Part shown: in pieces, positions 1 through 64,000 of the stretch
How the letters are laid out: every line of letters starts with the position of its first letter
Position numbering within the stretch: the first letter of the stretch is position 1
DNA from: Escherichia coli
GTDB lineage: Bacteria > Pseudomonadota > Gammaproteobacteria > Enterobacterales > Enterobacteriaceae
Reading direction: 5' to 3' (one strand)
Assembly: GCF_030013595.1 (NCBI RefSeq)
Contig: NZ_CP122768.1
DNA length: 64,000 nt
The notes under the pieces: generated by a model
What the model was told of the DNA's origin: nothing
The model's database searches: none
The model's input: only the letters and a program-made list of their open reading frames with translations
Translations under genes and position numbers: made by a program

Positions 1-253
1 GTTGGTAATGTCCGAGATAGGCGATCAGCTCACCACCGCGCGGTGTCAGCCAACCCAGTTTTACCGGCCAGGTTGGCCATGCGTCTGGGGTGACATCCTG
101 CATCAGTTGCGTGGCCTTGGTTGGTGCACGCACACCATGACGACTGACAATCACCACACTTTCCAGCTTCAGCTCCGGCTCACTCTGAGCGAATGCAGAT
201 TGCGGGGTTAACGGAATCAGAAGAGATAAAAATGGGATCAAGATCGCTTTCAT
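1..253 (-). CDS. appA: acid phosphatase/phytase AppA, 5' part only (gene runs off window start)
   Basis: Minus-strand ATG at 253..251 opens MKAILIPFLSLLIPLTPQSAFAQSEPELKLESVVIVSRHGVRAP..., the AppA signal peptide and N-terminus; lies after appB-appX as in the app operon. Confidence 0.85.
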   Translation of the reverse strand, partial: MKAILIPFLSLLIPLTPQSAFAQSEPELKLESVVIVSRHGVRAPTKATQLMQDVTPDAWPTWPVKLGWLTPRGGELIAYLGHYQ

Positions 254-332
254 CGATATGTTTCCGCTTTTCATATCCGACATTATTGATTGCCTGATAC
301 GACGCTAATGCGCCGCATCAGACTTACGTTCG

Positions 333-425
333 TTAACTTTTCAATCGCGGGTCCAGCCATACCAACACAAGGGTGGAGAGCGAACACATCAACAAAATGC
401 CGACGAACCAAAGTAAATACCACAT
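333..425 (-). CDS. appX: cytochrome bd-II accessory small membrane protein AppX (30 aa)
   Basis: 30-codon minus-strand ORF MWYLLWFVGILLMCSLSTLVLVWLDPRLKS, 12 bp downstream of appB stop; below the 60-aa cutoff of the ORF track. Confidence 0.75.
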   Translation of the reverse strand: MWYLLWFVGILLMCSLSTLVLVWLDPRLKS

Positions 426-437
426 TGTTCCCGCTCC

Positions 438-1574
438 TTAGTACAGCTCGTTTTCGTTACGGCGGAGAGTTTCTGTTGTCATGCGCCCCCACATTTTGTA
501 GTAGCTCCAGAGAGTGTAGAGCAACACAATGGGCAAAAATATCAGCACGATTACCAACATAATGCTCAGCGTCAGCTGGCTGGAAGTGCTGTCCCACAAC
601 GTCAGGCTGGAGATCGGACTCACGCTTGACGGCATGACAAAGGGGAACAGCGTGATGCCTGCCGTGAAAATCACGCCAAATTGCATCAATGACGCCATCA
701 AAAATCCCCAACCCGGGCGACCACGATAAATCGCCATCACCGTCAGTAATGGGCAGAAGAACCCCAGCAGCGGGAAGATCCACAGAACGGGCGATTCGAC
801 GAAATTATTCATCCAGGCACCAGGTAGCACTGCCACCAGTTTCATTAACGGATTGGAAGGACCGTTAGCATCCTGGGCGAGCAGTACAAAGCCATCAATA
901 CCGACCCACAGCCAGTAACCCGCCAGCAAAAAGCACAGCATCACCAGCAGTGCGGCGCGTTTGGTCGCCAGCTGTGAACGCAGATGAATCGCACCAACAG
1001 TTTTTAGTTGTAACCAGACGCCACCTTGCAAAATCACCATCCCAAGGCTGAGCAATCCGCACAATAAAGGGAATGGCGTCAGCAGTTGCCAAAAACTGCC
1101 GAGATATTCCACGCGTAATTGCGGTGTGAAGGCAAACGGCACGCCGAGCAGCAAGTTGCCGAAGGCGATACCGAAGACTACCGGCGGCACCAGACTGCCG
1201 ATGACCAGTCCGGCATCCCACATTTTACGCCAGCGTGCATCGGCGATTTTTCCGCGATAATCAAAGGCCAGCGGGCGGAAGAACAGCGAGCACAGCACCA
1301 GAATCATCGCCACATAAAAGCCGGAAAACGCCGCTGCATACACTCTGGGCCAGGCGGCAAATAATGCGCCACCTGCGAGGATTAACCAGACCTGATTGCC
1401 TTCCCAGTGCGCGCCAACGCTGTTTATCACTATCCGACGTTCATCATCATTACGCGCCACCAGCGGCAGCAGACAGCCGATCCCCATGTCAAATCCATCG
1501 GAGATCATAAAGACTACCAGGATCACGCCAATCAGCAGCCACCAGATGAAGCGCAATGTTTCATAATCAAACAT
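438..1574 (-). CDS. appB: cytochrome bd-II ubiquinol oxidase subunit II
   Basis: 378-aa polytopic membrane ORF recognisable as AppB (CydB family); 11-bp gap after appC. Confidence 0.95.
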
Positions 1575-1585
1575 GATTTTCTCCT

Positions 1586-3130
1586 TTACCCCTGTTGCTG
1601 CGTCGGTTGTTCACTCTGCATCGCGCTCGGCCCCAGACGGGCATATTTCTGCATCAGGTAGACTTCGGCGATTAAGAACAGGGTGTAAAGCCCTACGATC
1701 ATGATCAGTGAGAAAGCCAGTTGTCCTGTGGTTAAAGCGGAGTGCGCGGAGTATGTCGGTAAGATGTCCTGTATCGCCCACGGCTGACGACCAAACTCGG
1801 TCATAAACCACCCGGCTTCAATCGCAATCCACGGCAGCGGCAAACTCCAGAGCGCCATTTTCAGCACCCAGCGATGCTGGTCGATTTTGCCACGCAGCGT
1901 CTGGACAAGCGCAATAAGCATCACCAGTAGCAGCAGGGAACCACAGCCCACCATGATGCGGAAACTCCAGAATACCGGCGCAACCTGAGGTATCGCGCCA
2001 CGCATCGCCGCCTGGTACTGTGCGGCTGTGACATGATTCATATCCGGCGCATAGCGGGAGAGCAACATGCCGTAGCCCAGGTCGCCTTCCAGCTCCCGGA
2101 ATGCCTGCAACATATGCGGCTCTCGATTGCCTTGCGATATTTCCTGCATTAACAGCCAGGCCATACGTCCGCGTTGCAAGCGTGGGTAGGTTTCAGCCAT
2201 CAAATTCTTCAGACCCGGCACGGGTTTATCTAATGAGTGAGTGGCGAGGATCCCTAGCAGCGCGGGAATTTTGATGGCAAAGGCGTTACGCTCTTGATCC
2301 TGTTCCGGCCAGGCAACCACATGGAACGGTGCAGGTGCAGGTTCCGTTTGCCACTCCCCTTCCATCGCCGCCAGTTTTACCGGTTGTACTTGCGCGACTT
2401 CATACGCCGAACTGTCTCCGAGTTGCAGCGTACCGATAATCGCCAGAGTACCGAAGACGGAACCGATGGCAAACGAGCGTAATGCAACATCGCGCTCCCG
2501 TCCGCGCAGTAAATACCAGGCGCTGATCGCCATAATAAACATGGCCCCGGTCACGTAGCCCGCCATTACGGTGTGTACAAATTTCACCTGGCTGACCGGG
2601 TTAAAGACCAGCTCGCTGAAGCTGGTCATTTCCATGCGCAGGGTGTCGATATCAAAATGCGCACCGGTCGGGTATTGCATCCAACCGTTGGCATTCAATA
2701 TCCACAATGCAGAGAGATTTGAACCGAACGCCACCAGCCACGTCACCAGCAGGTGCTGGTATTTATTCAGCCGCTGCCAGCCGAAGAAGAACAGCCCGAC
2801 AAAGGTGGATTCGAGGAAGAAGGCCATTAATGCTTCCATCGCCAGCGGTGCGCCAAAAATATCGCCCACATAGTTGGAATAGAATGACCAGTTAGTACCA
2901 AACTGAAACTCCATGGTCAGGCCGGTAGCCACGCCAAGAGCAAAGTTGATACCGAAGAGCTTACCCCAGAAGCGCGTCATATCGCGGTAGATTGTTTTGC
3001 CGGTGACCACGTAAATGGTTTCCATGATAGCTAGCAAAAAAATCAGCCCCAGGGTAAGGGGTACAAATAAGAAGTGATACAGCGCGGTCAGAGCAAACTG
3101 CCAGCGCGATAAATCAATGACATCCCACAT
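1586..3130 (-). CDS. appC: cytochrome bd-II ubiquinol oxidase subunit I
   Basis: 514-aa ORF beginning [20 protein letters not shown] (second Met of the 516-aa track ORF); CydA-family sequence. Confidence 0.95.
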
Positions 3131-3263
3131 GCGCACTCCTGTAGGCGAAGAGAGAAAAATAACCCGTTAATGGTAGATCTCCCTCTTTATCCTGAAACTC
3201 TACGACCAGAGGTATTCGCCGATTGCGATATTCATAAGCCTGAAAGCGATACTTACCGTCTTT

Positions 3264-4121
3264 TTACGACGGTGCCCCTTCCGCCAGCCACTGACATACC
3301 TCACTAAGCCGCTGCGCAGAGTCGACCAAATCTTCTGGCGCTGCCAGAACCACTTCCGGTATCGGGCAGATTTCATAACTCTCAAGTAACGGGCCTTTTA
3401 AGGTGTCCGTGCAGCGTAAATGCCAGACATGGCGTAACCCCGTGGCGTTGATATAGCTCTCGCCATAGCCAATGGTGCGAATCTGAATATTTCCCGGCCC
3501 ACAGAGACGTGAGAGAAAAAGCCGATCAGCCTCGCTGATAGGTAATTGCGTCAGATTAATGCTGTGCGGCTGCGCGTCAGGATTACGTACATGTGCCAGT
3601 AATTCATGAGCCAACGGTAGGCCATTCATCAGGCCATCGATGGGCGGCGGTAACAGCGAATCTGTCGGCAAGACGTTTTGCGTTGCCGCCTGCCACAATG
3701 CCAGCGGCGCGCAGCCAGCCTCCAGTTTGTCCTCCAGCAACTTGTCGCCGCGACGTCTGCGCACCCGCCATAATCCGCAGAAGATCGCCTCCTGTATTTC
3801 ACTTTCACTGTCGTCAGCCTGCTGTATGCGCACTGACACTTCCCCTTCCCCGAGAAGCGTATTGATAAAGTGACGATCGTCGGCGTTGAGATTTAACAGA
3901 TCGACTGCCAGCACCTCGCCCAACGGCGGCTGGCGTTCGCTTAGTTGATGTTGTAACTCGTTTAACAGCGCAATCACCTGCGGGCTGTGAGCACATTGCT
4001 CCAGGGCCGCCATACTCGGTTCATCATTCACCTGACAGGTGATCGGCAGTGGATTCATGCTGAAACTGTCATCGTTCGGTTGCGTTCCTGGCCCCAGCAG
4101 ATGGAAAAAAGTTTCGCTCAT
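3264..4121 (-). CDS. hyaF: hydrogenase-1 operon protein HyaF
   Basis: 285-aa ORF from [14 protein letters not shown] (internal Met of track ORF 3264..4181); ATGA overlap with hyaE stop. Confidence 0.9.
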
Positions 4122-4516
4122 GAGGCACGCTCCTGTTGTGGTTCGACAAGCCCACGCATCAGGTTTATCAGTTCCGCCCACGGGTGAATACCATTCAGCA
4201 CGCCGCGATAGTTTCCGCCGGTAAACACTAATGTGGCGGGAAAGCGAAAGACGCCAAAGCGATCGCCGATGGCTTCGCTCTGCTCAAGGTCAGCAATCGC
4301 CACCTGCCATGTGTAGTCGGGAAACTCGCGCAGTAATTCGCCAATCATTACCGGATTATCGCTGACCTCTGGCGTGCGTTTCGGGTCACTGCTTAATAAC
4401 ACCACGCCGTCTGGCGCTTGCGTAAGCCAGTCGTCAAGACGGGATTCACTGACCGGCGTCCAGCCGCGCGCCAGCATTCGTTGCCACAACGCATCAAATG
4501 GCGTGTCGTTGCTCAT
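4118..4516 (-). CDS. hyaE: hydrogenase-1 operon protein HyaE
   Basis: 132-aa [22 protein letters not shown]..., operon position between hyaD and hyaF. Confidence 0.9.
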
Positions 4517-5100
4517 CCCTGCTCCTCCAGTGTCATCCGGTACTGGCGCAAGCGAACGCCTTCGTAATTTTCCATCGACAGACAGTCATAATTGAGACAG
4601 CGCGATTCATTAGCCGGTTGCGGCACAATTCCCCATGCAGCCAGCTGCGCCAGCGCCGCCTGTTCCGCTGCGGACAGTTGCTCCCGTGCCAGTTCGCTCA
4701 GGCTGCCGCCGTAGTCGTCGAGCATTGCGGGTTGCAGACCGACGAGGGCAATATGTGCTGGCAAATGACCACGTATATCCGCCAGCGCTAGCACTTCGGA
4801 GAAACTGTTCTGGTGCAGGCTCATTTTCTTCGCGCTGAGATAAGCCGGAATGCGTTCTCCGGCATACGTTCGTAGCGTTCCGGGTTCCAGCCCGTAATCA
4901 ATGGCATCGAGAATCAACAGATGACTGGCGCTTTCGACATACCCCAGCAAGTTCAGTCCTTGGGTGCCGCCATCGACAATCTCCACATACTCGGGCCAGT
5001 GGTAATGGGCATACAGCCGTTCCGCCACCCGCACGCCGAAGCCTTCATCGGCCCACAGCAGGTTACCCAGCCCCATTACCACCACGCGTTGCTCGCTCAT
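4513..5100 (-). CDS. hyaD: hydrogenase-1 maturation endopeptidase HyaD
   Basis: 195-aa [25 protein letters not shown]..., HybD/HyaD protease family; 4-bp overlaps with neighbours. Confidence 0.9.
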
Positions 5101-5804
5101 GAACGCTCCTTGTTACTTATTTTGCCAAATTTGTGGCTACGGTAGCCGTTGACCATAGTGGAGATCACCGTGTCGTCGGACATGATGTCTTCACGCAGCG
5201 CCATGTAGACATGACCGATCACAAACGCGCCAATCAGCCACATCCCCAGCCGATGCCAGCTGTGAATGTCCATTGAGTTGCCACCCGTCCAGTAGAAAAA
5301 TTCCACCACATAACGGAACGGCGCAAAAATAGCGTACTGGCTGTGTTCGCTGTACAGCGCAAAGCCGGTGATGATCATAAAAACTGACATCAGGAAATAG
5401 CCGAACATCGCCGCCTGGGCGATGGGGTTATGGCCTATATCGGCACTCGGACGTTTTGCCAGAAACAGATACCAGCGGATTTCATACCACACGCCCTGCC
5501 ACCAGCTTTTGCGCCATACTGGCACGATGAAAAGCTCGCGTGAGTAGCGATTGCCGACAAAAGCCCAGTAGATCCGCATCAGCAAGACCACGGTAAAAAC
5601 CATCCCGGCGCTGAAGTGAATCAACCTGATATAGCCCATGTAAAACAGATACGTCGCCTCACCGCTGACCGAAGGCAGCGGTTTGCCGATGAAGTAACCG
5701 GTGACCATCAACACCGCCATGCATAACACTGTCAGCCAGTGCCAGATACGGACCGGCGCTTCAAAGACATAATGGCTGACAACGTTGTCACTTTTCTGTT
5801 GCAT
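5097..5804 (-). CDS. hyaC: hydrogenase-1 b-type cytochrome subunit HyaC
   Basis: 235-aa membrane ORF with conserved His-containing helices; operon position. Confidence 0.92.
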
Positions 5805-5822
5805 GATGATTCTCCTTCGCTG

Positions 5823-7616
5823 TTAACGCACCTGCACGGAGATCAGCTCGCTACCGTCGTCGCCCAGCACGTGTGTTGAACAGGCGAGGCACGGGTCAAA
5901 GCTGTGCAGAGTACGCAGGATCTCCAGCGGTTGCTCGGGGATCGCCATTTTGGTGTTCATCAGCGCCGCTTCATAAGCGCCAATTTGCCCTTTAGGATCG
6001 CGCGGGCTGGCGTTCCAGGTGGTCGGCACCACGCACTGATAGAGATCAATCTTGCCATCGCGAATGGCAGCCCAGTGGCCTAACGCCCCGCGCGGCGCTT
6101 CGGTAAAGCCGACGCCACGGCACTCTGTCGGCCAGGTTGTAGGTTCCCATTTTTCAGTGGAAGCAGTGGCGAGATTGCCGTTTTTCAGATTGGTCATCAG
6201 CTTATCGAAGAAATACTGCAACTTACCTGCGGCCCACTGCGCTTCGTGCGCGCGACACAAAATGCGGCCCAACGTTGACTGGATGCCGGAAAGCGGCAGT
6301 TTCAACGCCGACATCATGCGATCGACCGACTCAACGGTCGCAGCATCGCCTTTGTGATAAGCGATTAACGTGCGTGCCAGCGGCCCCACTTCCATCGCGT
6401 TACCGCGCCAGCGTGGCGCTTTAATCCACGAGTAGCGTTCCTGTTCATTCAGCTGCTGAATGTTGGTATCGCTGCCTTTGACATCGCCGGGGTTGTACCA
6501 CGGGTCGGTGATGCCATCGAACGGATGACGCCCGACCTGATCGTTGGGATATCGATACCAGGCGTGGTCGACAAACTCCTGCACCTGCTGCGGATCAACC
6601 AAATCCACTGGCAGCACATTGTTGAAGTCGCCGTTAATCACCGCGCCGCCAGGCATCAGCAGACTTTTCTCGCCAAAGTCGTTGGCGATATCCGGGAACG
6701 CGCCGTAACTGAGAACGCATTTATCAGAAAGACCCGTGCCGATTTCGCTCCACGGTTTGTTGAACTGACCAATGGCTAAGGCGTCGGGGATCATCACGTT
6801 GTTAATGAAATCCGCCGTGCGGGTAATGATTGACTGCACCAGGTTCAGGCGTTCCATATTGACCGCCCCGACCGCGCCGCTTTCGTCAATGTTAATGGCG
6901 CAAGGCATCCCGCCGACAATCCAGTTTGGATGCGGGTTTTTACCGCCAAAGACCGCGTGGATTTTGACAATTTCACGCTGGAAATCGAGAGCTTCGAGAT
7001 AGTGGGCAAAGCCCATCAGGTTGGCTTCTGGCGGCAGTTTGTACTGCGGGTGCCCCCAGTAGCCATTGCGGAAGATCCCCAACTGCCCACCTTCAACGAA
7101 TTTCTTCAGGCGGTTTTGTACGTCGAAGAAATAGCCAGGGGATGATTTCGGCCAAGAGGAGAGACTTTGCGCCAGTTCGGAGGTTTTCCGCGGGTCGGCT
7201 TTCAGCGCATCTAACACATCGATCCAGTCCATCCCGGCAAGCTGATAGAAGTGCACCAGATGATCGTGGCACCAGAGCGTTGCCAGCATAATGTTGCGGA
7301 TGATATTAGCGTTGTCCGGCACTTTAATACCAATGGCATCTTCGATGGCGTAAACCGAAGCCAGAGCGTGTACGCCGGTACAGACGCCGCAGATACGTTC
7401 AACGAACGCCCACGCATCGCGCGGGTCTCGCCCTTGCAGAATGATCTCCAGCCCGCGAAACATGGTGCCGCAGGAGACGGCATTGGTGATCACATTCTGA
7501 TCGTTAATATTCACTTCGCAGCGCATGTGGCCTTCAATGCGCGTAATCGGGTCGACCACCAGGCGGCGTCCGGCATTATTGATGGTGTATCCCTGAGTTT
7601 CGTACTGAGTGCTCAT
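5823..7616 (-). CDS. hyaB: [NiFe] hydrogenase-1 large subunit HyaB
   Basis: 597-aa ORF with N-terminal RxCGxC and C-terminal DPCxxCxxH Ni-binding motifs (...[13 protein letters not shown]...). Confidence 0.95.
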
Positions 7617-8731
7617 GCCTGTTTATCCTCATTGCCTGGCTGATGTTCGGTTTCTGTAGGTTGCTGGTTATGACGTCTGCGCTGGTCAACGGCGCTGGCG
7701 ACTGCGTGCACACCAACAGCCGCTGCCACCACGCCAAGTGCGGTTAAACCGACGGTATCGGCGGTGGAATGAGTACCCATTTGCGGAATATCGACCACGC
7801 GGCTGTAGAACGAACCGCGATCCCAGAAACCATTTTCCGCACAGCCCAGGCAGCCGTGACCAGACTGGATTGGGAAAGAAACGCCATCATTCCAGCGTGT
7901 GGAGGAACAGGCGTTATAGGTGGTAGGTCCTTTGCAACCCATTTTGTACAGGCAGTAACCTTTGCGGGCAGCGTCATCATCCCAACTCTGGACGAACTCT
8001 CCGGCGTCGAAGTGAGCGCGGCGATAACATTTATCGTGGATACGCTGACCATAAAACATCAGTGGACGGCCCATTCTGTCGACATCTGGCAAGCGATCAA
8101 AGGTCACCATGTAAGTAATGATGGCGCTCATCACATCCGGGATCGGCGGGCAGCCAGGTACTTTGATAATAGGTTTGTCGGTGATGACTTTGTCGATAGG
8201 CGTTGCCTGCGTCGGATTGGGTCGCGCGGCCTGCACGCAGCCCCAGGACGCGCAGGTTCCCCAGGCGATAATCGCACTGGCTCCGGCAGCGGCACGTTTG
8301 AGTTTCTCAATAAACGGTCGTCCGCTGCTGATACAGAACATCCCCTGCTCGCCCAGCGGCGGATTACCTTCTACTGCGAGGATATATTTGCCATTGTATT
8401 GCGTGATGATGTCTTCAAAGACTTCTTCCGCCTGGGTTCCGGCGGCAGCCATCAAAGTATCGTCATAATCGAGGGAAATCAGGGAAAGGATGACGTCCTT
8501 CGCCAGCGGGTGAGCGGAGCGGATAAAAGATTCGGTACAGCAGGTGCATTCCAGACCGTGGATCCATACCACCGGAATGCGCGGTTTGTTCTCCAGCGCC
8601 CAGGCAATCTTTGGTGCCATTCCCGCGCCTAAGCCCAGCGACGTGGCAGCCAGACTACAATATTTGAGAAAGCTGCGCCGGGTAACGCCCTGACGCCGCA
8701 TGGCCTGGTAAAATGTTTCCTCGTTATTCAT
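7613..8731 (-). CDS. hyaA: [NiFe] hydrogenase-1 small subunit HyaA (Tat signal peptide)
   Basis: 372-aa ORF from [25 protein letters not shown] (twin-arginine motif); ATG at 8731..8729 inside the longer track ORF. Confidence 0.93.
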
Positions 8732-9116
8732 ATCGCACGTCTCTTCTCCTTGCGACACCGGCAGGACACCGGGCGCTTATGGTCGGCAAGCGACGTCCCT
8801 GTAGCAAGGCAAACCATCGCTTCACGTGAGATGCTGAAAACGAAAGCTCATCCTTCTGCACTGGCGCACGTCGCCAGAAAGTATTGTTAATAAAGCGTAG
8901 TGAAACTTTTGCACAAAACAATACAAACTGTATGGATTTATCTTTTAGCGATAAAAATGGACCTATTTTTCTTTTTGCCGGGCAGTGGGGATGTTTAGCC
9001 GGTTGCTAAACGAGTAAAAGAGAAGGAATTCATGGTGATGAAATGATCAATCTGCTGTTATTTCACGCTATCAATGCACTTTTGTCTGTTTTTCAGGCAA
9101 ACAAACAAATTAGGGG
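8732..9116. promoter_or_regulatory. hyaA upstream control region, divergent from serT
   Basis: 385-bp AT-rich non-coding interval upstream of hyaA start; exact promoter and operator sites not resolved by eye. Confidence 0.4.
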
Positions 9117-9145
9117 TTTACACGCCGCATCGGGATGTTTATAGT
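9117..9145 (+). promoter_or_regulatory. sigma-70 promoter of serT
   Basis: TTTACA (9117..9122), 17-bp spacer, TATAGT (9140..9145), GC-rich discriminator, about 12 bp before the mature tRNA 5' end. Confidence 0.6.
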
Positions 9146-9157
9146 GCGCGTCATTCC

Positions 9158-9245
9158 GGAAGTGTGGCCGAGCGGTTGAAGGCACCGGTCTTGAAAACCG
9201 GCGACCCGAAAGGGTTCCAGAGTTCGAATCTCTGCGCTTCCGCCA
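9158..9245 (+). tRNA. serT: tRNA-Ser (anticodon UGA)
   Basis: 88-nt sequence GGAAGTGTGGCCGAGCGGTTGAAGGCACCGGTCTTGAAAACCGG...GAATCTCTGCGCTTCCGCCA with long variable arm and anticodon loop CTTGAAA; encoded CCA end. Confidence 0.92.
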
Positions 9246-9252
9246 AATAATC

Positions 9253-9286
9253 AAGGGGTTACCAAATGGTAACCCCTTTGCTTTTT
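9253..9286 (+). terminator. rho-independent terminator after serT
   Basis: Perfect hairpin AAGGGGTTACC-AAAT-GGTAACCCCTT followed by TGCTTTTT. Confidence 0.75.
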
Positions 9287-9292
9287 GGGCTC

Positions 9293-9323
9293 TTGGTATA
9301 AACTTGGTATACCAATTGGTATA
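9293..9323. repeat. three phased TTGGTATA repeats including a perfect 16-bp palindrome TATACCAATTGGTATA
   Basis: TTGGTATA at 9293, 9304 and 9316 (11-12 bp phasing); 9308..9323 is its own reverse complement. Confidence 0.7.
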
Positions 9324-9508
9324 TTTTCTGCCAAAAAATTCCTAAAATCCCCTCCAGCACAAACAATCACTTGCTCATTCATACTTTATCAAGAAAATAT
9401 CCTTGCAAGTTATGTTGTTTCTTTCTGCGTCCCGACAGGGTGTCATGGTTCCCCACTTCTCTCGGGATGGACACTTAACGGACGAGAAATTTTCAGGTGT
9501 CATTCAGA

Positions 9509-9547
9509 CGCGCTTCGGCCCCGGATTGGCGAAGCGCGCTTTTTTTC
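9509..9547 (+). terminator. orphan rho-independent terminator between serT and tfa
   Basis: Stem CGCGCTTCG (9509..9517) / CGAAGCGCG (9530..9538) followed by CTTTTTTTCTC. Confidence 0.5.
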
Positions 9548-9693
9548 TCAGATTATTTCGTTTTGCCTGAGTGTTGAATAACGCCACTACAGTTATATAA
9601 GCTGGAAATCATTCAATACTCGCACTATCGAAAGTTCACCAGCCAACCGCAGCACGTACTGCATACGTCGTGTCTGCGGTTTTTCTTTTTCAC

Positions 9694-10278
9694 TTACATT
9701 GTGTCTGGTTCTTCCGGCCACACAATATCCGGTGCTACTGATGTATCAACACGGTTCAGCAACACCCGATACTTTTTCCAGGCTTCCAGCAACGAGTTTT
9801 CTTCCTCCGTTGCGATCTCCAGATCTACAGCATCCTGAAGTGGCGCAATATGCTCACTGGCTACCTGCATCAGGCTGTTTTTTGTTTCTTCCGCCTCCCG
9901 GATCCGGAACAGTTTTTCTGCTTCTGCATCTTTCACCCAGGCTGTGCCGTTCCACTTCTGAAACTCCCCTTCCGGCGATAACCAGGTAACATTTTCCGGT
10001 AACGGACCGAGTTCAGAAATAAATAACGCGTCCCCTGACGCTACGTCATAAACCGTTTTACCCCGATGGTCTTCAACGAGATGCCACGATGTCTCATCAC
10101 TGTTGAAAACAGCCACGAAGCCTGCCGGAATATCTGGCGTTGCAATATCGGTACTGTTTGCTGGCAGACCTGTATGAGGTGGAATGTATGCATCACCTTC
10201 ACCAATAAATTCATTAGTTCCGGCCAGCAGATTATAAATTTTTATGGTCCGTGCTTGTTCACTCATTCTGAATGCCAT
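9694..10278 (-). CDS. tfa: tail fibre assembly protein Tfa
   Basis: 194-aa ORF, same length as lambda Tfa; overlaps stf stop. Confidence 0.9.
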
Positions 10279-12758
10279 TATGCAAGCCTCACAATATAGT
10301 TAAATGCGATGTTTTTGACGGTGTTTTCCGCGTTACCAGCAGCGTTAACGGTGATGGTGTGTCCATGTGAGCCAATCGCAACAGAGTGCGTATGAGCACC
10401 AATACCGACAGTATGTGCGTGAGCACCTGCAGATGCAGCTGTGCCGCTGACACTATGAGTGTGCGCTCCTGCAGCACTTGTATTCACACTGGCCGCAGAC
10501 ACTACCTTATGTACTGACCCATTTTGTGACCACTGGCTGACTGCTGATGCGCCTGTGACACTATGAGTATGGTTTCCGGCACTTGCGGCTGTACCGCTCA
10601 CACTGTGCGTATGCGCCCCGGTGTTATTCGTGGATTTAGTGCCGTAATCAAACGACGATGTGGTTTTCGTCCCCAAATCCGTACTGGATGCGCTGGCGCT
10701 GTGGGTGTGCGATTTAATGCCGTCCTGTTCCTGAGACAATACGGCCCGACCACTGGCAGGTTTGCCCTTAATCGTCCAGCCACGCATATCAGGGATCACG
10801 CCTGACGGATAAGCGGCTGCAAGTTTCGGGTATGCAGATTTGTCAAAAGTCTGCCCCTGCATCAGGGCATAACCAGACGGAACGGTATCTGATGGCCACG
10901 GGATTGGTGCACCGACTGGGTAGCTTTCTGGTGGAAGATTTTTCGAGGTATAAACTTCTGCCCAGTCTTCCTCAAAACCATAACCGTCTCTTGAAGAACG
11001 GTAGAACAGACCACCATTTCTGTAATGCGCCTTCATCTGCAGGGTCCGGCAACTTCCGACTCCGGTATAGAAGTTAACCAGAATATAGCTGTTGCCTGTC
11101 CGGGTGACATTGTATGCACCAGATTTAGCATTCCACGGAACGCCTCCCTCTGACTCTGCGTGCACACCAGACGATCCAAGAGCAAAAGCAGAGACATCTG
11201 CAGCGGACAGCCTGATGTCTGATTTCAATGCCTTACCATTCACCTTACGACCAGATGGAACCCGGTCATTTGCATTATCATTCACCGCTTTCACCGCCAT
11301 TGGTGTTGCCGCCAGCGATTCACTGTCACTGTCCGTGGCACTGCTGAGCTGTACCACCCCCTTTCTCGTCGTGCTCGCATCCTCTAGCGCCACGGCAGAT
11401 GCAATATCCTCTGCCCGTTTTGCTGCTGTCTCGGCACGCGTTGCTGCAGATTCCGACGTACTTTTGCTCTGAGCTGCCGCTGTCGCACTACCAGCTGCCT
11501 CTGTCGCCTTCGTGGATGCCGTCGTGGCACTGACCTTCGCCTCTGACGCCTGTCTTACCGCCTCATCTTTTGAAGCAGACGCCGATGATGCTGATGACGC
11601 CGCCGAACTGGCGGACGATGCGGCTGCCGTTTCTGAGGCTCCTGCGCGGGTTTCCGACGCTTTCGCATTCGTCTCAGATGTCTTCGCTGCGGAAGCAGAA
11701 CTCGCAGCTGCAGTGGCCTGTTCAGTGGCTTCGCCAGCCTTCGTTGTGGCTGTTGAAGCGGACGATGCAGCGCTTTCTGCCGATTTTCCGGCGGCAGCGG
11801 CACTGGCTACAGCCTCCCCTGCCTTCACTGATGCCTCACGGGCCGATGATGCAGCCGCGGTTTCTGAGCCTGCCGCAGCTGAGGCACTCTGTCCCGCTGC
11901 CGTTTCAGAAGACTTAGCGTTTGTCTCAGACGTCTTTGCCGCCTTCGCGGAATTTCCTGCCGCCGTTGCCGAGGAGGCTGCACTACTGGCACTCGAGGCT
12001 GCGCTCGTTTCTGATGATTTTGCCGCCTCTTTTGAAGCCGACGCATCCCTGGCTGAGGAGGCAGCTTCTGACGCTTTCGTGGTCGCGGTGGATGCAGAGG
12101 TGGCTGCTGATTGTTGTGACGCTGCAGCATTCGTTTCAGACGTTTTCGCGGCACCGGCACTGGTGGCCGCCGCGCTTTTTGAGGACTCTGCAGCGGCAGC
12201 ACTTTTTGAGGCTTCAGTGGCCTTTGTTGATGCCGTTCCTGCGCTGGAAGACGCTGACTGAGCCGACGAAGCGGCCTGTCCGGCTGACGTGCTGGCTGCA
12301 CGTGCTGAATCTGCAGCATCAGTCGCATGGGTTGCCGCCTCACGGGCAGATGTGCTGGCATCACTGGCTGACTTCTTCGCGGCTGCCGTGTTCTGTGCCA
12401 CCACGGACGCGTTACGCGCCACCTCTTCCACCATCAGTTCAAAACGGCGCAGTGCCTCCGGACGGGCATCATCCTCCGTCATGGCACCGAGAAAATCATT
12501 CAGCGTACCGGGTTGAGAATCTTCATACACGGTGATGGTCCCGGCATGCGAAGGCGGAAAACCTTCAACCAGCAGGGTGACACTGTACTGACCGTACTCA
12601 ACGTCCATGCTGTAACGCCCGGCTTCATCCGGATTTTCTGAGGCCAGCGTGTTCACCACCACCGTGGTACTGTTACGTTTTGCTTTCAGCTGGATTGTGC
12701 AGTTCTGTACCGGTTTTCCTGTGCCGTCTTTCAGTACACCTGAAATCTTTACTGCCAT
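10278..12758 (-). CDS. stf: side tail fibre protein Stf
   Basis: Starts [26 protein letters not shown] as lambda Stf; long Ala/Ser-rich shaft; C-terminal ...[31 protein letters not shown]. Confidence 0.88.
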
Positions 12759-12822
12759 ATTCACCCCACAAAAAAGCCCGCCTGAACCGGCGGGCTGTCA
12801 TAACACTGTGTTACCTGGCTAA

Positions 12823-13422
12823 TCAGAATTTATAACCGACACCCACGATGAAACCGTCAGTGCGCCAGTCACCACTGCCGGAGCCTTCATAAGCGACATC
12901 AATGGCCACGGATTCGGTCGGGTTAAACTGCACGCCAGCCCCCCACGCCAGAGACGTGTTGCTGTGGCGACCGTCATCACTTCCGGTCAGCACGTCGTGC
13001 GTTTTCCCCTTGTTATCAGTTACGCGGAGATAATCCCCGGAAAAAGTCGACACACGGCTGTAAGCCACACCCGCCATCGCATACGCGCTTAACCATTCAT
13101 TCACGCGCACAGACGGCCCCGCCATCACGCTGAACCAGCGGTTACGCACGGAATCTTCATGCCAGCGGGTATCGCTGTAACGGGTCAGCTGGCGATTCTT
13201 GTCTCCTGCATAGCTGAATGACGTCACCAGCCCCAGTGTGTCCGTAAACTCATAACGGTATTTCACGTTAATCCCGTTCAGATCATCGCTGCCGGGAACG
13301 TTCGTCGAGGTATAAAGATAGCCCGCGCTCAGCGTGGACTGATGTTCAGACGCCCATGCAGGCGCACAGGATGCGGCCAGACAAATGGCTGCGGACAAAA
13401 TGGCGGCATAAAGTTTACGCAT
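12823..13422 (-). CDS. lom: outer membrane protein Lom (Ail/PagC family)
   Basis: 199-aa ORF MRKLYAAILSAAICLAASCAPAWASEHQSTLSAGY..., signal peptide plus beta-barrel pattern, lambda Lom position. Confidence 0.88.
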   Translation of the reverse strand: MRKLYAAILSAAICLAASCAPAWASEHQSTLSAGYLYTSTNVPGSDDLNGINVKYRYEFTDTLGLVTSFSYAGDKNRQLTRYSDTRWHEDSVRNRWFSVMAGPSVRVNEWLSAYAMAGVAYSRVSTFSGDYLRVTDNKGKTHDVLTGSDDGRHSNTSLAWGAGVQFNPTESVAIDVAYEGSGSGDWRTDGFIVGVGYKF

Positions 13423-13491
13423 AATTACCTCTCGCTTTTCTGCAATAAAAAAGGCACCATTTCTGGTGCCCTTATCTGGGTTATAAATATT

Positions 13492-16400
13492 TCAACGGAT
13501 ACTGATACCGGAAGCCGCTTTTTTGGTCACTATCACCGTACAGTCTGTGATGTTACCTGCACCCTGATTGCCTTTCTGGAAAATCCTGAACTCCAGGGTG
13601 ACGTTCCCACCACCACTCGGCATATCAATAACCGCGCTGTAACTCCCGGGAACTGCCCCTCTGGTTTCTCTGGATGCGATTAAGACACCGTTTTTGCGAA
13701 CTTCAAAACCATAACCCGTGTACCTTGTACCTCCCGGGTTATTACCGCTCCCCGGATTGTCATACGCCACACCGTTAAAAATAATGGGCGGAATAATGAT
13801 TTGACGGTCAAAGTTATGATCATCGCTGATGGTGACGGTAACCGTCCCGTCGGGTGTTTCCGTGTTCCCCCACGTACCAGCCCTTTTCGGGAATGGTCTG
13901 GATACCGCTTTAACGAAGTCCCCCCTGACCTGGTTCGCCTCCAGCATGCCCTTAATCGTACAGTTCTCATTTACCGTGACGTTGTTGAGCGTTCCGGCGT
14001 TCGCGTTCACGTTACCGCTGATATCCGCATTTCTCGCCGTCAGCCGACCGTCAGGTGTCAGGGAAAATGCCGGTGGATATCCACCGCTGGTAATGGTGGG
14101 AGCCGTCAGATATTTCAGGAACACTTCATTCATGAATATCTGATCACCCTGACCAACAAACATCGGCTTTGTGTTGCCATTTGCAGGATTAATCATCGCA
14201 ATCCTGTCTGCCGCCAGCAGCACCTGACTCTGCATGCCGTCGGGGGTGTTCTCAATACCGGCACCGATACCCGCGATATAAAGGCGTCCGTCCTGCATCT
14301 GCTGCAGCTTCACAGCCCACATGCTGTTCAGGTTATTACTTGTATCAACCTGAACCTGCTGTATCTGCTGAATTGCTGCACTCTGGTCTTCCAGTTTCTT
14401 ATTGACGGTCTGTGTGATTTCATTGCTGACATCCGTAATGGACGTCCTGATTTCAGCCAGGTCAGGCGCAAGCTGACCGTTATCAATCTGCGTCCACAGC
14501 TCCTGAGCCAGATGGGTTTTCCCTATCTCGCCTTTGAAAAAATCCAGGTAACCTTCCGCATCATCGCTCGCCCGACCGACGGCCTCCACGAATGCCGATT
14601 TGCCAACGGTGTTCACACTGCGGATATAAAAGTAATAATCATGGCCCGGTTTGATATTGATACTGGCGGCTATCCAGTACAGCCCCGTGCCAAGGTAGCG
14701 GGCTGTGGTTTCAACCTGCCTGATATCGGTAATCCGCGTTTCCGAGAACCAGAACTCAAACTGTACCGTCGGATCATAAACCGCAAGATGCGGCGTGGCA
14801 GTTATCTGAAAATAGCCCGGCGTCAGCTCAATCTGTGACGGCGCTGCCGGTGCGGCAATCCGGAACGATACCGATGCCGGATCGCCCTGCTGTCCCCACG
14901 CATTTACCGCCCGGACTGTCAGCCTGTAGTTCCCCAGCGCCAGTTGCCTGAAGCGGTATGTGGTTTCCGCCGTCCGGGCCGTGCTGACCAGCAGCTCACT
15001 GCCGTCATCCGCTGCCACGGTCAGGCGAAGCAGGAAACTCACGCCCTTCACCACCTTCGGCGTGTCCCAGCGCGCCAGCACCTGATATTCCCCGCTGTCT
15101 GCGGTGACTTCGGCGGTCAGGTGCTGCACCGCTGGCGGCGTGACACCATTCACCGTGCCGCTCTGGTCGCCGTCAAAGTGCGCCCCGTTATCCACGATGG
15201 CCTCTTTTTCCGGTACATGCTGCACGGCGGTGATGGCATACGTGCCGTCGTCGTTCTCACGGATACTCACGCAGCGGAACAGGCGCTGGCGCAGCGTCGG
15301 CAGCTTCAGCCCCCACACGCTGTATTCAGCAACGCCGTCAGGAACACGGCTCACTTTCACCTTCACGCCGTCGGTGACGGACTGAACCTCCACGCTGACC
15401 GGATTGCCACTTCCGTCAACCAGGCTTATCAGCGTGGTACCGGAGGATGGCAGAGTGATTTCACGGTCGAGCGTCAGCGTCCGGGTCTGGCTGTTTACCG
15501 CCAGCACGCGCCCGCCGATGCTGATACCCGCATAGTCATCATCGCAGATTTCAATGACATCCCCCGGTACATGGCGAAGCCCTTCCGCACCCACGCTGAA
15601 GTCCACGGTCTGCGTTTCCAGCAGTTCCGTTTTAATCAGCCACAGCCCGGCGCGGTGCGCCTGCCCCCGGCTGGTACAGCCAAAGGCATCCATCTTCGTG
15701 ACGTTACGACCGTAACGGGCAATGGCCTGCGTATCTTCAACAAGCTCTGTCGCCGTCTCCCAGCCGTTGTTCGGGTCAATCCAGTTCACCTCAACGGCAT
15801 TATGGCGGTCCTTCAGGGCGCTGAAGCTGTAGCGGAACGGCGCGCCATCATCCGGCATCACCACATTACTGCGGTTATAGGTCCACACCTTATCTGATGG
15901 TCGGTCCTGCACGAACGTCAGCGTCTGCCCGTTCCATACCGGCATACAGCGCATCGCCGAGCAGAAATCACTGAGCACATCCCACGCCTTGCGCTGTGTG
16001 GTCAGGTACGCATTACAGGTGATGCGCGGCTCCGTGTCGCCAAAGCCGTCCGGCACCGACTGGTCGCAGTACTGGCCGATGACATACAGCGCCCATTTAT
16101 CTACATCCGCTGCACCAAGACGTTTCCCCATGCCGTAGCGCGGATGGGTCAGCATATCCCACATACACCAGGCCATGTTGTTGCTGTATGCCGGTTTAAA
16201 CGTTCCGTCCCAGATACCGCTGTATTGCCGCGTCTGCGGGTTATAATTCGACGGCACCTGCAGAATACGCCCGCGCAGATGATAATTACGGCTCACCTGC
16301 TGGCTGCCGAACTGCTCCGAGTCCACCTGCACGCCGACCAGTGCCGTGTTCGGGTAGCACTGTTTCACATCGATGATTTCGGTGTATGACGACCAGAGCG

Positions 16401-16989
16401 TTTTGTTCTGCAGCTGGTCTGTGGTGCTGTCCGGCGTCATCCTGCGCATCCGTATATTGAACGGGCGCGGCGGCAGGTTACCCACCACCACCGAGGCCAG
16501 ATACTGCGAGGTGGTTTTGCCCTTAATGGTGATGTCTTTTTCCGTCACCCAGCCACCGTTACGCTGTATCTGAACCAGCAGGCGGACTTCCGACGGATTC
16601 CTGTCCCCCTTTGAGGTGGTTTCCACCAGTGCCTGCACGCCGAAGGTAAAACGCAGTCGGTCAATGTTTGCCGACGTGATGGTCCGGGTGATCGGCGTGT
16701 CGTATTTCACTTCCGTACCCAGCACCGTCTCGGAGCCGGAGGATTCAAATCCCTCCGGCGGTGTCTGCTCCTGCTCACCGGCCCGGAACACCACCGTGAC
16801 GCCGGAGATGTTGGTATTCCCCTCACTGTCCAGCACTGGCGTACTGTTCAGCAGCACGCTTTTTAATCCATCCACCGGACCTTCAACCGGCCCTTCGCTG
16901 ATGGCATCAATCACACTCAGCAGCTGCGTGGATTTCAGGTTGTCCTTCGCTTCGCGCGGGGTATGCCCCTTACTGCTGCCTTTACCCAT
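13492..16989 (-). CDS. J: tail tip host-specificity protein J
   Basis: 1165-aa ORF starting [25 protein letters not shown] as lambda J. Confidence 0.92.
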
Positions 16990-17049
16990 TCGTCATGCTC
17001 CATAAACGATAAAACCGCCCGGAGGCGGTTTCACATAAAACGTTTTTCA

Positions 17050-17691
17050 TCAGCGACCAATCACCACAACCTGACCACCATCACCTTCATCTGCTGTGCT
17101 GATCTCCTGAGATACCACACGTGATCCCACGCGCATTTCACCGTACAGAACGGGCAGAACATTGCCCTGGGCAACCATATTATCCAGTGAAGAAAAATAG
17201 GTGTTCTGTTTGCCGTTATCCGTTGTCTGTGTGCGGGGGGTTTTGGGTTTAGGGGCCAGCATCTGTGCAACACCGCCAAGCGTCATACTGGCACCGAGAG
17301 AAAACAGCAGATTACTCGCCATAATTCCTACCCCCGGCATCCATATAGCAACCGCCATAACAGCCGCCCCCAGCACAGCCTGAAACACACCGCCACTTTT
17401 GGCTCCTGCCAGACGCGGCACGATATGGATCACAGCACCATTTGCCAGCGGTTCATTAAGACGGGCTGATAATTCCGTTTCACCTGTATCACGCCCGGCA
17501 ATGCGTACCTGATACCAGCCGTCGCTCAGCTTCTGACGAAACGCCGGGATCTGCATGGCCAGCGCCCGGATAGCTTCGGCCCCCGTTTTCACACGCAGAT
17601 CGATGCGGCGGACAAATCGTTGTAAATCCCCGTAAAGGCAGATGCGCGCCATGACCGGTGACGCCAGAGGGAGTGTGTGCGTCGCTGCCAT
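17050..17691 (-). CDS. I: tail assembly protein I
   Basis: 213-aa ORF MAATHTLPLASPVMARICLYGDLQRF..., lambda gpI; 5' end overlaps K out of frame. Confidence 0.85.
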   Translation of the reverse strand: MAATHTLPLASPVMARICLYGDLQRFVRRIDLRVKTGAEAIRALAMQIPAFRQKLSDGWYQVRIAGRDTGETELSARLNEPLANGAVIHIVPRLAGAKSGGVFQAVLGAAVMAVAIWMPGVGIMASNLLFSLGASMTLGGVAQMLAPKPKTPRTQTTDNGKQNTYFSSLDNMVAQGNVLPVLYGEMRVGSRVVSQEISTADEGDGGQVVVIGR

Positions 17692-18332
17692 TTGTCGGTA
17701 TACCTCTCTCGTTTGCTCAGTTGTTCAGGAATATGGTGCAGCAGCTCGCCATCACCACAGTAAATGGCGGCATGATTCGGCACCGATGAACCAAAACAGC
17801 ACAGCAGCACATCGCCCGGTTGTGCTGATGACAACGGCACCTGATACAGCCCTGTGGCCTCCAGATTATCCAGATAGAGATTCTGACCGTGACGCCACCA
17901 GTCATCCCCGCGATGAAAATCCGGCATCTCAATCCCCGCCAGATGATAAGCATCCCGGAACAGCGTGTAACAGTCCGTCACCCCGTGCTCAAAGCGCCGC
18001 CCGGTGAGATGCGGCACACAGCGGAACTTGTGAATCGCCCCCCGGCAGACCAGCCACCACGGCAAATCACTCTGCACCTGCAGCCGCCGGTCAGCCTCAC
18101 TCAGCCAGGGCAGACCACCGGGATGACTGTGGACCAGTGCCACAATCTCACCCTGCATCTCTGCCTGCAGCCAGTCCTCCGGAGCCATCCGGAAATAATC
18201 CTCCGGCTCACCGGAAATATTCACGCAGGGAAAATATCTTTCCCCCTCCGGCGCTCTCACCACGAAGCCGCACGACTCCGCTGGCGCACATCGCCGGGCG
18301 TGCGCCAGAATCGCTGATTCTGTCTCTGTCAT
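17589..18332 (-). CDS. K: tail tip assembly protein K (JAB/MPN-NlpC/P60-like)
   Basis: Starts MTETESAILAHARRCAPAESCGF... 4 bp after L stop; 103-bp overlap with I as in lambda; lambda reference uses the internal Met at 18188 (199 aa). Confidence 0.8.
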   Translation of the reverse strand: MTETESAILAHARRCAPAESCGFVVRAPEGERYFPCVNISGEPEDYFRMAPEDWLQAEMQGEIVALVHSHPGGLPWLSEADRRLQVQSDLPWWLVCRGAIHKFRCVPHLTGRRFEHGVTDCYTLFRDAYHLAGIEMPDFHRGDDWWRHGQNLYLDNLEATGLYQVPLSSAQPGDVLLCCFGSSVPNHAAIYCGDGELLHHIPEQLSKRERYTDKWQRRTHSLWRHRSWRASAFTGIYNDLSAASICV

Positions 18333-18336
18333 GGGA

Positions 18337-19035
18337 TTACTGCGAAAGTTTGTTAATGGAAAGGAAGCCGCCAAAGTTGCCGACGTTATTGCGAAACTTA
18401 CAGCCGCTCAGGCATTTGCTGCATTTATCCTTCGTGATATCGGACGTCGGCTGGTCATATTCATCCGCGACTGCCGGACCGTGATAACCGCACTCATCAC
18501 CGCGATAGGTCCAGGTGCAGGTGTTGGCCAGCATGATACGTCCCGGAAAAACAGCGCCATCCGTTTCCGTCGGCGTGGACAGTACAAAGGAGGCACTCAC
18601 CGCGCTCAGTTCGCTGCACTGCTCGATGCGCCAGCGGCTGATCACCTCCTGCTCCGGATCGGCGTCACTGTTTCCGTTGACGAAGTTCACCGCATCCAGA
18701 AAACGGGCGTAAACCTTACGCCGGACCACCGTTCCGCCGACCAGACTCTGCAGATCTTCCGCCATCCCGGTGACCATACCGTACAGGTTAGAAACCGTCA
18801 GCGTGGGGCGCGTACTGGTGCCTTTGCCATTCAGTTCAAAACCACTCCCCTGAATGGGATACGGCTGATACTGTCGCCCCTGCCAGGTGACCGGCACACC
18901 TTTTTCGTTCTGCTCATTACAGAAAAAATAACGTTCTCCACCGACCTCTGTCAGGTCGATTTCCCAGAGCACCACGCTGGCCGACTGCTCCGCACGGGTG
19001 CATTCATTCAGTGTTTCCTGCCGGATATCCTGCAT
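18337..19035 (-). CDS. L: tail tip assembly protein L
   Basis: 232-aa ORF MQDIRQETLNECTRAEQSASVVLWEIDL..., lambda gpL. Confidence 0.9.
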   Translation of the reverse strand: MQDIRQETLNECTRAEQSASVVLWEIDLTEVGGERYFFCNEQNEKGVPVTWQGRQYQPYPIQGSGFELNGKGTSTRPTLTVSNLYGMVTGMAEDLQSLVGGTVVRRKVYARFLDAVNFVNGNSDADPEQEVISRWRIEQCSELSAVSASFVLSTPTETDGAVFPGRIMLANTCTWTYRGDECGYHGPAVADEYDQPTSDITKDKCSKCLSGCKFRNNVGNFGGFLSINKLSQ

Positions 19036-19364
19036 CAGTTCACCACCTGTTCAAACTCTGCGCTGAACTCAACACGCAGCATACTGACCCGCGACGACCA
19101 TTTTGCGCAGGTCACCTTTATCTGCCGCCACTCATAAGGCGGCGTCCACAGAAAGGCTTTCCAGCCCCCGTGCTCTTCCAGAAACGACTCCAGTACCGTG
19201 GCCTCCTCACGGGGGACAGAAAGCGTCACGCTGTACGTTTTCAGGTTGGCATTCAGCCCGGCAGGCGCTCGCTGGGAATAGCCATCACCAAAGCGCACCT
19301 TTCTTACAGAAGGGGCCGAAGCCACATCCATACCGGGTTTCACTTTCCAGCGGAAGGTTTTCAT
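19035..19364 (-). CDS. M: minor tail protein M
   Basis: 109-aa ORF MKTFRWKVKPGMDVASAPSVRKVRFGDGYSQ..., lambda gpM. Confidence 0.9.
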   Translation of the reverse strand: MKTFRWKVKPGMDVASAPSVRKVRFGDGYSQRAPAGLNANLKTYSVTLSVPREEATVLESFLEEHGGWKAFLWTPPYEWRQIKVTCAKWSSRVSMLRVEFSAEFEQVVN

Positions 19365-21922
19365 CGTCCACCTCCGGAGAACAGTCCACCATCACGCATC
19401 TGTGTCTGAATTTCATCACGGGCACCCTTGCGGGCCATGTCATACACCGCCTTCAGAGCAGCCGGACCTATCTGCCCGTTCGTGCCGTCGTTGTTAATCA
19501 CCACATGGTTATTCTGCTCAAACGTCCCGGACGCCTGCGACCGGCTGTCAGCCAGACTGCCCGGTGTACCGACATAACCACCGGTGGCATAGCCGCGCAT
19601 CAGCCGGTAGAGATTCCCCACGCCAATCCGGCTGGTTGCCTCCTTTGTGAAGACAAATTCACCACGGTGAACAATCCCCGCTGGCTCATATTTGCCGCCG
19701 GTTCCCGTAAATCCTCCGGTTGCAAAATGGAATTTCGCCGCAGCGGCCTGAATGGCTGTACCGCCTGACGCGGATGCGCCGCCACCAACAGCCCCGCCAA
19801 TAGCGCTGCCGATACTCCCGACAATCCCCACCATTGCCTGCTTAAGCAGAATTTCTGTCATCATGGACAGCACGGAACGGGTGAAGCTGCGCCAGTTCTG
19901 CTCACTGCCGGTCAGCATCGCCGCCATATTCTGTGCAATACCATCAAAGGTCTGCGTGGCTGCACTTTTTACCTGCGACATACTGTCCGTGGCGCTCTCT
20001 TCCCACTCACTCCAGCCGGACTTCAGGCCTGCCATCCAGCTCCCGCGAAGCTGGTCTTCAGCCGCCCAGGTCTTTTTCTGCTCTGACATGACGTTATTCA
20101 GCGCCAGCGGATTATCGCCATACTGTTCCTTCAGGCGCTGTTCCGTGGCTTCCCGTTCTGCCTGCCGGTCAGTCAGCCCCCGGCTTTTCGCATCAATGGC
20201 GGCCCGTTTTGCCCGTTGCTGCTGTGCGAATTTATCCGCCTGCTGCGCCAGCGCGTTCAGGCGCTCCTGATACGTAACCTTGTCGCCAAGTGCAGCCAGC
20301 TGGAGTTTGTACTCCAGCGTCTCATCTTTATGCGCCAGCAGGGATTTCTCCTGTGCAGACAGCTGGCGACGTTGCGCCGCCTCCTCCAGTACCGCGAACT
20401 GACTCTCCGCCTTCCACAAATCCCGGCGCTGCTGGCTGATTTTCTCATTTGCTCCGGCATGCTTCTCCAGCGTCCGGAGTTCAGCCTGAAGCGTCAGCAG
20501 GGCAGCATGAGCACTGTCTTCCTGACGATCGCCCGCAGACACCTTCACGCCGGACTGTTTCGGCTTTTTCAGCGTCGCTTCATAGTCCTTTTTCGCCGCC
20601 GCCATCAGCGTGTTGTAATCTGCCTGCAGAATTTTCCCGTCCTTCAGTGCCTTGTTCAGTTCTTCCTGACGGGCGGTATATTTCTCCAGCGGCGTCTGCA
20701 GCCGTTCGTAAGCTTTCTGCGCCTCTTCGGTATATTTCAGCCGTGACGCTTCAGTATCGCTCTGCTGCTGCGCATTTTTGTCCTGTTGACTCTGCTGTTC
20801 AGCCTTCTTTCTCGCGGCTTCAAGCGCAAGACGGGCCTTTTCACGATCATCCCAGTAACGCGCCCGCGCTTCATCGTTAACAAAATAATCATCCTTGCGC
20901 AGACTCCAGATGTCGTCCGCTTTCTTAAACGCAGCCTCTGCCTTAATCAGCATCTCCTGAGCGGTATCAGGACGACCAATATCCAGCACCGCATCCCACA
21001 TGGATTTGAATGCCCGCGCTGTCCTGTCTGCCCAGGTCTCCAGCGTACCCATGTTCTCTTTCAGGCGGCGGGTCTGGTCATCAAACCCTTTCGTCGCGGC
21101 CTCGTTCGCCGCCTGCAATGCCCCGGCTTCATCGCCGGAACGCTGCAACTGAGCAACATACGCAATCTGCTCCGCCGTCACGTTATGGAACTGGCGTGCC
21201 ATCGCTGTCAGCCCTGACGTCGGGTCTGTGGTCAGCTTCCCGAAGGCTTCAGCGACCTTGTCCACCTCCACGCCGGATGCAGAGGAGAAACGCGCCACAC
21301 TCTGGCTGATGGATGCAATCTGAGCCTCACCGCTTACTCCCGCCTTAACCAGTGCGCTGAGTGACTCGCTGGTCTGGTTAAACGTCAGCCCTGCCGCCTG
21401 CCCGGCTCTGGACAGGACCAGCATACGATCTGCCGTCAGTCCCGCCTGATTGCCGGAAAGGACCAGCGTTTTGTTGAAATCGGACAAGGTTGAGTTGCCC
21501 TGATACCAGGCATACGCCAGCGCACCGGTCGCCACCGCCAGCGAGGTGGCCCCCACCATCGGCAGGGTGATCGCACCGGCAAGCCCCCTGAACATGGGGA
21601 TCATACCGCCGAAGGAGTCCTTAACCTGACCACCCTGTTGCAGCAGGATCAGCCACGGACTTTGCCCGCCTGCAAGCTGCGTGGCCACGTCGGTGAACTG
21701 TGCAGGCAGCATACGCATGGCGGCTTTATACTGCCCGACGGAAATCCCCGCTTTCTGTGCAGCCAGCGCCTGTCGGCTCAGCGACTGTTCAACGACTGCC
21801 GCTGTTTTTTTCGCATCACTTTCCGTACCGGAAAAATGACGCCTGACTCTGGCCATCTGCTCGTCAAATCTGGCCGCATCCAGACTCAAATCAACGACCA
21901 GATCGCCTACCGGTTCAGCCAT
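19361..21922 (-). CDS. H: tail tape measure protein H
   Basis: 853-aa ORF (same length as lambda H) starting MAEPVGDLVVDLSLDAARFDEQMARVRRHF. Confidence 0.92.
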   Translation of the reverse strand: MAEPVGDLVVDLSLDAARFDEQMARVRRHFSGTESDAKKTAAVVEQSLSRQALAAQKAGISVGQYKAAMRMLPAQFTDVATQLAGGQSPWLILLQQGGQVKDSFGGMIPMFRGLAGAITLPMVGATSLAVATGALAYAWYQGNSTLSDFNKTLVLSGNQAGLTADRMLVLSRAGQAAGLTFNQTSESLSALVKAGVSGEAQIASISQSVARFSSASGVEVDKVAEAFGKLTTDPTSGLTAMARQFHNVTAEQIAYVAQLQRSGDEAGALQAANEAATKGFDDQTRRLKENMGTLETWADRTARAFKSMWDAVLDIGRPDTAQEMLIKAEAAFKKADDIWSLRKDDYFVNDEARARYWDDREKARLALEAARKKAEQQSQQDKNAQQQSDTEASRLKYTEEAQKAYERLQTPLEKYTARQEELNKALKDGKILQADYNTLMAAAKKDYEATLKKPKQSGVKVSAGDRQEDSAHAALLTLQAELRTLEKHAGANEKISQQRRDLWKAESQFAVLEEAAQRRQLSAQEKSLLAHKDETLEYKLQLAALGDKVTYQERLNALAQQADKFAQQQRAKRAAIDAKSRGLTDRQAEREATEQRLKEQYGDNPLALNNVMSEQKKTWAAEDQLRGSWMAGLKSGWSEWEESATDSMSQVKSAATQTFDGIAQNMAAMLTGSEQNWRSFTRSVLSMMTEILLKQAMVGIVGSIGSAIGGAVGGGASASGGTAIQAAAAKFHFATGGFTGTGGKYEPAGIVHRGEFVFTKEATSRIGVGNLYRLMRGYATGGYVGTPGSLADSRSQASGTFEQNNHVVINNDGTNGQIGPAALKAVYDMARKGARDEIQTQMRDGGLFSGGGR

Positions 21923-22753
21923 ACCGGACTCCTCCTGCGATCCCTTCTGATACTGTCATCAGCATTACGTCATCCTCCGTCATGTCCGCCACATCCGGGG
22001 AAGTAGGGATAACTTCATTCCCGTCCGGGCCAAAGCGGACACCTCCGGCAAGCCCTGCCGCTTTCTGCATCAGCACATCATCTTCAGGCTCTTCGTCAGC
22101 CTCGCGCCGGTTCAGCAGACTGAAATCCAGCGGATGCATATCCGGATCGCTGAAAAACAGGCTGAGCACGGTGTACGTCAGCCCGGAAAAGTGCATATCC
22201 AGCAGAACATCATGAAAATAATGGGTACTGTAAAAGCGGTGCCAGTCGGCATACTCCGTGGATGACATCCCGGCAAGCATGGCACGCCAGTCGGGTCGCC
22301 CCATCTCACGCGCCAGTTTCAGGGCAAAACTCAGCTCACCGTCGAACACTTTCCCGCAGAAACAGGCTCTGCAGGCCCGGCGTCATCTGCCTGTTCAGGT
22401 GCATCATTCACAACAAACTCAGACATACCGGACAGACGCATTACCACATTTTCAGCCTGAGCAATTGCCTCTGTGGGCCAGGTGGTAAGCACTTCCTGCT
22501 CAATTTGTTTAACGGCTTCATTCATGGATGGCATCTTTGTCTTCTGCGGATGGTTATGCCACAGGGACATCGCCACCAGAAAAGCACCGGTTCTGACGAG
22601 ATCTTCCACGCTCACCTGTCGATTGACACTGGAGCCCGCCTGTTCTGCCTGTCGTTTCAGCAGGGCGAGATGCTCAATACGCTGCAGGGCTGACAGTTCA
22701 GAAAGCGTGACGCTCACACCGTTATATTCAAATGATTCGGTTTTCAGGAACAT
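21915..22753 (-). CDS. T: tail assembly chaperone G-T fusion made by programmed -1 frameshift
   Basis: T reading frame (21915..22349) overlaps the 3' end of G in the -1 frame; slippery GGGAAAG lies at the overlap as in lambda. Confidence 0.8.
22331..22753 (-). CDS. G: tail assembly chaperone G
   Basis: 140-aa ORF MFLKTESFEYNGVSVTLSELSALQRIEHLALLKRQAEQ..., lambda gpG. Confidence 0.9.
   Translation of the reverse strand: MFLKTESFEYNGVSVTLSELSALQRIEHLALLKRQAEQAGSSVNRQVSVEDLVRTGAFLVAMSLWHNHPQKTKMPSMNEAVKQIEQEVLTTWPTEAIAQAENVVMRLSGMSEFVVNDAPEQADDAGPAEPVSAGKCSTVS
22349..22355 (-). other. slippery heptamer G GGA AAG for the G/G-T frameshift
   Basis: Plus strand CTTTCCC at 22349..22355; zero-frame codons GGA AAG are in the G frame, and the -1 frame continues into T. 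Confidence 0.75.
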
Positions 22754-22768
22754 CGCTGACTCTCCGGA

Positions 22769-23509
22769 TTAACTGGCGGTGACGGTGATTTCTGCAACCG
22801 CAGCAAGTTCACCATTACCGGATACAACCGGAATGTTGACCTTGCCTGCAGCAACGCCGTTCACGGTGATGGTCATACCGCTGACCGACACGGTGGCTTT
22901 TGTTTTATCCGCAGACACCGCACGAAAGCTCTTGTCGGTTACGCCCTCCGGCTGGAAGGCCACGGTCAGCGTGGTGCTCTGCCCTTTCACCACCGAGGTG
23001 CTGGCAGGCGTCACGGTCATGCCGGTTGCCGCTGTTACCGTGCTGCGATCTTCTGCCATCGACGGACGTCCCACATTGGTGACTTTCACCGTGCGGGTGA
23101 TCACTTCCTTCGCCGTCACCGCCTTACCGATACTGCTGACCCAGCCACGGAACACATCGACCGTGCCGTTCGGGAAGCGGATTTTATAGGCACGGGTATC
23201 GCCTTCATTAAACCACGCCAGCAGCGCCTGCTGCCCCTGCTCTCCGGGCATCCACGCCAGCGTGAAGCTGGTATCTCCGGCAGATTTCTGCCCCTGCCCG
23301 GTCGCAGTCCAGTCTGCATCTTCATCATCGAGATAGCTGTCGTCATAGGACTCAGCGGTCAGTTCGCCGGGCGTCAGGTCTTTAACTTTTGCCAGACGCG
23401 ACCAGTCAACGTCTGAAAGCGGATTCGCATAAGGGTCACCGCTCCCCTTATAAACCCACAGGGTGGTCCCGGCACCTTTCACCGGCATTACAGGATTTGG
23501 TACAGGCAT
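22769..23509 (-). CDS. V: major tail protein V
   Basis: 246-aa ORF from [22 protein letters not shown] (internal Met of track ORF), lambda gpV with C-terminal Ig-like domain. Confidence 0.9.
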
Positions 23510-23516
23510 AGCGTCC

Positions 23517-23912
23517 TCACATTTCATAGGTAATGACATAAGTCAGATCGGCTGAACTCCACAGGCCCGCATCATCGTCGCGCCGGTAGTCATAGCCGCT
23601 GGCCACCATACTGGTGATCAAATCTGACAGTGCCGGGATATCGCTCATCACCGGATAAATCCGGGACTCCATCCACGCATCCAGCTCTGAATCCGGCACC
23701 TGAGCAGGCAGGAAAACTTCGATATGCAGCTCCGCCTGCCAGGTATCGCTGTCCAGCTCTTCGCCCGTGTATTCAGCGCCGGTGAGATAAACGGCAACTG
23801 CCGGAAAATCCGCCTCATCAAAAACAGCGGGGCGACCATCAAAAAACGTCGCCCCGGTGTCATGCTTCTCCAGTGCATCCAGTACGGCTGCACGGAGTTC
23901 AGTATGTTTCAT
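23517..23912 (-). CDS. U: tail terminator protein U
   Basis: 131-aa [33 protein letters not shown]..., lambda gpU. Confidence 0.9.
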
Positions 23913-24487
23913 CGCTTTATTACCATCCTCAGTTGATGCTGCAGCGCATAGCCCAGCTCTTTCGGAAGACGTTCACGCCGTATCCGCTCAATATTTTGTT
24001 TAAACGCCGTGGTCAGCGGCACCGCCATCGGGATTTTCACCACATCAATGGGGTAACGGTTTTTCCCGGCCACACGCTGCATGACATGCCACCGGCCATT
24101 TTTCAGTTGCTGAATAAACGCGCCGGGAATACGACGGTTACCCACCACAAGCACGCTGCCGCCACCTTTCAGGGATGAACGCTGCCCCTTTTTACGACGC
24201 CTGCGGCGCGAAAGGACAACCCGCGCATTACCCAGCTTGATTACGGGCAAATCCCCCCGGTTAACCTTGATTCTGGCCTGCGGATTTTTGACCGTGGCCC
24301 TTTTCAGCCTGGCCCTTTCCTTTACCAGTTTCCGGCGTACCTTTGTCTCACGGGCAACCTGTGACGCCGACTGCGATATCGCGGATGAAGCAACGCGGTT
24401 AATGGCCATTGCGGCGGCACCGGGCACCGCCGTTCTGCTGATACGGCTGAGGTTTTCAACGGCCTGCTCAAGACCTTTTATGGCCAT
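23909..24487 (-). CDS. Z: tail completion protein Z
   Basis: 192-aa ORF MAIKGLEQAVENLSRISRTAVPGAAAMAINR..., lambda gpZ. Confidence 0.9.
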   Translation of the reverse strand: MAIKGLEQAVENLSRISRTAVPGAAAMAINRVASSAISQSASQVARETKVRRKLVKERARLKRATVKNPQARIKVNRGDLPVIKLGNARVVLSRRRRRKKGQRSSLKGGGSVLVVGNRRIPGAFIQQLKNGRWHVMQRVAGKNRYPIDVVKIPMAVPLTTAFKQNIERIRRERLPKELGYALQHQLRMVIKR

Positions 24488-24498
24488 ACATCCCCCTT

Positions 24499-24852
24499 TC
24501 AGCGGCGACGGTTAACGGCAGGCGGTACGCCCCGCCCAAGCCAGAGATGACAGCTTCCGCCATCATCCGGCGAAATCCGGTCCACCCAGAAGTTTTCCTC
24601 GCCGATGGTCAGTGTGTCTCCACGCCGCAGCTGCCGCACATCATCAGTCCGGACAAACAGGGACGGGCTGGAGCCTTCAACGCGCACCCCCTGTCCGGCA
24701 TAGCTGATATTTTCAGGGTCATCAAAAACACCACGTATCACAGCACCGGACAGCTCACCGGATGTCATGGTGGCTGACGTTCCCATGTACCCGCGTATCG
24801 TTTCATCGGCGCGGGCAATGGCAGCATCGAACAGGTTATCGGAATCAGCCAC
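24499..24852 (-). CDS. FII: head-tail connector protein FII
   Basis: 117-aa ORF MADSDNLFDAAIARADETIRGYMGTSATM..., lambda gpFII. Confidence 0.9.
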   Translation of the reverse strand: MADSDNLFDAAIARADETIRGYMGTSATMTSGELSGAVIRGVFDDPENISYAGQGVRVEGSSPSLFVRTDDVRQLRRGDTLTIGEENFWVDRISPDDGGSCHLWLGRGVPPAVNRRR

Positions 24853-24863
24853 AGCGCCTCCCG

Positions 24864-25262
24864 TTATTGCATTCTGGCCAGGCCATGTTCTGTCATTTCG
24901 GCTGCCACACCGGCAGAGACACGAAACGCCGTTCCCGGCAGCACAAATGCCACAGGCTCATCCCGCGTGGCGTGAAGTGCATCAGTATGCAGCGTCACCA
25001 GTGCCACGACCGTGACCAGAGCAGCCGTATCAATCACGGTATCCGGCTGCGCTGATACCACCTCATTTTCATGCCCGGTCAGCGCATTTTCCGGGCTGAC
25101 AGATGTGTCCTGACCGGCAGCGTCATCCGTGTCATCAAGCTCCTCTTCCAGCTCTGCCACACGGAGTGCCAGTTCTTCTTTCGTCCCCGTCAGGCTGACA
25201 TCACGGTTCAGTTGCTCACCCAGCACCTGAAGACGGGCAATCAGTTCATCTTTCGTCATGGA
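24864..25262 (-). CDS. FI: DNA packaging protein FI
   Basis: 132-aa ORF from MTKDELIARLQVLGEQLNRDVSLTGTKEELALRVAELEEEL (internal Met of track ORF), lambda gpFI. Confidence 0.88.
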   Translation of the reverse strand, partial: SMTKDELIARLQVLGEQLNRDVSLTGTKEELALRVAELEEELDDTDDAAGQDTSVSPENALTGHENEVVSAQPDTVIDTAALVTVVALVTLHTDALHATRDEPVAFVLPGTAFRVSAGVAAEMTEHGLARMQ

Positions 25263-25300
25263 CTCCTCCACAGAGAGAAAATGGCCCCGAAGGGCCATGA

Positions 25301-26326
25301 TTACGCCAGTTGTACGGACACGAACGCATCAGGGTCAGCCAGCAGCATCAGCGGTGCTGACTGAATCATGGTGAACTCACGCGCCGGATCGCCGGTGGTC
25401 ACCCAGTTTTTCGGGTAGCGGGCAGAGGCGTTAATACCTTCGCGCTGTGCGTCCGCATCCTGAATGCAGCCATAGGTGCGCAGACCGCGTGCCTGAGTGT
25501 TCCCCAGCACCATCGTGTTGTCCGGAAGGAAGTTCTTTTTGACGTCGTTTTCCACATACTGTCCGGAATACACGACGATCGCCGTATCGCCATACATCCC
25601 CTTATAGGACACCGCTTCGCCCAGGTCTTTTACCGCTGTCTCCAGCTCGGAATTAGAGCCGCGACGGGTATCCAGCTTCTCCCTGACGGCTTTGAAGGAA
25701 CGGAACAGCGCCCAGCCTTTCGGATCAAACACGATGATATTCACCACACCGCTGGCGTTCAGCGCGTAGGCTTCGATATCGTCGGTCGGGTCATACGTGG
25801 ACTTGTCACGCTTGCTCCACTCCGTACCGCCGGACTGCGTGATGTTGTTCGCCACACTGCGGCCCATATCCACTTCAACCGGATCGAAGGCTTCACCGGT
25901 CATGGTGTATTTGCCCTTAAGCACGGCAGAAACTGCCTGCATCTCTTCGACCTGAGCAATGGCCAGCTCTTCGTCTCGCATGTTCTGCAGGATGATGCGA
26001 CGGCGGCGGTAAGCCGGGTCCGCCAGATTCTGTGGATCTTCATCCGGCAGGCGACGCAGGGTCATCTGCGGATTCACCTCATGCTTGGGTTTGACATATC
26101 CCGGTGTAAATTCAGAGGTGGAGCCGCCACGGGAGCGGATAACCTCACCGGAAACAATCGGCGAAACGTACAGCGCCATGTTTACCAGTCCCGGAATTTG
26201 TGAGAGATAGACTTTCTCCGTGGTGAAGGGATAGCTCTCACGGAAAAAGAGACGCAGAAACAGCGGATCAAACTTAAATTTCTTCTCATTTGCCGCCAGC
26301 AGCTGGGCGGTTGTGTACATCGACAT
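25301..26326 (-). CDS. E: major capsid protein E
   Basis: 341-aa ORF from MSMYTTAQLLAANEKKFKFDPLFLRLFFRESYPF, lambda gpE. Confidence 0.93.
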   Translation of the reverse strand: MSMYTTAQLLAANEKKFKFDPLFLRLFFRESYPFTTEKVYLSQIPGLVNMALYVSPIVSGEVIRSRGGSTSEFTPGYVKPKHEVNPQMTLRRLPDEDPQNLADPAYRRRRIILQNMRDEELAIAQVEEMQAVSAVLKGKYTMTGEAFDPVEVDMGRSVANNITQSGGTEWSKRDKSTYDPTDDIEAYALNASGVVNIIVFDPKGWALFRSFKAVREKLDTRRGSNSELETAVKDLGEAVSYKGMYGDTAIVVYSGQYVENDVKKNFLPDNTMVLGNTQARGLRTYGCIQDADAQREGINASARYPKNWVTTGDPAREFTMIQSAPLMLLADPDAFVSVQLA

Positions 26327-26381
26327 AAAAAAATCCCGTAAAAAAAGCCGCACAGGCGGCCTTTAGTGATGAAGGGTAAGG

Positions 26382-26714
26382 TTAAACGATGCTGATTGCC
26401 GTTCCGGCAAACGCGGTCCGTTTTTTCGTCTCGTCGCTGGCAGCCTCCGGCCAGAGCACATCCTCATAACGGAACGTGCCGGACTTGTAGTACGTCAGCG
26501 TGGTGCTGGTCTGGTCAGCATCAACCGCCAGAATGCCAACGGCAGCACCGTCGGTGGTGCCATCCCACGCAACCAGCTTACGGGTGGAGGTATCCAGCAT
26601 CAGCGGGGTCATTGCAGGCGCTTTCGCACTCAATCCGCCGGGCGCGGTTGCCGTATGTGCCGGGTCACTGTTGCCCAGCGGCTGGTAATGGGTAAAGGTT
26701 TCTTTGCTCGTCAT
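26382..26714 (-). CDS. D: head decoration protein D
   Basis: 110-aa ORF from [33 protein letters not shown], lambda gpD. Confidence 0.92.
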
Positions 26715-26723
26715 AAACATCCC

Positions 26724-27329
26724 TTACACTGGTGTGTTCAGCAAATCGTTAACGGCATCAGATGCCGGGTTACCTGCAGCCAGCGGTGCCGGTGCCCCCT
26801 GCATCAGACGATCCAGCGCAGTGTCACTGCGCGCCTGTGCACTCTGTGGTGCAGCTGCCAGAATGCGGCGGGCCGTTTCCACGGTCATACCGGGGGTTTC
26901 GGCCAGCACGCGTGCCTGTTCTTCACGTCCGTGAGCCTCCTCACAGTTGAGGATCCCCATAATGCGACTGTTTTCTGCCGCAACCGCTGCGGTGATCTGC
27001 GCGTTTACGTCCGGCTGCGCCGCGCTGGCGTTCTCGCCCTCCGTCGCTTGCACCACGCCAGTAACGTCAGCCTGCGAAGCAGTGGCTGAAACAGTTGTTG
27101 ATTGAGTCTCTTTGGTCATTCGCCCTCCTGAGAGACGGGATTTACGTGCATCCAGTGCATCACGCATGACGGTGATCGCATCGGTACTGTTAACAAGTTC
27201 ATCAGCCAGTCCGGCATCAATGGCCTCCTGACCGCTGTACACTGCAGCCTCGGTATCCAGCACAGCCTGCACAGACAGGCCGGTATATGCCGACACCTTC
27301 TGTGCAAACATCCGGCGGGTTGCATCCAT
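26724..27329 (-). CDS. Nu3: capsid scaffolding protein Nu3 (in-frame internal start within C)
   Basis: In-frame ATG at 27329..27327 giving MDATRRMFAQKVSAYTGLSVQ..., 606 nt as lambda Nu3. Confidence 0.7.
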   Translation of the reverse strand: MDATRRMFAQKVSAYTGLSVQAVLDTEAAVYSGQEAIDAGLADELVNSTDAITVMRDALDARKSRLSGGRMTKETQSTTVSATASQADVTGVVQATEGENASAAQPDVNAQITAAVAAENSRIMGILNCEEAHGREEQARVLAETPGMTVETARRILAAAPQSAQARSDTALDRLMQGAPAPLAAGNPASDAVNDLLNTPV

Positions 27330-28023
27330 CCGGGACTGCAGTGTTTCCCGGACATCATCCGGTAGATGGCTGTAGGGGTTGCCATCCACCTTATGGCTGC
27401 CGCTGTAAATCAGCGTGATTTCCACGCCCTGTTTCTCCAGCGCAGCGCCGTAATTACTGTGAGCCATCATGACGCCGATGGAGCCTGTCCGGGCGGTCTG
27501 CGTGACCAGACGCCGGGAGGCGGCACTGGCAAGCAGCTGACCTGCGCTGCAGTTCATGTCATTGGCCAGCGCCCATACCGGCTTTATGTCACGCACACGG
27601 GCGATGATGTCAGCGCAGTCAAATGCCCCCGCCACCATTCCGCCTGGCGTATCCATATCGAGCAGAATGCCGTCCACCATCGGGTCACTGGCAGCCTGTT
27701 GCAGACGGGCGATAATGCCGTTGTAACCGGTCATTCCCGAATACGGCTGCAGCGCCCGCGTCCGACTGACCAGCGTACCGGACACCGGCAGCACGGCGAT
27801 GCCGTTCATGACCTGATAACTGCGGGCCTGTCGTGGTCCGTCATCATCACCGGATAACGCCAGCGCCGCGGGTGCCTCTCCGGCAGTCAGGCTGTCGCCG
27901 GATACTGCATCCGTCAGGCGGCTGATCCCAAGCTGGCCTGCAAGCGCACAAAAGAAAACCCGCGCATAGGCGGGTTCAAGCATCAGCGGCTCATTAAAAG
28001 CCATGCTGGCAATATGCGGGAGA

Positions 28024-28043
<20 letters not shown>
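26724..28043 (-). CDS. C: capsid assembly protease C (GTG start)
   Basis: 1320 nt as in lambda C; starts at GTG giving (M)TAELRNLPHIASMAFNEPLMLEPAYARVF; 20-bp overlap with B as in lambda. Confidence 0.88.
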
Positions 28044-31724
<3,681 letters not shown>

Positions 31725-31750
<26 letters not shown>

Positions 31751-32270
31751 TCAGCAACCCCGGTATCAGTTCATCCAGCGCGGCTGCTTTGTTCATGGCT
31801 TTGATGATATCCCGTTTCAGGAAATCAACATGTCGGTTTTCCAGTTCCGGAAAACGCCGCTGCACCGACAGGGGGATCCCGTCGAGAATACTGGCAATTT
31901 CACCTGCGATCCGCGACAGCACGAAAGTACAGAATGCGGTTTCCACCACTTCAGCTGAGTCTCTGGCATTCTTCAGTTCCTGTGCGTCGGCCTGCGCACG
32001 CGTAAGTCGATGGCGTTCGTACTCAATAGTCCCTGGCTGGAGATCTGCCTCGCTGGCCTGGCGCAGTTCTTCAACCTCCCGGCGCAGCTTTTCGTTCTCA
32101 ATTTCAGCATCCCTTTCGGCATACCATTTTATAACGGCGGCAGAGTCATAAAGCACCTCATTACCCTTGCCACCGCCTCGCAGAACGGGCATTCCCTGTT
32201 CCTGCCAGTTCTGAATGGTACGGATACTCGCACCGAAAATGTCAGCCAGCTGCTTTTTGTTGACTTCCAT
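31725..32270 (-). CDS. Nu1: terminase small subunit Nu1
   Basis: 181-aa ORF MEVNKKQLADIFGASIRTIQNWQEQGMPVLRGGGKGNEV..., lambda Nu1 with N-terminal wHTH; 26-bp overlap with A as in lambda. Confidence 0.92.
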
Positions 32271-32447
32271 TGTTCATTCCACGGCCAAAAACAGAGAAAG
32301 GAAACGACAAAGGCCCAAAAGTTCGTTTTCAGCACCTGTCGTTTCCTTTCTTTTCAGGGGGTATTTTAAATAGAAACATTAAGTTACGACGAAGAAGAAC
32401 GGAAACGCCTTAAACCGGAAAATTTTCATAAATAGCGAAAACCCGCG
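32271..32447 (-). promoter_or_regulatory. cosB region (terminase binding sites) between cosN and Nu1
   Basis: Reverse complement reads GGGCGGCGACCTCGCGGGTTTTCGCTATTTATGAAAATTTTCCGGTTTAAGGCG..., about 95 percent identical to the lambda left-end leader as I recall it. Confidence 0.75.
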
Positions 32448-32459
32448 AGGTCGCCGCCC
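32448..32459 (-). other. cosN 12-nt cohesive-end sequence GGGCGGCGACCT
   Basis: Plus strand AGGTCGCCGCCC at 32448..32459, the reverse complement of the lambda 5' overhang. Confidence 0.85.
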
Positions 32460-32863
32460 CGTGGCAGGCCACCCCACCGGAAGGACCCGCACAAATGAGA
32501 GTGATTATCACCATTGCTGATGAATAAATTGATGAAAATCATTAAAACGCCTTTCAGCAAGATAACGGCGACGGTCGTTGTTGCACTCCGTAACTCTGCG
32601 ACTAAGGTTAAAAGCATGGCCCTCTTTTGCCACCGGCAAATCTTCAATGGATTTCCCCTGCCGGTTTTTTATTTTCGTCGATGCATAACATTGCATTTAC
32701 ATCAATAGCGGCTATTGTCATTAGTATGTTGCATAAATGCATGGGTGGTATTGGCGGTCTTCGCCGGCCGGTTCTGTGTAGCTGGACCGTTTTTTTATTT
32801 CTCACATTACAGCAGCCCCTTAGAGTGAAGGGCTGCTGTAATGCCGCAATCTTTTTTAACATG

Positions 32864-32883
32864 AAAAAGGCCGCAGAGCGGCC
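32864..32883 (-). terminator. candidate rho-independent terminator for the int-cargo transcript
   Basis: Hairpin GGCCGC-AGA-GCGGCC (32869..32883) preceded on the plus strand by AAAAA, i.e. followed by a U-run on the minus strand; about 125 bp after the 146-aa ORF stop. Confidence 0.5.
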
Positions 32884-33008
32884 ATAAACACAAGTAAAAA
32901 TCAATAAGTTATATAATTATCAAAGACTTACAGACACACAAAAACACAGCCAACCACAACAAATAACAGGGATGTGGTCATTTTGTGGATCATATCGCCG
33001 CCATAAAT

Positions 33009-33446
33009 TTACTTAATAACAGTAACCACAGCCACAAGCACGGCCATCGCAGACAGGACAATACCTGTGAGTAACCAAGTCTGATTTGCAAATGATTTCT
33101 GAAGTTCAGTACGATGCTCAGCCATCTCAACTTTCAGAGACTGGCGTAAATCAGCCATCTCAGACTTCAGGGATTGGCGCGATTCTGCCATCTCAAGCCT
33201 CAACCCTTCGCGAATCTCCAGTACATCAGATTTGGTAGCAAAGGATTCGCTTCTTGTGGTGAGAGTAATCAGGTTGTTTTTGATTTCAGTCACATCACTT
33301 TCCAGGCAACTGACCCGCCGTTCAAGGTCGTCATTCATGCCATCACCTCCATCATTACCACTTCCTGTTACTTGGTTGTTGGATACATTATAGGCATTCT
33401 CTTTCTTTTTTCTGAACCGCGAAATATGTGCAACATTCTCTGCCAT
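33009..33446 (-). CDS. hypothetical coiled-coil protein with C-terminal transmembrane anchor
   Basis: ORF ...LEIREGLRLEMAESRQSLKSEMADLRQSLKVEMAEHRTELQKSFANQTWLLTGIVLSAMAVLVAVVTVIK; ATG shares one base with the upstream stop (TGATG); family not recognised. Confidence 0.55.
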   Translation of the reverse strand: MAENVAHISRFRKKKENAYNVSNNQVTGSGNDGGDGMNDDLERRVSCLESDVTEIKNNLITLTTRSESFATKSDVLEIREGLRLEMAESRQSLKSEMADLRQSLKVEMAEHRTELQKSFANQTWLLTGIVLSAMAVLVAVVTVIK

Positions 33447-33808
33447 CACTTCTCATCACCCTGCTTGCCTACCCAGTTCATAAAGGCCCGGGCCGAGTAA
33501 CGATGAACAAACCCACATCTGTTACAGGTAAGTCGGAATTCATAGTTATGGATATTTTCCCGATCATGTCCCTCATATCCCGGATACCCAGTAAATGGAC
33601 CGATGTAATCAAGCATAACAAAAGTGCCTAAATCACACTCCTCAGCAGTTTTCGGCTCAGGCCCCACCTCAACAATATTCGTCAAATACATGTACATATC
33701 CGTATCGCCACACGACAAACATTTTTCATTCGTAGACGACTCATTGAGAAAACGCGCAAAATTATCGAGCGTTGCCATTCTTTTAAGTTCATCTAAATGA
33801 AACTTCAC
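33446..33808 (-). CDS. hypothetical Cys-rich protein (two CxxC pairs), translationally coupled to int
   Basis: 120-aa ORF with CLSCGD and CNRCGF; GTG start 2 nt after the int stop, preceded by AGGAGG inside the int 3' end. Confidence 0.55.
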   Translation of the reverse strand: MKFHLDELKRMATLDNFARFLNESSTNEKCLSCGDTDMYMYLTNIVEVGPEPKTAEECDLGTFVMLDYIGPFTGYPGYEGHDRENIHNYEFRLTCNRCGFVHRYSARAFMNWVGKQGDEK

Positions 33809-33810
33809 TC

Positions 33811-34788
33811 TTAAGCACCTCCTAGTGGATTAAACCTCACCGCATCCTGCAGGTAATCCGGCGCAAGATGGGCATAAATCATCGTTGTCTGAATCTTTGC
33901 GTGCCCCAGAATTTTCTGGAGCGTCAGAATATTGCCGCCGTTCATCATGAAATGACTGGCGAAGGTATGGCGCAGCGCATGAACAGCCTGGCCGTCAGGA
34001 ACATCAGGTGCGACCGTTTTGATGACATCGCGAACCAATGGATAATCCAGCGTCGGAAACACCAGTTTCCCGCCCCGTATTTTGATCTTTTCAAACAGGC
34101 TTTCAGAAATAGGAACGGTACGGTTTTTGCTGTTCTTCGTTTTTGAAAAAGTGATTCGACAATGAAGAACACGGCGCTGCTCTAGTGCCGCTACCTCGCC
34201 CCATCGCGCCCCGGTCGACAGAAGGATTTCGACAGCCAGCCGTTCATCGGGATTTTCAGCCAGTGCATCCAGCAACTGAACACATTCAGACTTACTCAGA
34301 TATCCCATTTCGCGCTCGTTAACCTTCATTCCTTTAAGGCCTTGAACGGGGTTATCGTTAAGAAAATGGCCGGATGAGATGAGTGCGGTAAACATCGCGC
34401 TTAACGCCCCAATCTCTCGATTTATGGTGCTGGGCTGTATCCCCTGCTCTATCCTGGACACACGTAGCTCGGTGAGCATCGTTGTATTAAGTTTATGCAC
34501 GCACGGGTCATCCATTGCCTCACTCAAGCGCAGCAATTTAAGGCGCGTGTTATGCCCTGACTTCATTAGCTGGCCGTGGTATTTCCACCACAAGTCAATA
34601 AGCACTGACAGCGGGCGGCGATCAATGGAGTTTCCTTTCCACTCATTGTTATGCTGTTGCGCCAGCACCCACCGCTCATATAAAACTGCATCCGATTTCG
34701 TTTTAAATTTTTTGCGAATGCGTTTGCCTTTACGCCCCTCAGGACGCATGTCAAGAAGATACCCTCCCGGAATTGATTTTATGCTCAT
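33811..34788 (-). CDS. int: tyrosine integrase, P2 Int family
   Basis: Starts MSIKSIPGGYLLDMRPEGRKGKRIRKKFKTKSDAV (compare P2 Int MAIKKLDDGRYEVDIRPTGRNGKRIRRKF); catalytic ...HALRHTFASH... and ...TTMIYAHL... motifs. Confidence 0.9.
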   Translation of the reverse strand: MSIKSIPGGYLLDMRPEGRKGKRIRKKFKTKSDAVLYERWVLAQQHNNEWKGNSIDRRPLSVLIDLWWKYHGQLMKSGHNTRLKLLRLSEAMDDPCVHKLNTTMLTELRVSRIEQGIQPSTINREIGALSAMFTALISSGHFLNDNPVQGLKGMKVNEREMGYLSKSECVQLLDALAENPDERLAVEILLSTGARWGEVAALEQRRVLHCRITFSKTKNSKNRTVPISESLFEKIKIRGGKLVFPTLDYPLVRDVIKTVAPDVPDGQAVHALRHTFASHFMMNGGNILTLQKILGHAKIQTTMIYAHLAPDYLQDAVRFNPLGGA

Positions 34789-34837
34789 TCGTGAAGCCCC
34801 AGCGTTACAAGACCACCATGCCCCCAGCGTTCCATGA

Positions 34838-35149
34838 TTAGCCGGGCTGTGTGCCAGTCTTGCGGGATTTTTGAGAAGACGATGTGTTTTCTGGCCCATC
34901 AGGGGAGAGAGAAGGACTGATCTGCCCAGCAGCCTCATTTGTTTCGTTACTCATCAACCACGTAGTGTATTTTTTAAATTCCGGGTGCATTGTGATTTTC
35001 AGTAAAACCTCCGTTCCCACACCTCGAATACCAGTCTCGTATTGCTTAACCGTACCAACCGCAATACCTATTGAATCCGCGAACTTTGCCTGACTAAGCC
35101 CCTCAGATTCTCGAATTGCTTTTAGCTTCTTTGATATCTCTATTGACAT
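34838..35149 (-). CDS. C: immunity repressor C (P2 C family HTH)
   Basis: 103-aa ORF MSIEISKKLKAIRESEGLSQAKFADSIGIAVGTVKQYETG...HPEFKKYTTWLMSNE...GQISPSL, resembles P2 C; directly upstream of int on the same strand. Confidence 0.75.
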   Translation of the reverse strand: MSIEISKKLKAIRESEGLSQAKFADSIGIAVGTVKQYETGIRGVGTEVLLKITMHPEFKKYTTWLMSNETNEAAGQISPSLSPDGPENTSSSQKSRKTGTQPG

Positions 35150-35244
35150 GGTGTGCACCTGAATACTATATTGGTTATCAGTTGAGTACCACTTGACACT
35201 ACAAAGAGCCACAAATAGCACCAGATTGAATAGGTTATCACACC
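35150..35244. promoter_or_regulatory. divergent C / cox switch region with direct repeats
   Basis: 95-bp interval between divergent C and cox starts; AT(T/A)GGTTATCA at 35170..35181 and 35230..35241 flank a TTGACA at 35193..35198. Confidence 0.5.
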
Positions 35245-35523
35245 ATGGCAAAAGTCCTTAACACATACGAACAAGCGGATTTTGAGCGTTTGGCGGCGTT
35301 CTACCCATACCGTAATGAACATGGGCTACCGGTACTTGAAGAAAGCCTGGAGGATTATGCGAAACGCACAAATCAAAGCATTCTCGCTGTAAGAAGGCAG
35401 GCTGATAGATCGGTAATTCCCGTTACTCAAGAAGGAAGAAACACAAAACGCAAAGTAAATCTCTTCGCAATTTTCCTGAAAACCATCAGAAACGCAGAGA
35501 AATACGTGCAAATGACAAAATAA
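35245..35523 (+). CDS. cox: Cox/Apl-like excisionase-regulator (putative)
   Basis: 92-aa ORF first in the rightward early operon; central ...YAKRTNQSILAVRRQADRSVIPV... resembles the P2 Cox HTH segment. Confidence 0.55.
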   Translation: MAKVLNTYEQADFERLAAFYPYRNEHGLPVLEESLEDYAKRTNQSILAVRRQADRSVIPVTQEGRNTKRKVNLFAIFLKTIRNAEKYVQMTK

Positions 35524-35537
35524 CGAGGTGTCATTTT

Positions 35538-35876
35538 ATGCTGAAGCAACGCCGTAATTTTTGTACCGGAACAGAACGCCACGCTAACCGTTTCACTACC
35601 AGTGCATCACGCAGCAACATCCGCTACAGCCTGAGTGATACACACGCAACGCCGGATGGCTACCCAGTAAAACAAATCGGCGAGCACGCCTGGCTGATTG
35701 AGAAAGCTGGAATCGTGATCCACAAATGCCCACGCAATCCGTTTACCGGAAACCGCATTTTTGCACTGAGCTGTGGCGACAATCAGTTCGGGCAGGATTT
35801 CACATTATACGAAGCACTTCGCACGGTTGATCGTCTGCTTCGCGGGCAAAGTTTTATTAAACAGGCTGATTTATAA
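35538..35876 (+). CDS. hypothetical early-region protein
   Basis: 112-aa ORF in the early operon after cox; no family recognised. Confidence 0.45.
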   Translation: MLKQRRNFCTGTERHANRFTTSASRSNIRYSLSDTHATPDGYPVKQIGEHAWLIEKAGIVIHKCPRNPFTGNRIFALSCGDNQFGQDFTLYEALRTVDRLLRGQSFIKQADL

Positions 35877-35886
35877 CAGGTGCTTT

Positions 35887-36174
35887 ATGACCAAAGACCA
35901 TGCACAAGGTGTATTTATTCGTTTTATTGATTTTCGCGGTGAACTGTTATTACGTGCATCCGCTATTGACGGAGTGACTCCGGCGGGTAAAAACGGAGCC
36001 GACGAAGCCACTTACGTTTATCTGAACGGCACGCGACTGCTTGTGGAACTTCCGTACCAGACCGTACGAGAAATCATCAGCGAAGCTGAAAAGGCACGCC
36101 AGGTTAATGGCGATGAACCCTATATCGAAATTATTTGTATGGATTCAGAAGCTGAAATACAGAAAGCAGATTAA
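35887..36174 (+). CDS. hypothetical early-region protein
   Basis: 95-aa ORF from ATG 35887 (MTKDHAQGVFIRFIDFRGELLL...), abutting the previous ORF. Confidence 0.45.
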   Translation: MTKDHAQGVFIRFIDFRGELLLRASAIDGVTPAGKNGADEATYVYLNGTRLLVELPYQTVREIISEAEKARQVNGDEPYIEIICMDSEAEIQKAD

Positions 36175-36182
36175 AGGGCGTT

Positions 36183-36428
36183 GTGATGGGCAAAGAATAT
36201 AAAACTCTCATTAACAAAGCACTTGAGCGTTTTTATTTTCGCTTAAGTGCATCAGGCGCTCATGCTGAACGTGCGGCCCGTGACTCATTGACCAGAGCAA
36301 TCCGAAGTCTGTATGACGTGGCTTTTTACGCTGATGATCTGGATGCACTTAACGAACTTTCCGAGCTGATCTGTGCCGCAGAATGCGGGGAACATATTGA
36401 ACCGTATAAGCTGGGAAATATCGCATGA
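36183..36428 (+). CDS. hypothetical early-region protein
   Basis: 81-aa ORF MMGKEYKTLINKALERFYFRL...; stop overlaps the next start (ATGA). Confidence 0.45.
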   Translation: MMGKEYKTLINKALERFYFRLSASGAHAERAARDSLTRAIRSLYDVAFYADDLDALNELSELICAAECGEHIEPYKLGNIA

Positions 36429-36538
36429 GTATATTTATTTCATGGCTTGTTCTGATTATTTCGGTGGCCTGCGCCATTGGGATTATGCGAATTATTAATT
36501 CAGTAAAAAAGATTGAACGCTTTTTCACTGAAGAATAA
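36425..36538 (+). CDS. small hydrophobic peptide (37 aa), putative
   Basis: MSIFISWLVLIISVACAIGIMRIINSVKKIERFFTEE; single predicted TM helix; ATGA coupling to the upstream ORF; below the ORF-track cutoff. Confidence 0.3.
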   Translation: MSIFISWLVLIISVACAIGIMRIINSVKKIERFFTEE

Positions 36539-36624
36539 CCGCGCAAATAAGACCCCAGGTTAAATAAGAAAATGTGAAAACAATCCGCATTCGCGGAGGT
36601 ATTCGCACACGCCAAGGAGGCGTA

Positions 36625-36828
36625 ATGGCAATTAAGCATTTTCCTGTCGTTCGTTTCACCTCCAGAGGACGTGAATACGAAGTTGACGAACGCCTGATTA
36701 CCACAATCGACAAACACCGTTCAGAAAAGGATGCACATCACATCTATCTCACTGACGGCACTTACTTCTGCGCCACCAATGTGGTGCAGGTGAATCTTAT
36801 CAGACAGGTACAGGAGTCACGCAGATGA
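36625..36828 (+). CDS. hypothetical early-region protein
   Basis: 67-aa ORF from ATG 36625 (MAIKHFPVVRFTSRGREYEV...), preceded by AAGGAGG 5 nt upstream. Confidence 0.45.
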   Translation: MAIKHFPVVRFTSRGREYEVDERLITTIDKHRSEKDAHHIYLTDGTYFCATNVVQVNLIRQVQESRR

Positions 36829-37070
36829 CCATTCTGGACTACATCGCTGCCAATCCGGGTTGTAGCAGTGGAGAAATCGCCGCAGCACTGAATACACCAA
36901 CCACAACCATTAATGCGGAGCTACGCCGTCTCTGGCGCAGCGGTTTAGTCACAAGAAAAGAGCGCAAAACAGGCGGTCGCTTTTCTTATCAGGTAAACCC
37001 GATGCCGTTTGGGTGTAGCAACCCACTAACCCAGATGTTCAACCAGCTACTGAGGGAAATCAGAGCATGA
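36825..37070 (+). CDS. small winged-helix-like DNA-binding protein (putative)
   Basis: 81-aa ORF MTILDYIAANPGCSSGEIAAALNTPTTTINAELRRLWRSGLVTRKERK..., MarR/ArsR-like recognition-helix pattern; ATGA overlap with the previous ORF. Confidence 0.5.
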   Translation: MTILDYIAANPGCSSGEIAAALNTPTTTINAELRRLWRSGLVTRKERKTGGRFSYQVNPMPFGCSNPLTQMFNQLLREIRA

Positions 37071-37211
37071 GCACCTCCAACTGCCGGAAACCACGTCGGG
37101 CTTCAGCAGCTCATCCGGCAGCAAAACAAACTCCATTAATTCCTGTTCCGGGCCTTTCCTGCACCTTGCGGCGGGAGGCCTTCGCACATCTGTAACAAGA
37201 GGATTGCCGCA

Positions 37212-37577
37212 ATGATTCTCGCCAACGACTTTCTTGAATACCTGCTCAACACAGAGCGTGATCTTGCCGTTCGCGTGCGTGAACGTTATGACATGTACCT
37301 GAAATCCCTGCCTGTACCGCAGCTCGCTGACGGAAAGATTGTTATTGATGGTCGCTACATGATTGACAGCCACGAGGGAAATTACAGGCTTTACCGCATT
37401 GAAGGTGGCACCCCGTCCGTTATTGGCATTTACCAGCGCCCATCCTCTGCAATCGTCGATGTGATTGCCGACAGCATCCGCATCACACATCGCCATGCCG
37501 ACACAGAAGACACCGTGCTGGAAATTCAGCGGCTGGCTACAGTCTGCCGCGACACCCTGAATGGCATGACGAAGTAA
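37212..37577 (+). CDS. hypothetical early-region protein
   Basis: 121-aa ORF immediately upstream of replication gene A. Confidence 0.45.
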   Translation: MILANDFLEYLLNTERDLAVRVRERYDMYLKSLPVPQLADGKIVIDGRYMIDSHEGNYRLYRIEGGTPSVIGIYQRPSSAIVDVIADSIRITHRHADTEDTVLEIQRLATVCRDTLNGMTK

Positions 37578-37583
37578 ATCACT

Positions 37584-40406
37584 ATGACGGCAAAGTACAT
37601 CAGGGACTGGCAACAACCGCGCCACGCAGTGGGGCGTGAAGGAACGGGGATCCCCGCTCCTGAATCCGCGCTTTCCTCCTGGCTGGATGCCTACCGGGCA
37701 GAGAACGAGCGCCGCCAGGAAATGGCTGATGCGGCGTTCTCCGCCACGCCGCTGGGCAACCTGATTAATAAAAGCCTGGACGCACAGGAAAAACAGGACA
37801 AAACCATCACACTGGCAGGAGACGCCAGAAAACAGGCACGCGGCGCGGTGGATGAAGCCATGGCCTCGCTGCGCCTGCTGCCGTCCTATCTGCGCGATCC
37901 GCTTATTCGCCACCTCTCCTTCCTGCGCAAAAAACAGGAAGCCGATCGTCAGAAAGGAAAAAACGCCAGGCAGGCAGAACGCTATGCGCGTGGGACCCTG
38001 CGCAAAATATTCGAACGTCTGGAGCGCACCGATCACCGCTGGCTGACACCGGGTTATCGCTCCCTTGCCGGACGCGAACGCCTGGACGATTTGCTTTACC
38101 TGCCGCAGCTCAACAAACACCAGATACAGACGCTGGCCACCATGACGGCGGCGATGTTCAGCAGCACCTTCGAAAAACTCTGCGATGGCTTTGGCGCGAC
38201 CGATGGCGAACTGACCATGGATGTAACGCTGAAGGCGTATCAGATGCTGGCCCGCATGGCGTTACACCTGCACATCATGCCTCCACATTATGACGCACTG
38301 ACAACAGACAAAGACCGGAGGAACGAACCGGACACGGAGCTGCTGCCGGGCGCAATCCTTCGCCTGACCTGTGCGGAATGGTGGAAACGCAAACTGTGGC
38401 TGTTACGTTGCGAGTGGCGGGAAGAACAACTCCGCGCCGCCTGTCTGGTTTCCAGAAAAACATCACCCTATCTGAGCCAGGACGCGTTAAGCGAGTTTCG
38501 CGCACACCGCGAGAAAACACGCGATTTCCTGAAAAGTTTCATGCTGGAAAATGAAGACGGGTTCACGATTGATCTCGAGACGGTGTATTACGCGGGAGTA
38601 AGTAACCCGGTTCACCGTAAGGCAGAAATGATGGCCACCATGAAGGGGCTGGAACTTCTGGCCGAAGCCCGTGGCGACAGAGCGGTGTTTCTGACTGTCA
38701 CCTGCCCGTCAAAATACCACGCAACAACGGAGAACGGTCATCCGAATCCCAAATGGAACGGGGCCACCATGCGCGACTCCAGCGATTACCTGGTTAACAC
38801 GTTTTTTGCGACGGTCCGCAAAAAACTGAACCGCGACGGTCTTCGCTGGTATGGCATCCGCACGGTGGAGCCTCACCATGACGGCACTGTGCACTGGCAT
38901 ATGATGGTCTTTGCACATCCGGACGAGATTGAAACCATCGTGTCCCACGTCTGCGATATTGCCATTCAGGAAGACCGCCACGAGCTGGGCGATGATATTA
39001 CTCCGCGTTTTAAAGCGGAGTACGTCGACGGCTCAAAAGGCACGCCAACCAGCTACATCGCCACCTACATCGGAAAGAACCTGGACAGCCGCGCCGTGGA
39101 TGGCATCGCCCCGAAAACGGGCAAGCCACGCGTTGACCACGAAACCGGAAAATCAATGGCCGAGAGCGTGGAGCGCGCCATCGGCTGGGCGCGCCTTCAC
39201 CGGGTCCGCCAGTTCCAGTTCTTTGGCATCCCCTCCCGTCAGGTGTGGCGTGAACTGCGCCGCCTTGCCAGCCAGATGGCACGCAACCCGGAAGGCCCGC
39301 AACGGCTGAAGGATGACGCAATGGATGCAGTGCTCGCTGCCGCTGATGCCGGGTGTTTTGCCTCCTACATTGAAAAACAGGGCGGCGTACTTGTTCCACG
39401 CCAGGACTACCTGATTCGCACCGCCTACGACCTCGCAGATGAGCTGAACGATTACGGCGAACAGAGCGTACAGATTTACGGGATCTGGTCACCACTCATC
39501 GGGGAGTCTTCCCGTGTGTGCACACATCCGGATAACTGGAAGCTGGTAAGACGTAAACCGGAAGCGGAAGACAGCGCCCGCGAAAATGGTTTTGACCTTC
39601 AGGGCGGCCCTGCCGCCCCTTGGACTCGTGGCAATAACTGTCCCCGTGTACAGGAAACGGACAACAACGGGACAGAACAGCCGGAAGAACGGCCAGCACC
39701 GTGGCCGCAGCTCCCTGACGGCGTTGAAGTGAACGAATGGATGCGCTCACTGAAACGGCACGAACGCCGGGCGCTGATGCGTTCGCTTCGTGACAAACAG
39801 GCAAAAAACAGCAGTGATGAAATGCAGAGCTGGACACAGAGCCGCAAACAGCAGCGGCCTTTGCCTGATAACCACGAATTACTCGCTAAAGAATGGCGGG
39901 AGTCTGCTGAATCTCTCGGCCTGCATATCGGTGAACAACAGATGCAGCACCTGTTACGGGGCGGCAGTCTGTACGTTGACGGCAGCATCATTGCACCGCA
40001 GGGATTTGAAATTGTACGCAAACCGGATACCCGCCCGGACAGCCGAATCACGCAGCTCTGGCAGCGCCTGAGCCGTAATCATGGCGTAAGCAGCACGGAG
40101 ATCCGCCATAACCCGGTCGCCAGCTATCTGGCACAGCTGGGGGCATCAGACCCTGAAGCCGCCGCACGCCTGGCATCCACACTTCAGCAGGACCAGAACA
40201 CCATGAAAACACCCGTTACCGTGCTTTCTGACATGCTGCGCGCCATCCGCGACGCAGAGCACGCACAGAGAATCAGTGAAACCACTGAACGCGCCAGCCG
40301 CAAAGCAGACCTGCTGCGGGGTGGCCTGACCAGTGGAAACAAAAAACAGACAGAAACGGGACTCACGAATCCCGCAAATGAGCAAAAAACGCGCAGCGAT
40401 ATATGA
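37584..40406 (+). CDS. A: replication initiation endonuclease, P2 gpA family (rolling-circle, HUH motif)
   Basis: 940-aa ORF with ...WYGIRTVEPHHDGTVHWHMMVF... HxH motif and ...YIATYIGKN... active-site Tyr region typical of P2/186 A proteins. Confidence 0.9.
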   Translation: MTAKYIRDWQQPRHAVGREGTGIPAPESALSSWLDAYRAENERRQEMADAAFSATPLGNLINKSLDAQEKQDKTITLAGDARKQARGAVDEAMASLRLLPSYLRDPLIRHLSFLRKKQEADRQKGKNARQAERYARGTLRKIFERLERTDHRWLTPGYRSLAGRERLDDLLYLPQLNKHQIQTLATMTAAMFSSTFEKLCDGFGATDGELTMDVTLKAYQMLARMALHLHIMPPHYDALTTDKDRRNEPDTELLPGAILRLTCAEWWKRKLWLLRCEWREEQLRAACLVSRKTSPYLSQDALSEFRAHREKTRDFLKSFMLENEDGFTIDLETVYYAGVSNPVHRKAEMMATMKGLELLAEARGDRAVFLTVTCPSKYHATTENGHPNPKWNGATMRDSSDYLVNTFFATVRKKLNRDGLRWYGIRTVEPHHDGTVHWHMMVFAHPDEIETIVSHVCDIAIQEDRHELGDDITPRFKAEYVDGSKGTPTSYIATYIGKNLDSRAVDGIAPKTGKPRVDHETGKSMAESVERAIGWARLHRVRQFQFFGIPSRQVWRELRRLASQMARNPEGPQRLKDDAMDAVLAAADAGCFASYIEKQGGVLVPRQDYLIRTAYDLADELNDYGEQSVQIYGIWSPLIGESSRVCTHPDNWKLVRRKPEAEDSARENGFDLQGGPAAPWTRGNNCPRVQETDNNGTEQPEERPAPWPQLPDGVEVNEWMRSLKRHERRALMRSLRDKQAKNSSDEMQSWTQSRKQQRPLPDNHELLAKEWRESAESLGLHIGEQQMQHLLRGGSLYVDGSIIAPQGFEIVRKPDTRPDSRITQLWQRLSRNHGVSSTEIRHNPVASYLAQLGASDPEAAARLASTLQQDQNTMKTPVTVLSDMLRAIRDAEHAQRISETTERASRKADLLRGGLTSGNKKQTETGLTNPANEQKTRSDI

Positions 40407-40451
40407 AGCGCGCACAAAACAGGCAAAAACGGGATTTCAGAATCCCGTAAA
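40354..40451. repeat. two 25-bp dyad-containing direct repeats straddling the A stop codon, upstream of the parM-like gene
   Basis: AAACGGGACTCACGAATCCCGCAAA (40354..40378) and AAACGGGATTTCAGAATCCCGTAAA (40427..40451); each contains CGGGA-N8-TCCCG; 73-bp centre-to-centre. Confidence 0.6.
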
Positions 40452-40482
40452 CGATTAATTAATCAACATAAGGAAAAGCGAC

Positions 40483-41442
40483 ATGAAAATTTGTATCGAC
40501 GACGGCTCCACCAACATCAAGCTGGCATGGACTGAGAACGGCGAACGCCGCAACGCCATCAGCCCGAACAGCTTCAAGTCGGAATGGTCTGCGCCGTTCG
40601 GCGGCACGCAGCCCGCGAACTACATGCTTGATGGCGTGCGCTATGGTTTTGATCCGGTCAGCGATCGCTTTGTCCAGACGACCGACACGCAATACCAGTA
40701 CAGCGATGTAAATGTCATTGCCATTCATCACGCGCTGGTCAAATCAGGCATCACGCCACAGGAGGTGGATGTGGTTGTCACCCTGCCACTGAGCGAGTAT
40801 TTCGACACAAACGCACAGCCGGACATGGCCAACATCAACCGCAAAAAAGCGAACGTTATGCGCCCGGTGGAGTACCAGAACGGCGAAGCATTCACTATCC
40901 GTAACGTGCGGGTTATGCCTGAATCCATTCCGGCTGGCTTTAAAGCACTGGCTGACATGAGTCCGTTTGAATCCCTGCTGATTGTGGATTTAGGTGGAAC
41001 CACGCTGGATGTGGCAAAGGTTCAGGGACAACTGGCAGGTATCAGCCAGGTGTTTTGCGATCCACACGTAGGCGTTTCCCTGATGGCCGATGCAGTACTG
41101 TCGGTGATGGCCACTAACGGTATGCGTACCAGTCACCACATCGCCAATACCATTATCGAACATCGCCATGATGAAGCCTGGCTGCGCCAGCACATCCACA
41201 ATGACGCGCATTACGCCAGCCTGATGGCGGTTATTCGTGAAAAGGAAGAAACACTGAAACAACGCGTGATCCGCGCGCTGGCGGGTTTTTCGGGTTACGG
41301 GCGGGTGATGGTTGTCGGTGGCGGGGCGGAGATTGTGGCACCCGCTATCCGCGAAGCCTGCGGAGTTAATGCGACTTTCATCGCGGACGGGGTGCCACAG
41401 TTTGCTCTGGTTAATGGGCTGTACGCAATGGACAAGGAGTAA
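40483..41442 (+). CDS. parM: ParM/StbA-family actin-like ATPase
   Basis: 319-aa ORF MKICIDDGSTNIKLAW...NSFKSEW...YSDVNVIAIHHAL...VMPESIPAG...IVDLGGTTLD...VVGGGAE...LVNG, alignable throughout with R1/R100 ParM/StbA. Confidence 0.85.
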   Translation: MKICIDDGSTNIKLAWTENGERRNAISPNSFKSEWSAPFGGTQPANYMLDGVRYGFDPVSDRFVQTTDTQYQYSDVNVIAIHHALVKSGITPQEVDVVVTLPLSEYFDTNAQPDMANINRKKANVMRPVEYQNGEAFTIRNVRVMPESIPAGFKALADMSPFESLLIVDLGGTTLDVAKVQGQLAGISQVFCDPHVGVSLMADAVLSVMATNGMRTSHHIANTIIEHRHDEAWLRQHIHNDAHYASLMAVIREKEETLKQRVIRALAGFSGYGRVMVVGGGAEIVAPAIREACGVNATFIADGVPQFALVNGLYAMDKE

Positions 41443-41446
41443 ACCA

Positions 41447-41758
41447 ATGACGACACCAACCAGACGGATAAGTTTCTATCTGAAGCCCGCCGCCGTCAAG
41501 AACGAAGGCGAAGCATGCGCCTGGCTGGACAGCCTTACACCAGAAGCCCGCAAAAGCGGCCAACGTGTGGCTTTTCTGGCCGGGCTGGCACTTCTGAAAA
41601 TGAATCCGGCAGAGGCTTACCGACTGGCTGCATGGGCTGACGATGAGGCGTTATCAGTGACACAAACCAGGACAGAACGCCCCGCGTCACAGCCAGTACC
41701 AACCACACAGATAACCAGTCGGATGGCCGGAAATATCAGGGCGTTATTTCCCGAATAA
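41447..41758 (+). CDS. parR: ParR/StbB-like adaptor protein (putative ribbon-helix-helix)
   Basis: 103-aa ORF MTTPTRRISFYLKPAAVKNEGEACAWLDSLTPEARKSGQRVAFLAGLALL...; AAGGAG 7 nt upstream, 4 bp after parM stop; N-terminal pattern resembles R1 ParR. Confidence 0.65.
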   Translation: MTTPTRRISFYLKPAAVKNEGEACAWLDSLTPEARKSGQRVAFLAGLALLKMNPAEAYRLAAWADDEALSVTQTRTERPASQPVPTTQITSRMAGNIRALFPE

Positions 41759-41786
41759 CACAACATCAGGGCGCATCCGCCCTGAT
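41735..41786. repeat. ATCAGGGCG direct repeat plus a 9-bp-stem hairpin at the parR 3' end
   Basis: ATCAGGGCG at 41735..41743 and 41765..41773; inverted copy CGCCCTGAT at 41778..41786 forms a hairpin with a CATC loop. Confidence 0.55.
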
Positions 41787-41821
41787 GACTTTAATCCGGG
41801 AACATAAACAAGGGGGACACA

Positions 41822-42154
41822 ATGCAACACATTGACAGAGAAAAAGCGCAGCGACTGATTGAGCGGATGGAAGCGCTGGCGAAAGAAGAAAATGTCAACA
41901 TCCAAAAAATAGCTGAATGTGGCCAGATAGTTCTTCGTCGTGAAAAAGACCTCAAACAACTGATGTCTGGCGAAACCAGCAAAACATGGACTTCAGGCGA
42001 GGAGACGATTTATTGCAGCTTCTGCAATAAATCTCAGTACGAAGTCACAAAGGTGATTGCCGGACCGTCTGTTTACATCTGCAATGAGTGCGTGGATTTG
42101 TGCAATGAAATTATCAGGAGAGAAGTGACAGACAAAAAGGGAAAAAACGCATGA
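41822..42154 (+). CDS. ClpX N-terminal zinc-binding-domain homolog with N-terminal coiled-coil extension
   Basis: 110-aa ORF; C-terminal ...[40 protein letters not shown] is near-identical in pattern to the E. coli ClpX Cys4 zinc-binding domain ([40 protein letters not shown]); AGGGGG RBS. Confidence 0.8.
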
Positions 42155-42489
42155 ACAGAAAACAAAAACAAGAGTTGAAATACTTTTTACGTAAAGAAAT
42201 TGCCAGGCTTGAAGATGCAGAATCACAATCATCAGAAATTCCGTTCGGAATGGATATCAACGACGCCCGTATGCTCCAGGCATACCGCATAGCTCAGGCT
42301 GCACTACAGGCAAAACCGTCAGATGGACTGGTTAGAGCAGTACGATTCTATGAACTGGTAAAGCGTGAGAATCCGCCAGCCGAAACCGGAGCATGGAAAG
42401 ACGCTGTTGACTGGGTACTCAAAGAGGCTTGTCAGGTTGTAAACACTGGCATCAAAGGAGACCTAGCCCAGCCTGCATCAAAGCTATAG
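42151..42489 (+). CDS. hypothetical protein translationally coupled to the ClpX-domain gene
   Basis: 112-aa [29 protein letters not shown]...; ATG overlaps the upstream stop (ATGA); followed by a strong terminator. Confidence 0.55.
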
Positions 42490-42498
42490 AAATGAGCC

Positions 42499-42526
42499 AA
42501 AACGCCCTCTTCCAGGGCGTTTATTT
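42499..42526 (+). terminator. rho-independent terminator closing the accessory island
   Basis: AAAACGCCCT-CTTCC-AGGGCGTTT followed by ATTTC. Confidence 0.75.
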
Positions 42527-42529
42527 CAA

Positions 42530-42669
42530 TGCACAATAGTGCACAAATTTGCACAATTTTTTTGAACGAATTTTTGCCCTTCCGGCCCGCGTGACAGTTG
42601 GATCCGTCAAGGATCCGTGCGTGCACAAAAAAACGCGCTTTTTCTGCGCGCAGGTGACGGGGGAACAGC
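42530..42669. other. candidate cos/packaging region of the P2-like phage
   Basis: Non-coding interval before portal Q where P2 has cos; three TGCACAA repeats at exact 10-bp phasing (42530, 42540, 42550) plus a fourth at 42622; GGATCCGT at 42600 and 42611; palindrome CTGCGCGCAG 42644..42653; GGTGACGGGGGAACAGC (42653..42669) loosely resembles the P2 cohesive end. Confidence 0.4.
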
Positions 42670-42980
42670 CCGCGTTTCAGGGGGTAAATAGCATTCCCTG
42701 AACGATGTCGCAGAGATACAACAGAATGGCTGTATTTCTCACGCTGAGCGTGAAAAAGATGTGAGGGCTTTTGATTTGATGGGGTGAAAGGTAAGGCCGT
42801 CAAAATCGCACTGAGGCGGCGAGAACATACAGTCAACGCGGTAGGATTGCGTAAGAGTCTGACCGTCGATGGTGGCGATAAACTGGAAGGCGTCGTGAAA
42901 TTATCTGATTGATACAGGAGCTGGAGAGTCGGGGCATAAATTTTTTATGCCCCGGCGAAGCAGCAGACAAGCGAAGCGCG

Positions 42981-44027
42981 TCAGGATGTGGGCTGGGTAT
43001 CTAACAGTGCGTAAGGGTTAAAGCGGATCACCTCTTCGCCAAGCCAGTCATTGATGTGCTTCATGGCCTCCATGACGGGCATCAGCTCGTTAATTGCGTA
43101 AACCCGCGCGGCCTTCTCCACATCACCAAACGCACTTTTTTCACCCGGCATCGCTCCCATCAGTTGCGGCGGAACGCGGTGCGCAGCCAGCACATCATCA
43201 CGGGATGCCGCCTTAACATTCATGAACTCATCCTTTGCGGTGATCTGCTGGAACGGCAAAATTTGCACACCTTCTTTGCCCCCGTTGGGCGCATGAATGA
43301 GCACGTTTTTAAATGCACCACCACCACGCGCACCCTGTAACGTTTCTTTCAGGGAGTCCATGCTTTCGCGGTTTACCTGCGCTGCACCGATGTAGATGAT
43401 GCACCCGGCGTGGGATCCGTTGTCGTAATACAGTTTTCTGAACATGTCCGCCGAATGAGACAGGCTGGCCGAGAGTAATGCGCCAAGATATTCCGGCATG
43501 CCGTAAATTTCCTGGTTAATGTCAGGATTCATCAGGTGACACACTTTGCCTGGGCGAAACTGAAACGCATCCTTGCCATCCTGCACATACCACCATGATT
43601 CAAGATCGCTTCCGCGTCGCATGTATTTCGCCAGGGCGTGCCGTAATTTAAGCGGTTCGCCGAGCATATTGCTTCGAAGCTCAAGGAATGCGTTACCGAA
43701 CACAAACCAGTCCAGCGCCAGCGCCGAGAAATCCTGCCGGGAAAGCAGCGGGTGCGGAATATAGCAGCCGAGCAATACATTGCGCTTAAAGTAAAGCGCA
43801 GACTGATGCCAGGACGTTTGCCGGGCAGCTCTTGCCAGACCGTACCAGTCTACCGGGGTTTCATACCACCGCCCGTTATCAGCACAGTACATATTGTCCA
43901 GCAGGTCATGCCCGGTCAGGCGATAAGGACCATCAAATGTGAATGCACTGAGCGATGATTCTTTCCTGAGCGCATCAGCGAGATCAATGCGTGAACTCAT
44001 GCGCACTTTTTTATTTTTTCTGCTCAT
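42981..44027 (-). CDS. Q: portal protein, P2 gpQ family
   Basis: 348-aa ORF, size and sequence pattern of P2 Q; leftward, upstream of terminase P. Confidence 0.9.
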   Translation of the reverse strand: MSRKNKKVRMSSRIDLADALRKESSLSAFTFDGPYRLTGHDLLDNMYCADNGRWYETPVDWYGLARAARQTSWHQSALYFKRNVLLGCYIPHPLLSRQDFSALALDWFVFGNAFLELRSNMLGEPLKLRHALAKYMRRGSDLESWWYVQDGKDAFQFRPGKVCHLMNPDINQEIYGMPEYLGALLSASLSHSADMFRKLYYDNGSHAGCIIYIGAAQVNRESMDSLKETLQGARGGGAFKNVLIHAPNGGKEGVQILPFQQITAKDEFMNVKAASRDDVLAAHRVPPQLMGAMPGEKSAFGDVEKAARVYAINELMPVMEAMKHINDWLGEEVIRFNPYALLDTQPTS

Positions 44028-45778
44028 CAGAACTCCATAACCGTGAAACGCTCGTTTTCTCCTTCGCCGCCAATTGGTTCGTTAATGACAGCAAGCATGG
44101 TTGCCCACGCAAGGTCGCCGTGGCTGATCCCCCTCGCGCGGTCCGTTTCGTAAGTGATAAAGCCGCCCGGTGTTTTCACCTTACGCACGGCGTTAAAGGC
44201 CGCGACCAGCTCGCGTTCGGCGCGATCGTATTCCCACCGTCCGGCACGCATTATTTGCAGCATTTTCAGTACCAGCGACCGTTTGGATGACAGCGTGAAG
44301 GTGTACGGAATAGCAGCAGGGAAAAACCGCTTCACTATCTGATAAACAGCCTCCCCGTTCCCGCCCGTCACATCAATGCCGATGTGTTCCACGTTGTAGC
44401 GACACGTGAACTCTTCAATGACTCTGGCCTGTTCTTCAAACTCCAGCCCCTGAACGCGTCGCGTCTCCACCGTTCGAAAACGGCCACCAGGAACAGCCGG
44501 AGGAACCACCACGGACACAGCGCCGCTGTCGCCGTTGCCACTGCTGCCGTTTGCGTCATACCCAATCCATACCGGACGATTCCCCATCGGGCGGGGAGCA
44601 AAAGGTTTCCAGTCTTTCCAGTCGTCGTATCCGTCAACACCGCAGCCAATCAGGATATTCAGGTTAAATGCCGATTCCCCTTCGCGAACAAACTCACACA
44701 TATAGAGATTGAGGAACTCGTCTTCGGTGTTTTCATCACGGATTTCGTCAATATCGGTGTGTTTCCAGCCGTGATTAACCACATCTTCCAGCGTGACAAT
44801 TTGCCGCCACGTCCGGTCAGGGCAGATAAGCCCGTTATGCAGCGTTTTCCAGTCCACAGAAAAACGCTGGCGTTTATGCGCGGCCTTTTTCTCGTTCCAG
44901 CGGTCGCCGTTCCAGTAGACGTATGCCTCGTGCGTTTCGGTTGATGGCGTGGAGAAGTAGGTGCGCCGCAGTCCGCTGAGGGTTGCCATAGCGCCAGCCA
45001 CCTTGCGCAGTTCAGCAAAGCGACTGACCCAGAAAAATTCATCAAAATAAAAATTGCCTGTGTAGGACTGTGCCGTCGCAGCAGAAGTACCGAGAAAATG
45101 CAGTTCTGCGCCGTTGGAGAGGATGATTTTATCGCCCCCTTTCAGCTCCACATCAACTTCAGCCGCGGCCTTCTGAATAATGCTTTTAAACTGGAACGCC
45201 TGACGACGCGACGCAGACAAAAAAATCTGGTTACGCTGGTAAGGTTGTGCCACATCGTCACGCAGCGCCATCAGCAGTGCTTCCTGTGCAAAATACCAGG
45301 TCGCCCCAATCTGTCGGGATTTCAGGATCATCCTGTTACGTATCCCGGCTTCACTGCAAAGGGTCAGGGAGTCAAACCAGCCCCGCTGATGCCACTCCAG
45401 CCTGCTGATGATTTTTTCCCGCAGTGCGGCAATCTGCTCCGGCGTGAAATGATTTTTAAGTTTTTTCGCCCGGCCTTTCTTTCCTGTGGCCGTCGCATCC
45501 GGCTGGCCATCATGCAGTTTTTTAAGCTGCCGGGTCAGCAGGTCTATTTCCTTAAAGTCACCACCTGTTTTATTCTGTTTTTCAGTAAGCTGGATGAGGC
45601 GCGCATCGATGGACTGCGTGACACGCTGCACGGGTGGCGTTTCATCCCACTGGTCGCGTTTTTTCCACGCATAAATCGTGTTCGGGTTTATTCCCATCAG
45701 ACGTGATATTTCTGCGGGCGGATAACCCTGCCAGTAAAGTTGCCGCGCACGCTGGCGCACAAAAGCGTCCTGAATCAT
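44027..45778 (-). CDS. P: terminase large (ATPase) subunit, P2 gpP family
   Basis: 583-aa ORF with ...LKSRQIGATWYFAQEAL... Walker A-like and nuclease-domain acidic residues. Confidence 0.92.
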   Translation of the reverse strand: MIQDAFVRQRARQLYWQGYPPAEISRLMGINPNTIYAWKKRDQWDETPPVQRVTQSIDARLIQLTEKQNKTGGDFKEIDLLTRQLKKLHDGQPDATATGKKGRAKKLKNHFTPEQIAALREKIISRLEWHQRGWFDSLTLCSEAGIRNRMILKSRQIGATWYFAQEALLMALRDDVAQPYQRNQIFLSASRRQAFQFKSIIQKAAAEVDVELKGGDKIILSNGAELHFLGTSAATAQSYTGNFYFDEFFWVSRFAELRKVAGAMATLSGLRRTYFSTPSTETHEAYVYWNGDRWNEKKAAHKRQRFSVDWKTLHNGLICPDRTWRQIVTLEDVVNHGWKHTDIDEIRDENTEDEFLNLYMCEFVREGESAFNLNILIGCGVDGYDDWKDWKPFAPRPMGNRPVWIGYDANGSSGNGDSGAVSVVVPPAVPGGRFRTVETRRVQGLEFEEQARVIEEFTCRYNVEHIGIDVTGGNGEAVYQIVKRFFPAAIPYTFTLSSKRSLVLKMLQIMRAGRWEYDRAERELVAAFNAVRKVKTPGGFITYETDRARGISHGDLAWATMLAVINEPIGGEGENERFTVMEF

Positions 45779-45932
45779 TGCTCCCCCTGAGTAATTACAG
45801 GAAGATTACCCGCGCGCGAAACCGTTCTCCTTAACCCCCTGTTCTGGCCGTTTTCTTACAACAAAAGCCCTTTGTATCAGCCTGTTACGCTTTGCCATCA
45901 TGACTGAAGAACCAGTCAGAGGGGCAAAAACT
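45779..45932. promoter_or_regulatory. divergent late promoter region between P and O
   Basis: 154-bp interval between divergent P and O starts, the position of the P2 late promoters; activator boxes not resolved by eye. Confidence 0.45.
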
Positions 45933-46769
45933 ATGGCTAATGAAAAAAAGACATCCCGCAAAAAGTTTCGCGTGGCTGTCTCCGGATCAACTGTTGATGG
46001 CCGTGAAATCAGTCCGGTGCATCTGCGTGAAGCCGCCGAGAACTTCAACCCGGATGTTTACGCTGCCCGCGTGAACGTTGAGCACTATCTCTCGCCATGC
46101 CCGTCAAGCGAATTTTCCGCAATGGGCGATGTCACCGCACTGAGTACGGAAGACATTACGGAAGGTCCGCTGGCCGGACGTACTGCGCTGTATGCAGAAA
46201 TCGAACCGACCGAGCGCATGAAGCAGCTTGTCGCGGACGGCAAGAAAATCTATTCCAGTATCGAACTGCACCCGCAGTTCTCCGTTAACGGGCGCGCCTA
46301 TCTGGTCGGGCTGGCGATGACCGACACCCCGGCAAGCCTGGGCACTGAGCGCCTGAAATTCACGGCACAGCAACGTCAGGCGGTGATGACGTTCAACAGT
46401 GTCCAGGGTGAAGCACCGCTCATTTCCGAAGCCATCGAGTCTGAAATCATCGAAATGGCAGAACAACGCCAGGAAGAAGGCACCCAGTGGTTTAACCGCG
46501 TAATGGGGATTATTGGTCGTGGCCGCAAAGCGGATGACGCCAGTTTCTCCCGTATTCAGGAAGCGGTGGAAGGCGTCGCAACGTCACAGGCCGACATTAT
46601 CGACCGTTTTAATGTGCTGGAAACCCGCCATCAGCAGGACCGCCAGAAAATCACGTCACTGACCACAGAGCTGACAGCACTGAAGGAAAAACTGCGCACG
46701 CAGGACGGCGATCCGCAGAACCGCTTCACCGCAACGGGCGCAGCCTCCGACCAGCTGGCTGACTTCTGA
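45933..46769 (+). CDS. O: capsid scaffolding protein, P2 gpO family
   Basis: Start MANEKKTSRKKFRVAVSGSTVDGREISPVHLREAAENF aligns with the P2 O N-terminus; GAGGGG 9 nt upstream. Confidence 0.85.
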   Translation: MANEKKTSRKKFRVAVSGSTVDGREISPVHLREAAENFNPDVYAARVNVEHYLSPCPSSEFSAMGDVTALSTEDITEGPLAGRTALYAEIEPTERMKQLVADGKKIYSSIELHPQFSVNGRAYLVGLAMTDTPASLGTERLKFTAQQRQAVMTFNSVQGEAPLISEAIESEIIEMAEQRQEEGTQWFNRVMGIIGRGRKADDASFSRIQEAVEGVATSQADIIDRFNVLETRHQQDRQKITSLTTELTALKEKLRTQDGDPQNRFTATGAASDQLADF

Positions 46770-46791
46770 TAAGACAAAGGAGCAAATTTTT

Positions 46792-47844
46792 ATGAATCTG
46801 GTGATGTCAGATATTACCCGCAACAAGCTGGGTTGCTATATGGCGCAGCAGGCGTCGCTTAACAATATCCCGGTATCTGCACTGGTATCGCGATTTACCG
46901 TAGAACCCTCGGTGCAGCAGCGTTTTGAAAACGCAGTAAAGGAGAGCACTGAATTTACAAAAAAAATTAACGTGTTCGGTGTGACTGACCAGAAAGGCGA
47001 AAAAATCCTCCTTGACACCACCGGGCCGATTGCGCGCACGAATACCAGTTATGACGGCACAAAACGCCGTAACCCGAATAACGTGGTTGATCTGAAAAAC
47101 CGCAAATACCAGTGCGAACAGGTGAACTACGACACGTTTATTTCGTATCCGCAGCTTGATGCCTGGGCGGCACACCCTGATTTTCAGTCCCGCGTCAGCA
47201 CACAGATTGCCCGGCAGGTGGCGCTTGACCGCATCATGATCGGTTTCAACGGCACGTCTCACGCAGATGAGTCCAACTTCAGCACTAACAAGCTGCTTCA
47301 GGACGTTAACGTGGGATGGCTGGAGCACATCAGAACCGACGCCAGCGAGCGCGTTATGAATGATGTAACGCTGACCTCCCGCAACATGGACAACACCGTG
47401 GCGCACGCGGGTAAATATGCGAACGCTGATGCACTGGTACAGGACGCGCGCTCATCCCTGCTGGATGAATGGCACAAGGAAGCTGACGACCTCGTGGTGA
47501 TTATGGGGCGCAACCTGTTTAACTCGCTGCGTCTGCCCGTGCTGAACAGCATCAGCGGCCAGAATCCCAATGCGGAATTACTTGCCGGACAGCTCATCCT
47601 GTCATCGCGCGCCATTGGCGGGCTGGATGTATTCCTTGCGCCGTTCTTCCCGGATGCAACGATGCTGATCACCTCGTTCAACAACCTGTCAATTTACTGG
47701 CAGAAAGGAACAATGCGTCGCCTGATGAAAGACGAGCCGGAATACAACCGCATCGCCACCTACCAGTCCATCAATGACGCTTATGTCGTTGAAGACTATG
47801 GCAAGTGCGCGATGGTCACTGGCCTGAAGTTCGCCGACAGCTAA
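46792..47844 (+). CDS. N: major capsid protein, P2 gpN family
   Basis: 350-aa ORF; ...FTVEPSV...MIGFNGT...NKLLQDVNVGWL...YVVEDYG... match the P2 N pattern. Confidence 0.92.
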   Translation: MNLVMSDITRNKLGCYMAQQASLNNIPVSALVSRFTVEPSVQQRFENAVKESTEFTKKINVFGVTDQKGEKILLDTTGPIARTNTSYDGTKRRNPNNVVDLKNRKYQCEQVNYDTFISYPQLDAWAAHPDFQSRVSTQIARQVALDRIMIGFNGTSHADESNFSTNKLLQDVNVGWLEHIRTDASERVMNDVTLTSRNMDNTVAHAGKYANADALVQDARSSLLDEWHKEADDLVVIMGRNLFNSLRLPVLNSISGQNPNAELLAGQLILSSRAIGGLDVFLAPFFPDATMLITSFNNLSIYWQKGTMRRLMKDEPEYNRIATYQSINDAYVVEDYGKCAMVTGLKFADS

Positions 47845-47889
47845 TCACCTCACGGCGGGCATCATGCCCGCCTGTAACGGAGAGAAAAA

Positions 47890-48690
47890 ATGATTACTCC
47901 TGCACAGCAACACTGGCAGAACGTGATGGCACAGCGCGCAGGCCGGGCGAATGAAGGCGTGGACCACGCCGCGCGTACCGCGCATGAAGAGGTGCTGTAT
48001 CGTCTGCGTCTGGCACAGGCCCGGCTTAAGGGCGTACAGGCCAGAAGCGCGAAAGCCGCCATCAAAAAAGAGTTATTGCCGGACTTTTCCGGCTGGATTG
48101 AGGGAACGCTGGAGGCTGACGGCGGGCAGCAGGATGAAGTGATTGCCACGCTGATGGTCTGGGCGATTGACTGCGGCGATCTTCCGCTGGCGCTGCGTAT
48201 TGGTGCATATGTGGTCCGTCACAACCTCATCATGCCGGATAACTTTGGACGTACTGCTGCCACGGTACTGACCGAAGAAATCTGTAATCCGGTACTGACG
48301 CAGGCCGGGACGGATGCCGACGCGGATTTGTCCGCCTTTATCGAACCACTGGACACCCTCCGGGAGATTGTCACCGACCAGGACATGCCGGACGAAGTGC
48401 GCGCCAAATTATGCAAAGCGTGCGCCTTTGCCCGCCGTGGCCTGAGTGATACGGACAGCATGGCCCTGTCACTGAAGCTGCTGCGCGAAGCAATGCACCT
48501 GAACCCGAACGCAGGTGTGAAACGCGAGATTGCAACCCTTTCCCGCGCCCTGAAAAAAGCCGATTCCGCAGCCGCACCAGAAGACGCCAGCGCACAGCAG
48601 ACGCAGGACGAAAGCAGCAAAAGTAAAAAGACAACGCGGAAGCCTGCAACACGAAAAACCACCGCGACGCAGAAGGCGAAGCGCGGTTAA
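47890..48690 (+). CDS. M: terminase small (endonuclease) subunit, P2 gpM family
   Basis: 266-aa ORF MITPAQQHWQNVMAQRAGRANEG... with basic C-terminal tail; position after N. Confidence 0.88.
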   Translation: MITPAQQHWQNVMAQRAGRANEGVDHAARTAHEEVLYRLRLAQARLKGVQARSAKAAIKKELLPDFSGWIEGTLEADGGQQDEVIATLMVWAIDCGDLPLALRIGAYVVRHNLIMPDNFGRTAATVLTEEICNPVLTQAGTDADADLSAFIEPLDTLREIVTDQDMPDEVRAKLCKACAFARRGLSDTDSMALSLKLLREAMHLNPNAGVKREIATLSRALKKADSAAAPEDASAQQTQDESSKSKKTTRKPATRKTTATQKAKRG

Positions 48691-48783
48691 CGACTGACCC
48701 CGTCAGCGGGCGGCGTGCGCGGTGTTCCGGTTTGACTCCGTGACCGTTTACACCGCGCACCCACCGCCCGATTTTTTTCAGGA

Positions 48784-49287
48784 GTGAACCCCATGAGTAT
48801 GGTTGCCAGAACTGAACCCAGACCCGCAGAGGACGACATCACCGATACCGATGATGGCGATACCCGCATTTCAGCGGGTGCATTCTGGCCGGATATTGTG
48901 CTGCGCGAGCTGCGTCTGGCGGTACGACTGCCGGGCCGCGTGACCACCTCCCGCCTGCTACATACTGCCACCGGGGCTGTGGCACACGTTACCCGCGAGC
49001 TGGAAGCATGGCAGCAGGAACAGCAGGCAGCTGGCCATCAGACGCTGGCCGATGTTCCGGCACCCGTAATTAACGGAGAAAGCGTCAATCTCTGGCACTG
49101 GCGCAATGCTGTTTATACCGCCACGCGCGCCCTGATTCTGGAGCGTTACCGCGATGCGGACACAACGGATAAGGGCGACCGCCGGGCGGACGCACTGGAT
49201 ATACAGACATCGGATTTGTGGCGCGATGTGAGCTGGGCCATCTCTGACATTCTGCGCCGCCCGCGAATTTTTGCGGAGCTGTGCTGA
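48784..49287 (+). CDS. L: head completion protein, P2 gpL family
   Basis: 167-aa ORF at the P2 L position. Confidence 0.85.
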   Translation: MNPMSMVARTEPRPAEDDITDTDDGDTRISAGAFWPDIVLRELRLAVRLPGRVTTSRLLHTATGAVAHVTRELEAWQQEQQAAGHQTLADVPAPVINGESVNLWHWRNAVYTATRALILERYRDADTTDKGDRRADALDIQTSDLWRDVSWAISDILRRPRIFAELC

Positions 49288-49487
49288 TGAAAGTGAAGGC
49301 ACTGGAAGGCGACACCGTGGATTCGCTCTGTTTCCGGTACTACGGCACGACGCAGGGCGTCACCGAAAAGGTGCTGGATGCCAACCCCGGACTCTGTCAG
49401 CAGGTATTTCTGGACGCCGGGCAGGACGTGGAGATGCCGGAGCCGGAGAAGAAGAAACGAGAAATGATTCAGTTGTGGGGGGAGTAG
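49287..49487 (+). CDS. X: tail protein X, P2 gpX family (LysM-like)
   Basis: 66-aa ORF from ATG 49287 (MKVKALEGDTVDSLCFRYYGTTQGV...) overlapping the L stop (ATGA). Confidence 0.8.
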   Translation: MKVKALEGDTVDSLCFRYYGTTQGVTEKVLDANPGLCQQVFLDAGQDVEMPEPEKKKREMIQLWGE

Positions 49488-49489
49488 CA

Positions 49490-49813
49490 GTGAGCACCAT
49501 TCAAACAGGGATCACAGAGCAGGTTATTGCGTGGCTCTTTGACCACCTGCCAACGGTGTATGCAGTAGGCGCGGCGGTCAGCATTTCCGCGCTGATGAGT
49601 CTTTATGACGGACGAACACTGGTTCAGACCGTAACGGGATCGCTGGCGTGCGGCGTTCTTGCCATGGCCGTGGCCGGGTCGTTGCGCTTCTTCGGGTTTC
49701 CTGAAGATGCCGTGACGTTTATCGGCGCATCAATCGGTTTTATGGGCGCAGAGAAAGCACGCGACAAGGTTATTGCGGCCTTTAATCGCAGGGTGAAGGG
49801 GAAGGACGAATGA
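49490..49813 (+). CDS. holin (putative, GTG start)
   Basis: 107-aa ORF with three hydrophobic segments and charged C-terminus, 2 nt after X stop, GGGGGAG RBS; at the P2 Y position. Confidence 0.65.
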   Translation: MSTIQTGITEQVIAWLFDHLPTVYAVGAAVSISALMSLYDGRTLVQTVTGSLACGVLAMAVAGSLRFFGFPEDAVTFIGASIGFMGAEKARDKVIAAFNRRVKGKDE

Positions 49814-50202
49814 GCAACACATTTAAATTCAGCAGTCGGAGCGAAAAGAATTTGCAGGGCGTAAATCCTGATCTGGTGAAAGTGACCCGACGGGCACTGG
49901 AAATTTCGGAAGTGGATTTTGGTATCACCGAAGGGTTGCGCAGCCGTTACCGCCAGAAGCAACTTGTGGCCACAGGTAAGAGCCAGACCATGAACAGCCG
50001 CCACCTTACGGGACATGCCGTGGATGTTGTGGCTTATATCGGCAGCCAGGTGTCATGGGAATGGCCGCTGTACGAAAAAATCGCAGCAGCATTCAGACAG
50101 GCCAGCCGGGAGCTGAATATTCCGGTGGAATGGGGCGGCGACTGGAAGACCCTGAAAGACGGACCGCATTTTCAGTTACCACACGGAGCCTATCCGGCAT
50201 GA
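49810..50202 (+). CDS. endolysin, peptidase M15-like
   Basis: 130-aa ORF with ...SRHLTGHAVDVV... metal-binding motif typical of M15 phage endopeptidases. Confidence 0.8.
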   Translation: MSNTFKFSSRSEKNLQGVNPDLVKVTRRALEISEVDFGITEGLRSRYRQKQLVATGKSQTMNSRHLTGHAVDVVAYIGSQVSWEWPLYEKIAAAFRQASRELNIPVEWGGDWKTLKDGPHFQLPHGAYPA

Positions 50203-50606
50203 AGCTCTGGCCCACGCTGGGTGTCGCTTTCCTTCTGATTGCCGCATGGGGAACATCCATGCGTCTGTCATGGTCGCTGGGCCGGGAGAACGCCAGAAAC
50301 GAAGCGCAGGCCAGCACCCTGAAACGTACCGCCGACACCCTGAATATCATCAGCGCCGGGGTACAGGATATGCAGCAGGTGCTGGCGCAACTCCGCGTGG
50401 AAAATCAGCAACGCAATCAGGACGGAGAGGTAAGACGTGAACAGCTACGCAACGATATTGCAAAAGATGAATGCGCCCACGCTTTGCCTGACGCTCGTTT
50501 TACTGACAGGCTGCGCAGGCACGCAGAACGCGCCACTGCCAGCGCCGTCAGTCCGGCTTATACCGCAGACGCTGACCATACCGGTAACGCCGCCCCCCTT
50601 CCCTGA
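50199..50606 (+). CDS. i-spanin (Rz/LysB-like inner-membrane spanin)
   Basis: 135-aa ORF from ATG 50199 with N-terminal TM helix (LWPTLGVAFLLIAAWG) then coiled-coil region. Confidence 0.7.
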   Translation: MKLWPTLGVAFLLIAAWGTSMRLSWSLGRENARNEAQASTLKRTADTLNIISAGVQDMQQVLAQLRVENQQRNQDGEVRREQLRNDIAKDECAHALPDARFTDRLRRHAERATASAVSPAYTADADHTGNAAPLP

Positions 50607-50757
50607 TACTCCCACATGGGGAAATCTCGGTATATGGGGCGACCGCCTTCTGGATGCACTGGAAACCTGTAACGCGGATAAACGGGCCATTGAATTACTG
50701 GAACAGCGCAGGCTGCAACGACTGAACAACGAGGACAACAACCATGCTGAAAACTGA
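50437..50757 (+). CDS. o-spanin (Rz1/LysC-like outer-membrane lipoprotein), start uncertain
   Basis: Overlaps the i-spanin in the +1 frame; lipobox LLTGC after a signal peptide; proline-rich mature region. Confidence 0.65.
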   Translation: MNSYATILQKMNAPTLCLTLVLLTGCAGTQNAPLPAPSVRLIPQTLTIPVTPPPFPDTPTWGNLGIWGDRLLDALETCNADKRAIELLEQRRLQRLNNEDNNHAEN

Positions 50758-51211
50758 TTCCCTGCGTGAAGCCATGACCCGTTCATGCCGATGGTGTCAG
50801 GCCAACCCGGAAAAATTCACCATTTTCGTGGAGAGCGGCAACATTGAAACGACCGGAGAAACGCCCTCGTTTGTTTACCGCTATCAGATGGTGATGTTTG
50901 TCATGGATTACGCCGGGGAGCTGGACGACCTCACGCTGCCGCTGCTGGCGTGGTTATCCGAAAATCAGCCACAGTTGTTGCTCAACCCTGAGCGTAATCA
51001 GGACATCAAATTCTCCGCCGTTATCAATGACGATGACAGCGCCGATCTCCTGTTTACGCTCCCCCTGCGGGAACGCGTTCGCATCACGCGCAGCAGTCAG
51101 GGGACACCGCAGGCAGAACACCTGCCGGAGCCAAAACCCCGCCTGCCATCACCCGAAGGCGACTGGTCGCATGTATTCCAGGATGTGACGTGGGGTGAAA
51201 GCGATGGATAA
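50744..51211 (+). CDS. R: tail completion protein, P2 gpR family
   Basis: 155-aa ORF, same length as P2 R, at the expected position. Confidence 0.85.
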   Translation: MLKTDSLREAMTRSCRWCQANPEKFTIFVESGNIETTGETPSFVYRYQMVMFVMDYAGELDDLTLPLLAWLSENQPQLLLNPERNQDIKFSAVINDDDSADLLFTLPLRERVRITRSSQGTPQAEHLPEPKPRLPSPEGDWSHVFQDVTWGESDG

Positions 51212-51839
51212 GGCATTCACCCGCGTGGATGAAACCTTTGAGGCCATCCGCGACAGCCTGAATCAGCAGGCCATCAATAACATCGCCAGAAAGCTGGCAC
51301 AGGATTTACGCCGCGCCCAGCAGGCGCGTATCCGGTCACAGAAAGCGCCGGACGGGACCGCGTGGACACCACGCAGACGCCGCGTAACCCGGATACAGGA
51401 GCGCATTCGCTTTATCTGGAATAACGAAGCACGCACGCTGAAAAACTGGCATCACGACACGGGGAAATACGGGCGAACCATTACCGGGTGGGATGAGGAT
51501 AAAAACAATATCCGCACGTTTTACCGGGATGACATCGACCGTTTTCTGGAAATACGCACCCGGCGCATCAACCAGGACAGCACAAAGCGCGTCCCCATGT
51601 TCGTAAAACTGCGCACCGCCCGCTACCTGAAAGCCCGTGCAGATGCTTCCGGTGTGACGGTGGGTTACAGCGGCGTGGCCGCACGTATTGCCCGCGTTCA
51701 TCAGTTCGGTGAGCGCGATCAGGTTGCGCCGGGCATTTTCACCGATTACCCGGTACGTGAGCTGCTGGGTATCAGCCAGGCAGATGAGCGCCTGATTTAT
51801 AACACGGTGCTGGGCCGGATTGCGGAGGCTGTACGGTGA
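51195..51839 (+). CDS. S: tail completion/virion morphogenesis protein, P2 gpS-like
   Basis: 214-aa ORF between R and V; longer than P2 S, assignment by position. Confidence 0.7.
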   Translation: MKAMDKAFTRVDETFEAIRDSLNQQAINNIARKLAQDLRRAQQARIRSQKAPDGTAWTPRRRRVTRIQERIRFIWNNEARTLKNWHHDTGKYGRTITGWDEDKNNIRTFYRDDIDRFLEIRTRRINQDSTKRVPMFVKLRTARYLKARADASGVTVGYSGVAARIARVHQFGERDQVAPGIFTDYPVRELLGISQADERLIYNTVLGRIAEAVR

Positions 51840-52417
51840 GCGCAGAACTCATGCGACTGCTGAGCAATATCATCCGCACCGGGATCATCTCTGAAGTTGA
51901 TGAGAAGTCCTGGCGCGTGCGCGTTCGCAGCGGCGAACTGGAAACAGGCTGGTTGCGCTGGAACACCACGCGCGCGGGAGCCTTCAATGTATGGCTGCCG
52001 CCATCACCAGGCGAACAGGTGGTAATTGCCTGCATTGGCGGCAACCCGGAAACCGCCATGATAATTGGCAGCCTGTGGAGTGATGCCAGTCCGGCCCCCG
52101 GCAAAAGCCTGAAAGAAATCGTGGTCAGCGCGCCGGATGGCGCGGCGTTCCGCTACGACGCAGACGCTGGCGCACTGAGCGCCAGCGGCATGAAAACAGC
52201 CACCCTGCAGGCATCCGTCAGCGTGACACTGGATACGCCCGTCGTGGAATGCACAAACCTTCTGAGAACAGCGACGCTTGACGTCACAAAAGGGGGAAAG
52301 ATGAGCGGCAATATCACGCACAGCGGCGGCGATTTCACCTCAAACGGCATCACAGTGCATACGCATAAGCACGGTGGCGTTAAAGGTGGCAGCGATTCGA
52401 CAGGAGGCCCGCAGTGA
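51836..52417 (+). CDS. V: baseplate spike protein, P2 gpV family
   Basis: 193-aa ORF with OB-fold-like N-terminus and Gly-rich C-terminal tip region. Confidence 0.88.
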   Translation: MSAELMRLLSNIIRTGIISEVDEKSWRVRVRSGELETGWLRWNTTRAGAFNVWLPPSPGEQVVIACIGGNPETAMIIGSLWSDASPAPGKSLKEIVVSAPDGAAFRYDADAGALSASGMKTATLQASVSVTLDTPVVECTNLLRTATLDVTKGGKMSGNITHSGGDFTSNGITVHTHKHGGVKGGSDSTGGPQ

Positions 52418-52764
52418 CAACCCGCTACACAGGAATGAACCCGGACGGAACGGGAAACCTGAACGATATGGAGCACCTGAAACAGTCAGTCAGGGACATC
52501 CTGACCACCCCGCTGGCCAGCCGGGTTATGCGACGGGAATATGGCAGCCTTGTGCCTGATTTGATTGACGAACCCATGAATAACACCACGCGTCTGCAAT
52601 GCATGAGTGCTGCCGTGATTGCGCTGACACGATGGGAACCCCGCATTGCCCTGGACGCTATCGACGTTGTCTGGAAGGCAGGAGGCCGCGCCGGGGTGAC
52701 GCTGTCGGGCACTGTCATGCAGACCATGCAGAATGTTGAATTAACCATCACGCTGAGGGAGTAA
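52414..52764 (+). CDS. W: baseplate wedge protein, P2 gpW family
   Basis: 116-aa ORF, GPW/gp25 lysozyme-like fold pattern; ATGA overlap with V. Confidence 0.88.
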   Translation: MTTRYTGMNPDGTGNLNDMEHLKQSVRDILTTPLASRVMRREYGSLVPDLIDEPMNNTTRLQCMSAAVIALTRWEPRIALDAIDVVWKAGGRAGVTLSGTVMQTMQNVELTITLRE

Positions 52765-52767
52765 ATC

Positions 52768-53664
52768 ATGCCTGCCGTTGACCTTTCACAGTTACCGGAC
52801 CCCGCCATCATCGCGGAGCCTGACTTTGAGGCAATTCTGGCTGACACAAAGGCCATGATGATTGCGTCCTATCCCGCCGAACAGCGTGAAGCCGTTTCCG
52901 CCGCGCTGGAGCTGGAATCGGAACCCCTTAACGTTATCGCTCAAACCATGTCGTTTCGTGAAATGCTGTTACGCCAGCGGGTCAATGAGGGTGCACGCGC
53001 CTGCATGCTAAGCCACAGCGCCGGGACAGACCTGGACAACCTCGCGGGCAATATGAACACAAAGCGCCTGGTTATCACTCCGGCAACGGATACCACCGAC
53101 GCAGTGATGGAAAGTGACACCTCGCTGAGACTACGGGCGCAACGGGCATATGACGGTCTGAGTGTTGCTGGCCCGTCAGGTGCATACGAGTATTTTGCAC
53201 GCAGCGCCAGCGGTCTGGTACGCGATGCGCGGGCCATCAGCCCGTCTCCGGCCAACGTGACGGTTTCCATCCTGTCCACTGAGGGCGACGGCACAGCAAC
53301 GGAGGCATTGCTTAATACCGTTCGCGCCGTTCTGAATGCAGAGGATACCCGCCCGGTGGCCGACCGCCTGACCGTACAGAGTGCCAGAATCGTGACATGG
53401 CGGCTGAATGCAAAACTGTACTTTTACCCCGGCCCGGAATCCGAACCTATTCTGGCCGCGGCGGAATCGTCGTTCAGGAAGTGGCTGTCTGAGCAGGGGC
53501 TTATCGGTCAGGATGTGGCGTTGTCAGCCATTGCTGCCGCACTGCATGTGCACGGTGTGCAACGCGTGGAGATAATCGAACCCACACAAAATATGGCCAT
53601 CAGCGACATACAGGCGGCGCGCTGTGAGTCATTCACCATCAGCGAAGGTGGGCGTAATGAGTAA
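52768..53664 (+). CDS. J: baseplate protein, P2 gpJ family
   Basis: 298-aa ORF at the P2 J position. Confidence 0.9.
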   Translation: MPAVDLSQLPDPAIIAEPDFEAILADTKAMMIASYPAEQREAVSAALELESEPLNVIAQTMSFREMLLRQRVNEGARACMLSHSAGTDLDNLAGNMNTKRLVITPATDTTDAVMESDTSLRLRAQRAYDGLSVAGPSGAYEYFARSASGLVRDARAISPSPANVTVSILSTEGDGTATEALLNTVRAVLNAEDTRPVADRLTVQSARIVTWRLNAKLYFYPGPESEPILAAAESSFRKWLSEQGLIGQDVALSAIAAALHVHGVQRVEIIEPTQNMAISDIQAARCESFTISEGGRNE

Positions 53665-54187
53665 TTCACTGTTACCGCCATCAGCCAGCAATTTCATGCG
53701 TTGTGCCGAAGCTGTCGGAACGCGCATTACAGACATTCCGGTAGACCTCAACACGCTGTGGTCGCCGGACACCTGCCCGGTGCATCTGCTGCCTTATCTC
53801 GCCTGGGCATTTTCCGTTGACCGCTGGGATCGCAACTGGCCGGAAGAGACAAAGCGACAGGTGATTCGTGATGCATGGCTGATACACCGACACAAAGGGA
53901 CCATCAGCGCACTGCGCCGGGCCATTGAGCCGCTGGGATACCTCATTCGTGTGTCTGAGTGGTGGGAGTTCGGCGGAGAACCGGGAACATTTACCGTTGA
54001 AGTCGGCACGCTGGACAGTGGCGTGACGGAGGAAATGTATCTGGAAATGGAGCGGTTGATTGCTGATGCCCGCCCGGTCAGCCGCCACATGACAGGGCTG
54101 AATATCATTCAGGAGATCCCGGGGGATATTTTCGCGGCGGCAGCAACTTACGACGGTGAAGTCATTACCATTTATCCGGACGATTAA
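53657..54187 (+). CDS. I: baseplate/tail protein, P2 gpI family
   Basis: Start MSNSLLPPSASNF... aligns with the P2 I N-terminus; ...CPVHLLPYLAWAFSVDRWD...ADARPVSRHM...NIIQEIPGDIFAA... conserved. Confidence 0.85.
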   Translation: MSNSLLPPSASNFMRCAEAVGTRITDIPVDLNTLWSPDTCPVHLLPYLAWAFSVDRWDRNWPEETKRQVIRDAWLIHRHKGTISALRRAIEPLGYLIRVSEWWEFGGEPGTFTVEVGTLDSGVTEEMYLEMERLIADARPVSRHMTGLNIIQEIPGDIFAAAATYDGEVITIYPDD

Positions 54188-54189
54188 GC

Positions 54190-56781
54190 ATGAGTACCAC
54201 AACACGAAAATTTAAAACCATTATCACTGATACTGGTGCCAAAAAATTAGCTCAGGCAGCCGCGCCAGATGGTAATCCTGTCCGCCTGACTCACATGGCC
54301 GTGGGCGACGGTGGCGGCACGTTGCCCACACCAGACAGTAAGCAGACCCGTCTGGTGCATGAGGTGTGGCGACATACTGTTAATCGCGTCATCCTGGACG
54401 CAACACATCAGAACCGCATTATTGCGGAGCTGGTTATTCCTCCTGAAACGGGCGGATTCTGGATCCGGGAAATTGGTGTATTTGATGAGCACGGCGATTT
54501 GATCGCGGTGGGCAATACTGCGGAAAGTTACAAGCCAGCCGTTGCCGAAGGATCCGGACGTGTACAAACATTTCGCACCATTCTGACCGTATCCAGCACT
54601 GCCACCGTGGCGCTTACCGTGGATAACACCATGGTTATGGCCACAGTGGATTACGTGAATGACAAACTGAAAGAACATGAACAGTCACGACGTCACCCGG
54701 ACGCCTCGCTGACCGCAAAAGGCTTTGTTCAACTCAGTAGCGCCACCAACAGCACGTCTGAAACACTGGCCGCAACGCCGAAAGCGGTAAAGGCCGCGTA
54801 TGACCTTGCTAACGGGAAATATACCGCACAGGACGCCACCATAGCGCGAAAAGGCCTTGTCCAGCTCAGTAGTGCCACCAACAGCACGTCTGAAACGCTC
54901 GCCGCAACGCCGAAAGCGGTAAAGGCAGCATATGACCTTGCTAACGGGAAATACACTGCACAGGACGCCACCACAACGCGAAAAGGCCTTGTTCAGCTCA
55001 GTAGCGCCACCAACAGTGATTCTGAAACGCTTGCGGCAACGCCAAAGGCGGTAAAGGCAGCATATGACCTTGCTAACGGGAAATACACTGCACAGGACGC
55101 CACCACAGCGCGAAAAGGTCTTGTCCAGCTCAGTAGCGCCACCAACAGCACGTCTGAAGCATTGGCCGCAACACCGAAAGCGGTAAAGGCCGCGTATGAC
55201 CTTGCTAACGGGAAATACACTGCACAGGACGCCACCACAGCGCGAAAAGGTCTTGTCCAGCTCAGTAGCGTCACCAACAGCGATTCTGAAACGCTTGCGG
55301 CAACGCCAAAGGCGGTAAAGGCCGCGTATAACCTTGCTAACGGGAAATACACTGCACAGGATGCCACTACAGCGCGAAAAGGTCTTGTCCAGCTCAGTAG
55401 CGTCACCAACAGTGATTCTGAAACGCTGGCCGCAACATCAAAAGCGGTGAAGTCTGCCTATGACAATGCTGAAAAACGCCTTCAGAAAGATCAGAACGGT
55501 GCGGATATTCCGGGAAAGGATACCTTCACGAAAAATATCGGTGCCTGTCGTGCTTATAGCGGCGCTTTGAGCACTGAAGCCGGAAACTGGACAACCGCTC
55601 AGTTTATTGAATGGCTGGATTCCCGTGGTGCATTTAATCATCCGTACTGGATGTGCAAAGGCTCATGGTCATATGCAAATAACAAAATCATTACGGATAC
55701 CGGATGTGGTGATATCCACCTGGCTGGTTGTGTCGTCGAGGTCATGGGAACTAAATCTGCAATCACTATCCGAGTAACCACGCCGACAACATCAAGTGGT
55801 GGCGGTACAACCAGCGCACAATTCACTTACATTAATCATGGGGGCGGCTACTTCCCCGGCTGGCGTCGTGACTGGAATCGTCAGGGCGACTCAATGACCG
55901 GAACGATTAATCAGGATGGCGGAAGCCAGAATGCCTATATGTCTACGGCCTTATGTTCAGGCACCAGAGGCGGCAAAAAATATCTCAGAAAGTTTCGTGG
56001 TGGAGAAGGAGATACTATCTGGCATGAAACAGTACAGGGCGGGGTAATTCGCTGGGCGACAGGAAACTATGACGCTCAGGAAGAATTATCACTCAGCTCC
56101 GCTTATGGTCTCCGTTCAAGAGGTGAGATTACATCACTCAGTGCTAATGGTCTGCGCATTGCTTATGGCAATTATGGATTCTTTATCAGGAATGATGGCG
56201 GCAGCACATATTTAATGCTGACGGCCTCTGGCGATAAATTTGGGACATGGAACGGCTTAAGACCGCTGACTATCAATAACGCCAATGGCGGAGTGTCAAT
56301 GGGGCATGGCCTGAGTGTTACAGGTGATATTGTCTCAAGTACCAAAGTACGTGCCGGTAGCGGGAAAAAGTTCACGGTCAGCAGCAGCAATACATCCACG
56401 AAGGAAGCCGCATTCAATTTGTGGGGAAACGCAAGTCGTCCGGTGGTGGCTGAATTAGGTGATGATGCAGGCTGGCATTTTTACAGTCAGAGAAATACAG
56501 ATAACAGCATCACTTTTGCTGTTAACGGGCAGGTATCACCATCTAACTATGGCAACTTTGATTCACGCTATGTCCGGGATATTAGACTTGGTGGCGCGTC
56601 ATCCTATAAACCAGCAAATAACGGGACAACATGGACGCATCAGGCTCCATCTGGTTGCGCATATACCGGGATTATCGTTCAGGATACAGGCTCAAACTCT
56701 GCCGATAATATTGGTGGTGTTTATTACAGACCAATTCAAAAAAATATTAATGGTACATGGTATAACGTATCGAGTGTTTGA
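54190..56781 (+). CDS. H: tail fibre protein, P2 gpH-like, with internal tandem repeats
   Basis: 863-aa ORF; N-terminal 170 aa like P2 H; five and a half tandem copies of a 44-aa unit; Gly-rich distal domain. Confidence 0.9.
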   Translation: MSTTTRKFKTIITDTGAKKLAQAAAPDGNPVRLTHMAVGDGGGTLPTPDSKQTRLVHEVWRHTVNRVILDATHQNRIIAELVIPPETGGFWIREIGVFDEHGDLIAVGNTAESYKPAVAEGSGRVQTFRTILTVSSTATVALTVDNTMVMATVDYVNDKLKEHEQSRRHPDASLTAKGFVQLSSATNSTSETLAATPKAVKAAYDLANGKYTAQDATIARKGLVQLSSATNSTSETLAATPKAVKAAYDLANGKYTAQDATTTRKGLVQLSSATNSDSETLAATPKAVKAAYDLANGKYTAQDATTARKGLVQLSSATNSTSEALAATPKAVKAAYDLANGKYTAQDATTARKGLVQLSSVTNSDSETLAATPKAVKAAYNLANGKYTAQDATTARKGLVQLSSVTNSDSETLAATSKAVKSAYDNAEKRLQKDQNGADIPGKDTFTKNIGACRAYSGALSTEAGNWTTAQFIEWLDSRGAFNHPYWMCKGSWSYANNKIITDTGCGDIHLAGCVVEVMGTKSAITIRVTTPTTSSGGGTTSAQFTYINHGGGYFPGWRRDWNRQGDSMTGTINQDGGSQNAYMSTALCSGTRGGKKYLRKFRGGEGDTIWHETVQGGVIRWATGNYDAQEELSLSSAYGLRSRGEITSLSANGLRIAYGNYGFFIRNDGGSTYLMLTASGDKFGTWNGLRPLTINNANGGVSMGHGLSVTGDIVSSTKVRAGSGKKFTVSSSNTSTKEAAFNLWGNASRPVVAELGDDAGWHFYSQRNTDNSITFAVNGQVSPSNYGNFDSRYVRDIRLGGASSYKPANNGTTWTHQAPSGCAYTGIIVQDTGSNSADNIGGVYYRPIQKNINGTWYNVSSV
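54718..55455 (+). repeat. tandem array of a 132-bp (44-codon) unit inside tail fibre gene H
   Basis: Protein repeats KGLVQLSSATNSTSETLAATPKAVKAAYDLANGKYTAQDATTAR x5 plus a diverged partial sixth; nucleotide copies over 90 percent identical. Confidence 0.85.
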
Positions 56782-57317
56782 TTATGATGCATTTAAAAAA
56801 TATAAAACCGGGCAATCCAAAAACAAAAGAACAGTACCTGTTAACTAAAAACTCCGGCGTTGTCTGGTTATTCGCTGAAGATGGTAAAAACTGGTATGAG
56901 GAACAAAAGAACTTTCAGCCAGACACCATAAAGATTGCATATGATGAAAATAATGTCATATGCGACGTGCAAACGGATGTAACTGCAATTTGCCCGGAAG
57001 GAAAAAGTGTTGTCGAGTTGCCTAATATTACAGCAAACCGACGCGCTGATATTTCAGGTAACTGGATGTTTAAAGATGGCTCAGTCATTAAACGTGTGTA
57101 TACCGAAGAAGAGCAACGCTTGCAGGCTGAAAACCAGAAACAAAGGTTATTACAGCAGGCCAGAGAAAAAACGCAGTTCTGGCAGACCCAGCTTGCATTA
57201 GGGATTATCAGTGATTCAGATAAGCAACAACTGATGCGCTGGATGCGGTACGTGCAACAAGTTGAGACCACTGATACCACTGAATTACCCGTTACGTTCC
57301 CTGATCAACCAGAATAA
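56778..57317 (+). CDS. G: tail fibre assembly protein, P2 gpG-like
   Basis: 179-aa ORF overlapping the H stop; C-terminal ...QQLMRWMRYVQQVETTDTTELPVTFPDQP tail fibre chaperone pattern. Confidence 0.85.
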   Translation: MIMMHLKNIKPGNPKTKEQYLLTKNSGVVWLFAEDGKNWYEEQKNFQPDTIKIAYDENNVICDVQTDVTAICPEGKSVVELPNITANRRADISGNWMFKDGSVIKRVYTEEEQRLQAENQKQRLLQQAREKTQFWQTQLALGIISDSDKQQLMRWMRYVQQVETTDTTELPVTFPDQPE

Positions 57318-57320
57318 ACG

Positions 57321-57345
57321 AAAGGCCCGAATATCGGGCCTTATC
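57321..57345. terminator. bidirectional terminator hairpin between convergent G and U
   Basis: AAAGGCCCGA-ATAT-CGGGCCTT with an A-rich 5' flank and T-rich 3' flank. Confidence 0.6.
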
Positions 57346-57385
57346 GTTATTTCTGTTTATCTAACTATTTGTGATTTGCGTTAAA

Positions 57386-57880
57386 TCAGAACAGTCCCTT
57401 AACAGAACTGACCGCACTGTTAAGGGATGACGCCACCTTATCTTTGAAGCCGGACAGCATATCGCTGAACGATGAGGATTGCAGGCGCTCCCGCAAATCC
57501 TCATCACAGCGTTCAAGGGTCAGTGAAAATTCTATCTTTTTCGCCTTACCGTAGCGATCAAACTCGGAACGGGTCGTATTCGTTTCAGTCAGCACATACA
57601 TGCCGTAAATCTGCCCGACACCATCAATCAGAGGCCAGGGGCGTCCTGTATATGCCTGCGTGGTCAGCAACGAAAGCGACACTTCGCCACCTGTAATTTC
57701 AGGATAAAGCACGCCGGAAAGCACAATGCGATCATCACCTGCACCTATATACTGCCAGCTTGCTGAACGGTTAACGCGTTCATTTTTTACATGCCGCCAG
57801 CTTTTGTTTTGCTGTAACTGCTGATGCGGCAGTGTGCGCAGCTCAAAAACAAACATGCCGTAGATCATCATCATGGCCAT
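57386..57880 (-). CDS. U: tail protein, P2 gpU family
   Basis: ...MFVFELRTLPHQQLQQNKSWRHVKNERVNR...WPLIDGVGQIYGMYV... aligns with P2 U (MMVLGLFVFQLRTVPYQQLQQ...). Confidence 0.85.
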   Translation of the reverse strand: MAMMMIYGMFVFELRTLPHQQLQQNKSWRHVKNERVNRSASWQYIGAGDDRIVLSGVLYPEITGGEVSLSLLTTQAYTGRPWPLIDGVGQIYGMYVLTETNTTRSEFDRYGKAKKIEFSLTLERCDEDLRERLQSSSFSDMLSGFKDKVASSLNSAVSSVKGLF

Positions 57881-57886
57881 GACTCC

Positions 57887-60703
57887 TCAATCTTTATCGT
57901 AAAAACTGCCACGTCCGGCACGGGCGCGCCGTTCCATCTCTGCCCTGACCATTTCACCGACCAGTTTCGCCAGTTCGCGGGGATTCTGCGTAACAACGTT
58001 ATGCAGATGAACATGAATTTCACCGCCAAACCCGGAGGCAACAGGCTCCCGGTTACGGAAAGTTGCAGGAACTGATGCCACTGGAGAGCGTATGGCCTCC
58101 GCCACCGGGCGGGAGCTGGCCGCAACAACAGGGACCAGCGCCGGAGGCAGCGGAGCCGGGACCACGGGTGTGATATTAATTGCGGGGGCAGGCTTACTGA
58201 CCTGCGCAATCTTCCGCTCCTGCCACTCCCCACGAACAGCAAGTGCGCGGGGCAGGTTCTTAAAGACAATATCGCCGGGGCCAATGCGTTTTTTCGTCTC
58301 ATCAACCAGCTTACCTGTGTTATCAGCAATTTTGCTGAGTCTGCGTAGCGTACCGGTATTGCTGTCTGTGAGCGGTTTGTTGTCTTTGGGCTTATCACCT
58401 CCGGTGCCATTGCCATTTTCCACAGGCTTCGGCGGATTGATTTTCGCCAGGTCCCCCTGAAGCAAGGCAACCTTGTCCTGAAGAATGGCCGCACGCTGTG
58501 CGTCTTCGATTTTCTTGCGCGCCCTTTCCGCTTCATCCGGAAGCACACCGAGCTTTTCAAGTATCCACGCCAGCGTATCCAGCAACATTTTTGCAGGTGT
58601 CAGAACAAGTTGTAACGCACCGCCAAGAACGTTACCGAATATCTCGCCAGCACTGGTACATTTATCCAGCGTTTCCTTGCTGGACTCCATCGGTGACAGC
58701 AGCGATTTAAACCAGTTAAACACCTGGCTGATCCCGCTTCCGATTGCGTCAAAAACAGGACCAAACCGTTCAAAGGTTTCGCGCAACGGGGTCAGCCTTT
58801 CCATAATCCCGCTGAACACTCCGGCAAAAAATGCCCTGATGGGATCCCAGTATTTCCAGATAAGAACGGCAGCTCCGGCAAGCGCAGCCACAATAAGACC
58901 AACCGGACTGAACAACGCCCCGATAGCGCCTCCCAGTAAAGAAACAGAACCCGTCACCATTCCCCACAGCGCAGGCAACACCCTGACGACATTCATTGAC
59001 CGGGTCAGGATGTCAAAACCAAGACGCAGGGTGGCCAGCTTCCCGTAAAGCACCCCAATAACCAGCGACAACGAGCCAATCGTTGCAGTCATTGCCAGCA
59101 ACGCACCGCCTGCTATCAGTAGCTGGCGCGTCAGTACCGGATGGGCCTGCGCCAGCGAGGTGATTTTTTCAAGCACCCGCGTGAACCACTGCGTGACAAA
59201 ACGCAGCGGACCGTCAACCAGATCACTGATGCGAATACGAAGACCTTCCCATGCGCTGTCGAGATTTTTCAGGTCCCCATCAAGATTATCGGCCATTACT
59301 TTTGCAACGCGATCGGCCTCTCCCCTTGCCCCCTGCAATTCTCTGGTCAGTTTTTGCAGCTCTCCTGAACCAGCCGCCGCAACAAGCGTCTGCAAACCAA
59401 CGAACGCCTCTTCTCCGGCGATGTCCTTGAAGAAGGAGACCTGGTCCACCTGTCCGTATTTTTGTGTCGCCTTATAGAGATCAAGCAGCACATCCTCCAT
59501 CGGGCGCATTTTGCCTCTGGCGTCAGCAACTGACACCCCAAGCTCTTTCAGCGCATCAGCCGCAGCTTTTGGCGGTGATGCAAGGCGGGACAGACTTGCG
59601 CGCATGGCCGTACCAGCATCGCTTCCACGAAGACCATTATTGGCAAGCATCCCGGCCATGGCTGCCGCTTCTTCAAGACTGATACCAAGTTTTGCGGCAA
59701 CCGGACCGGTATACTTCATGGTTTCGCCCAGCGCGCGTAAATCAGTATTGGTCCGGGTGAATGCCGCTGTCAGCGTATCGCCAACCCGGTCCATTTGATC
59801 GGCTGTCAGGTTGAACTGTGTGAGGATATTGGAGCCTATATCAGCCGTCTCGCCGAGTTCGACGCCACCTGCCAGCGCCATATTAAGAACACCGGGCAAT
59901 GCGGCCTGAATGGCCTGCGGAGTAAAACCAGCCATTGCCAGAAAGCTCTGCCCACTGGCGGCATCACTCGCAGTAAACTGTGTTTCAGAGCCAAGTTTTA
60001 ACGCCTGCTCACGCAGCGCCTTAAACTGCGGGCTGTTTTTGTCGATTCGCGTCAGTGCCTGAACGCGGGACATCTCTTTGCCGAACCCGATCGCAGGCTG
60101 CAAAAAACGCCCGGCAGCATAGCCGCCCGCCGCTGCCGCACCAATTGCCAGCGCACCACCTGTTTTCAGTTTTCCCGCTGTTTCCTGCGCGCGCGAATAC
60201 CGCTCACGCGCCCGCGTTACACGCGCAAGCGCCTGCCGTTCGCGTTCAAGCTGGTTGTTGTACTGTTCGGTGCGTCTGATGGCCTGCTGGATGGTGTTAT
60301 CGCTGCCTGTCAGGGAAATGCCGTGGCGTTTCAGCTCTCCGCCAAGCTCCCGCATTTTCTGAATTTCCCGTGTGCGCGATTCATTCAGGCGTTCAAGCCG
60401 GGTGCTTAACTGCTGCATCAGCTTTTGTTGTTTTTCGCTGAGCACTGTACCCGTGCGTTGTAACTGATTAAGGGCGTTAAGCTGGCGTCGTGCTTTCAAT
60501 ATGCCAGCATCCGCTTTACTGACAGCGTCACGGGCGCGCTCAAATGAACGCGCCTGACGCTCGAGATTTTTGATCGCCCCCTGCGTTCGCTGGATGGAGT
60601 CACCAAGCTGCCCCATCAGGCGGCGGGCGTTTTCGGCAGGCCGGGTCAACCTGTCAACGGCGCTGAAAGCGACCCGGATATCAAGAGTCTTCATTATCTG
60701 CAT
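57887..60703 (-). CDS. T: tail tape measure protein, P2 gpT family
   Basis: 938-aa largely alpha-helical ORF with central hydrophobic segments. Confidence 0.9.
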   Translation of the reverse strand: MQIMKTLDIRVAFSAVDRLTRPAENARRLMGQLGDSIQRTQGAIKNLERQARSFERARDAVSKADAGILKARRQLNALNQLQRTGTVLSEKQQKLMQQLSTRLERLNESRTREIQKMRELGGELKRHGISLTGSDNTIQQAIRRTEQYNNQLERERQALARVTRARERYSRAQETAGKLKTGGALAIGAAAAGGYAAGRFLQPAIGFGKEMSRVQALTRIDKNSPQFKALREQALKLGSETQFTASDAASGQSFLAMAGFTPQAIQAALPGVLNMALAGGVELGETADIGSNILTQFNLTADQMDRVGDTLTAAFTRTNTDLRALGETMKYTGPVAAKLGISLEEAAAMAGMLANNGLRGSDAGTAMRASLSRLASPPKAAADALKELGVSVADARGKMRPMEDVLLDLYKATQKYGQVDQVSFFKDIAGEEAFVGLQTLVAAAGSGELQKLTRELQGARGEADRVAKVMADNLDGDLKNLDSAWEGLRIRISDLVDGPLRFVTQWFTRVLEKITSLAQAHPVLTRQLLIAGGALLAMTATIGSLSLVIGVLYGKLATLRLGFDILTRSMNVVRVLPALWGMVTGSVSLLGGAIGALFSPVGLIVAALAGAAVLIWKYWDPIRAFFAGVFSGIMERLTPLRETFERFGPVFDAIGSGISQVFNWFKSLLSPMESSKETLDKCTSAGEIFGNVLGGALQLVLTPAKMLLDTLAWILEKLGVLPDEAERARKKIEDAQRAAILQDKVALLQGDLAKINPPKPVENGNGTGGDKPKDNKPLTDSNTGTLRRLSKIADNTGKLVDETKKRIGPGDIVFKNLPRALAVRGEWQERKIAQVSKPAPAINITPVVPAPLPPALVPVVAASSRPVAEAIRSPVASVPATFRNREPVASGFGGEIHVHLHNVVTQNPRELAKLVGEMVRAEMERRARAGRGSFYDKD

Positions 60704-61219
60704 TCCCGCTGCGAAGTGCCGCCCGCTCGCGCCAGCTAACCACTTCGCCGGGCGTCATCATGAAGATTTCGGCGGGCGACCAGTTAAAAATGGCGGCAAT
60801 ATCCGCCACCAGATCTTCGATGTGCTCAAAGCACACCAGGGTGATTACGCTGCCGTCTCCTGCACGCTCTTCGCGCCAGAGTCTGGCTCGCTCATAAAAT
60901 TTACAGCCACAGCGCACAACTGAATAAAATCGCGTGACGACATTTTTTTAATCATCACTTCATCCAGTCGTGGCGAGGTCACGCGAGGCAACAGCGTGAA
61001 CATGGTATCCGCTTTCAGATTCAGCACATCAGACAGCGACAGACCACGCAGGGATCCAGCCTGCTCAATAGCCCCGGTGATCTCCACATACGTGATTTTT
61101 TCGCCACCACGCTCAATTGGTCGGGTCAGTTTTACGCCACGTTCGACAGCCATATCCTCACCTGCCGTCACATCATCCGCCACGGTGTTATTCCGGGTTT
61201 CAGTATCGATGTCTTTCAT
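60681..61219 (-). CDS. E+E' tail chaperone fusion by programmed -1 frameshift (putative)
   Basis: 78-codon ORF 60681..60917 lies in the -1 frame overlapping the E 3' end and the T start, the conserved P2 E/E' arrangement. Confidence 0.55.
60845..61219 (-). CDS. E: tail assembly chaperone, P2 gpE-like (start uncertain)
   Basis: 124-aa ORF between FII and T. Confidence 0.7.
   Translation of the reverse strand: MKDIDTETRNNTVADDVTAGEDMAVERGVKLTRPIERGGEKITYVEITGAIEQAGSLRGLSLSDVLNLKADTMFTLLPRVTSPRLDEVMIKKMSSRDFIQLCAVAVNFMSEPDSGAKSVQETAA
60943..60949 (-). other. candidate slippery A7 run for the E/E' frameshift
   Basis: Plus-strand TTTTTTT at 60943..60949 (minus-strand AAAAAAA read as ATT AAA AAA ATG); the only homopolymer between the -1-frame stop at 60948..60950 and the E stop. 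Confidence 0.45.
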
Positions 61220-61274
61220 CAGTTGTCTCCTTTTCAGTCAGAGGCGACGCACTGCGCCGCCTGCATATTATTTA

Positions 61275-61787
61275 TCAGCCAAGCCCAAGCGCGGAACGGA
61301 TACGGTCAGGCACAATGTCCTTGCCGTCCTTCCGGTAGATGTGGTTCAACAGGTCGATTTCCCACAGCGGGCGATCGTTAACGCTCAGCTTGTAGTAGGT
61401 GTTTTTGACAGCGTAAGTGTGTGATGTGGCTTCGCCCTGTTTGGCTTCCCCCATATCAATTTCCGTCACACGCCCGCGCATCTCGATTTCATACAGATCA
61501 CTTTCTGCATCGGTGTAGTATTCACCCGCAAAACGCAGCAGCGTGCCGTCAATCGTGCCGCCATATTTAAGGAACAGCGCACGAACAGCTCCCCCCATAA
61601 CAAAACTCGCATCAAGCGCGGAGTCGTCCAGACCGAGATCAATACTTACCGCCCCCATCATGCCACCACCACGATAGCTGTCGGTTTTGCGCGTCAGTTT
61701 GGGCGGCGTGACGGATGTCACTTTACCCACTTCGTTTTCACCATCCACAAACAACGTAAAAAAGCGAAGATGTTTTGGTACAGCCAT
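61275..61787 (-). CDS. FII: tail tube protein, P2 gpFII family
   Basis: 170-aa ORF immediately after the sheath gene. Confidence 0.88.
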   Translation of the reverse strand: MAVPKHLRFFTLFVDGENEVGKVTSVTPPKLTRKTDSYRGGGMMGAVSIDLGLDDSALDASFVMGGAVRALFLKYGGTIDGTLLRFAGEYYTDAESDLYEIEMRGRVTEIDMGEAKQGEATSHTYAVKNTYYKLSVNDRPLWEIDLLNHIYRKDGKDIVPDRIRSALGLG

Positions 61788-62971
61788 CAGACACCTCCCA
61801 GCACCGCAAATGCGGGACCAAAGAATTCATCAGTAAACGTCTGGTAAAGCTCCATGTCTTCCAGTGGCGGAACGGGCGTATATTTGTAGCGAATACGCAC
61901 ACGTCCCTGACGTAAATCCGTGGTGCCGTTATCCACCACGTCATACCAGCACTCCGCACCAATCAGTTTCCCGGCAGTAACCAGCGAATCCAGTTTTGCT
62001 CTGATGGCACTGATAACATCCTTCACGTTCGCAGGCGTCAGTGGACTGTCGATGGTTTCAAACTGCGCTTCCGCAATTGAATCAGCCAGCACCTGTGCGG
62101 TTCGGGTATACACCTCAAAGATGTAGGCGTTCGTTTCCGGTGTGCGGTTGCCCCAGAAGCGGAACCCGTTGCGACGAATAATGGTCGTGATTTCTTTGTT
62201 GTTGAGGCTGTTGGCATCACTGTCTTCAGCCTGCAACGACCAGAACACATGCCTCGACATCCCCAGCACATTTTTAACCGGAACGTTGGACAGCGATTTG
62301 TGCCAGCCCTGCTCATGGTCAATGTACGCACGAAGGCCGCACGCATAGGCAGGCGCGGGGAACGTTTCGTTTTCGCCACTTTTCGGGTTGTAGGCGATGA
62401 AGTCCGGCCACAAGAGCATCACCTCACGTTCGTTGAATTTCTGGCGGTAGGTAATCGCTTCAGCCATCGTGTTACAGCCGTGACATGCGGCATACACAAA
62501 CGCGCGCAGTTTACCCGCAATCACGCACAGGGATTTTGTCACCGCCTCCGTGTCCAGCTCCGGCGCGGCCAGAATACGCGGACGGTATCCGATGCTTTCA
62601 TCCTGCTCTGCAACAAGCAGCGCATACATCCCCGTATAGCTGCCGTCATCCTCAGAACCACCGATAACCAGTTGATCCTGCGTCTTACCGTCTTCTTCTT
62701 TGTGTTCAGCCACGCGAACGACGATCACCTTTGTGCTCACCTGGTCTGCGATGGCCTTAAGCGCACGATAAAGCGTCCCCGTTGTTCCGCATTTTCCCAG
62801 CACGTCATTGACGCGGGTCAGCAGTGTGGGCTTGTTCAGCGGGAACAGCTTCGCGTCCGCATCATCCGCCGTTGCCACGATACCGATAACGCTGGAATCA
62901 ACATCGTTAATCGCTGTTACCAGGTCGGTATTTTCCGTAACACGGGCACCATGAAAACGAGTTTCACTCAT
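61787..62971 (-). CDS. FI: contractile tail sheath protein, P2 gpFI family
   Basis: 394-aa ORF; ...FPLNKPTLLT...KLRAFVYAA...WPDF...GWHKSLSNV...RRNGFRFWGNRT...YTPVPPLE... align with P2 FI. Confidence 0.92.
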   Translation of the reverse strand: MSETRFHGARVTENTDLVTAINDVDSSVIGIVATADDADAKLFPLNKPTLLTRVNDVLGKCGTTGTLYRALKAIADQVSTKVIVVRVAEHKEEDGKTQDQLVIGGSEDDGSYTGMYALLVAEQDESIGYRPRILAAPELDTEAVTKSLCVIAGKLRAFVYAACHGCNTMAEAITYRQKFNEREVMLLWPDFIAYNPKSGENETFPAPAYACGLRAYIDHEQGWHKSLSNVPVKNVLGMSRHVFWSLQAEDSDANSLNNKEITTIIRRNGFRFWGNRTPETNAYIFEVYTRTAQVLADSIAEAQFETIDSPLTPANVKDVISAIRAKLDSLVTAGKLIGAECWYDVVDNGTTDLRQGRVRIRYKYTPVPPLEDMELYQTFTDEFFGPAFAVLGGV

Positions 62972-63128
62972 AGCTTCAGCCCCTTGTATCCGTTAAATGA
63001 TTCGGCAACAATCATCACCCACCACGCGCGTAATCTCACCCCTGCGCCGTTCTCCCGACCCAGCGACAACAAAAAGCAGTAACCCCCTCCGCACGCACAT
63101 GCGACCATGCCGCACAGGGAGGGAACAG
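62972..63128. promoter_or_regulatory. divergent promoter region between sheath gene FI and D
   Basis: 157-bp interval between divergent FI and D starts; must carry promoters for both. Confidence 0.4.
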
Positions 63129-64000
63129 ATGACCGACACCACCATGCAATTGCTCAGTCAGGGCACAGACCCCGTGAAAATGCCGGATTTTGATATTCTT
63201 GCGGAGGGTAAAACGCTGTCAGGCGTGGCAGAGCGCCTGATGAGCCTGTCACTGACCGACAACCGGGGATTTGAGGCGGACCAGCTCACCATCACGCTGG
63301 ATGATGCGGATGGTCAGTTGCAGCTACCGCCACGGGGCGCGCGCCTGACGGTTCTCATTGGCTGGAAAGGAGAACCGCTGACAGAAAAAGGCACTTACAT
63401 TGTTGATGAAATCGCTCACGAAGGACCGCCGGACAGGCTGACAGTTTCAGCCAGAAGCGCAGATTTTCGGGATGAATTTAACGTTAAACGTGAGGTGTCC
63501 TGGCATGATGTGACCGTTGAGCGTGTGGTATCCGCCATCGCTCATCGGTATGGTCTGAAATCGCAAATCAGCGAAATGCTGATGGATATTGAAATCGACC
63601 ACGCCGACCAGACCGAAGAAAGCGACATGTCCTTCCTTACGCGCATGGCGGAAATGCTGGGCGCAATCACTACGGTAAAAAGCGGTAATCTGTTATTCAT
63701 TATGCCAGGCGGTGGCGTGAACGCGCAGGGCCAGCCGTTGCCCTCGTTCGCCATCACACGCAGCAGCGGCGATCGCCATCAGTTCCGCATTGCTGACCGA
63801 GAGGCGTATACGGGGGTACGCGCTTACTGGCTTGATCTTAATTACGGGAAAAAGAAAAAAGTCAGCGTGAAACGCCGTAAACCGCCAAAACCCAAAAAGG
63901 AGAAAAGCAGCAGCCGTGAAGGTGATTATATGGAAGGCGCGGAAGGCAATGTGTTTGTGTTACGCAAGACTTATCAGAACGAGCAGGCAGCAAGACGCGC
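63129..64000 (+). CDS. D: tail protein D (P2 gpD family), 5' 290 codons; runs off window end
   Basis: ATG 63129 after GGGAGGG; open to the end of the window; starts MTDTTMQLLSQGTDPVKMPDFDILAEGKTLSGVAERLMSLSLTDNRGFEADQLTITLDD, the gpD/late-control D pattern. Confidence 0.85.
   Translation, partial: MTDTTMQLLSQGTDPVKMPDFDILAEGKTLSGVAERLMSLSLTDNRGFEADQLTITLDDADGQLQLPPRGARLTVLIGWKGEPLTEKGTYIVDEIAHEGPPDRLTVSARSADFRDEFNVKREVSWHDVTVERVVSAIAHRYGLKSQISEMLMDIEIDHADQTEESDMSFLTRMAEMLGAITTVKSGNLLFIMPGGGVNAQGQPLPSFAITRSSGDRHQFRIADREAYTGVRAYWLDLNYGKKKKVSVKRRKPPKPKKEKSSSREGDYMEGAEGNVFVLRKTYQNEQAARR

Follow-up and report, generated by a model that had tools for sequence, protein, structure and literature searches.

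The block between the Cox/Apl-like gene and replication gene A of an Escherichia coli prophage as a probable standard, cargo-free early operon of the P88 type

What does a P2-family prophage encode between the first gene of its early operon and its replication gene A, and does a run of small ORFs at this position hide host-directed functions or a replacement for the P2 replication gene B? The question is raised by an Escherichia coli prophage in the window analysed here, by which we mean the whole stretch of 64,000 nucleotides. An earlier note on this DNA had described six ORFs of 67–121 aa and a 37-codon membrane ORF between cox and A; their coordinates and ATGA overlaps are correct, and the PGAP annotation agrees. 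The seven ORFs are referred to as o1 to o7 (Table 1). We read the block as probably the minimal, cargo-free form of the usual early (Pe) operon found in prophages of the P88 type, which belong to the genus Xuanwuvirus in the family Peduoviridae.

Table 1. Position and description of the block, its borders and its two intergenic gaps in the window.
Feature	Coordinates	Strand	Description
Immunity repressor C	34838-35149	-	P2 type, 103 aa; faces early operon
Candidate promoter Pe	35143-35172	+	TTGACA-18-TATATT; consensus scan 11/12
Cox/Apl-like gene	35245-35523	+	92 aa, first gene of early operon; left flank of block
o1	35538-35876	+	112 aa, DUF4761
o2	35887-36174	+	95 aa, phrog_3800
o3	36186-36428	+	80 aa, DUF4754
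o4	36425-36538	+	37 aa, hydrophobic, conserved transmembrane peptide (predicted)
Intergenic gap 1	36539-36624	no strand	first cargo insertion site
o5	36625-36828	+	67 aa, phrog_3459; AAGGAGG Shine-Dalgarno upstream
o6	36825-37070	+	81 aa, stand-alone MarR-type winged helix
Intergenic gap 2	37071-37211	no strand	second cargo insertion site
o7	37212-37577	+	121 aa, putative divergent DUF5405 member
Replication gene A	37584-40406	+	940 aa, rolling-circle nickase; right border of block

The borders of the block are those of a P2-family early operon. The repressor is 40% identical to full-length P2 C (E 2e-24, BLASTP/phmmer) and is a helix-turn-helix regulator in RefSeq. The -35 hexamer of the candidate Pe overlaps the start of C, an arrangement that equals that of the annotated P2 Pe, and we infer from its sequence that it acts as a promoter. 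The Cox/Apl-like protein matches phrog_11533 (E 4e-53) and, weakly, the Cox-like phrog_575; hhalign gives 99.7% probability against the cluster containing 186 Apl, with P2 Cox at E 8e-4. The A protein on the right matches Phage_GPA (E 3e-129) and shares 35% identity with 186 A and 30% with P2 A. Between the Cox/Apl-like gene and A, neighbouring ORFs overlap by up to 4 nt or lie at most 14 nt apart, the exceptions being gaps 1 and 2. There are two ATGA overlaps, one joining the start of o4 to the stop of o3, the other the start of o6 to the stop of o5. Scanning the block for Rfam families, repeats and terminators returned nothing relevant.

The ORFs had been taken for orphans, a label that does not fit. 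DUF4761 and DUF4754 account for o1 and o3, each ORF except o4 has a PHROG family of its own, and the 2.6-kb module recurs in 26% of complete E. coli genomes (1409 of 5426) as well as in the records of P88 and further Xuanwuvirus phages. At the nucleotide level it is 92–97% identical to P88, P884B11 and phages related to them, and RefSeq/PGAP calls the seven ORFs identically in E. coli DNA that is 99.7% identical. The gene order is constant over about 35 related phages (IMG/VR loci). All seven ORFs are under purifying selection (pN/pS 0.12–0.38); o2 to o7 are intact in nearly all of 19–33 full-length relatives, and o1 is intact in nine of the just ten relatives that aligned end to end.

The two intergenic gaps follow a different pattern from this fixed gene order. 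Gap 1, which harbours the o5 Shine-Dalgarno sequence as well as a palindrome and has no predicted terminator on the + strand, contains 330–730 bp of extra genes in relatives (phrog_9338, phrog_16975). In gap 2 a junction lies at about 37096/37097, either side of which aligns to P88-type relatives that carry 0.9–2.4 kb of cargo, namely Ead/Ea22-like, SPFH/Band 7, ash-like and 'derepression protein' genes; the remnant in the window, 37096-37215 (120 nt), is an 'ash family protein, incomplete' in RefSeq. Judging from these alignments, both gaps serve relatives as cargo insertion sites, and the window holds the minimal, cargo-free version of the module. A 42-codon ORF at 37067-37195 in the o6–o7 gap was considered as a further gene and rejected, the coding test across relatives giving it no support.

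The block's first three genes encode small, soluble proteins, found in P2-family lineages of enterobacteria and without known fold relatives. The match of o1 to DUF4761 (PF15958) spans the full profile, positions 1–105, at 225.4 bits (E 1e-67; gathering threshold 27 bits). Its residues 1–32 are basic and disordered (pI 11.7) and precede a domain predicted to be compact, with five strands and a single helix; its relatives in a word-indexed homologue search all have at least 67% identity. The acidic o2 (pI 4.6) belongs to phrog_3800 (E 2.5e-62), is intact in 32 of 33 relatives with a pN/pS of 0.18, and is predicted to fold into five strands, a helix and one more strand (fusion model pLDDT 65–85). 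The match of o3 to DUF4754 (PF15946) likewise covers the entire profile, 1–80, at 181.7 bits (E 3e-54; gathering threshold 27 bits); this protein (pI 5.3, pN/pS 0.12) is predicted to form a three-helix bundle (fusion model pLDDT 70–89). A PDB profile match of o3 to a "designed helical repeat protein" (E 2e-7) reflects helix composition and not homology. The fourth product, o4, is a predicted single-pass membrane peptide with a charged C-terminal tail (GRAVY 1.16), almost invariant in sequence in 21 relatives, and its counterpart in P88, gp07, is annotated as 'membrane protein'. A shared strand-strand-turn-strand...strand-strand(-helix) pattern and some common sequence motifs raised the suspicion of paralogy between o2 and o5, perhaps extending to o1, which hhalign did not bear out (probability 0.8%). 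PDB profile searches of the block proteins gave nothing meaningful, and a Foldseek search of the PDB with the model of four fused proteins had no match below E 0.05; the structure models stem from shallow alignments, and four of the five modelled proteins were treated as an artificial fusion, which blurs the source domain of weak matches. A literature search found DUF4761, DUF4754 and DUF5405 mentioned in no paper.

The last ORF before A is connected to better-known phages. The o7 protein belongs to phrog_3237 (E 7e-55), and its gene stops 6 nt before the A start codon. Its predicted fold begins with an N-terminal helical hairpin, after which comes a core built from four strands and two helices. 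Against DUF5405 (PF17399) it scores only 13.9 bits (E 0.074), below the gathering threshold of 21.6 bits; seven of ten members of its family match this domain, the best at E 1.5e-6. By hhalign the family reaches 80% probability with P2 Orf81 (E 1.4e-5) and 66% with CP83/Orf83 (E 5.5e-5, 77 columns), and with the fusion model as query the top BFVD Foldseek match is a DUF5405 protein (E 1.2e-3, probability 1.0, target-normalised TM-score 0.66). Residues 42–121 align with DUF5405 by profile and predicted fold, and the slot before A is shared, whereas the additional N-terminal hairpin of 40 residues is peculiar to o7. Profile, modelled fold and position thus suggest that o7 is a divergent member of DUF5405, the family of P2 Orf81/Orf83 and 186 CP83. 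In P2, orf83 overlaps the start of A; in 186, CP83 is one gene away from A. The 186 record labels CP83 'not essential', which counts against a helper role for o7.

If the block is indeed a standard P88-type early operon, inactivation of the C repressor would allow transcription from the Pe-like promoter to read through o1–o7 into A. Translation of o4 would be coupled to that of o3, and translation of o6 to that of o5, with probable coupling also from o7 into A; a precedent for the last comes from the 186 record, which notes that A is apparently translated only if translation of orf84 runs to its end. From o5/o6 the DNA-binding regulator o6 would be produced together with o5, and o7 would aid the expression or the function of A, as an accessory factor presumed from its fold, family and position. 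The A protein would then nick the origin and host DnaC would load DnaB, with no B-type helicase loader involved.

Among the alternatives, the one that survives best is that one or more of o1–o5 act on the host, for instance through a block to division or replication, a disturbed membrane or an inhibited defence system, as 186 Fil and Dhr do from the equivalent position. We consider this a possibility, if a rather doubtful one. In its favour, all are small early products, among them two acidic ones, o2 (pI 4.6) and o3 (pI 5.3), and the 37-aa membrane peptide o4; 186 carries Fil and Dhr after cII, in Salmonella phage SEN5 a short DUF4761 gene adjoins an annotated 'cell division inhibitor', and cargo hot spots flank the block. 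The families are also narrow, which is consistent with host-specific targets: an exhaustive phmmer search with o1, o2, o3, o5 and o7 joined found 85 representatives among 1.84 billion clusters; none lay outside the families of the query proteins, and many were fragments or chimeras created by frameshifts. Counter-defence loci are typically variable, whereas the order and content of this block are fixed and strongly conserved, and the variable genes of the operon lie in the two gaps and not among o1–o7. Moreover, the proteins show no similarity to Fil or Dhr, to PADLOC models or to solved structures. PADLOC-DB has no matches for o1, o2, o3, o5 or o7, and those of o6 are to generic winged-helix domains (CARF/CasR C-terminal winged helix, E 9e-6 or weaker). 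The host take-over or anti-defence role envisaged in the earlier note has found no positive evidence, with only generic winged-helix matches in PADLOC and no structural ones. The stronger version, in which the five proteins o1 to o5 include at least one novel type of factor for host take-over or counter-defence, possibly an effector-plus-regulator system with o6, in the P88-type prophages of about a quarter of complete E. coli genomes, is unlikely.

The o5–o6 pair deserves separate attention, as the winged-helix pattern noticed by eye at o6 proved genuine. Both MarR_2 (35.8 bits, E 9e-9; threshold 27) and HTH_24 (34.1 bits, E 2e-8; threshold 21.9) match above gathering, and the protein, with a pI of 10, belongs to phrog_1687 (E 2e-31). 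A full MarR protein, of about 140–150 aa with dimerisation helices on both sides, was rejected: o6 has 81 aa, and the match covers the winged-helix core only (profile 9–60 of 61). It is best described as a stand-alone winged-helix protein and not as a MarR regulator proper. No PDB chain matched it at E 0.01 or better; homologues with 45% identity occur in the early-left region of Stx phages. Its partner o5 (phrog_3459, E 3e-45; pN/pS 0.15) is predicted to be all-beta with five strands (fusion model pLDDT 80–89), and the fold hints, to Sso7d (E 0.3–0.6), Tudor and SH3, are weak. From fold, family and position we infer that o6 is a DNA-binding winged-helix regulator made together with o5. Whether the two genes form a self-contained effector-plus-regulator pair in the style of anti-CRISPR/aca or small toxin–antitoxin systems, with an operator of their own in the o4–o5 gap, is a further question, and such a pair is improbable on present evidence. 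A small o5 gene is followed by an overlapping small winged-helix gene, the palindrome TCCGCATTCGCGGA lies at 36584-36597 in gap 1, 28 nt upstream of o5, both cargo sites bound o5–o6, and the PHROG family phrog_19053 spans both parts of the pair. Winged-helix relatives without o5 in Stx, Serratia and Klebsiella phages suggest, in addition, a portable regulator. However, the consensus scan finds no promoter consensus in gap 1, o5 is limited to P88-type phages in which its position is always the same, and the PADLOC matches of o6 are of the generic kind.

The apparent absence of B stood up to closer inspection. P2 gpB is a DnaB-binding replication protein or helicase loader, and its interaction with DnaB is reportedly the subject of a published study. 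The 166-aa protein has no counterpart in the window by BLASTP or phmmer, and hhalign of all ORF families against B gives at most 0.3%, with a B profile that consists of a single sequence since a scan of viral contigs yielded only copies with 99–100% identity. The best BLASTP match, between o3 and B residues 115–155, has an E of 0.007 in a database of 23 sequences, and tblastn of B against all phage records matched no Xuanwuvirus record. What does not stand is the view of this absence as a peculiarity: of 382 phage records with an A-type gene, 82 have B, all within the genus Peduovirus sensu stricto, and about 80% lack it; 186 does without it too. By analogy with 186, loading of DnaB once A has nicked the origin most likely depends on the host's DnaC in the P88-type phage. 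That one of the block's proteins, for example o1, o3 or o7, instead replaces B non-homologously by recruiting or loading DnaB seems very improbable. The idea draws on the presence of A without B, on the invariable position of o7 next to A, and on other systems in which phage-borne helicase loaders have been replaced non-homologously (PMC11087808). Against it, P2 has DUF5405 genes together with B, so o7 is no substitute for B; 186 also lacks B, yet has none of o1–o6; some four in five of the records with an A-type gene manage without B; and the PDB searches turned up nothing that resembles DnaC, lambda P or G39P-type loaders in fold or sequence. That some ORFs are chance open frames, chiefly o4 with its 37 codons and a sole profile match to TIGR01218 below threshold (E 0.079), is contradicted and has next to no probability left, as 29 of 31 relatives keep o4 intact and its sequence hardly varies (pN/pS 0.38), and the other six ORFs combine pN/pS values of 0.12–0.35 with strong family matches.

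Overall, the module is already known and ordinary: P88 and well over a thousand E. coli genomes have it annotated, and P2-family phages as a rule do without B. The gain is one of annotation: the 121-aa gene is tied to DUF5405, if by profile and predicted fold, the 'MarR' gene is reinterpreted as a stand-alone winged helix, and both gaps are defined as cargo insertion sites. The conserved early proteins o1–o5, without fold relatives and carried by about 26% of complete E. coli genomes, constitute the remaining knowledge gap, with a residual chance of host-directed functions.

The closest known systems are P88 (gp03–gp16), P884B11, Shae_phiSM and vB_EcoM-569R5, all Xuanwuvirus, which have the same genes, order and overlaps at a nucleotide identity of 88–97%: DUF4761, hypothetical, DUF4754, 37-aa membrane, 67-aa hypothetical, winged-helix, 121-aa hypothetical, A. 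P88 and most relatives differ in carrying 0.9–2.4 kb of cargo between the winged-helix and 121-aa genes (Ead/Ea22-like, membrane protein, SPFH/Band 7 'lipoprotein', 'derepression protein'), where the window retains only the 120-nt remnant; some also have cargo downstream of the membrane peptide and before the 67-aa gene, where the window has none. P2, with the order cox-orf78-B-orf80-orf81-orf82-orf83-A, shares a P2-type C opposite a Cox-type gene, a series of small genes interrupted by a single intergenic gap, and a DUF5405 gene immediately 5' of a GPA-type A nickase. In contrast, the window has no homologues of Orf78, B, Orf80 (DUF2732) or Orf82 (DksA-type zinc finger), and P2 has none of o1–o6. 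In 186 the order is apl-cII-fil-dhr-CP80..CP84-A. Here o1–o6 show no sequence or profile similarity to CP80–82, and CII, Fil and Dhr match none of the ORFs by phmmer or BLASTP, with hhalign at 1% or less for every pair. The earlier note had allowed that all ORFs might be characterised 186-type early proteins; by phmmer and hhalign none matches B, Orf78, CII, Fil or Dhr. Counterparts in P2 and 186 do exist for o7, namely Orf81/Orf83/CP83 (DUF5405). Unlike the prophage studied here, 186 uses a CI/CII-type switch, but it likewise lacks B, has the DUF5405 gene CP83 near A, places the small host-directed genes fil and dhr after its switch genes, and encodes an A protein that is nearer to that of the window (35% identity) than P2's.

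The best-supported reading of o1–o7, the seven small ORFs between the Cox/Apl-like gene and replication gene A, is that they form the early operon known from P88-type prophages, a real and ordinary feature that has been annotated before. RefSeq/PGAP annotates exactly these seven in E. coli DNA that is 99.7% identical, and the ORF listing together with direct sequence reading matches the anatomy of the earlier note, i.e. six ORFs and a hydrophobic ORF of 37 codons with ATGA coupling. ATGA overlaps join o3/o4 and o5/o6, and the remaining operon genes are spaced by 6–14 nt, save for two larger gaps (86 and 141 nt). When each ORF was compared with its full-length homologues from 80 viral loci, nearly all relatives kept it intact, and the o4 peptide showed almost no variation in 21 variants; a 42-codon ORF in the o6–o7 gap found no support as a gene in the same pN/pS and intactness comparison. 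A near-consensus candidate promoter overlaps the start of the divergent gene for the immunity repressor C, just as the early promoter Pe does in P2. The C/cox-like switch region (35140–35254) holds a direct repeat and an inverted repeat, the latter covering the starts of both divergent genes, and these are candidate operators for C or Cox.

Features of the early operon and its surroundings, with pooled pN/pS for the small ORFs
Feature	Coordinates	Strand	Size (aa)	Match or character	pN/pS
ORF just past integrase	33446-33808	-	120	two CxxC pairs (CLSCGD ... CNRCGF)	
Repressor gene C	34838-35149	-		P2-type; 40% identity to P2 C	
Inverted repeat	35140-35155 / 35239-35254			16 nt	
Promoter	35143-35172			candidate; TTGACA-18-TATATT	
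Direct repeat	35170 and 35230			ATTGGTTATCA / ATAGGTTATCA	
Cox/Apl-like gene	35245-35523	+		first gene downstream of C	
o1	35538-35876	+	112	DUF4761, E 1e-67	0.22
o2	35887-36174	+	95	phrog_3800, E 2.5e-62	0.18
o3	36186-36428	+	80	DUF4754, E 3e-54	0.12
o4	36425-36538	+	37	hydrophobic	0.38
Palindrome, o4–o5 gap	36584-36597			TCCGCATTCGCGGA, perfect 5-4-5, 28 nt 5' of o5	
o5	36625-36828	+	67	phrog_3459, E 3e-45	0.15
o6	36825-37070	+	81	MarR_2, E 9e-9; HTH_24, E 2e-8; phrog_1687, E 2e-31	0.32
o7	37212-37577	+	121	phrog_3237, E 7e-55	0.35
Gene A	37584-40406	+	940	Phage_GPA, E 3e-129	
Overlapping palindrome, 5' end of A	37640-37661			AGGAACGGGGATCCCCGCTCCT, 22 nt	
ParM/StbA	within 40483-42154	+	319	StbA_N, E 2e-82	
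Plasmid_stab_B/ParR-like	within 41312-41758	+		partition module	
Small protein	41822-42154	+		ClpX-type zinc finger; partition module	

The ORFs had been called orphans, a description contradicted by their Pfam and PHROG assignments and by matches in phage records and E. coli genomes. The 2.6-kb block occurs in 14 phage records at 88–97% identity, including P88, Xuanwuvirus P884B11 and Citrobacter phage Shae_phiSM, and is matched in 1409 of 5426 complete E. coli genomes. Despite this wide occurrence the families of o1, o2, o3, o5 and o7 are narrow: phmmer, run exhaustively over 1.84 billion cluster representatives, returned only 85 matches, all to their own families. A literature search found no paper mentioning DUF4761, DUF4754 or DUF5405. 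In a single glycine/serine-linked fusion of o2, o3, o5 and o7, modelled with a block alignment (pLDDT per domain mostly 75–90), the prediction for o2 is five strands followed by a helix and one further strand, that for o3 a three-helix bundle, that for o5 five strands, and that for o7 four strands with a pair of helices on either side. When this model was compared with the PDB by Foldseek, no match fell under E 0.05 and there were only faint resemblances to Tudor, SH3 and AP2-like folds; PDB sequence profile searches were empty save for a compositional match of o3. In the predicted domains of o1, o2 and o5 (35538–36828) a first hairpin leads through a short turn into a third strand, and a loop then connects to a second hairpin, which in o1 and o2 is followed by a helix; a 'hydrophobic strand-G-[DT]' motif is also common to all three. 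The modelled likeness could reflect ancient paralogy, which hhalign did not support (probability 0.8%). A host-directed role for some of o1–o5 is rather unlikely; PADLOC matched no ORF other than o6, and in Salmonella phage SEN5 a short DUF4761 gene adjoins one annotated 'cell division inhibitor'.

The winged-helix-like pattern previously noticed in o6 is upheld by MarR_2 and HTH_24, both above gathering, and PADLOC returned generic winged-helix matches only. It is not a full MarR protein but a bare 81-aa winged helix. Stx-converting lambdoid phages carry homologues of 45% identity without an accompanying o5; the gene lies in their early-left region, flanked by the repressor region and xis/int. 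The palindrome in the o4–o5 gap could serve the o6 protein as an operator or form a hairpin in RNA; a terminator is ruled out because no T-run follows on the + strand.

The relatives, 80 loci collected via the A protein, include about 35 of P88 type sharing the order o1-o2-o3-o4-(gap)-o5-o6-(gap)-o7-A. Across these the first gap holds 0–730 bp of accessory cargo (phrog_9338, phrog_16975) and the second 0–2.4 kb, with Ead/Ea22-like, SPFH/Band 7 'lipoprotein' and ash-like or 'derepression protein' genes; the operon here is the minimal form, free of cargo. The segment 37071–37215 is a deletion or insertion junction region of the variable o6–o7 slot, where the sides of a junction at ~37096/37097 align with opposite flanks of the P88 cargo. 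RefSeq annotates the remnant as an incomplete ash-family gene; the terminal TGA of its frame overlaps the o7 ATG, so the last cargo gene of cargo-bearing relatives is also ATGA-coupled to o7. In many 186-type relatives (loci L046–L085) a D12-class Dam-like DNA methyltransferase gene (~305 aa) lies immediately 5' of A, so the pre-A slot is a cargo site there too, and a DUF5347 gene follows fil. In more distant P2-family phages (A 40–50% identical) o1, in some cases joined by o3, is all that is retained, immediately after cox. The two cargo-site definitions go slightly beyond existing annotation. The fixed core would comprise phage-programme genes, a predicted winged-helix DNA binder (o6) with its coupled partner (o5) and a putative DUF5405 protein (o7) coupled to A, and the operon would further carry three or four small proteins without assigned role and two accessory-cargo slots.

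Elsewhere in the prophage, a plasmid-type partition module (40483–42154, + strand) lies 3' of A, before the late genes. It is 99% identical in P88 and is present, and annotated, in other Xuanwuvirus records; such a system is unexpected for an integrating P2-family prophage. The ORF just past the integrase has no Pfam match and is labelled a hypothetical protein by RefSeq in identical E. coli DNA.

The claim that the operon lacks a P2 B gene is borne out: none of the ORFs is similar to B by BLASTP or phmmer, and profile-profile comparison gave probabilities of at most 0.3%. In a tblastn search of 50,697 phage records B was found in 82, nearly all of them Peduovirus sensu stricto with identities of at least 95%, and in no Xuanwuvirus. 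Its absence is not special, since B is nearly confined to Peduovirus, a GPA-type A gene is present in 382 records and 186 likewise has no B. Phage 186 relies on host DnaC; by analogy, the most economical reading is that the host helicase loader would also serve P88-type phages. P2 B itself reportedly binds DnaB (Odegrip et al. 2000, cited in PMC11087808). A B substitute hidden among the block's ORFs is unlikely.

Among o1–o7 only o7 has P2/186 counterparts; o1–o6 bear no resemblance to the early proteins Orf78, Orf80 and Orf82 of P2 or CII, Fil, Dhr and CP80–82 of 186 by BLASTP/phmmer or hhalign. The Pfam match of o7 to DUF5405 is sub-threshold (E 0.074), and seven of ten o7-family members match this family (best E 1.5e-6). 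With hhalign, o7 aligned to P2 Orf81 at 80% probability and to the 186 CP83/P2 Orf83 cluster at 66% (77 columns), Orf81 and Orf83 both being DUF5405 proteins. In a viral structure library the top Foldseek match of the o7 model, taken from the fusion, was a DUF5405 protein (E 1.2e-3, probability 1.0, target-normalised TM-score 0.66). Together with gene position, these matches argue that o7 is a diverged member of the DUF5405 family, extended by a predicted N-terminal helical hairpin, an assignment slightly beyond existing annotation. P2 Orf83 adjoins A and 186 CP83 lies close to it, and o7 occupies the same conserved pre-A slot.

Follow-up and report, generated by a model that had tools for sequence, protein, structure and literature searches.

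The window, by which we mean the whole 64-kb stretch of DNA analysed, holds a P88-like prophage (Xuanwuvirus, P2 family) in which the replication endonuclease gene A is followed by genes for an actin-like partition ATPase (ParM) and a presumed centromere-binding adaptor (ParR). Two palindromes, referred to below as dyads, lie at the boundary between gene A and parM, each within a longer direct repeat. The features of this region are:

37584-40406, plus strand: gene A, encoding the 940-aa replication endonuclease; the final ~17 codons cross repeat unit 1 and the inter-unit core
39612-39643, plus strand: probable origin of rolling-circle replication, homologous to the site nicked by P2 A as judged from protein alignment and DNA identity, ~750 bp upstream of the dyads
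40336-40470: whole candidate parC, with A-tracts phased at 10.5 bp across both units, up to the parM ribosome-binding site
40340-40381: first 42-nt repeat unit (unit 1), made up of dyad 1 preceded by the A-rich lead CAAAAAACAGACAGAAA, within the final codons of gene A
40354-40378: 25-mer of dyad 1, AAACGGGACTCACGAATCCCGCAAA, within the last codons of gene A
40356-40375: dyad 1 stem, core GGGAct-CACG-AATCCC
40382-40412: inter-unit core, 31 bp, including the TA-rich stretch GATATAT and the stop codon of gene A (40404-40406)
40413-40454: second 42-nt repeat unit (unit 2), made up of dyad 2 preceded by the A-rich lead CACAAAACAGGCAAAA, in the parM leader
40427-40451: 25-mer of dyad 2, AAACGGGATTTCAGAATCCCGTAAA, within the parM leader
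40429-40448: dyad 2 stem, core GGGATT-TCAG-AATCCC
40483-41442, plus strand: parM, actin-like partition ATPase, 319 aa (PF06406, 1.8e-82; PF21523, 1.3e-68)
41447-41758, plus strand: parR, presumed centromere-binding adaptor, 103 aa (PF10784, 1.6e-24)

The original prediction described two 25-bp elements containing CGGGA-N8-TCCCG, 73 bp apart, one in the last codons of gene A and one in the leader of parM, and both are found exactly there. The pattern occurs twice in the 64-kb window against 0.08 occurrences expected, a number reached in 0 of 100 shuffles, and the start-to-start distance of 73 bp corresponds to seven helical turns. The leader itself is as described but measures 76 bp rather than 77, counting from the gene A stop codon at 40404-40406 to the parM start at 40483. 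Because an A-rich stretch leads into each dyad, the repeat is longer than first noted: a repeat finder returns a 42-nt direct repeat around each of them (40340-40381 and 40413-40454; 79% identity, 73 bp apart). Together the two repeats hold four AATCCCG-like half-sites, and polymorphism within the array is highest in the 31-bp core between them. Comparison of variants places the conserved dyad core at GGGAtt-N4-aaTCCC, not at CGGGA-N8-TCCCG. Further copies of the latter had been suggested as worth seeking; no third full dyad copy is present in the 64-kb window or in the complete P88 genome, and the single additional match in P88, in the tape-measure gene, is unrelated, has no ATT/AAT inner arms and is no more than chance would produce.

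Both palindromes are real and conserved. Of 5426 complete E. coli genomes, 1303 carry the A/parM junction with its dyad pair, among them O157:H7, O55:H7, O104:H4, ST131 and E2348/69. Across 57–66 distinct variants, and likewise in E. albertii, Citrobacter, Cronobacter and Hafnia, the GGGA..TCCC cores are invariant or nearly so. Two units are found in 80 of the 82 loci examined and in four other genera; one natural variant (L081) has a single unit, and one remnant (L003) retains parMR with neither dyad. The spacing of 73 bp is unchanged in Citrobacter and Cronobacter relatives and in Hafnia, where the DNA is ~75% identical and ParM is 95% identical to the E. coli copy at the amino acid level. 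Relatives are sparse elsewhere: a scan of species-representative genomes gave only 3 loci, an IMG/VR scan gave ParM relatives solely at 99–100%, tblastn against phages found Xuanwuvirus only, plus phage D6 at 48%, and against plasmids the identity drops from 99% to 53%, the nearest plasmid ParM being 53% identical. This leaves Hafnia and Cronobacter as the most distant relatives that are informative, and since the family is phylogenetically narrow, the conservation could stem in part from recent common ancestry.

The position of dyad 1 inside a reading frame does not account for its conservation, as the gene A tail is free of coding constraint and the dyads independent of the A frame. Polymorphisms in this tail are not concentrated at third codon positions, the Hafnia gene A stops inside the centre of dyad 1, and in the single-unit variant gene A ends past dyad 2. 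Gene A relatives that lack parMR include no close one: the next A proteins, ~42% identical, are without the C-terminal ~140 aa, their alignments stopping near residue 796-802 of 940. In one locus (L032) the C-terminal domain of A has been replaced and homology restarts at 40342, within the first bases of unit 1; the dyad element moves with parMR when this domain of A is swapped.

The genes 3' of gene A are, by their homology, true R1-type parM and parR, an actin-like ATPase gene with an adjoining downstream parR, as in type II (ParMRC) loci; parR starts 4 nt past the parM stop. ParM matches R1 ParM structures (PDB 1MWK) at 9e-93 over residues 2-316, with about half of the residues identical. 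ParR shares with R100 ParR an alignable N-terminal region (~34% identity over 56 aa) and a C-terminal KKN..LFP tail, and its predicted monomer (pLDDT 75), an N-terminal extended segment followed by helices, is consistent with a ribbon-helix-helix plus tail. A Foldseek search of this model against the PDB gave no significant match, and phmmer against the PDB gave no ParR match. Some 47 ParR variants have one invariant N-terminal DNA-reading segment and an invariant C-terminal part and differ solely in a hypervariable middle linker, so that the N-terminal DNA-binding part of ParR and the dyad cores have invariance across alleles in common. The literature searched contained no study of this ParMRC system.

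A further property of the array is the phasing of its A-tracts, which we used as a sequence proxy for curvature. The AAA periodicity power at 10.5 bp is 1.07 in the array, which is rank 1 when the 64 kb is scanned in 2555 windows of 135 nt, and the peak was matched by 7 of 2000 shuffles. The same peak is present in R100 parC (12/2000 shuffles), in the Hafnia homologue (9/2000) and in the region upstream of IncL/M parM (0/2000). By this proxy the array has the phased DNA of centromeres in type II partition loci of the R1 type, and it is a repeated cis site directly upstream of parM, another feature of type II loci, present across genera. The R1 arrangement of two sets of five 11-bp direct iterons was not found, the repeat finder returning only the 42-nt pair and the palindromes.

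A par promoter overlapping the array, as in R1, was not borne out. A consensus scan found no sigma-70 promoter in 39500-42600 except at 42200, and a relaxed scan gave only 8/12 matches, with a -35 in the centre of dyad 2 at 40436 and a -10 at 40458. As there is no consensus promoter in or beside the array, promoter overlap, and with it an R1-style operator role, is unproven. Inspection by eye found no IHF, DnaA-box or P2 late-promoter (TGT-N12-ACA) motifs.

The dyads had alternatively been proposed as a replication origin, after P2, whose rep_origin (29892) lies inside gene A (28034-30319), and dyad 1 does lie in the 3' end of A. The P2 nick region instead aligns to A residues ~675-687, window positions 39612-39643, where the 29-mer GCCCCTTGGACTCGTGGCAATAACTGTCC is 100% identical in P88, Hafnia, Fels-2 and Yersinia phage MLG42, whose A proteins are only ~42% identical. 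The P2 origin and the dyads are alike in occupying the 3' part of the same gene family, but the dyads lie ~750 bp further on, in a lineage-specific C-terminal extension absent from other P2-family A proteins, bear no sequence similarity to the nick-site 29-mer, and stay with parMR under a swap of the A C-terminal domain. A P2-type origin at the dyads was rejected once the nick site had been mapped, and we consider it very improbable that they are even part of an origin recognised or nicked by A. For the P88 origin, 39612-39643 is the place to look rather than the A/parM junction, and any link between centromere and origin roles is speculation.

Two other readings treat the dyads as hairpins. 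On the minus strand, each dyad folds into a hairpin of 8 pairs (about -10.5 kcal/mol) with a T-rich tail behind it, and a terminator scan lists both, so they could be intrinsic terminators blocking leftward transcripts antisense to gene A, or could make up a terminator-promoter-terminator unit that yields a very small antisense RNA; the A-rich leads, which are the minus-strand T-run, are kept in Hafnia, and a weak minus-strand promoter-like TTGCCT-17-TATATC (8/12) has the same inter-dyad position in P88 as in Hafnia. The likeness to Rho-independent terminators, a short G+C-containing hairpin with a T-rich tail, holds for the minus strand only, the wrong strand for both flanking genes, as the plus strand is without a U-run; no minus-strand unit feeds the hairpins, and that strand carries neither a gene nor a consensus promoter over the next 2.5 kb downstream. 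Moreover, dyad 1 has only two U directly past its stem, and the T-run of dyad 2 is unconserved in common variants, A40429G (25/66 variants) and A40425G (11/66) leaving CUUUCGCC. The frequent changes in the dyad 2 arms (A40429G and C40446T, the latter in 16/66 variants) produce A.C mismatches on the minus strand with no compensatory pairs, and covariation gave no signal on either strand. With neither the 73-bp spacing nor the 10.5-bp phasing having a role in termination, and no match to Rfam 15 at E<=1 in 39900-41000 on both strands, we regard this explanation as unlikely.

We likewise give little credence to plus-strand RNA hairpins in an A-parM transcript controlling mRNA stability or processing at the boundary, or parM translation, even though the two genes are apparently co-transcribed (with no terminator or promoter between them), the plus-strand folds reach -7.2 kcal/mol for dyad 1 and -10.7 kcal/mol for dyad 2 (z about -3), and both common dyad 2 changes are G.U-compatible on that strand. 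Compensatory change occurs in 0 of 16 pairs and the covariation score is no better than that of shuffles. Dyad 1 in the window has 5 pairs and an 8-nt loop on the plus strand, with pair 31-38 lost in 15 of 57 variants, and mismatches interrupt dyad 2 of Cronobacter both internally (A.A) and at an outer pair (C.A). The symmetry often extends across the central bases (TTCATGAA, TTTAAAAA), a feature not required of a loop; the parM Shine-Dalgarno sequence, 22 nt downstream, is occluded by neither hairpin; and the phased A-tracts and fixed spacing are again left unexplained. The direct-repeat arrangement could also reflect a tandem duplication of 73 bp that is neutral in function, or a conserved linker that sits at a mosaic boundary and merely aids module exchange, as suggested by the variant with exactly one unit and by mosaic junctions at the start of unit 1 (L032) and near the 5' end of parR. 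Such a duplication would be expected to decay or collapse, whereas the two-unit state prevails across loci and genera, the same core positions are fixed in both units despite their divergence to 79% identity, and the palindromic cores and helical phasing are kept in Hafnia despite rewritten flanks; this account too seems improbable to us.

We therefore consider it reasonably probable that the dyads form the core of a candidate parC-type centromere, and possibly an operator, bound by ParR. The support for this part of the original prediction is circumstantial, positional or comparative throughout, and comprises true ParM and ParR, an R1-like position of the element, conservation across genera, co-inheritance with parMR and phased A-tracts; the promoter overlap that it also included was not supported. 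Counting against a centromere are a dyad architecture unlike the iterons of R1, the frequent single changes at arm positions (A40429G and C40446T), the single-unit variant, the remnant that retains parMR with neither dyad, the fit of both dyads to a minus-strand hairpin with a T-run, and the narrowness of the family. ParR binding, partition activity and any regulatory effect of the array are inferred. According to the proposed mechanism, drawn by analogy with R1, ParR dimers would bind the four AATCCCG-like half-sites, arranged as two inverted pairs 73 bp apart, through their N-terminal ribbon-helix-helix, and probably the phased A-rich flanks as well. The intrinsically bent array of ~115–135 bp would then wrap into a nucleoprotein complex, and the conserved C-terminal tails of ParR would catch the ends of ParM filaments, by which circular phage DNA may be pushed apart or positioned. 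Because the array is placed between gene A and parM, the complex bound to it could also limit parMR expression, acting as an operator or blocking transcription that reads through from the early operon.

If ParR does bind the array, this would define the cis site of an apparently uncharacterised ParMRC system in a very common E. coli prophage family, and would provide a compact type II centromere of ~115 bp with four half-sites to set against the ten-iteron parC of R1. The dyads would also offer a handle on why an integrating phage that replicates by rolling circle retains an actin-like segregation machine under strong purifying selection. One possible but rather doubtful answer is that the ParMRC system and its minimal centromere of four half-sites, joined to the 3' end of the gene for the rolling-circle initiator, serve an early-operon function and are not a relic of plasmid maintenance. 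They might position or separate excised, replicating P2-type genomes, as in AlpAC of CGP3 and SrpMRC of SXT, with ParR-parC between A and parM coupling read-through of the replication gene to partition-gene dosage; if so, an actin-based system for handling phage DNA would be present in roughly one quarter of complete E. coli genomes.

Among the closest known partition systems are those of plasmids R1 and R100. In R1, parC has a 39-bp core flanked by 2x5 iterons, and experiment has shown it to be strongly curved (PMC2241845). Like R1 and R100, the P88-like locus has a cis site directly upstream of parM with two repeat blocks and a short core (here 2x42 nt and 31 bp), A-tracts phased at 10.5 bp, a ParM that aligns over its full length and a ParR in the same family (PF10784). 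As in R100 parC, the array ends ~12 bp before the parM Shine-Dalgarno sequence, and the leader motif CATAAGGA is shared. In contrast, R1 has ten 11-bp direct iterons with the par promoter in the core, while the P88-like array has palindromes of 16–18 bp and no consensus promoter. The P88-like site also differs from both in overlapping the 3' end of the upstream gene and in being carried by an integrating P2-like phage rather than a plasmid. The DNA-facing strand residues of R100 ParR differ from those of the P88-like ParR, and the ACCC-type iterons of R100 are not found in the P88-like array. Shared iterons were considered for the regions upstream of parM in R100 (parC), IncFII, IncL/M and D6 and rejected, as alignment shows lineage-specific iterons with only the phasing, the two-block layout and the Shine-Dalgarno-proximal motif in common.

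Two systems offer parallels in their carriers. The srpMRC locus of SXT/R391 integrative conjugative elements is a type II locus shown experimentally to bind and stabilise, with a promoter outside the centromere that is switched on with excision and replication functions (PMC4489591). It resembles the P88-like locus in belonging to a normally integrated element and in having a centromere made up of no more than four short repeats, direct and inverted, within the 5' UTR of its actin-like gene. However, the sequences are unrelated, SrpR has no recognisable homology to ParR, SrpM falls on another ParM branch, and the P88-like locus is known from sequence. The AlpA/AlpC/alpS system of the Corynebacterium glutamicum prophage CGP3 acts on excised, replicating phage DNA (PMC5539076) and likewise combines a prophage-encoded actin-like filament with an adaptor whose binding repeats lie upstream of the operon encoding it; the system differs in its actin-like family, its unrelated adaptor, its short TTAAnnG repeat (alpS) and its Gram-positive host, and has no sequence relationship to the P88-like locus. 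Set beside these systems, the element at the A/parM junction is ordinary in kind, and it is its host, an integrating P2-like prophage, that is unusual.

The right half of the window is a P88-like prophage (Xuanwuvirus, Peduoviridae); over 39800-42600 it matches Escherichia phage P88 with 100% identity, and here P88 position + 31627 gives window position. Its early operon is followed by A, ParM, ParR, a ClpX-zinc-finger protein, a hypothetical protein, and a convergent portal/terminase pair. The gene A product is a 940-aa Phage_GPA protein. ParM matches PF06406, PF21523, and PDB 1MWK (9e-93), which identify it as a true R1-type ParM, and the 103-aa protein, which matches PF10784 at 1.6e-24 and aligns with R100 ParR in its N-terminal region and C-terminal tail, is a true ParR. 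Of 5426 complete E. coli genomes, 1303 carry the A/parM junction, nearly always on the chromosome. A complete P88-like genome with an integrase (NZ_CP148288.1) is also on record as a 34.5-kb circular "plasmid" from one E. coli isolate, and is either an excised replicating form captured in assembly or a true episomal state.

Six nucleotides past the parR stop, at 41764-41787, lies a 10-pair G+C-rich hairpin (CATCAGGGCG-CATC-CGCCCTGATG) that is terminator-like on the minus strand; its plus-strand T-run is short. The parMR unit may end here. Farther on, ~140 bp at ~42319-42461 (within ORF 42151-42489) recur at 88-93% DNA identity in many phages that are unrelated to one another (T7-like, lambdoid, and large myoviruses) and in dozens of plasmids of ~40-146 kb; the annotation is a hypothetical protein every time, suggesting a small module that is exchanged widely.

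Around the A/parM junction we distinguish the following features:

37584-40406: gene A, its stop between the two repeat units
40340-40381: repeat unit 1, containing dyad 1 (40354-40378)
40382-40412: inter-unit core
40413-40454: repeat unit 2, containing dyad 2 (40427-40451)
40336-40470: the array, a candidate parC

Both 25-mers of the original prediction are found at its coordinates, and their CGGGA-N8-TCCCG motif matches twice in the 64-kb window versus 0.08 expected, a count reached by 0/100 shuffles. The repeat finder extends their similarity beyond 25 bp to two 42-nt repeats, 79% identical and 73 bp apart start to start, each with an A-rich lead followed by the palindrome. This confirms the observation and extends it to two 42-nt units in a phased array spanning ~115-135 bp. 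The parM leader, described as 77 bp, needs a small correction: parM starts at 40483, leaving a 76-bp gap after A. No third full dyad copy occurs in the 64-kb window or the complete P88 genome.

The original prediction also allowed that the dyads are a replication origin. The annotated P2 nick site (29892) falls within A and, in the A-protein alignment, corresponds to P88 A residues ~675-687, or window 39612-39643. This sequence, GCCCCTTGGACTCGTGGCAATAACTGTCC, inside gene A, is 100% identical in P88, a Hafnia relative (~75% overall DNA identity), Fels-2, and Yersinia phage MLG42, and differs from P2 at 7/32 positions. As the A proteins of the phages sharing it are only ~42% identical, such identity has the signature of a conserved cis-site, and since it aligns with the P2 nick site it is probably the rolling-circle origin of the prophage. 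The dyads lie ~750 bp beyond it, in a C-terminal extension that other P2-family A proteins lack; given the mapped nick site and this lineage-limited position, we reject the origin reading.

Across 66 distinct variants from 80 IMG/VR loci plus others, the dyad cores GGGATT(T) and AATCC vary little or not at all. Polymorphism falls in the dyad centre, at the outermost positions of the arms, and in the core between the units; in the gene A tail it is not concentrated at third codon positions. Both dyads are kept in E. albertii, Citrobacter, Cronobacter, and Hafnia copies, the last retaining the exact 73-bp spacing within rewritten flanks. The A stop shifts among relatives: in Hafnia it lies within the dyad-1 centre (GGGATTCATGAATCCC), and in L081, a single-unit IMG/VR variant, A ends past dyad 2 (...KTGFKNPVTD*), 24 nt upstream of parM, exactly one 73-bp unit (window 40373-40445) having been lost by recombination between the two repeats. 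In an IMG/VR prophage (L032, 1582-2359), unrelated sequence replaces the whole A C-terminal domain (39821-40341), and homology resumes precisely where unit 1 starts, at 40342. By these patterns the dyads form a conserved cis element that goes with parMR rather than with A. In the degraded prophage of E. coli EC7518 (NZ_CP085183.1, locus 2650-3040), a DUF4761 gene is joined straight to the parM leader; A and both dyads are deleted, and parM and parR are intact.

We consider it unlikely that the dyads act as nucleic acid hairpins. On the minus strand both are terminator-like (about -10.5 kcal/mol), but many variants have an eroded T-run beside dyad 2, and neither a minus-strand gene nor a consensus promoter feeds them. 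On the plus strand the RNA hairpin of dyad 2 is good and that of dyad 1 weak. Over 57 distinct sequences, 0/16 pairs show compensatory change and covariation is not in excess; Rfam gives no match. The frequent single changes point opposite ways, those in dyad 2 (A40429G, C40446T) being G.U-compatible on the plus strand and those in dyad 1 (C40362, C40375) on the minus strand, so that neither strand is favoured. Symmetry through the centre (TTCATGAA, TTTAAAAA) and fixed helical spacing are easier to reconcile with a protein site on double-stranded DNA than with an RNA loop. Neutral duplication of the pair is likewise improbable.

No promoter at consensus threshold lies in or near the array; a relaxed scan gives 8/12 matches only, one of which places its -35 at the centre of dyad 2, and parMR may be transcribed by read-through from the early operon. 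A weak minus-strand match between the dyads (40398-40426, TTGCCT-17-TATATC, 8/12) is found at this position in P88 and Hafnia (L087 3465-3487) alike; speculatively, a ~50-nt antisense RNA would result if dyad 1 served as its terminator.

On balance, we favour the array as a parC-type centromere of the prophage ParMR system, which ParR would bind for partition, and possibly as an operator or roadblock with a regulatory role. All ParR alleles share an identical N-terminal segment. Alleles are ~52% identical overall, with a hypervariable middle linker (parR 41447-41758, residues ~65-92) between the invariant N-terminal MTTPTRRISFYLKP/QRxAFLAGLAL and C-terminal NIxAxFPE tail, alongside 99% ParM conservation; mosaic breakpoints lie ~55 bp into parR. 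ParR homologues are nearly all from Escherichia, the system occurs in only 3 species-representative genomes, and among plasmids the closest ParM has 53% identity; the narrow family limits phylogenetic depth.

The array would be a new, uncharacterised example of an element type that is well known; it is of interest mainly for the biological question that ParMRC raises in an integrating P2-like phage. The strongly curved 159-bp R1 parC has two sets of five 11-bp iterons, each block bound by ParR, flanking a 39-bp promoter-holding core (PMC2241845). R100 parC resembles the P88 array in its short core between two repeat blocks, its end point just ahead of a CATAAGGA-type leader, and its 10.5-bp A-tract periodicity, but its iterons are ACCC-type on an A/C-rich strand, not those of P88. 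Nowhere in the 64-kb window is this periodicity stronger than at 40336-40470 (rank 1/2555 windows; 7/2000 shuffles). It recurs upstream of an IncL/M parM (0/2000), in R100 parC (12/2000), and in the Hafnia copy (9/2000). In an IncL/M plasmid (L090, 326-428) the repeat blocks upstream of parM are also 73 bp apart start to start, equal in spacing to P88 but unrelated in sequence. As the IncFII, IncL/M, and phage D6 ParM lineages each have their own phased repeats, a lineage-specific repeat is expected here.

Follow-up and report, generated by a model that had tools for sequence, protein, structure and literature searches.

A plasmid-type ParM–ParR cassette and a separate variable slot encoding a stand-alone ClpX zinc-binding domain in a P88-like prophage of Escherichia coli

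Described relatives and layout of the locus

Plasmids R1 and NR1 carry ParMRC (par/stb) systems in which parM precedes parR; in R1, ten 11-bp iterons lie around the promoter, and the 117-aa ParR ends in a ParM-binding peptide of 17 residues. On phages, a 'putative plasmid partitioning system' was reported by Rousset et al. in 2022 for about a quarter of P2-like phages, and Table S5 of the same work lists an arrangement of StbA, Plasmid_stab_B, zf-C4_ClpX and a hypothetical protein (PMC9122126). The actin-like AlpC/AlpA system of CGP3, a prophage of Corynebacterium glutamicum, serves efficient viral DNA replication, according to two reports (PMC4446434, PMC5539076). As for ClpX, residues F16 and I46 of its zinc-binding domain (ZBD) lie within the hydrophobic patch that binds λ O and adaptors (PMC7804408). 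The ZBD dimerises, and free ZBD supplied in trans inhibits the RssB-dependent degradation of σS by ClpXP, concentrations of 5–20 µM being needed for inhibition in vitro (PMC7226468).

The window (the whole 64-kb stretch of E. coli DNA that was analysed) contains a prophage region 100% identical to DNA of phage P88. Judged by this match, the carrier prophage is P88-like (Xuanwuvirus, P2-like) and not P2 itself. The features of the locus are collected in Table 1. A re-check of the open reading frames agreed with the initial annotation in the coordinates and calls of all four genes; their site between replication gene A and the portal gene had also been placed correctly, the gpA–gpQ interval being a hotspot according to Rousset et al. 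(2022). Pfam profile searches likewise upheld the four domain readings, namely ParM/StbA, a ParR-like protein, a ClpX zinc domain in the third gene (g3) and a fourth gene (g4) that belongs to no family. The ATG of parR lies 4 nt past the parM stop, with AAGGAG at 41434–41439. Rfam and tRNA scans of the region gave no matches. By analogy with the layout of the P2 genome, the conserved non-coding region between the slot and the portal gene probably holds cos.

Table 1. Features of the region between gene A and the portal gene
Feature	Position	Strand	Description
Replication endonuclease gene A	37584..40406	+	940 aa; ORF; annotated in P88 as replication endonuclease; PF05840 (Phage_GPA) on a homologue
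Candidate centromere (parC-like)	40340..40454	.	two 42-nt direct repeats with palindromes
parM	40483..41442	+	319 aa; actin-like segregation ATPase; Pfam StbA_N and ParM C-terminal domain
parR-like adaptor gene	41447..41758	+	103 aa; Pfam Plasmid_stab_B; phrog_2515 'partition protein'
Spacer, parR to g3	41759-41821		63 bp
GC-rich hairpin closing the parMR module	41764..41787	+	inverted repeat; without U-tail
g3, stand-alone ClpX zinc-binding-domain protein	41822..42154	+	110 aa; Pfam zf-C4_ClpX
g4, mosaic helical protein	42151..42489	+	112 aa; ATGA overlap with g3
Terminator hairpin and U-rich tail; right edge of the cargo slot	42502..42529	+	inverted repeat, hairpin 42502-42521
Conserved, presumably cos-proximal non-coding region, slot to portal gene	42530..42980	.	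96-98% alignment with phages of differing cargo
Portal gene (gpQ homologue), right-hand anchor of the hotspot	42981..44027	-	ORF; annotated in P88 as portal protein

Our preferred reading, to which we give a probability of roughly 0.6, is that the locus combines two independent modules: a ParMRC-type segregation cassette, and a variable slot that here holds a putative decoy (g3) and a mosaic protein (g4).

The parM–parR block and its upstream repeats

ParM matched the Pfam families StbA_N (2.5e-82) and ParM C-terminal domain (2e-68), and its residues 2–316, that is, its full length, aligned with R1 ParM (PDB 1mwk, E 9e-93), to which it is 47% identical. A reading of the sequences placed the nucleotide-binding motifs DDGSTN(IK), DLGGTT(LD) and (VV)GGGAE on identical segments of R1 ParM, and the predicted phosphate 1, phosphate 2 and adenosine motifs of the actin/Hsp70 fold are all present. 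Identity to the StbA-type protein of phage-plasmid D6 is 48%. ParM is thereby shown, at the level of homology, to be a full-length actin-like ATPase close to ParM of plasmid R1.

The gene after parM is shown by the same kind of evidence to encode an adaptor of the ParR/StbB family. Its product matched Plasmid_stab_B (PF10784, 2e-24), the Pfam family of R1 ParR, and is 34% identical to R1 ParR across the N-terminal 56 aa (R1 residues 5–60). The locus thus has a small ParR adaptor directly downstream of parM, from a family that predicts a ribbon-helix-helix N-terminus. A PDB sequence search with ParR gave nothing meaningful, and NCBIfam models run on the four proteins yielded only ParM/PRTRC and ClpX N-terminal matches, all sub-threshold. 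Two alleles of ParR, about 52% identical, both contain MTTPTRRISFYLKPAAVK and end in LFPE: the N-terminal strand region and the C-terminal motif NI(R/Q)(A/T)LFPE are conserved in both, and the linker between them diverges. In the alignment with R1 ParR, no counterpart of the C-terminal 17 residues was found in the shorter, LFPE-ending protein described here.

Upstream of parM lie two 42-nt repeats, 73 bp apart, one within the 3′ end of A (40340–40381) and one intergenic (40413–40454). Each contains a 19-bp palindrome, ACGGGAyTynnGAATCCCG, a pattern that occurs only at those two sites in the window and whose observed count was reached in 0 of 100 shuffles. The GGGAT/ATCCC arms are kept in 55 distinct upstream sequences, in which the loops vary. 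We infer that these paired palindromic repeats are a candidate parC-like centromere bound by ParR, although they differ from the iterons of R1: no R1-like array of 11-bp iterons was found upstream of parM, and no repeat unit is common to the R1 parC iterons and the P88 upstream region. A parC downstream of parR, made of the ATCAGGGCG repeats and the hairpin, was judged less likely, because phages with the second ParR allele have unrelated downstream sequence, yet share the same N-terminal DNA-reading segment and the upstream palindromes. A promoter scan returned no plausible promoter for parM or g3, its only prediction within the four-gene block being one weak match inside g4.

The block is a constant part of the lineage. 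The order A–parM–parR is invariant in P88, P884B11, Shae_phiSM, 520873, Entero_P88(23) and pZ1323PEC0009-2, the subsequent genes differing in each, and parM–parR was present in every Xuanwuvirus examined. ParR adjoins ParM in all 80 IMG/VR loci whose ParM is at least 99% identical, and gene A is also present in all but one of those that extend far enough upstream. The pN/pS ratio of parM was 0.056 over 69 alleles, indicating strong purifying selection, with a bias towards low values since the loci were picked by protein identity; that of parR was 0.21.

parM–parR therefore belongs to the fixed backbone of the lineage, next to replication gene A, and is not the variable hotspot cargo that the initial annotation had taken it for. 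The survey of the gpA–gpQ interval in related prophages that it had proposed does reveal a variable slot, but one restricted to g3 and g4, with parMR invariant and outside it. A conserved core block of the phage lineage, which it had named as an outcome that would speak against its view, is indeed present in parMR, though not as a functionally characterised one. The genes are the same system as the one that Rousset et al. reported in the gpA–gpQ interval (PMC9122126); there parMR is counted as hotspot content, whereas here it is fixed backbone and the hotspot proper starts past the hairpin that follows parR.

Among complete E. coli genomes, parMR is carried by 1302 of 5426, in 1450 copies of which 1448 are chromosomal and 2 are on plasmids; stable plasmid maintenance is therefore not the normal state of parMR prophages. 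Nor do we class the phage as a phage-plasmid, normally kept as a plasmid, as an integrase is present. For one complete P88-like genome there is a circular 'plasmid' record of 34.5 kb. In a widespread lineage, an in-frame deletion joins the N-terminus of ParM to the C-terminus of g4 (ParM-N::g4-C) and leaves A and the portal genes intact, meaning that the cassette is dispensable for prophage carriage.

Under our preferred reading, the first module (about 40340–41787) would work as a type II ParMRC-type segregation cassette within the phage replication module. ParR would bind the two palindromic repeats that precede parM, its conserved LFPE tail would capture the ends of ParM filaments, and filament growth would push circular, non-integrated phage genomes apart. 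In this way, genome copies would be distributed within the cell, or passed to each daughter, once infection or excision had taken place or during an occasional episomal state.

It is possible, if on balance doubtful, that ParMR instead serves lytic growth, by positioning replicating phage genomes or keeping them apart, and has no part in plasmid-state inheritance, by analogy with AlpC/AlpA of CGP3. Its constant attachment to gene A, together with the lack of a promoter prediction specific to it, makes co-expression of the cassette with the early genes probable; copies on plasmids are very rare; and CGP3 offers a precedent, with an actin-like ATPase and a DNA-binding adaptor on an integrated prophage. 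However, ParM here is closely related to ParM(R1), a bona fide plasmid partition protein, and resembles the phage-plasmid protein of D6 to a similar degree, whereas AlpC counts as a distant Alp. The circular 34.5-kb record also weighs against a purely lytic role, as may the persistence of the deletion lineages.

The variable slot and its two genes

The true variable slot spans about 41788–42529 and contains g3 and g4 only. In the 47 loci that have both slot boundaries, it measures 535–2004 bp and holds about 15–20 cargo types, with matches among the other cargo to AbiLi/AbiLii (AbiL-like), RmrA, PDC-M04A and PDC-M11A/B (defence candidates) and the Doc toxin. From 42530 onwards, the sequence again aligns, at 96–98%, with that of sister phages whose cargo differs.

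Both edges of the slot are marked by hairpins. The one after parR has a perfect 10-bp stem (−18.4 kcal/mol, z −4.7), and its CAGGGCG/CGCCCTG stem is kept, with differing loops, ahead of different cargo types; it may be an attenuator or an RNA end. The closing hairpin with its U-rich tail (−14.8 kcal/mol, z −3.5) is real, but is missing from the output of the consensus terminator scan, and the 'strong terminator' of the initial annotation was slightly generous.

Residues 64–99 of g3 matched Pfam zf-C4_ClpX (8.9e-18), and the protein matched the ClpX ZBD structures 1ovx/2ds5 in the PDB with E about 1e-19. The AF2 model (pLDDT 79.6) consists of an N-terminal helical hairpin, a flexible linker and then the C4 ZBD, which Foldseek superposed on the E. 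coli ClpX ZBD at 75–80% identity and an rmsd of 0.6–0.7 Å. The treble-clef fold and its ligands are thus shared with ClpX, C65, C68, C87 and C90 being invariant in the family, and by alignment F67 and I97 correspond to the hydrophobic-patch residues F16 and I46. Unlike ClpX, g3 has its ZBD at the C-terminus, after a phage-specific hairpin, and at 110 aa it possesses the C4 zinc-binding N-domain of the unfoldase and lacks the AAA+ ATPase module. In keeping with this, the NCBIfam clpX models covered residues 60–106 only, with 50 bits against a cut-off of 371.

The N-terminal part is more peculiar to the family. Foldseek searches of g3 against PDB and BFVD returned ZBD matches only, leaving the hairpin unmatched, and phmmer with residues 1–60 in 1.84 billion proteins yielded 12 representative clusters, of which one is a repeat protein and the others are close relatives. 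Constraint on g3 is weak (pN/pS 0.54, from 8 alleles only). The possibility that the ZBD was captured recently from E. coli clpX was considered and rejected, since the host gene did not appear among the hits of a distant blastn comparison at the nucleotide level. Searching the literature on phage ClpX zinc-finger proteins, zf-C4_ClpX and Xuanwuvirus yielded no functional work.

g4 had no match in Pfam (E up to 10) or NCBIfam and none to any solved structure in a PDB sequence search, including the C-terminal domain of λ Ea22; its AF2 model was of low confidence (pLDDT 61). It is composed of an N-terminal module (residues 1–55) and a C-terminal one (about 57–104), each of which recombines with other partners. 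Only the C-terminal part is matched by phrog_26213/660/250, and elsewhere this module is fused to PF13935 Ea22-like (P0219, for example) and to other N-termini; the N-terminal module is paired with a different C-terminus in locus L009. Assignment of g4 to the ead/Ea22-like family was rejected, as it has no PF13935 domain.

The two genes assort independently and form no obligate pair. Full g4 accompanies g3 in 10 loci and a g4 variant does so in 1; in 3–4 loci g3 is present but g4 is not; a g4-like gene occurs without g3 in 6, and L009 is without g3 but keeps the N-terminal module of g4. Consequently, the start/stop overlap is no evidence for the coupled partnership that had been proposed for g4, and a type II toxin–antitoxin pair was rejected on the same grounds, neither protein matching a toxin or antitoxin family. 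Homologues of g3 with 50% identity follow ead/Ea22-like genes directly, with operon-typical 4-nt overlaps, in lambdoid prophages and in 90–110 kb plasmids (phage-plasmids), where the genes downstream of the full-length copies are unrelated to g4. This setting resembles the lambdoid exo–xis/early-left genes, although here g3 stands after parR in a P2-like phage and g4 is without PF13935. To judge from such relatives, g3 and g4 are both recruits from the lambdoid early accessory gene pool.

In the two-module reading, the slot (about 41788–42529) thus carries two genes of lambdoid origin, and we infer that g3 is a decoy for ClpX adaptors or substrates. It would dimerise like the ZBD and compete with host ClpX for the proteins that dock there, such as SspB, RssB, λ O-type initiators and MuA, and this competition would shift ClpXP proteolysis to the benefit of the phage. 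Points against such a role are the 5–20 µM of ZBD required in vitro, the weak constraint on g3 and the unmatched N-terminal hairpin.

An anti-phage defence or counter-defence function of g3, by itself or together with g4, seems unlikely. The protein might block steps of competing phages that depend on the ClpX N-domain, such as remodelling of the MuA transpososome, or, in the manner of the Lon inhibitors that phages encode, it might prevent ClpXP from degrading antitoxins and thereby setting off abortive infection. The slot of sister prophages does contain recognised or candidate defence systems, the gpA–gpQ interval is a documented defence hotspot, and MuA, λ O and adaptors all dock on the ZBD. 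Moreover, in two loci (L016 and L084) g3 adjoins a Doc toxin and a putative antitoxin, and P1 Phd is a ClpXP substrate. On the other hand, no PADLOC model matches g3 or g4, and g3 stands in line with an early operon and has no predicted promoter; its homologues lie in lambdoid early-left operons, suggesting lytic rather than lysogen expression. ClpX is also absent from the table of tested systems of Rousset et al.

Still less probable is that g3 serves as a ClpXP adaptor, its hairpin binding a specific phage or host protein and its ZBD pairing with, or replacing, the ClpX N-domain for delivery to degradation. The two-domain architecture with a flexible linker in the AF2 model would suit such a role, as would the fact that every full-length member of the family conserves the N-terminal domain as well as the ZBD. 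However, ClpX ZBDs are stable homodimers within the hexamer, they are not known to exchange with free ZBD, and the N-terminal domain has no detectable relatives beyond its own family.

Relation to known systems and significance

A single machine for phage exclusion or maintenance, in which the polymerising ATPase and its adaptor would act together with a ClpXP-directed pair, is very improbable and already largely refuted by independent assortment: the genes are co-directional and tightly spaced, with one terminator after g4 and no internal promoter predicted save the weak match in g4, and the same arrangement recurs in about 111–178 E. coli genomes, but this recurrence, at 98–99% nucleotide identity, is compatible with shared descent, parMR is present in about 1300 genomes, mostly without g3/g4, g3 and g4 occur apart and in lambdoid contexts without parMR, and a conserved hairpin, kept ahead of unrelated cargo, parts parR from the slot.

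The four-gene island of the initial annotation accordingly gives way to a fixed parMR block and a separate, swappable slot. None of the four proteins matched PADLOC-DB v2 at E up to 0.01, so that its statement that no described defence system fits them holds. Its broader statement, that the combination is assignable to no described system, fails as regards partition, given that parMR had been reported as a putative partition system and that the arrangement is in Table S5 of Rousset et al. Neither ParMR nor g3 is a new kind of system, and the arrangement can be found both in public annotation and in the supplementary table just mentioned. What distinguishes the cassette from ParMRC of R1/NR1, with which it shares gene order and protein families, is its place on an integrating P2-like phage, beside a rolling-circle replication endonuclease, and its two 42-nt palindromic repeats.

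We suggest only tentatively that g3 founds a class of temperate-phage mimics of the ClpX docking domain that reprogram ClpXP and, separately, that ParMR gives the phage a short-lived, segregated episomal phase. If so, g3 would either sequester adaptors or substrates that depend on the N-domain, or pair with the N-domains of ClpX; phage replication or regulatory proteins might be stabilised, or abortive-infection or toxin–antitoxin responses triggered by ClpXP might be blocked.

In about one in four complete E. coli genomes, an integrated P2-like prophage carries a ParMR cassette, which poses the question of why an integrating phage retains a plasmid-segregation machine under active selection. 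This question touches on how temperate phages manage their extrachromosomal phase and on where prophages end and phage-plasmids begin. A stand-alone ClpX docking domain, for its part, would be a simple and testable example of a phage tampering with the substrate choice of a major host protease.

A ParMR cassette beside the replication gene

The coordinates that the initial annotation had given for a four-gene block between replication gene A and the portal gene all agreed with the raw sequence and the ORF list. Escherichia phage P88 (Peduoviridae, Xuanwuvirus) matches 40350-42560 at 100% identity; elsewhere P88 and the prophage in the window differ. A minus-strand set of lambda-like late genes at 9694-32270 (small and large terminase, portal, tape measure and tail fibre J) stops roughly 1.5 kb short of the P88-like prophage's integrase (33811-34938), so the window contains two tandem prophages.

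Features of the A-portal interval
Feature	Position	Strand	Remarks
42-nt direct repeat 1	40340-40381		inside 3' end of A; 19-bp palindrome
Replication gene A	3' end at 40406	+	ORF list and raw sequence
42-nt direct repeat 2	40413-40454		intergenic; 19-bp palindrome
parM (g1)	40483-41442	+	319 aa; ORF list and raw sequence
parR-like gene (g2)	41447-41758	+	103 aa; start 4 nt past parM stop
Spacer parR-g3	41759-41821		63 bp
g3 (ClpX zinc-binding domain protein)	41822-42154	+	110 aa; ORF list and raw sequence
g4 (mosaic helical protein)	42151-42489	+	112 aa; ATGA overlap with g3
Closing hairpin, then U-rich tail	42502-42521	+	-14.8 kcal/mol, z -3.5; ends gene block
Portal and large terminase genes	42981-45778	-	downstream of block

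The proposed ParM- and ParR-like nature of the first two products was borne out by Pfam. The parM product matched StbA_N (2.5e-82) and the ParM C-terminal domain (2e-68), and ParM of plasmid R1 (PDB 1mwk) aligned with it end to end (E 9e-93, 47% identity), with the nucleotide-binding segments DDGSTN, DLGGTT and GGGAE in register. The g2 product matched Plasmid_stab_B (PF10784, 2e-24) and PHROG 2515 ("partition protein"), and R1 ParR was 34% identical to it across the N-terminal 56 residues; an AAGGAG motif lies ahead of g2, within the 3' end of parM. PADLOC matched none of the four proteins.

The order and spacing of A, parM and parR were constant in all the Xuanwuvirus records examined (P88, P884B11, Shae_phiSM, 520873, Entero_P88(23) and the 34.5-kb circular pZ1323PEC0009-2), whereas the genes after parR differed from record to record. 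Among 80 IMG/VR loci with ParM identity of at least 99%, ParR directly followed ParM in 80/80, and A preceded parM in all but one of those whose contig reached far enough upstream. Matches to parMR were found in 1302 of 5426 complete E. coli genomes, at 1448 chromosomal places versus 2 on plasmids. Over distinct alleles, pN/pS came to 0.24 at the 3' end of A and 0.21 in parR; in parM it was 0.056, a value biased low because loci were ranked by protein identity. Close ParM relatives in the phage database were confined to Xuanwuvirus, plus the phage-plasmid D6 (48% identity), and genuine plasmids were nearly devoid of this ParR type. We conclude that parM-parR is a backbone fixed beside the replication gene and under selection, not cargo.

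The downstream portal in the IMG/VR loci was either 99-100% identical or only ~30% identical, and the presence of two sorts of portal beside one A-parMR block means that the block moves together with the replication module, which two different head modules share. The ~30% portal was seen beside A-parMR in L026, L031, L033, L035, L043, L047, L049, L051, L063 and L076.

The pZ1323PEC0009-2 record (L009, NZ_CP148288.1) is a complete P88-like genome, integrase included, deposited as a 34,461-bp circular E. coli 'plasmid'; the assembly may have caught an episomal or replicative form. A deletion lineage encodes P0133 (L091-L093:4001-4576), a 191-aa protein in which the ParM N-terminus is fused in frame to the g4 C-terminus; the deletion took out the remainder of parM, all of parR and g3, and the first part of g4. 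The prophages that carry it are chromosomal and have intact A and portal genes, and 283 blocks of the collection list it. Both this widespread lineage and the 1448:2 chromosome-to-plasmid ratio count against a plasmid-prophage lifestyle.

Upstream repeats and ParR alleles

The two 42-nt repeats are offset by 73 bp, and their palindrome pattern occurs nowhere else in the 64 kb window; 0/100 shuffles reached the observed count. Over 55 distinct upstream sequences the GGGAT/ATCCC arms were kept and the loops were variable. In one IMG/VR locus, the DNA ahead of parM is short of exactly one 73-bp repeat unit; recombination between the two repeats is the apparent cause, and the 3' end of A was changed too.

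The same repeats precede two ParR alleles, which are only ~52% identical to each other and have in common the first 18 residues (MTTPTRRISFYLKPAAVK), presumably the DNA-reading strand, and the terminal LFPE. This pair of alleles was noted at L005:5598-5912 and in at least 20 of the loci L010-L089 (e.g., L015, L023, L026), and the parM adjoining either allele is 98-100% conserved. Conserved termini in diverged alleles are the pattern expected if these termini contact DNA and ParM. The 42-nt repeats show no likeness to the 11-bp iterons of R1, a promoter scan gave no promoter-like site ahead of parM, and the C-terminal ParM-binding peptide of R1 ParR has no counterpart in g2; for these reasons we only infer, from sequence, a candidate centromere in the paired repeats and a putative ParM-binding tail in ParR. 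ParR would then bind the upstream palindromes and tie circular phage DNA to ParM filaments in the non-integrated phase. We found no functional study of ParMR for these phages in the literature.

A variable cargo slot holding g3 and g4

Homology to sister phages breaks off just past parR and picks up again at 42530. A GC-rich hairpin (41764-41787, -18.4 kcal/mol) is kept, with differing loops, ahead of unrelated cargo, and is therefore part of the parMR module. The slot that follows contained 535-2004 bp and some 15-20 cargo types in the 47 loci with both boundaries; matches among the other cargo included AbiLi/AbiLii, RmrA, PDC-M04A and PDC-M11A/B (PADLOC) and a Doc toxin (NCBIfam). Given this diversity, the initial placement of the whole block in a variable hotspot is right for g3 and g4 only, but not for parMR, which is fixed beside A. 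The gpA-gpQ interval was defined as a hotspot by Rousset et al. 2022 (PMC9122126), who saw a "putative plasmid partitioning system" in roughly one quarter of P2-like phages and whose Table S5 includes the arrangement StbA, Plasmid_stab_B, zf-C4_ClpX, hypothetical. The accessible part of that table has at least 43 mentions of ClpX versus at least 489 of StbA, and their tested-systems table does not contain ClpX.

The leader GAACATAAACAAGG(G/A)G (41788-41821) also stands before a 196-aa protein (MSEINYQALRE...; L010-L013) that is the most frequent of the other cargo types, a hint that both recombined at the same junction on the left edge of the slot. Exactly at the right edge, where the conserved cos-proximal region begins, three close copies of TGCACAA(T/A) form overlapping palindromes (42530-42560).

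The view of g4 as a coupled partner of g3 did not hold up. Of the 80 IMG/VR loci, 10 had g3 with full g4, 1 had g3 with a g4 of other C-terminus, 3-4 had g3 without g4, two of them with an opposite-strand Doc-type pair beside it, and 6 had a g4-like gene without g3; in pZ1323PEC0009-2, g3 is precisely lost and the N-terminal module of g4 is attached to another C-terminal domain. Full-length g3 homologues (50% identity over both domains) occur in lambdoid prophages and 90-110 kb plasmids, where they are preceded by ead/Ea22-like genes and followed by an overlapping gene unrelated to g4, ATGA-type overlaps being the norm in such lambdoid operons.

g4 itself matched no Pfam or NCBIfam family, and PHROGs of no known function matched its C-terminal half only; its structure model is helical, with low confidence. 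The C-terminal module (~50 aa) is nearly invariant and occurs as a fusion with many N-termini, some of them PF13935 Ea22-like; at the DNA level it shares 88-93% identity with stretches of unrelated coliphages.

In the slots of L016 and L084, g3 is followed by an opposite-strand Doc-family toxin and a 118-aa putative antitoxin. The Phd antitoxin of P1 is a ClpXP substrate, and the closeness of the Doc pair to g3 may or may not have significance.

A stand-alone ClpX docking domain

The suspected ClpX likeness of g3 proved correct: residues 64-99 matched zf-C4_ClpX (8.9e-18), and this domain (ZBD) in the AlphaFold model superposed on the E. coli ClpX ZBD at 0.6-0.7 A (75-80% identity). The model (pLDDT 79.6) places it after a confident helical hairpin (residues 6-48) and a disordered linker; the N-terminal domain belongs to a very narrow family (12 representative clusters among 1.84 billion proteins). 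The Zn ligands are retained, and the F16/I46 hydrophobic patch of ClpX, where lambda O, SspB and RssB dock (PMC7804408), aligns with F67 and I97. The ClpX ZBD dimerises, and free ZBD inhibits RssB-dependent sigma-S degradation in trans (PMC7226468). g3 could compete with ClpX at the docking step or serve as a decoy there; a literature search found no functional study of ClpX-ZBD-only phage proteins.

The reading of the block as a novel four-gene system is not supported. It is a ParMR cassette, lineage-fixed and already noted in the literature, plus two lambdoid-type accessory genes that assort independently in the cargo slot. Some interest remains in what ParMR does for a phage that integrates and in how a ClpX docking domain functions on its own.

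Follow-up and report, generated by a model that had tools for sequence, protein, structure and literature searches.

A ParM/ParR cassette fixed behind the replication gene of P88-like prophages of Escherichia coli and its possible action on replicating phage circles

In the ParMRC partition systems of plasmids R1 and R100 a cis-acting site is followed by parM and then by parR, and parC of R1 consists of ten 11-bp direct repeats upstream of parM. Plasmid-type partition genes are likewise found in phage genomes, as ParAB in P1/P7, as a StbA-type ParM in D6 and as ParA with RepB in KS14, all of which combine a plasmid lifestyle with a plasmid replicon. In phage P2, the locus between genes A and Q is occupied by tin and old, which act in exclusion. 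Burkholderia KS14 is a true P2-like plasmid prophage that has RepB and ParA and is without an integrase (PMC3091744). The gpA-gpQ interval of P2-like phages is a hotspot for anti-phage systems, and Rousset et al. (2022) reported a putative plasmid partitioning system in about one quarter of the P2-like phages of E. coli, a system that perhaps allows them to persist as plasmids (PMC9122126). In the integrated prophage CGP3 of Corynebacterium glutamicum, the actin-like protein AlpC is induced early, its adaptor AlpA binds sites upstream, and both proteins are required for efficient replication of the excised CGP3 circle (PMC4446434). The cassette described here is already known: phage P88 has it in its annotation and earlier authors have commented on it, although we found no functional work on a P88-type parMR cassette in the literature. 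What we add is its membership in the replication module, the purifying selection acting on it, its chromosomal location and its lack of a recognisable promoter of its own.

The DNA that we analysed, hereafter the window, is a 64,000-nt stretch of Escherichia coli contig NZ_CP122768.1. A preliminary description had placed a ParM/ParR-type pair within an integrase-bearing P2-like prophage, and this context holds: the window encodes a tyrosine integrase on the minus strand (33811..34938; phrog_1 integrase, E=7.5e-72), a 940-aa P2 gpA-type rolling-circle replication endonuclease on the plus strand (gene A, 37584..40406; phrog_91, E=1.7e-273, annotated as 'nicking at origin of replication'), and a P2-like portal and terminase (42981-45778). 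In the early operon gene A comes last, and parM follows directly downstream of it. Positions 40300-41800 are 100% identical to Escherichia phage P88 (NC_026014; Xuanwuvirus), with the same neighbours, and the cassette is the same entity as P88 gp17/gp18, of which ParM is named in the annotation, whereas the integrase/C/cox module of the window prophage differs from that of P88. The two gpA proteins are 99% identical. Only the P88 type has residues ∼797-940, the alignment of other gpA proteins stopping at residue 796.

parM (40483..41442, plus strand) encodes an actin-like segregation ATPase of 319 aa. The full-length likeness to ParM/StbA of R1/R100 that had been claimed for this protein was recovered in each search: a PDB search matched its residues 2-316 to R1 ParM (1mwk; E=9e-93), the identity with R100 ParM is 47% over 318 aa, and the Pfam models StbA_N (E=2.5e-82) and ParM C-terminal domain (E=2e-68) are each covered from end to end. 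The motifs singled out earlier (DDGSTNIKL, DLGGTTLD and VVGGGAE), as well as MPESIPAG, align with their R1 counterparts, and the phosphate-1, connect, phosphate-2 and adenosine motifs of a type II ParM are all found in the protein. The ParM of phage D6 is 48% identical to it. In a neighbour-joining tree the phage-borne ParMs form one clade, separate from those of R1/R100.

The gene for the adaptor, parR (41447..41758, plus strand), follows parM after 4 nt and encodes a protein of 103 aa with a net charge of about +3, as counted from its sequence. A 148-aa open reading frame (41312-41758) was considered for parR and discarded in favour of the 103-aa gene with its ATG at 41447, as annotated in P88. 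ParR matches Pfam Plasmid_stab_B (ParR/StbB, PF10784; E=2e-24), the family to which ParR of R1/R100 also belongs, and all of its residues (1-103/103) are covered by phrog_2515, 'partition protein'; its comparison with the PDB gave no significant match. The predicted DNA-binding part at the N-terminus is homologous to that of R100 ParR, with 34% identity over the N-terminal 56 aa. At the other end, a multiple alignment pairs the C-terminal KNIxxLFPE motif with the C-terminal tail of R100 ParR, and in this alignment R6, F10, L12, P14 and N96 are invariant and F101 is nearly so. The alternative placement of the LFPE motif in the middle of R1 ParR, which would leave the protein without a tail, was rejected on the same alignment; instead, part of the linker is missing relative to the 116-aa R100 protein. 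Judged by these alignments, ParR appears to have the two parts of a type II adaptor, one at the N-terminus that binds DNA and a tail at the C-terminus that binds ParM.

The repeats that the preliminary description mentioned before parM do exist, as two 42-nt direct repeats (40340..40381 and 40413..40454) that are 79% identical, so that a ParM/ParR pair preceded by repeats is arranged in the order parC-parM-parR, as had been stated. Both are candidate parC or operator sites, and each contains a CGGGA-N8-TCCCG palindrome (CGGGACTCACGAATCCCG at 40357-40374 and CGGGATTTCAGAATCCCG at 40430-40447), a pattern of which these are the only perfect copies within the whole 64 kb. The distance from the first repeat to the second is 73 bp, or ∼7 helical turns, and the first candidate ParR site lies inside the last ∼50 nt of gene A. 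Across 10 related loci the palindrome arms are unchanged except for one substitution (TCCCG to TCCTG), and variation is otherwise central. Downstream of the repeats, the parM leader (40455..40482, plus strand), which consists of TTAATTAATCAAC and, after it, AAGGA (40470-40474) as the ribosome-binding site, is nearly invariant across 10 loci, and a ATTAATCAA...AAGG motif also precedes parM in loci L008 and L009. This ribosome-binding context is similar to that of R1/R100 (CATAAGGA). In contrast, the candidate centromere of the window comprises two palindromes 73 bp apart, that is, four half-sites, while R100 shows ∼10 direct 11-bp iterons with an ACCC core around its promoter.

We also weighed a reading in which the palindromes form an RNA or transcriptional element, either an intercistronic structure or minus-strand terminators against antisense transcription, the ParR site being elsewhere or lost. 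Both palindromes are flagged as terminator-like on the minus strand, with a hairpin and then a T-run, the 143-nt upstream region, taken as RNA of either strand, gives more stable folds than its shuffled versions (z=-4.1 and -4.4), and the only arm substitution would retain a G-U pair on the plus strand. However, the stable fold is explained by the duplication itself, because two copies of one palindrome fold well automatically; stronger minus-strand terminator-like hairpins are already present between the portal gene and parM (42651-42633 and 41787-41764); and an Rfam scan of the region upstream of parM returned no known RNA. Analogous GGG...CCC site pairs occur 72 bp apart in Plesiomonas and 73 bp apart (counted by eye) in Hafnia, so that the 72-73 bp spacing is retained while the site sequence changes along with ParR. 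In Plesiomonas the two sites form 26-nt direct repeats whose non-palindromic interior is conserved and whose arms pair over 3-4 bp only, which is a better fit to protein sites, and a position before parM is also that of parC in R100. For these reasons we regard an RNA element as distinctly unlikely and favour candidate ParR sites.

The gap between gene A and parM measures 76 bp and is without a plus-strand terminator. No sigma-70-type site was found upstream of parM by a consensus scan, and in a simple weight-matrix scan, which is a crude test of promoter absence, the best score before parM was 4.2, below the median of 5.9 for the 200-nt tiles of the window. The R100 parM promoter scored 8.7 in the same scan. 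By this crude measure, a ParR-repressed promoter embedded in parC, which is a feature of type II partition systems and sets R1/R100 apart from the window, seems to be lacking at P88-type parM. The same type of scan gave promoter-like sites before parM in the Hafnia and E. ludwigii relatives, where A and parM are separated by one or two small genes. Proteome and transcriptome literature on O157:H7 (CP-933T) contained nothing specific to parM. In P2, gpA belongs to an operon that is shut off by the repressor in lysogens.

Unlike its plasmid counterparts, the pair in the window is part of an integrating P2-like phage and comes right after the replication nuclease gene, and this position is a constant one. 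Among phage records, parMR is present in 14/14 with a P88-type gpA and in 0/368 of the others that bear gpA, and in every locus with a P88-type gpA it comes first after A, while the genes 3′ of parR vary. The unit is closed by a 10-bp G+C-rich stem-loop (41764..41787; -18.4 kcal/mol, z=-4.7), at which similarity among related prophages ends and variable hotspot cargo starts; many similarity matches stop at positions 41758-41784, and the break between relatives is 3′ of parR, not 3′ of A. P2-like prophages from four other genera (Plesiomonas, Hafnia, Serratia and Enterobacter) show the order A-parM-parR-variable cargo-portal as well, and their ParMs are 54-63% identical to that of the window. 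This diversity of loci comes from a protein search with contig look-ups, a contig scan with a single protein having given three near-identical loci only.

The same arrangement bears on the suggestion, made in the preliminary description, that the pair might serve exclusion. As hotspot cargo, ParR and ParM of the prophage would disturb incoming related phages or plasmids with similar centromeres, and the pair does lie between gpA and gpQ, in the anti-phage hotspot (PMC9122126), with at least three mosaic ParR alleles among the sampled loci that are reminiscent of specificity variation. However, a PADLOC scan of ParM, ParR and three neighbour genes gave no match, which leaves the exclusion role unsupported, and a promoter for expression in the lysogen is not evident. 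The pair shares the position of tin and old in P2 but, unlike variable cargo, which starts only after parR, is constant within its gpA lineage; neither of the marks of gpA-gpQ defence cargo, variable presence and similarity to defence proteins, was found for parMR. Moreover, the first 15 residues of ParR (MTTPTRRISFYLKPA) are identical across alleles in all sampled loci but one and the palindrome arms are almost unchanged, and therefore DNA specificity seems not to vary. We consider exclusion cargo very unlikely.

parMR is under strong purifying selection, as judged from its sequences. parM is intact in 11/11 sampled loci with dN/dS of 0-0.16, differing from locus L003 by 12 synonymous and 0 non-synonymous changes and from E. 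albertii by 25 synonymous and 1 non-synonymous. When these genera are compared, the conservation of ParM exceeds that of gpA, portal, terminase and capsid. These data speak against an inert relic, that is, a plasmid cassette captured once and carried without function, for which one could cite the truncated or fused ParM fragments in some genomes and the broken copy in phage 503458. Set against these decayed copies, the reading frames have stayed intact in five genera (54-63% identity), the structural proteins have diverged further than ParM, and conservation extends to the upstream region; we hold a relic to be highly improbable.

With these alternatives weighed, the reading that we put first, at roughly even confidence, is that parMR is a functional type II (ParMRC-like) cassette, that it belongs firmly to the replication module in P88-like (Xuanwuvirus) phages and their P2-like relatives, and that it moves replicating phage circles. 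Once the phage infects or the prophage is induced, the early operon (cox...B...A) would be transcribed, and parM-parR would be expressed by read-through from A. ParR dimers would then bind both CGGGA-N8-TCCCG palindromes, which straddle the 3′ end of A and the leader of parM, and the C-terminal tails of ParR would capture filaments of ATP-bound ParM. Such filaments could push apart, and through the cell, the circular genomes that arise from gpA rolling-circle replication, and the outcome would be efficient replication or packaging, and/or the presence of copies in both daughter cells before integration. The cassette would thereby serve the extrachromosomal replicating phases of an integrating phage and not the long-term upkeep of a plasmid prophage. 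Consistent with such a role are the homology of both proteins to R1/R100 ParM and ParR, the selection on parM and its conservation between genera, the linkage of parMR to a gpA type, the conserved gene order and upstream sites and the module boundary after parR, together with the short A-parM gap devoid of a terminator or evident promoter and the inducibility of P88 by mitomycin C (PMC5285337). Against it, the four half-sites may be an operator only, or may be too few for a segrosome.

AlpAC of CGP3 would be the precedent for action of parMR on an excised circle. Both are prophage-encoded pairs of an actin-like ATPase and an adaptor with upstream sites, which here are candidates, and parMR fits this model in gene content and in its position after the early operon. 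The hosts belong to different phyla and the phages to different types, AlpC is a distant actin-like protein and not an R1-type ParM, and the function of AlpAC has been demonstrated, whereas that of parMR is one that we infer. A more specific proposal, which we put somewhat below even confidence, is that parMR is no accessory cargo but belongs to the core of the replication module and defines a lineage, a large group of P2-like phages whose filaments would position or disperse rolling-circle genomes during induction, infection or the time before integration, in an AlpAC-like manner and from a minimal two-palindrome centromere; the strategy would then be open to study in a genetically tractable phage that a quarter of E. 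coli strains carry. Most P2-like phages are without a par system, so whatever benefit it brings is dispensable. In a degraded O157:H7 prophage whose head genes are gone, parMR is still intact, which could hint at an advantage for the host or during lysogeny. If parMR does act on the replicating circle, cytoskeletal DNA positioning would be routine in a very common E. coli prophage family, the mitomycin-inducible phages P88 or phiSM would offer an easy model for it in E. coli or Citrobacter, and the two-palindrome site would be an unusually small type II centromere.

The preliminary description had considered such a pair unexpected in a P2-like phage and had raised an extrachromosomal phage-plasmid phase as one explanation. 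While the identification itself stands, the surprise was overstated, because the pair is annotated in P88, the locus is found in 1303/5426 complete E. coli genomes (24%), Rousset et al. (2022) had remarked on such systems and KS14 was known. A facultative plasmid prophage, in which parMR would keep P88-like phages as low-copy episomes, for instance after a failed integration or with the attachment site already taken, draws on the homology of parMR to bona fide plasmid-type partition cassettes, on the published suggestion (PMC9122126) and on the existence of the P2-like plasmid prophage KS14 (PMC3091744). Among 72,556 plasmid records of PLSDB there is also one phage-sized circle, NZ_CP148288.1, a 34.4-kb 'plasmid' that is a complete P88-like genome with an integrase. 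However, this record could just as well represent a phage genome that was replicating after induction, and its assembly carries homopolymer indels; the remaining inspected plasmid matches, all of them in records smaller than the three largest (0.4-1.4 Mb), are prophage fragments bounded by IS26 or a linear contig. In the 5426 complete genomes, 1449/1451 placements of the locus are chromosomal and 2 are on plasmids. The rolling-circle nuclease gpA is the only replication initiator given in the P88 annotation, its operon is repressed in lysogens if P2 biology applies, and an integrase is present in every related locus with a visible flank, the window included, whereas KS14 has RepB and ParA and no integrase. 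None of the three marks of a phage-plasmid, namely extrachromosomal upkeep, a plasmid-type initiator and an absent or dispensable integrase, was found. A stable phage-plasmid state is disfavoured because of the chromosomal location, the lack of a further annotated initiator and the presence of the integrase, and we rate it as unlikely; the positioning of replicating phage DNA by filaments, which the preliminary description had also raised, would fit better. Were episomal persistence nevertheless to occur, the distinction between integrating phages and phage-plasmids would become less sharp for a group of abundant prophages.

The copy in the window is itself integrated. The P2-like prophage sits inside a lambdoid prophage, and at its left junction (32864..32883) overlapping BLAST matches define a 20-bp core, AAAAAGGCCGCAGAGCGGCC, that the P2-like element has in common with the lambdoid prophage flanking it, from which integration follows. 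This left junction was absent from all complete E. coli genomes searched. In E. coli SE11, the same integrase adjoins btuC.

The gene at 40483–41442 (+) encodes a full-length ParM of 319 aa, as the preliminary description had proposed: phmmer against PDB sequences matches it to R1 ParM (PDB 1mwk) over residues 2–316 (E=9e-93), the Pfam StbA_N and ParM C-terminal domains both lie end to end within it, it is 47% identical to R100 ParM (BLASTP), and the nucleotide-binding motifs DDGSTNIKL, MPESIPAG, DLGGTTLD and GGGAE align with those of known ParM and are conserved. The small adaptor suggested downstream proves to be ParR, a 103-aa protein (41447–41758, +) that matches Pfam Plasmid_stab_B (ParR/StbB; E=2e-24), is covered over its whole length by phrog_2515 'partition protein', and starts at the ATG at 41447, the mechanical ORF having opened further upstream at a TTG. 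It retains the N-terminal segment RRISFYLKP (RRTIAFKLNP in R100) and a C-terminal KNIxxLFPE that aligns with the R100 ParR C-terminal tail, whereas part of the R100 linker is missing. The pair is real and almost certainly functional.

The genes do not survive only as decayed pseudogenes: all 11 sampled P88-type loci have an intact parM (dN/dS 0–0.16), and parR is intact too, in three mosaic alleles with both termini in common. That the cassette is an inert relic is barely credible. Truncated or fused copies do exist in some cases, as expected for decaying prophages. In the degraded P2-like prophage of E. coli O157:H7 Rafaela_II (L016; NZ_CP076230.1, 2251166–2259367), which has an IS3 remnant after parR, a frameshifted tape measure gene and no portal-to-lysis genes in this stretch, the gpA, parM and parR ORFs are intact. 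Comparison of 41447–41758 with four related loci (L005, L015, L016 and L018) distinguishes at least three ParR alleles, namely the P88 type (103 aa), the ST131/O157/E. albertii types (104 aa) and an intermediate in strain 95NR1; the first ~17 and last ~8 residues are common, the middle differs strongly and ParM is >97% identical, which places recombination breakpoints inside parR.

Escherichia phage P88 (NC_026014; Peduoviridae, Xuanwuvirus) is 100% identical to 40300–41800, and its pair is annotated as 'plasmid segregation protein ParM' and 'partition protein'. The two elements match at 98–99% along a common backbone that begins ahead of gene A and takes in the head, lysis and tail genes, but differ in the integrase/C/cox module. 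The 1.5-kb cassette region occurs in 1303 of 5426 complete E. coli genomes, and also in E. albertii, Citrobacter (including phage phiSM) and a SopE-carrying Salmonella prophage. Across 50,697 phage records, the 14 with a P88-type gpA (at least 85% identity; other gpA fall under 43%) are exactly the 14 bearing parMR, which is absent from all 368 remaining gpA-bearing records. Similarity among relatives extends through parR and stops at the parR terminator, beyond which the cargo differs in every lineage examined; a strong stem-loop at 41764–41787 closes the parMR unit. By this distribution, parMR behaves as a fixed part of the replication module. Exclusion or incompatibility cargo, as an alternative function, has a slim chance at best, since the pair is not variable and has no PADLOC match. 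The P88-type gpA itself (37584–40406, +) carries a ~145-aa C-terminal extension (residues ~797–940) that other P2-like gpA lack, their tblastn alignments ending at residue 796, and the first candidate ParR site falls in its final codons.

Protein searches and contig look-ups recovered the order A-parM-parR-cargo-portal in P2-like prophages of Plesiomonas, Hafnia, Serratia and Enterobacter ludwigii (ParM identity 63, 62, 58 and 54%, respectively). From one of these phages to another, ParM changes less than gpA (29–55% identity), portal (30–47%), terminase (36–43%) or capsid (27–41%). The phage-borne ParMs form one clade in an NJ tree, next to clades from plasmid-like contexts, an ICE and an integrated plasmid.

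The repeats reported upstream of the ATPase are present as two 42-nt direct repeats, each with a CGGGA-N8-TCCCG palindrome, one (40340–40381) in the final codons of gene A, the other (40413–40454) within the 76-bp gap between gene A and parM; the 64-kb window has no further perfect copy of this palindrome. R100 has ~ten ACCC-core iterons around a promoter-like site upstream of parM, whereas the phage cassette has just four half-sites, forming two palindromes 73 bp (~seven helical turns) apart. Across ten related loci the arms are invariant except for one substitution common to two loci, variation falls in the palindrome centres, and the entire leader is more conserved than parM synonymous sites. 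Rather than ParR sites, the palindromes could be an RNA or terminator element, as terminator-like hairpin calls and RNA folding of the region would have it, but this is unlikely given that Rfam has no match to a known RNA here and given the GGG...CCC site pairs that Plesiomonas and Hafnia possess at a spacing of 72–73 bp. Serratia and Enterobacter have an inverted GGGAAC...GTTCCC pair.

The 76-bp gap contains no + strand terminator, and a crude weight matrix found no sigma-70-like promoter before parM above window background (best upstream score 4.2, versus 5.9 for the median window tile and 8.7 for the R100 parM region), which suggests that parMR is expressed by read-through from the early operon. 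Lysogens of P2 and 186 keep this operon repressed, and infection or induction turns it on.

The preliminary description had also raised a phage-plasmid phase. In complete E. coli genomes the cassette has 1449 chromosomal places versus 2 on plasmids, and seven PLSDB records match at ≥95% identity. One, NZ_CP148288.1, deposited as a plasmid from a cat E. coli isolate, is a 34,461-bp circle comprising a whole P88-like genome with integrase. Its portal, sheath, tape measure and D genes are split by 1–2-nt indels, several in homopolymers; such indels are typical of long-read errors, so the broken genes are unreliable and the assembly is probably error-prone. The circle may be an episome or an induced phage. 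Inspection of the records below the three largest (0.4–1.4 Mb) added two prophage fragments with IS26 boundaries, each in a large plasmid, and one linear contig. The P88 annotation lists no replication initiator other than gpA, and KS14, the one proven P2-like plasmid prophage, encodes RepB and ParA and lacks an integrase (PMC3091744). The normal state is therefore not one of stable lysogeny as a plasmid, and a facultative plasmid prophage seems doubtful, while a transient or rare episome is possible.

The window copy is integrated. The first 6 kb are core E. coli chromosome (hya/app), followed by a tRNA-Ser (9158–9245) and a lambdoid prophage segment running from tail to terminase, and the P2-like element starts at ~32864. 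There a 20-bp core, AAAAAGGCCGCAGAGCGGCC (32864–32883), belongs to both the lambdoid sequence and the P2-like arm. This hairpin core also borders this type of integrase at the site beside btuC that it normally occupies, as in strain SE11. The junction occurs in none of the 5426 complete E. coli genomes, and a strain perfectly matching the first 6 kb lacks the P2-like prophage. The element sits inside the lambdoid prophage (flank ~9.7–32.9 kb), just past the small-terminase gene, and looks like a secondary-site integration that split it.

The best-supported reading, to which we give roughly an even chance, is that parMR is a working ParMRC machine that would act on the excised or infecting phage circle while gpA replicates it by the rolling-circle route. 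A proposed analogue is AlpAC of prophage CGP3: there, circular phage DNA replicates efficiently only with an actin-like protein, induced early, and its adaptor (PMC4446434). The cassette has been annotated before, and the phage-plasmid hypothesis of the preliminary description is in print: Rousset et al. (PMC9122126) remark that roughly one in four P2-like phages has a putative partition system, which might enable them to persist as plasmids. In the phiSM paper the gene counts as 'fitness' cargo (PMC6456863), the paper on P88, which is mitomycin-inducible, does not mention it (PMC5285337), and our literature search found no functional work on it. Added here are the strict linkage to one gpA lineage, the conservation across genera, the reduced two-palindrome site, the lack of a recognisable own promoter (in a crude scan) and the near-exclusive chromosomal location, which together move the probable function away from plasmid maintenance and closer to positioning the replicating phage circle.

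Several neighbouring features were also recorded. The first cargo gene after parR (41822–42154, +) has a product of 110 aa. A stand-alone ClpX N-terminal zinc-binding domain (Pfam zf-C4_ClpX, E=8.9e-18) makes up the C-terminal half of this protein, which matches the N-terminal ~50 residues of NCBIfam ClpX models as well; P88 labels it, oddly, 'carboxylate--amine ligase', PHROGs assigns it to phrog_6797 (unknown function), and it could serve host ClpX as an adaptor or act on it as a decoy. Two small genes, phrog_9415 and phrog_4293 (function unassigned in PHROGs), separate the integrase from the end of the prophage (33009–33808, −); they travel with this integrase type, also in SE11, and may be lysogeny-expressed cargo. 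An Rfam IS009 match (223 bits; 9737–9935, −) in a tail-fibre-assembly gene at the lambdoid prophage end adjoins the tRNA-Ser. The tRNA-Leu(CAG) called by ARAGORN in the baseplate gene region (52123–52212, −) is below the Rfam tRNA model threshold and is probably a false positive. In the tail fibre gene (54190–56781), a P88 tail-fibre segment matches at 54717, 54849, 54981, 55113 and 55245, a spacing of 132 bp that indicates a ~132-bp (44-aa) tandem repeat array (54717–55470) longer than that of P88.

Follow-up and report, generated by a model that had tools for sequence, protein, structure and literature searches.

In mosaic temperate phages, short conserved boundary (linker) sequences are present at the junctions between modules, as was recognized in the comparative genomics of lambdoid phages. 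Intercistronic hairpins with a stabilizing role are a further type of short element, an example being the REP in malE-malF. In R1-type ParMRC partition systems the centromere, parC, is an array of about ten iterons located upstream of parM.

In E. coli, Rho-dependent or processed transcripts can carry a protective stem-loop without a U-rich tail at the 3′ end (Dar and Sorek 2018; PMC6061677). In P2-like phages the gpA-gpQ interval, next to cos, is a hotspot for, and a known reservoir of, anti-phage and accessory genes (Rousset et al. 2022, PMC9122126), and about a quarter of these phages carry a partition system there (PMC9122126). In term searches, neither PMC9122126 nor a 2026 preprint dealing with these hotspots was found to mention a hairpin or terminator at the borders.

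We studied a locus of this kind in a window of 64,000 nucleotides from an Escherichia coli genome (RefSeq assembly GCF_030013595.1, contig NZ_CP122768.1). The 2.3 kb compared around a hairpin located just after parR was 100% identical to Escherichia phage P88 (Peduoviridae, Xuanwuvirus), a P2-like phage. The features of the locus were as follows:

37584-40406: gpA, replication endonuclease, upstream of parM
40483-41442, plus strand: parM, 319 aa, actin-like segregation ATPase with StbA_N and ParM C-terminal domains (Pfam)
41447-41758, plus strand: parR, 103 aa, Pfam Plasmid_stab_B, with which the conserved gpA-parM-parR block ends
41735-41743, plus strand: copy of ATCAGGGCG within parR, codons ATC AGG GCG (Ile-Arg-Ala), in the C-terminal ...GNIRALFPE
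41764-41787, plus strand: hairpin CATCAGGGCG-CATC-CGCCCTGATG, a perfect 10-bp GC-rich stem whose core, CAGGGCG/CGCCCTG, is conserved in relatives
41788-41821, plus strand: leader of the first cargo gene, ACTTTAATCCGGGAACATAAACAAGGGGGACACA, with the Shine-Dalgarno-like AAGGGGGA
41822-42154, plus strand: cargo gene 1, a ClpX C4 zinc-finger protein
42151-42489, plus strand: cargo gene 2, unknown, overlapping cargo gene 1
42500-42527, plus strand: right-edge hairpin AAACGCCCT-CTTCC-AGGGCGTTT, followed by ATTTC (T-run)
42531-42980: conserved non-coding right flank GCACAATAGTGCACAAATTTGCAC..., spanning the presumed cos region to the portal gene, the right border of the variable region
42981-44027, minus strand: portal gene (gpQ); the terminase gene is also on the minus strand

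Comparison with related phages indicated that this locus belongs to the hotspot. It lies between gpA and the portal gene gpQ with cos adjoining, and its content differed among otherwise near-identical phages, with at least eight contents present 3′ of parR. Related parMR regions were identified in 1695 of 5426 complete E. coli genomes. The cargo of the relatives consisted of a ClpX zinc-finger gene with an unknown gene, a single unknown gene, ead/Ea22-like genes, an AAA ATPase with an S8 peptidase, an HTH gene with a PIN gene, a DUF3800 gene on the opposite strand, or almost nothing. In the 93 loci with a located parR end, between 83 and 2328 nt separated the parR stop from the conserved right flank (GCACAATAGTGCAC...). 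PADLOC gave no match for the cargo of this prophage, and a known defense function for that cargo was ruled out on this result.

The conserved and variable parts of these loci met close to the end of parR. Collinearity with the window was lost between the parR stop and the end of the hairpin in 55 of 90 loci, and on this basis we place the left border of the exchangeable segment at the hairpin. Since the hairpin is the last sequence shared before unrelated cargo, most mosaic junctions fall there. Judged by these alignments, the hairpin divides the conserved gpA-parM-parR block from the variable hotspot cargo, and it is most likely a recurrent junction for cargo exchange. The initial annotation had proposed that the hairpin separates two bicistronic units; these units are not equivalent, one being the conserved parMR pair and the other exchangeable cargo, with the hairpin as the junction between them.

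The locus is thus like the hotspot of Rousset et al. in its location, its proximity to cos, its wide variation in content among close relatives, and the presence of a partition system in a sizeable fraction of the phages. It differs in that the left border of the exchangeable part is here pinned to a specific stem-loop after parR, and in that, within the P88-like clade, parMR forms a conserved block and does not behave like cargo. For P88-type phages, this places the left border of the exchangeable segment at a structured element only a few bases after parR. The hairpin may therefore serve as a small, defined target for studying how expression of a replication and partition block is insulated from arbitrary cargo, and whether cargo is exchanged by ordinary homologous recombination or in a site-directed manner.

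The hairpin at 41764-41787 is a real feature of this DNA. Copies of the 9-mer ATCAGGGCG are present on the plus strand at 41735-41743 and 41765-41773, and its reverse complement, CGCCCTGAT, is present at 41778-41786, so that there are three copies inside 52 bp. These repeat positions and the presence of a hairpin right after the parR stop agreed with the initial annotation; the stem is in fact 10 bp. Seven of the ten pairs are G-C, the loop is 4 nt, and the folding energy is about -17 to -18 kcal/mol. The stem begins 6 nt 3′ of the parR TAA (41756-41758), and the next ATG, at 41822, is 35 nt beyond the stem. The 9-mer was present four times in the window compared to 0.48 expected, a count reached in 0 of 100 shuffles; the fourth copy, at 49128 on the minus strand, is within coding sequence and has no hairpin. 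Perfect hairpins with a stem of at least 10 bp occurred at five places in the window versus 0.37 expected from simulated sequence. The folding z-score of the 111-nt region around the hairpin was -3.1. The exact hairpin occurred only once in the window.

A CAGGGCG-N4-5-CGCCCTG hairpin was present 3′ of the parR stop in 68 of the 88 related loci that had enough sequence downstream of parR. Its loop was CATC, TATC, AGTT, TATT or GAAAC, it was positioned 5-9 nt after the stop, and it preceded at least five unrelated types of cargo or downstream sequence. A Cronobacter relative whose ParR is 88% identical had an identical hairpin and different cargo. A search of a viral collection for the exact hairpin (9-bp stem, any loop) gave 45 matches, of which 39 were directly after parR; the remaining six were in unrelated GC-rich coding sequence and were attributed to chance. 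This specificity for one locus ruled out a dispersed palindrome of the REP/BIME type. In addition, an Rfam 15 search of 40200-43000 on both strands gave no match at E <= 1, and a known RNA family was ruled out for the hairpin on that basis.

Two of the relatives had chimeric hairpins. In one (L091) the 5′ arm and loop of the window hairpin were joined to an ead-type 3′ flank, and in the other (L026) an AGTT loop was combined with a third kind of flank. Like the linkers of lambdoid phages, the hairpin is therefore a short sequence shared between unrelated modules to which recombinant joints map. Unlike those linkers, the boundary here is a palindrome with maintained pairing, and a related palindrome is present at the other edge of the cargo.

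The hairpin did not accompany every related ParR. Phages with the same gpA, parM, upstream region and first ~18 parR codons but with an alternative, 52%-identical ParR had no such hairpin, and no comparable hairpin was found next to ParR relatives of 41-64% identity in other P2-like contexts. Because the hairpin is lacking with the 52% allele and with ParR of 64% identity or less, it is not needed by parMR as such, and deep conservation was rejected. A scan of genome contigs for ParR gave two loci only.

This distribution bears on whether the palindrome is recognized by a protein, as the initial annotation had considered. In such an explanation, the three ATCAGGGCG copies would serve ParR or some other regulator as an operator or downstream centromere. 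A palindrome of 18-24 bp is of the size typical for dimeric DNA-binding proteins, the core stem sequence is nearly invariant, and the clustering of three 9-mer copies within 52 bp is also what such a site might have. However, the third copy was absent from most relatives, and the palindrome itself was missing from the phages that carry the alternative ParR allele and whose parM, upstream region and ParR N-terminal residues are otherwise the same. A role in ParR binding or as a centromere is disfavored because these phages and the 41-64% ParR relatives lack the hairpin. Sequence changes within the stem, namely a compensatory change at mid-stem in one locus (L157) and extended or shifted stems, also point to structure rather than to base-specific recognition. 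We consider a protein-binding site quite improbable.

The comparison with parC led to the same view. The hairpin does adjoin a bona fide StbA/StbB-type parMR pair and does involve a repeated short sequence, but it is one palindrome located downstream of parR, accompanied by a non-conserved coding look-alike, whereas the centromere of R1-type ParMRC consists of iterons upstream of parM. Repeats were present upstream of parM in this locus, and they differ in sequence from the hairpin motif. A parC centromere was ruled out, as the look-alike differs in 75 of 93 loci and the hairpin is absent with the alternative ParR allele.

The copy of the 9-mer within parR was poorly conserved. The exact ATCAGGGCG was kept in 18 of the 93 related loci, and the site read ATCCGGGCG in 61, a synonymous AGG/CGG change; the other 14 had further changes, with GCA in place of GCG in 12 of them. 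L157 has GTCAGAGCG as its hairpin arm but retains ATCAGGGCG within the gene, so the two did not co-vary. By simple arithmetic, about a dozen cases of a 9-mer repeated within 50 nt would be expected in 64 kb. Based on the alignments, the direct repeat at 41735 is the Ile-Arg-Ala codons of ParR and neither a conserved DNA element nor a part of the hairpin, because it is coding, differs in most relatives and matches the arm in only 18 of 93 loci. The suggestion in the initial annotation that the direct repeat forms part of the site was consequently abandoned. RNAalifold predicted a stem within parR, GGAAATA...TATTTCC, whose loop contains the in-gene motif; we attribute this stem to codon constraints on Asn-Ile...Leu-Phe.

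These findings also removed the basis of an attenuation mechanism, in which the in-gene copy at 41735 would compete with the 5′ arm at 41765 for pairing with the 3′ arm at 41778, with translation of parR deciding the outcome. The geometry in the window would permit this, as every base of the in-gene copy can pair with the 3′ arm, and the start of the stem would be covered by a ribosome at the 41756-41758 stop. However, 75 of the 93 relatives do not have the exact 9-mer in the gene, and in these the alternative pairing would be interrupted by a mismatch at its center. The local hairpin also greatly exceeds the alternative pairing in stability, and neither structure has a U-tract to control. With the in-gene copy not conserved and the pairing broken in most relatives, we regard this mechanism as extremely unlikely; attenuation in general had also been raised in the initial annotation.

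The variation within the stem was informative regarding the level at which the hairpin may act. The seven core pairs were invariant except in L157; this invariance among close relatives is uninformative on structure versus sequence. In L157, whose ParR is 70% identical, the hairpin was in the same place, had a mid-stem change from G-C to A-T and had a longer stem. Loci of the L008 type had a T-A to C-G change plus an extra inner pair. In an alignment of ten distinct variants, which is a small and partly hand-picked set, 93% of cells were paired, four pairs were changed on both sides, and the observed covariation score was reached by 0 of 500 column shuffles. Two independent G·T wobbles (L004 type and L017) pair on the plus strand only and would be C·A mismatches on the minus strand. 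Uncompensated stem mutations were present in three singleton loci (L034, L082 and L083). These data give modest support to a structure selected in the sense strand. An outer helix, UUCCCG/CGGGAA, surrounded the hairpin in the single-sequence fold; by eye it survives only in ClpX-type variants, via wobble changes, and a larger RNA structure was rejected.

The hairpin is not a sense-strand intrinsic terminator. Its 3′ tail is ACTTTAATCC, with no U-run, its plus-strand terminator score (d'Aubenton-Carafa-type, approximate) was about -30, and a terminator scan called no terminator on the plus strand at this position. It is similar to intrinsic terminators, such as t95a and t95b of phage 186 and the 42500-42527 hairpin, in having a 7-10 bp GC-rich stem and a 4-nt loop at the end of a gene block. 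It differs from them in lacking, on the sense strand, the U-tract that the phage 186 terminators and the right-edge hairpin possess. No U-run was found on the plus strand after the variants in L005, L006 and L008, or after any other hairpin variant examined. The statement of the initial annotation that this is not a simple terminator, based on the lack of a U-run, thus held across the variants.

We also considered that the hairpin might be an intrinsic terminator or insulator for the minus strand, on which TTGTGTTATT follows the stem. It would then stop leftward transcription from the cargo or cos side before this became antisense to parR-parM-gpA. The terminator scan did list the hairpin as a terminator-like site on the minus strand, where its score, although weak, was +9.9 versus -30 on the plus strand, and the P2 hotspot cargo old-tin is annotated as transcribed leftward from a promoter near cos. 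Several observations oppose this explanation. The T-rich tail on the minus strand is partly forced by the parR stop and Glu codons, the other hairpin variants had negative terminator scores on both strands, and the loci with minus-strand cargo (L010, L013 and L096) do not have this hairpin. In addition, the wobble pairs described above would be mismatched on the minus strand, and the scan placed a stronger minus-strand terminator at 42633-42651, so that one is already present. A leftward promoter in the right flank, in the style of P2 old-tin, was rejected because the flank had no promoter-like site and did not resemble the P2 region. Together, these points make a minus-strand terminator unlikely.

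Of the readings that we considered, an RNA-level role in the sense strand, which had been included in the initial annotation, appears to be the best supported, given the covariation and the wobbles that pair only on the plus strand. Specifically, we propose, at about even confidence, that the gpA-parM-parR block ends in a non-terminating stem-loop, the hairpin, whose role is to protect or insulate the parMR message. The parts of this explanation that concern the border and the structure are much firmer than the part that concerns RNA stability. The hairpin would form in the early-operon mRNA just 3′ of the parR stop. Because it has no U-tract, RNA polymerase should not be stopped and would pass through it, so that the ClpX-zinc-finger cargo could be transcribed in this prophage. 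The stable stem would then act as a barrier to 3′-to-5′ exonucleases and would give the parMR message a defined, protected 3′ end whatever cargo follows, which may uncouple the stability and level of parMR from the downstream cargo. Should the hairpin be only an mRNA end or insulator, which we hold to be most likely, it would represent routine operon architecture.

By analogy, the closest functional parallels of the hairpin would be the protective, U-less stem-loops of E. coli and the boundary sequences of mosaic phages. In common with the class described by Dar and Sorek, it is a stable GC-rich stem-loop right after a stop codon and lacks a U-rich tail, and in some variants it is followed by a tract that is C-rich and G-poor. 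In the 90 nt after the hairpin there were 29 C and 10 G in L006 and 22 C and 12 G in L008, and the tract in the Cronobacter locus (L154) was C-rich by eye. In relatives with a long untranslated C-rich spacer, the hairpin could be the protective hairpin of a Rho-dependent end. In the window, the 90 nt after the hairpin contain 18 C and 25 G and so are not C-rich, and the next gene begins after 35 nt; in both respects the window differs from that class. The Rho-linked version does not apply in the window since the tract after the hairpin is not C-rich, and read-through would be expected for the same reason and because the next gene is translated almost at once. The hairpin also resembles the REP in malE-malF in being a stable GC-rich stem-loop just past a stop codon with no U-rich tail.

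A promoter for the cargo at or near the hairpin was rejected. The promoter scan from parR to the cargo ATG identified no sigma-70-like or other promoter-like site. By eye, the best -10-like sequence, TTTAAT (41790-41795), had no -35 partner; it becomes TTTAAC in many relatives. The leader part AACATAAACAAGG was common to ClpX-type and ead/Ea22-type cargo.

The right-edge hairpin resembles a terminator placed at the cargo end. Its AGGGCG/CGCCCT core is in common with that of the left hairpin. Its terminator scores were slightly negative on both strands (-9.2 and -6.4, approximate), and a consensus terminator scan did not include 42500-42527 among its sites. Among the relatives, the right-edge hairpin had one of two forms, either AAACGCCCT-CYTCC-AGGGCGTTT with a T-run or CAGGGCGAT-AATCRCRC-ATCGCCCTG abutting the conserved flank. 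A role in RNA stability alone would not explain the presence of similar AGGGCG/CGCCCT hairpins at both cargo edges.

This arrangement raised the question of whether the CAGGGCG palindrome is a dedicated recombination site for cargo, used by a recombinase, by the HUH initiator gpA, or through hairpin-promoted template switching. A scan of the 93 loci, which extended about 3 kb upstream, found AGGGCG/CGCCCT hairpins at the two cargo edges and nowhere else. The only truly empty hotspot that we found (L144/L145; ParR 74% identical, one copy being from a Hafnia MAG) had a single hairpin, CAGGGCGAT-AATCATGT-ATCGCCCTG, whose left flank was as in the left hairpin and whose right flank was as in the right hairpin, and ead-type loci had one hairpin on each side. 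Another locus (L009) resembled the product of a deletion between two CATCAGGGCG copies that are found in L002. We speculate that the palindrome might be an insertion or exchange site, with one copy in an empty hotspot, one per edge in an occupied one, and movement of hairpin-bounded cassettes. If this speculation is correct, the rapid turnover of P2-like defense hotspots would have a concrete mechanism in cassette exchange.

Against this, multi-gene cargo had no internal hairpins, and many loci had the hairpin at one edge only or at neither. The two-hairpin state can also be explained by ordinary recombination of left-only and right-only variants within shared ead/Ea22 sequence. Long flanking homologies, in parR and on the cos side, suffice for exchange and make a special recombination site unnecessary. 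No further empty sites were found in two pattern scans of the collections, and a BLAST search of E. coli genomes with the flanks joined gave only loci with ~540-630 nt of cargo among the best 60 matches listed. We therefore consider a dedicated recombination site distinctly unlikely, and the specific model of an insertion or exchange site improbable.

The possible involvement of gpA was assessed by comparison with the P88 origin, predicted at 39596-39646 from its resemblance to the origins annotated in P2 and 186. In P2, 186 and P88 alike, a small GC hairpin precedes the nick site of the origin. The predicted P88 hairpin contains CAGGGCGG, which counts in favor of a recombination site. However, the similarity was confined to an 8-mer, TCAGGGCG being all that the hairpin and the P88 origin have in common, and the nick-site core and CAATAACTGT box of the P2, 186 and P88 origins were not found after the hairpin. 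A gpA pseudo-origin or rolling-circle origin was thus rejected as unsupported: when the P88 origin segment was scanned along the entire 64,000 nucleotides, the hairpin scored 17-18, ranked 59th of 6392 windows, and was exceeded by a chance site in an unrelated lambdoid portal gene, which scored 30.

The gpA-gpQ interval of the P88-type prophage differed in content among the related parMR loci with which it was compared. In two of these loci (L144, at 2120-2160, and L145, from a Hafnia MAG), whose ParR was 74% identical, the hotspot is apparently empty. The parR stop codon in these loci is followed by AACATTGT and a single hairpin, CAGGGCGAT-AATCATGT-ATCGCCCTG, which leads directly into the conserved cos-side flank, and the distance from parR to the portal gene is 485 nt. 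Other loci had different cargo at the same position (an AAA ATPase and S8 peptidase pair, and an HTH and PIN-domain pair; L006, from E. coli PE15, and L008, from E. coli AR_0118), and both pairs appear to be candidates for defence or toxin-antitoxin systems.

The first cargo gene in the window (41822-42154) encodes a 60-residue leader followed only by the C4 zinc-finger domain of the ClpX N-terminus, with the AAA+ module absent. PADLOC returned no match for this gene. In the P88 RefSeq record it is labeled a "carboxylate--amine ligase", apparently in error. A possible role for such a protein is to serve as a decoy, either for the adaptors of ClpX or for its substrates. The gene also contains a perfect 12-bp palindrome, GATTTATTGCAG-CTT-CTGCAATAAATC (42007-42033), which spans the sequence encoding the first Cys-x-x-Cys (IYCSFCNK). 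Among the window's hairpins with short loops (3-8 nt), its perfect stem is the longest.

The cargo ends at a hairpin, AAACGCCCT-CTTCC-AGGGCGTTT, followed by ATTTC (42500-42527). The 3' half and tail of this structure (CAGGGCGTTTATTTC) resemble the 3' end of parR (CAGGGCGTTATTTC), with 14 of 15 bases identical and one indel, a resemblance that may be due to chance or may have been left by the assembly of the locus. The conserved right flank opens with three spaced TGCAC motifs (GCACAATAGTGCACAAATTTGCACAAT; 42531-42556), and a perfect 11-bp hairpin, CGGGGCATAAA-TTT-TTTATGCCCCG, lies just past the portal stop codon (42930-42954). These motifs and the 11-bp hairpin are probably packaging or termination signals.

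The parR gene itself was found to be mosaic. A large group of prophages (L096 among them) matches the window in gpA, parM and approximately the first 18 codons of parR (window 41447-41500), after which their parR continues as an AT-rich allele with an overall identity of only 52%. The C-terminal NI..LFPE motif is retained in this allele.

Upstream of parM, two direct repeats of 42 nt each (40340-40454; 79% identity, spacing 73 nt) span the gpA stop codon and the region preceding parM. Both repeats score as terminator-like on the minus strand because each has an 8-bp hairpin (ACGGGA...TCCCGT) after an A-run. These repeats could represent the parC/promoter region of the ParMR system in the window. 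Within the gpA gene, similarity to the annotated origins of P2 and 186 located a predicted rolling-circle replication origin:

gpA nick site (predicted), 39596-39646: a hairpin, AGGGCGGC-CCT-GCCGCCC(C), followed by TTGGACTCGTGG and the shared box CAATAACTGT

Packaging and head genes of a lambdoid prophage (27500-32500; terminase large subunit, portal, nohD and S49 peptidase) precede the P88-type genes by a few kb, and the window therefore covers parts of two different prophages.
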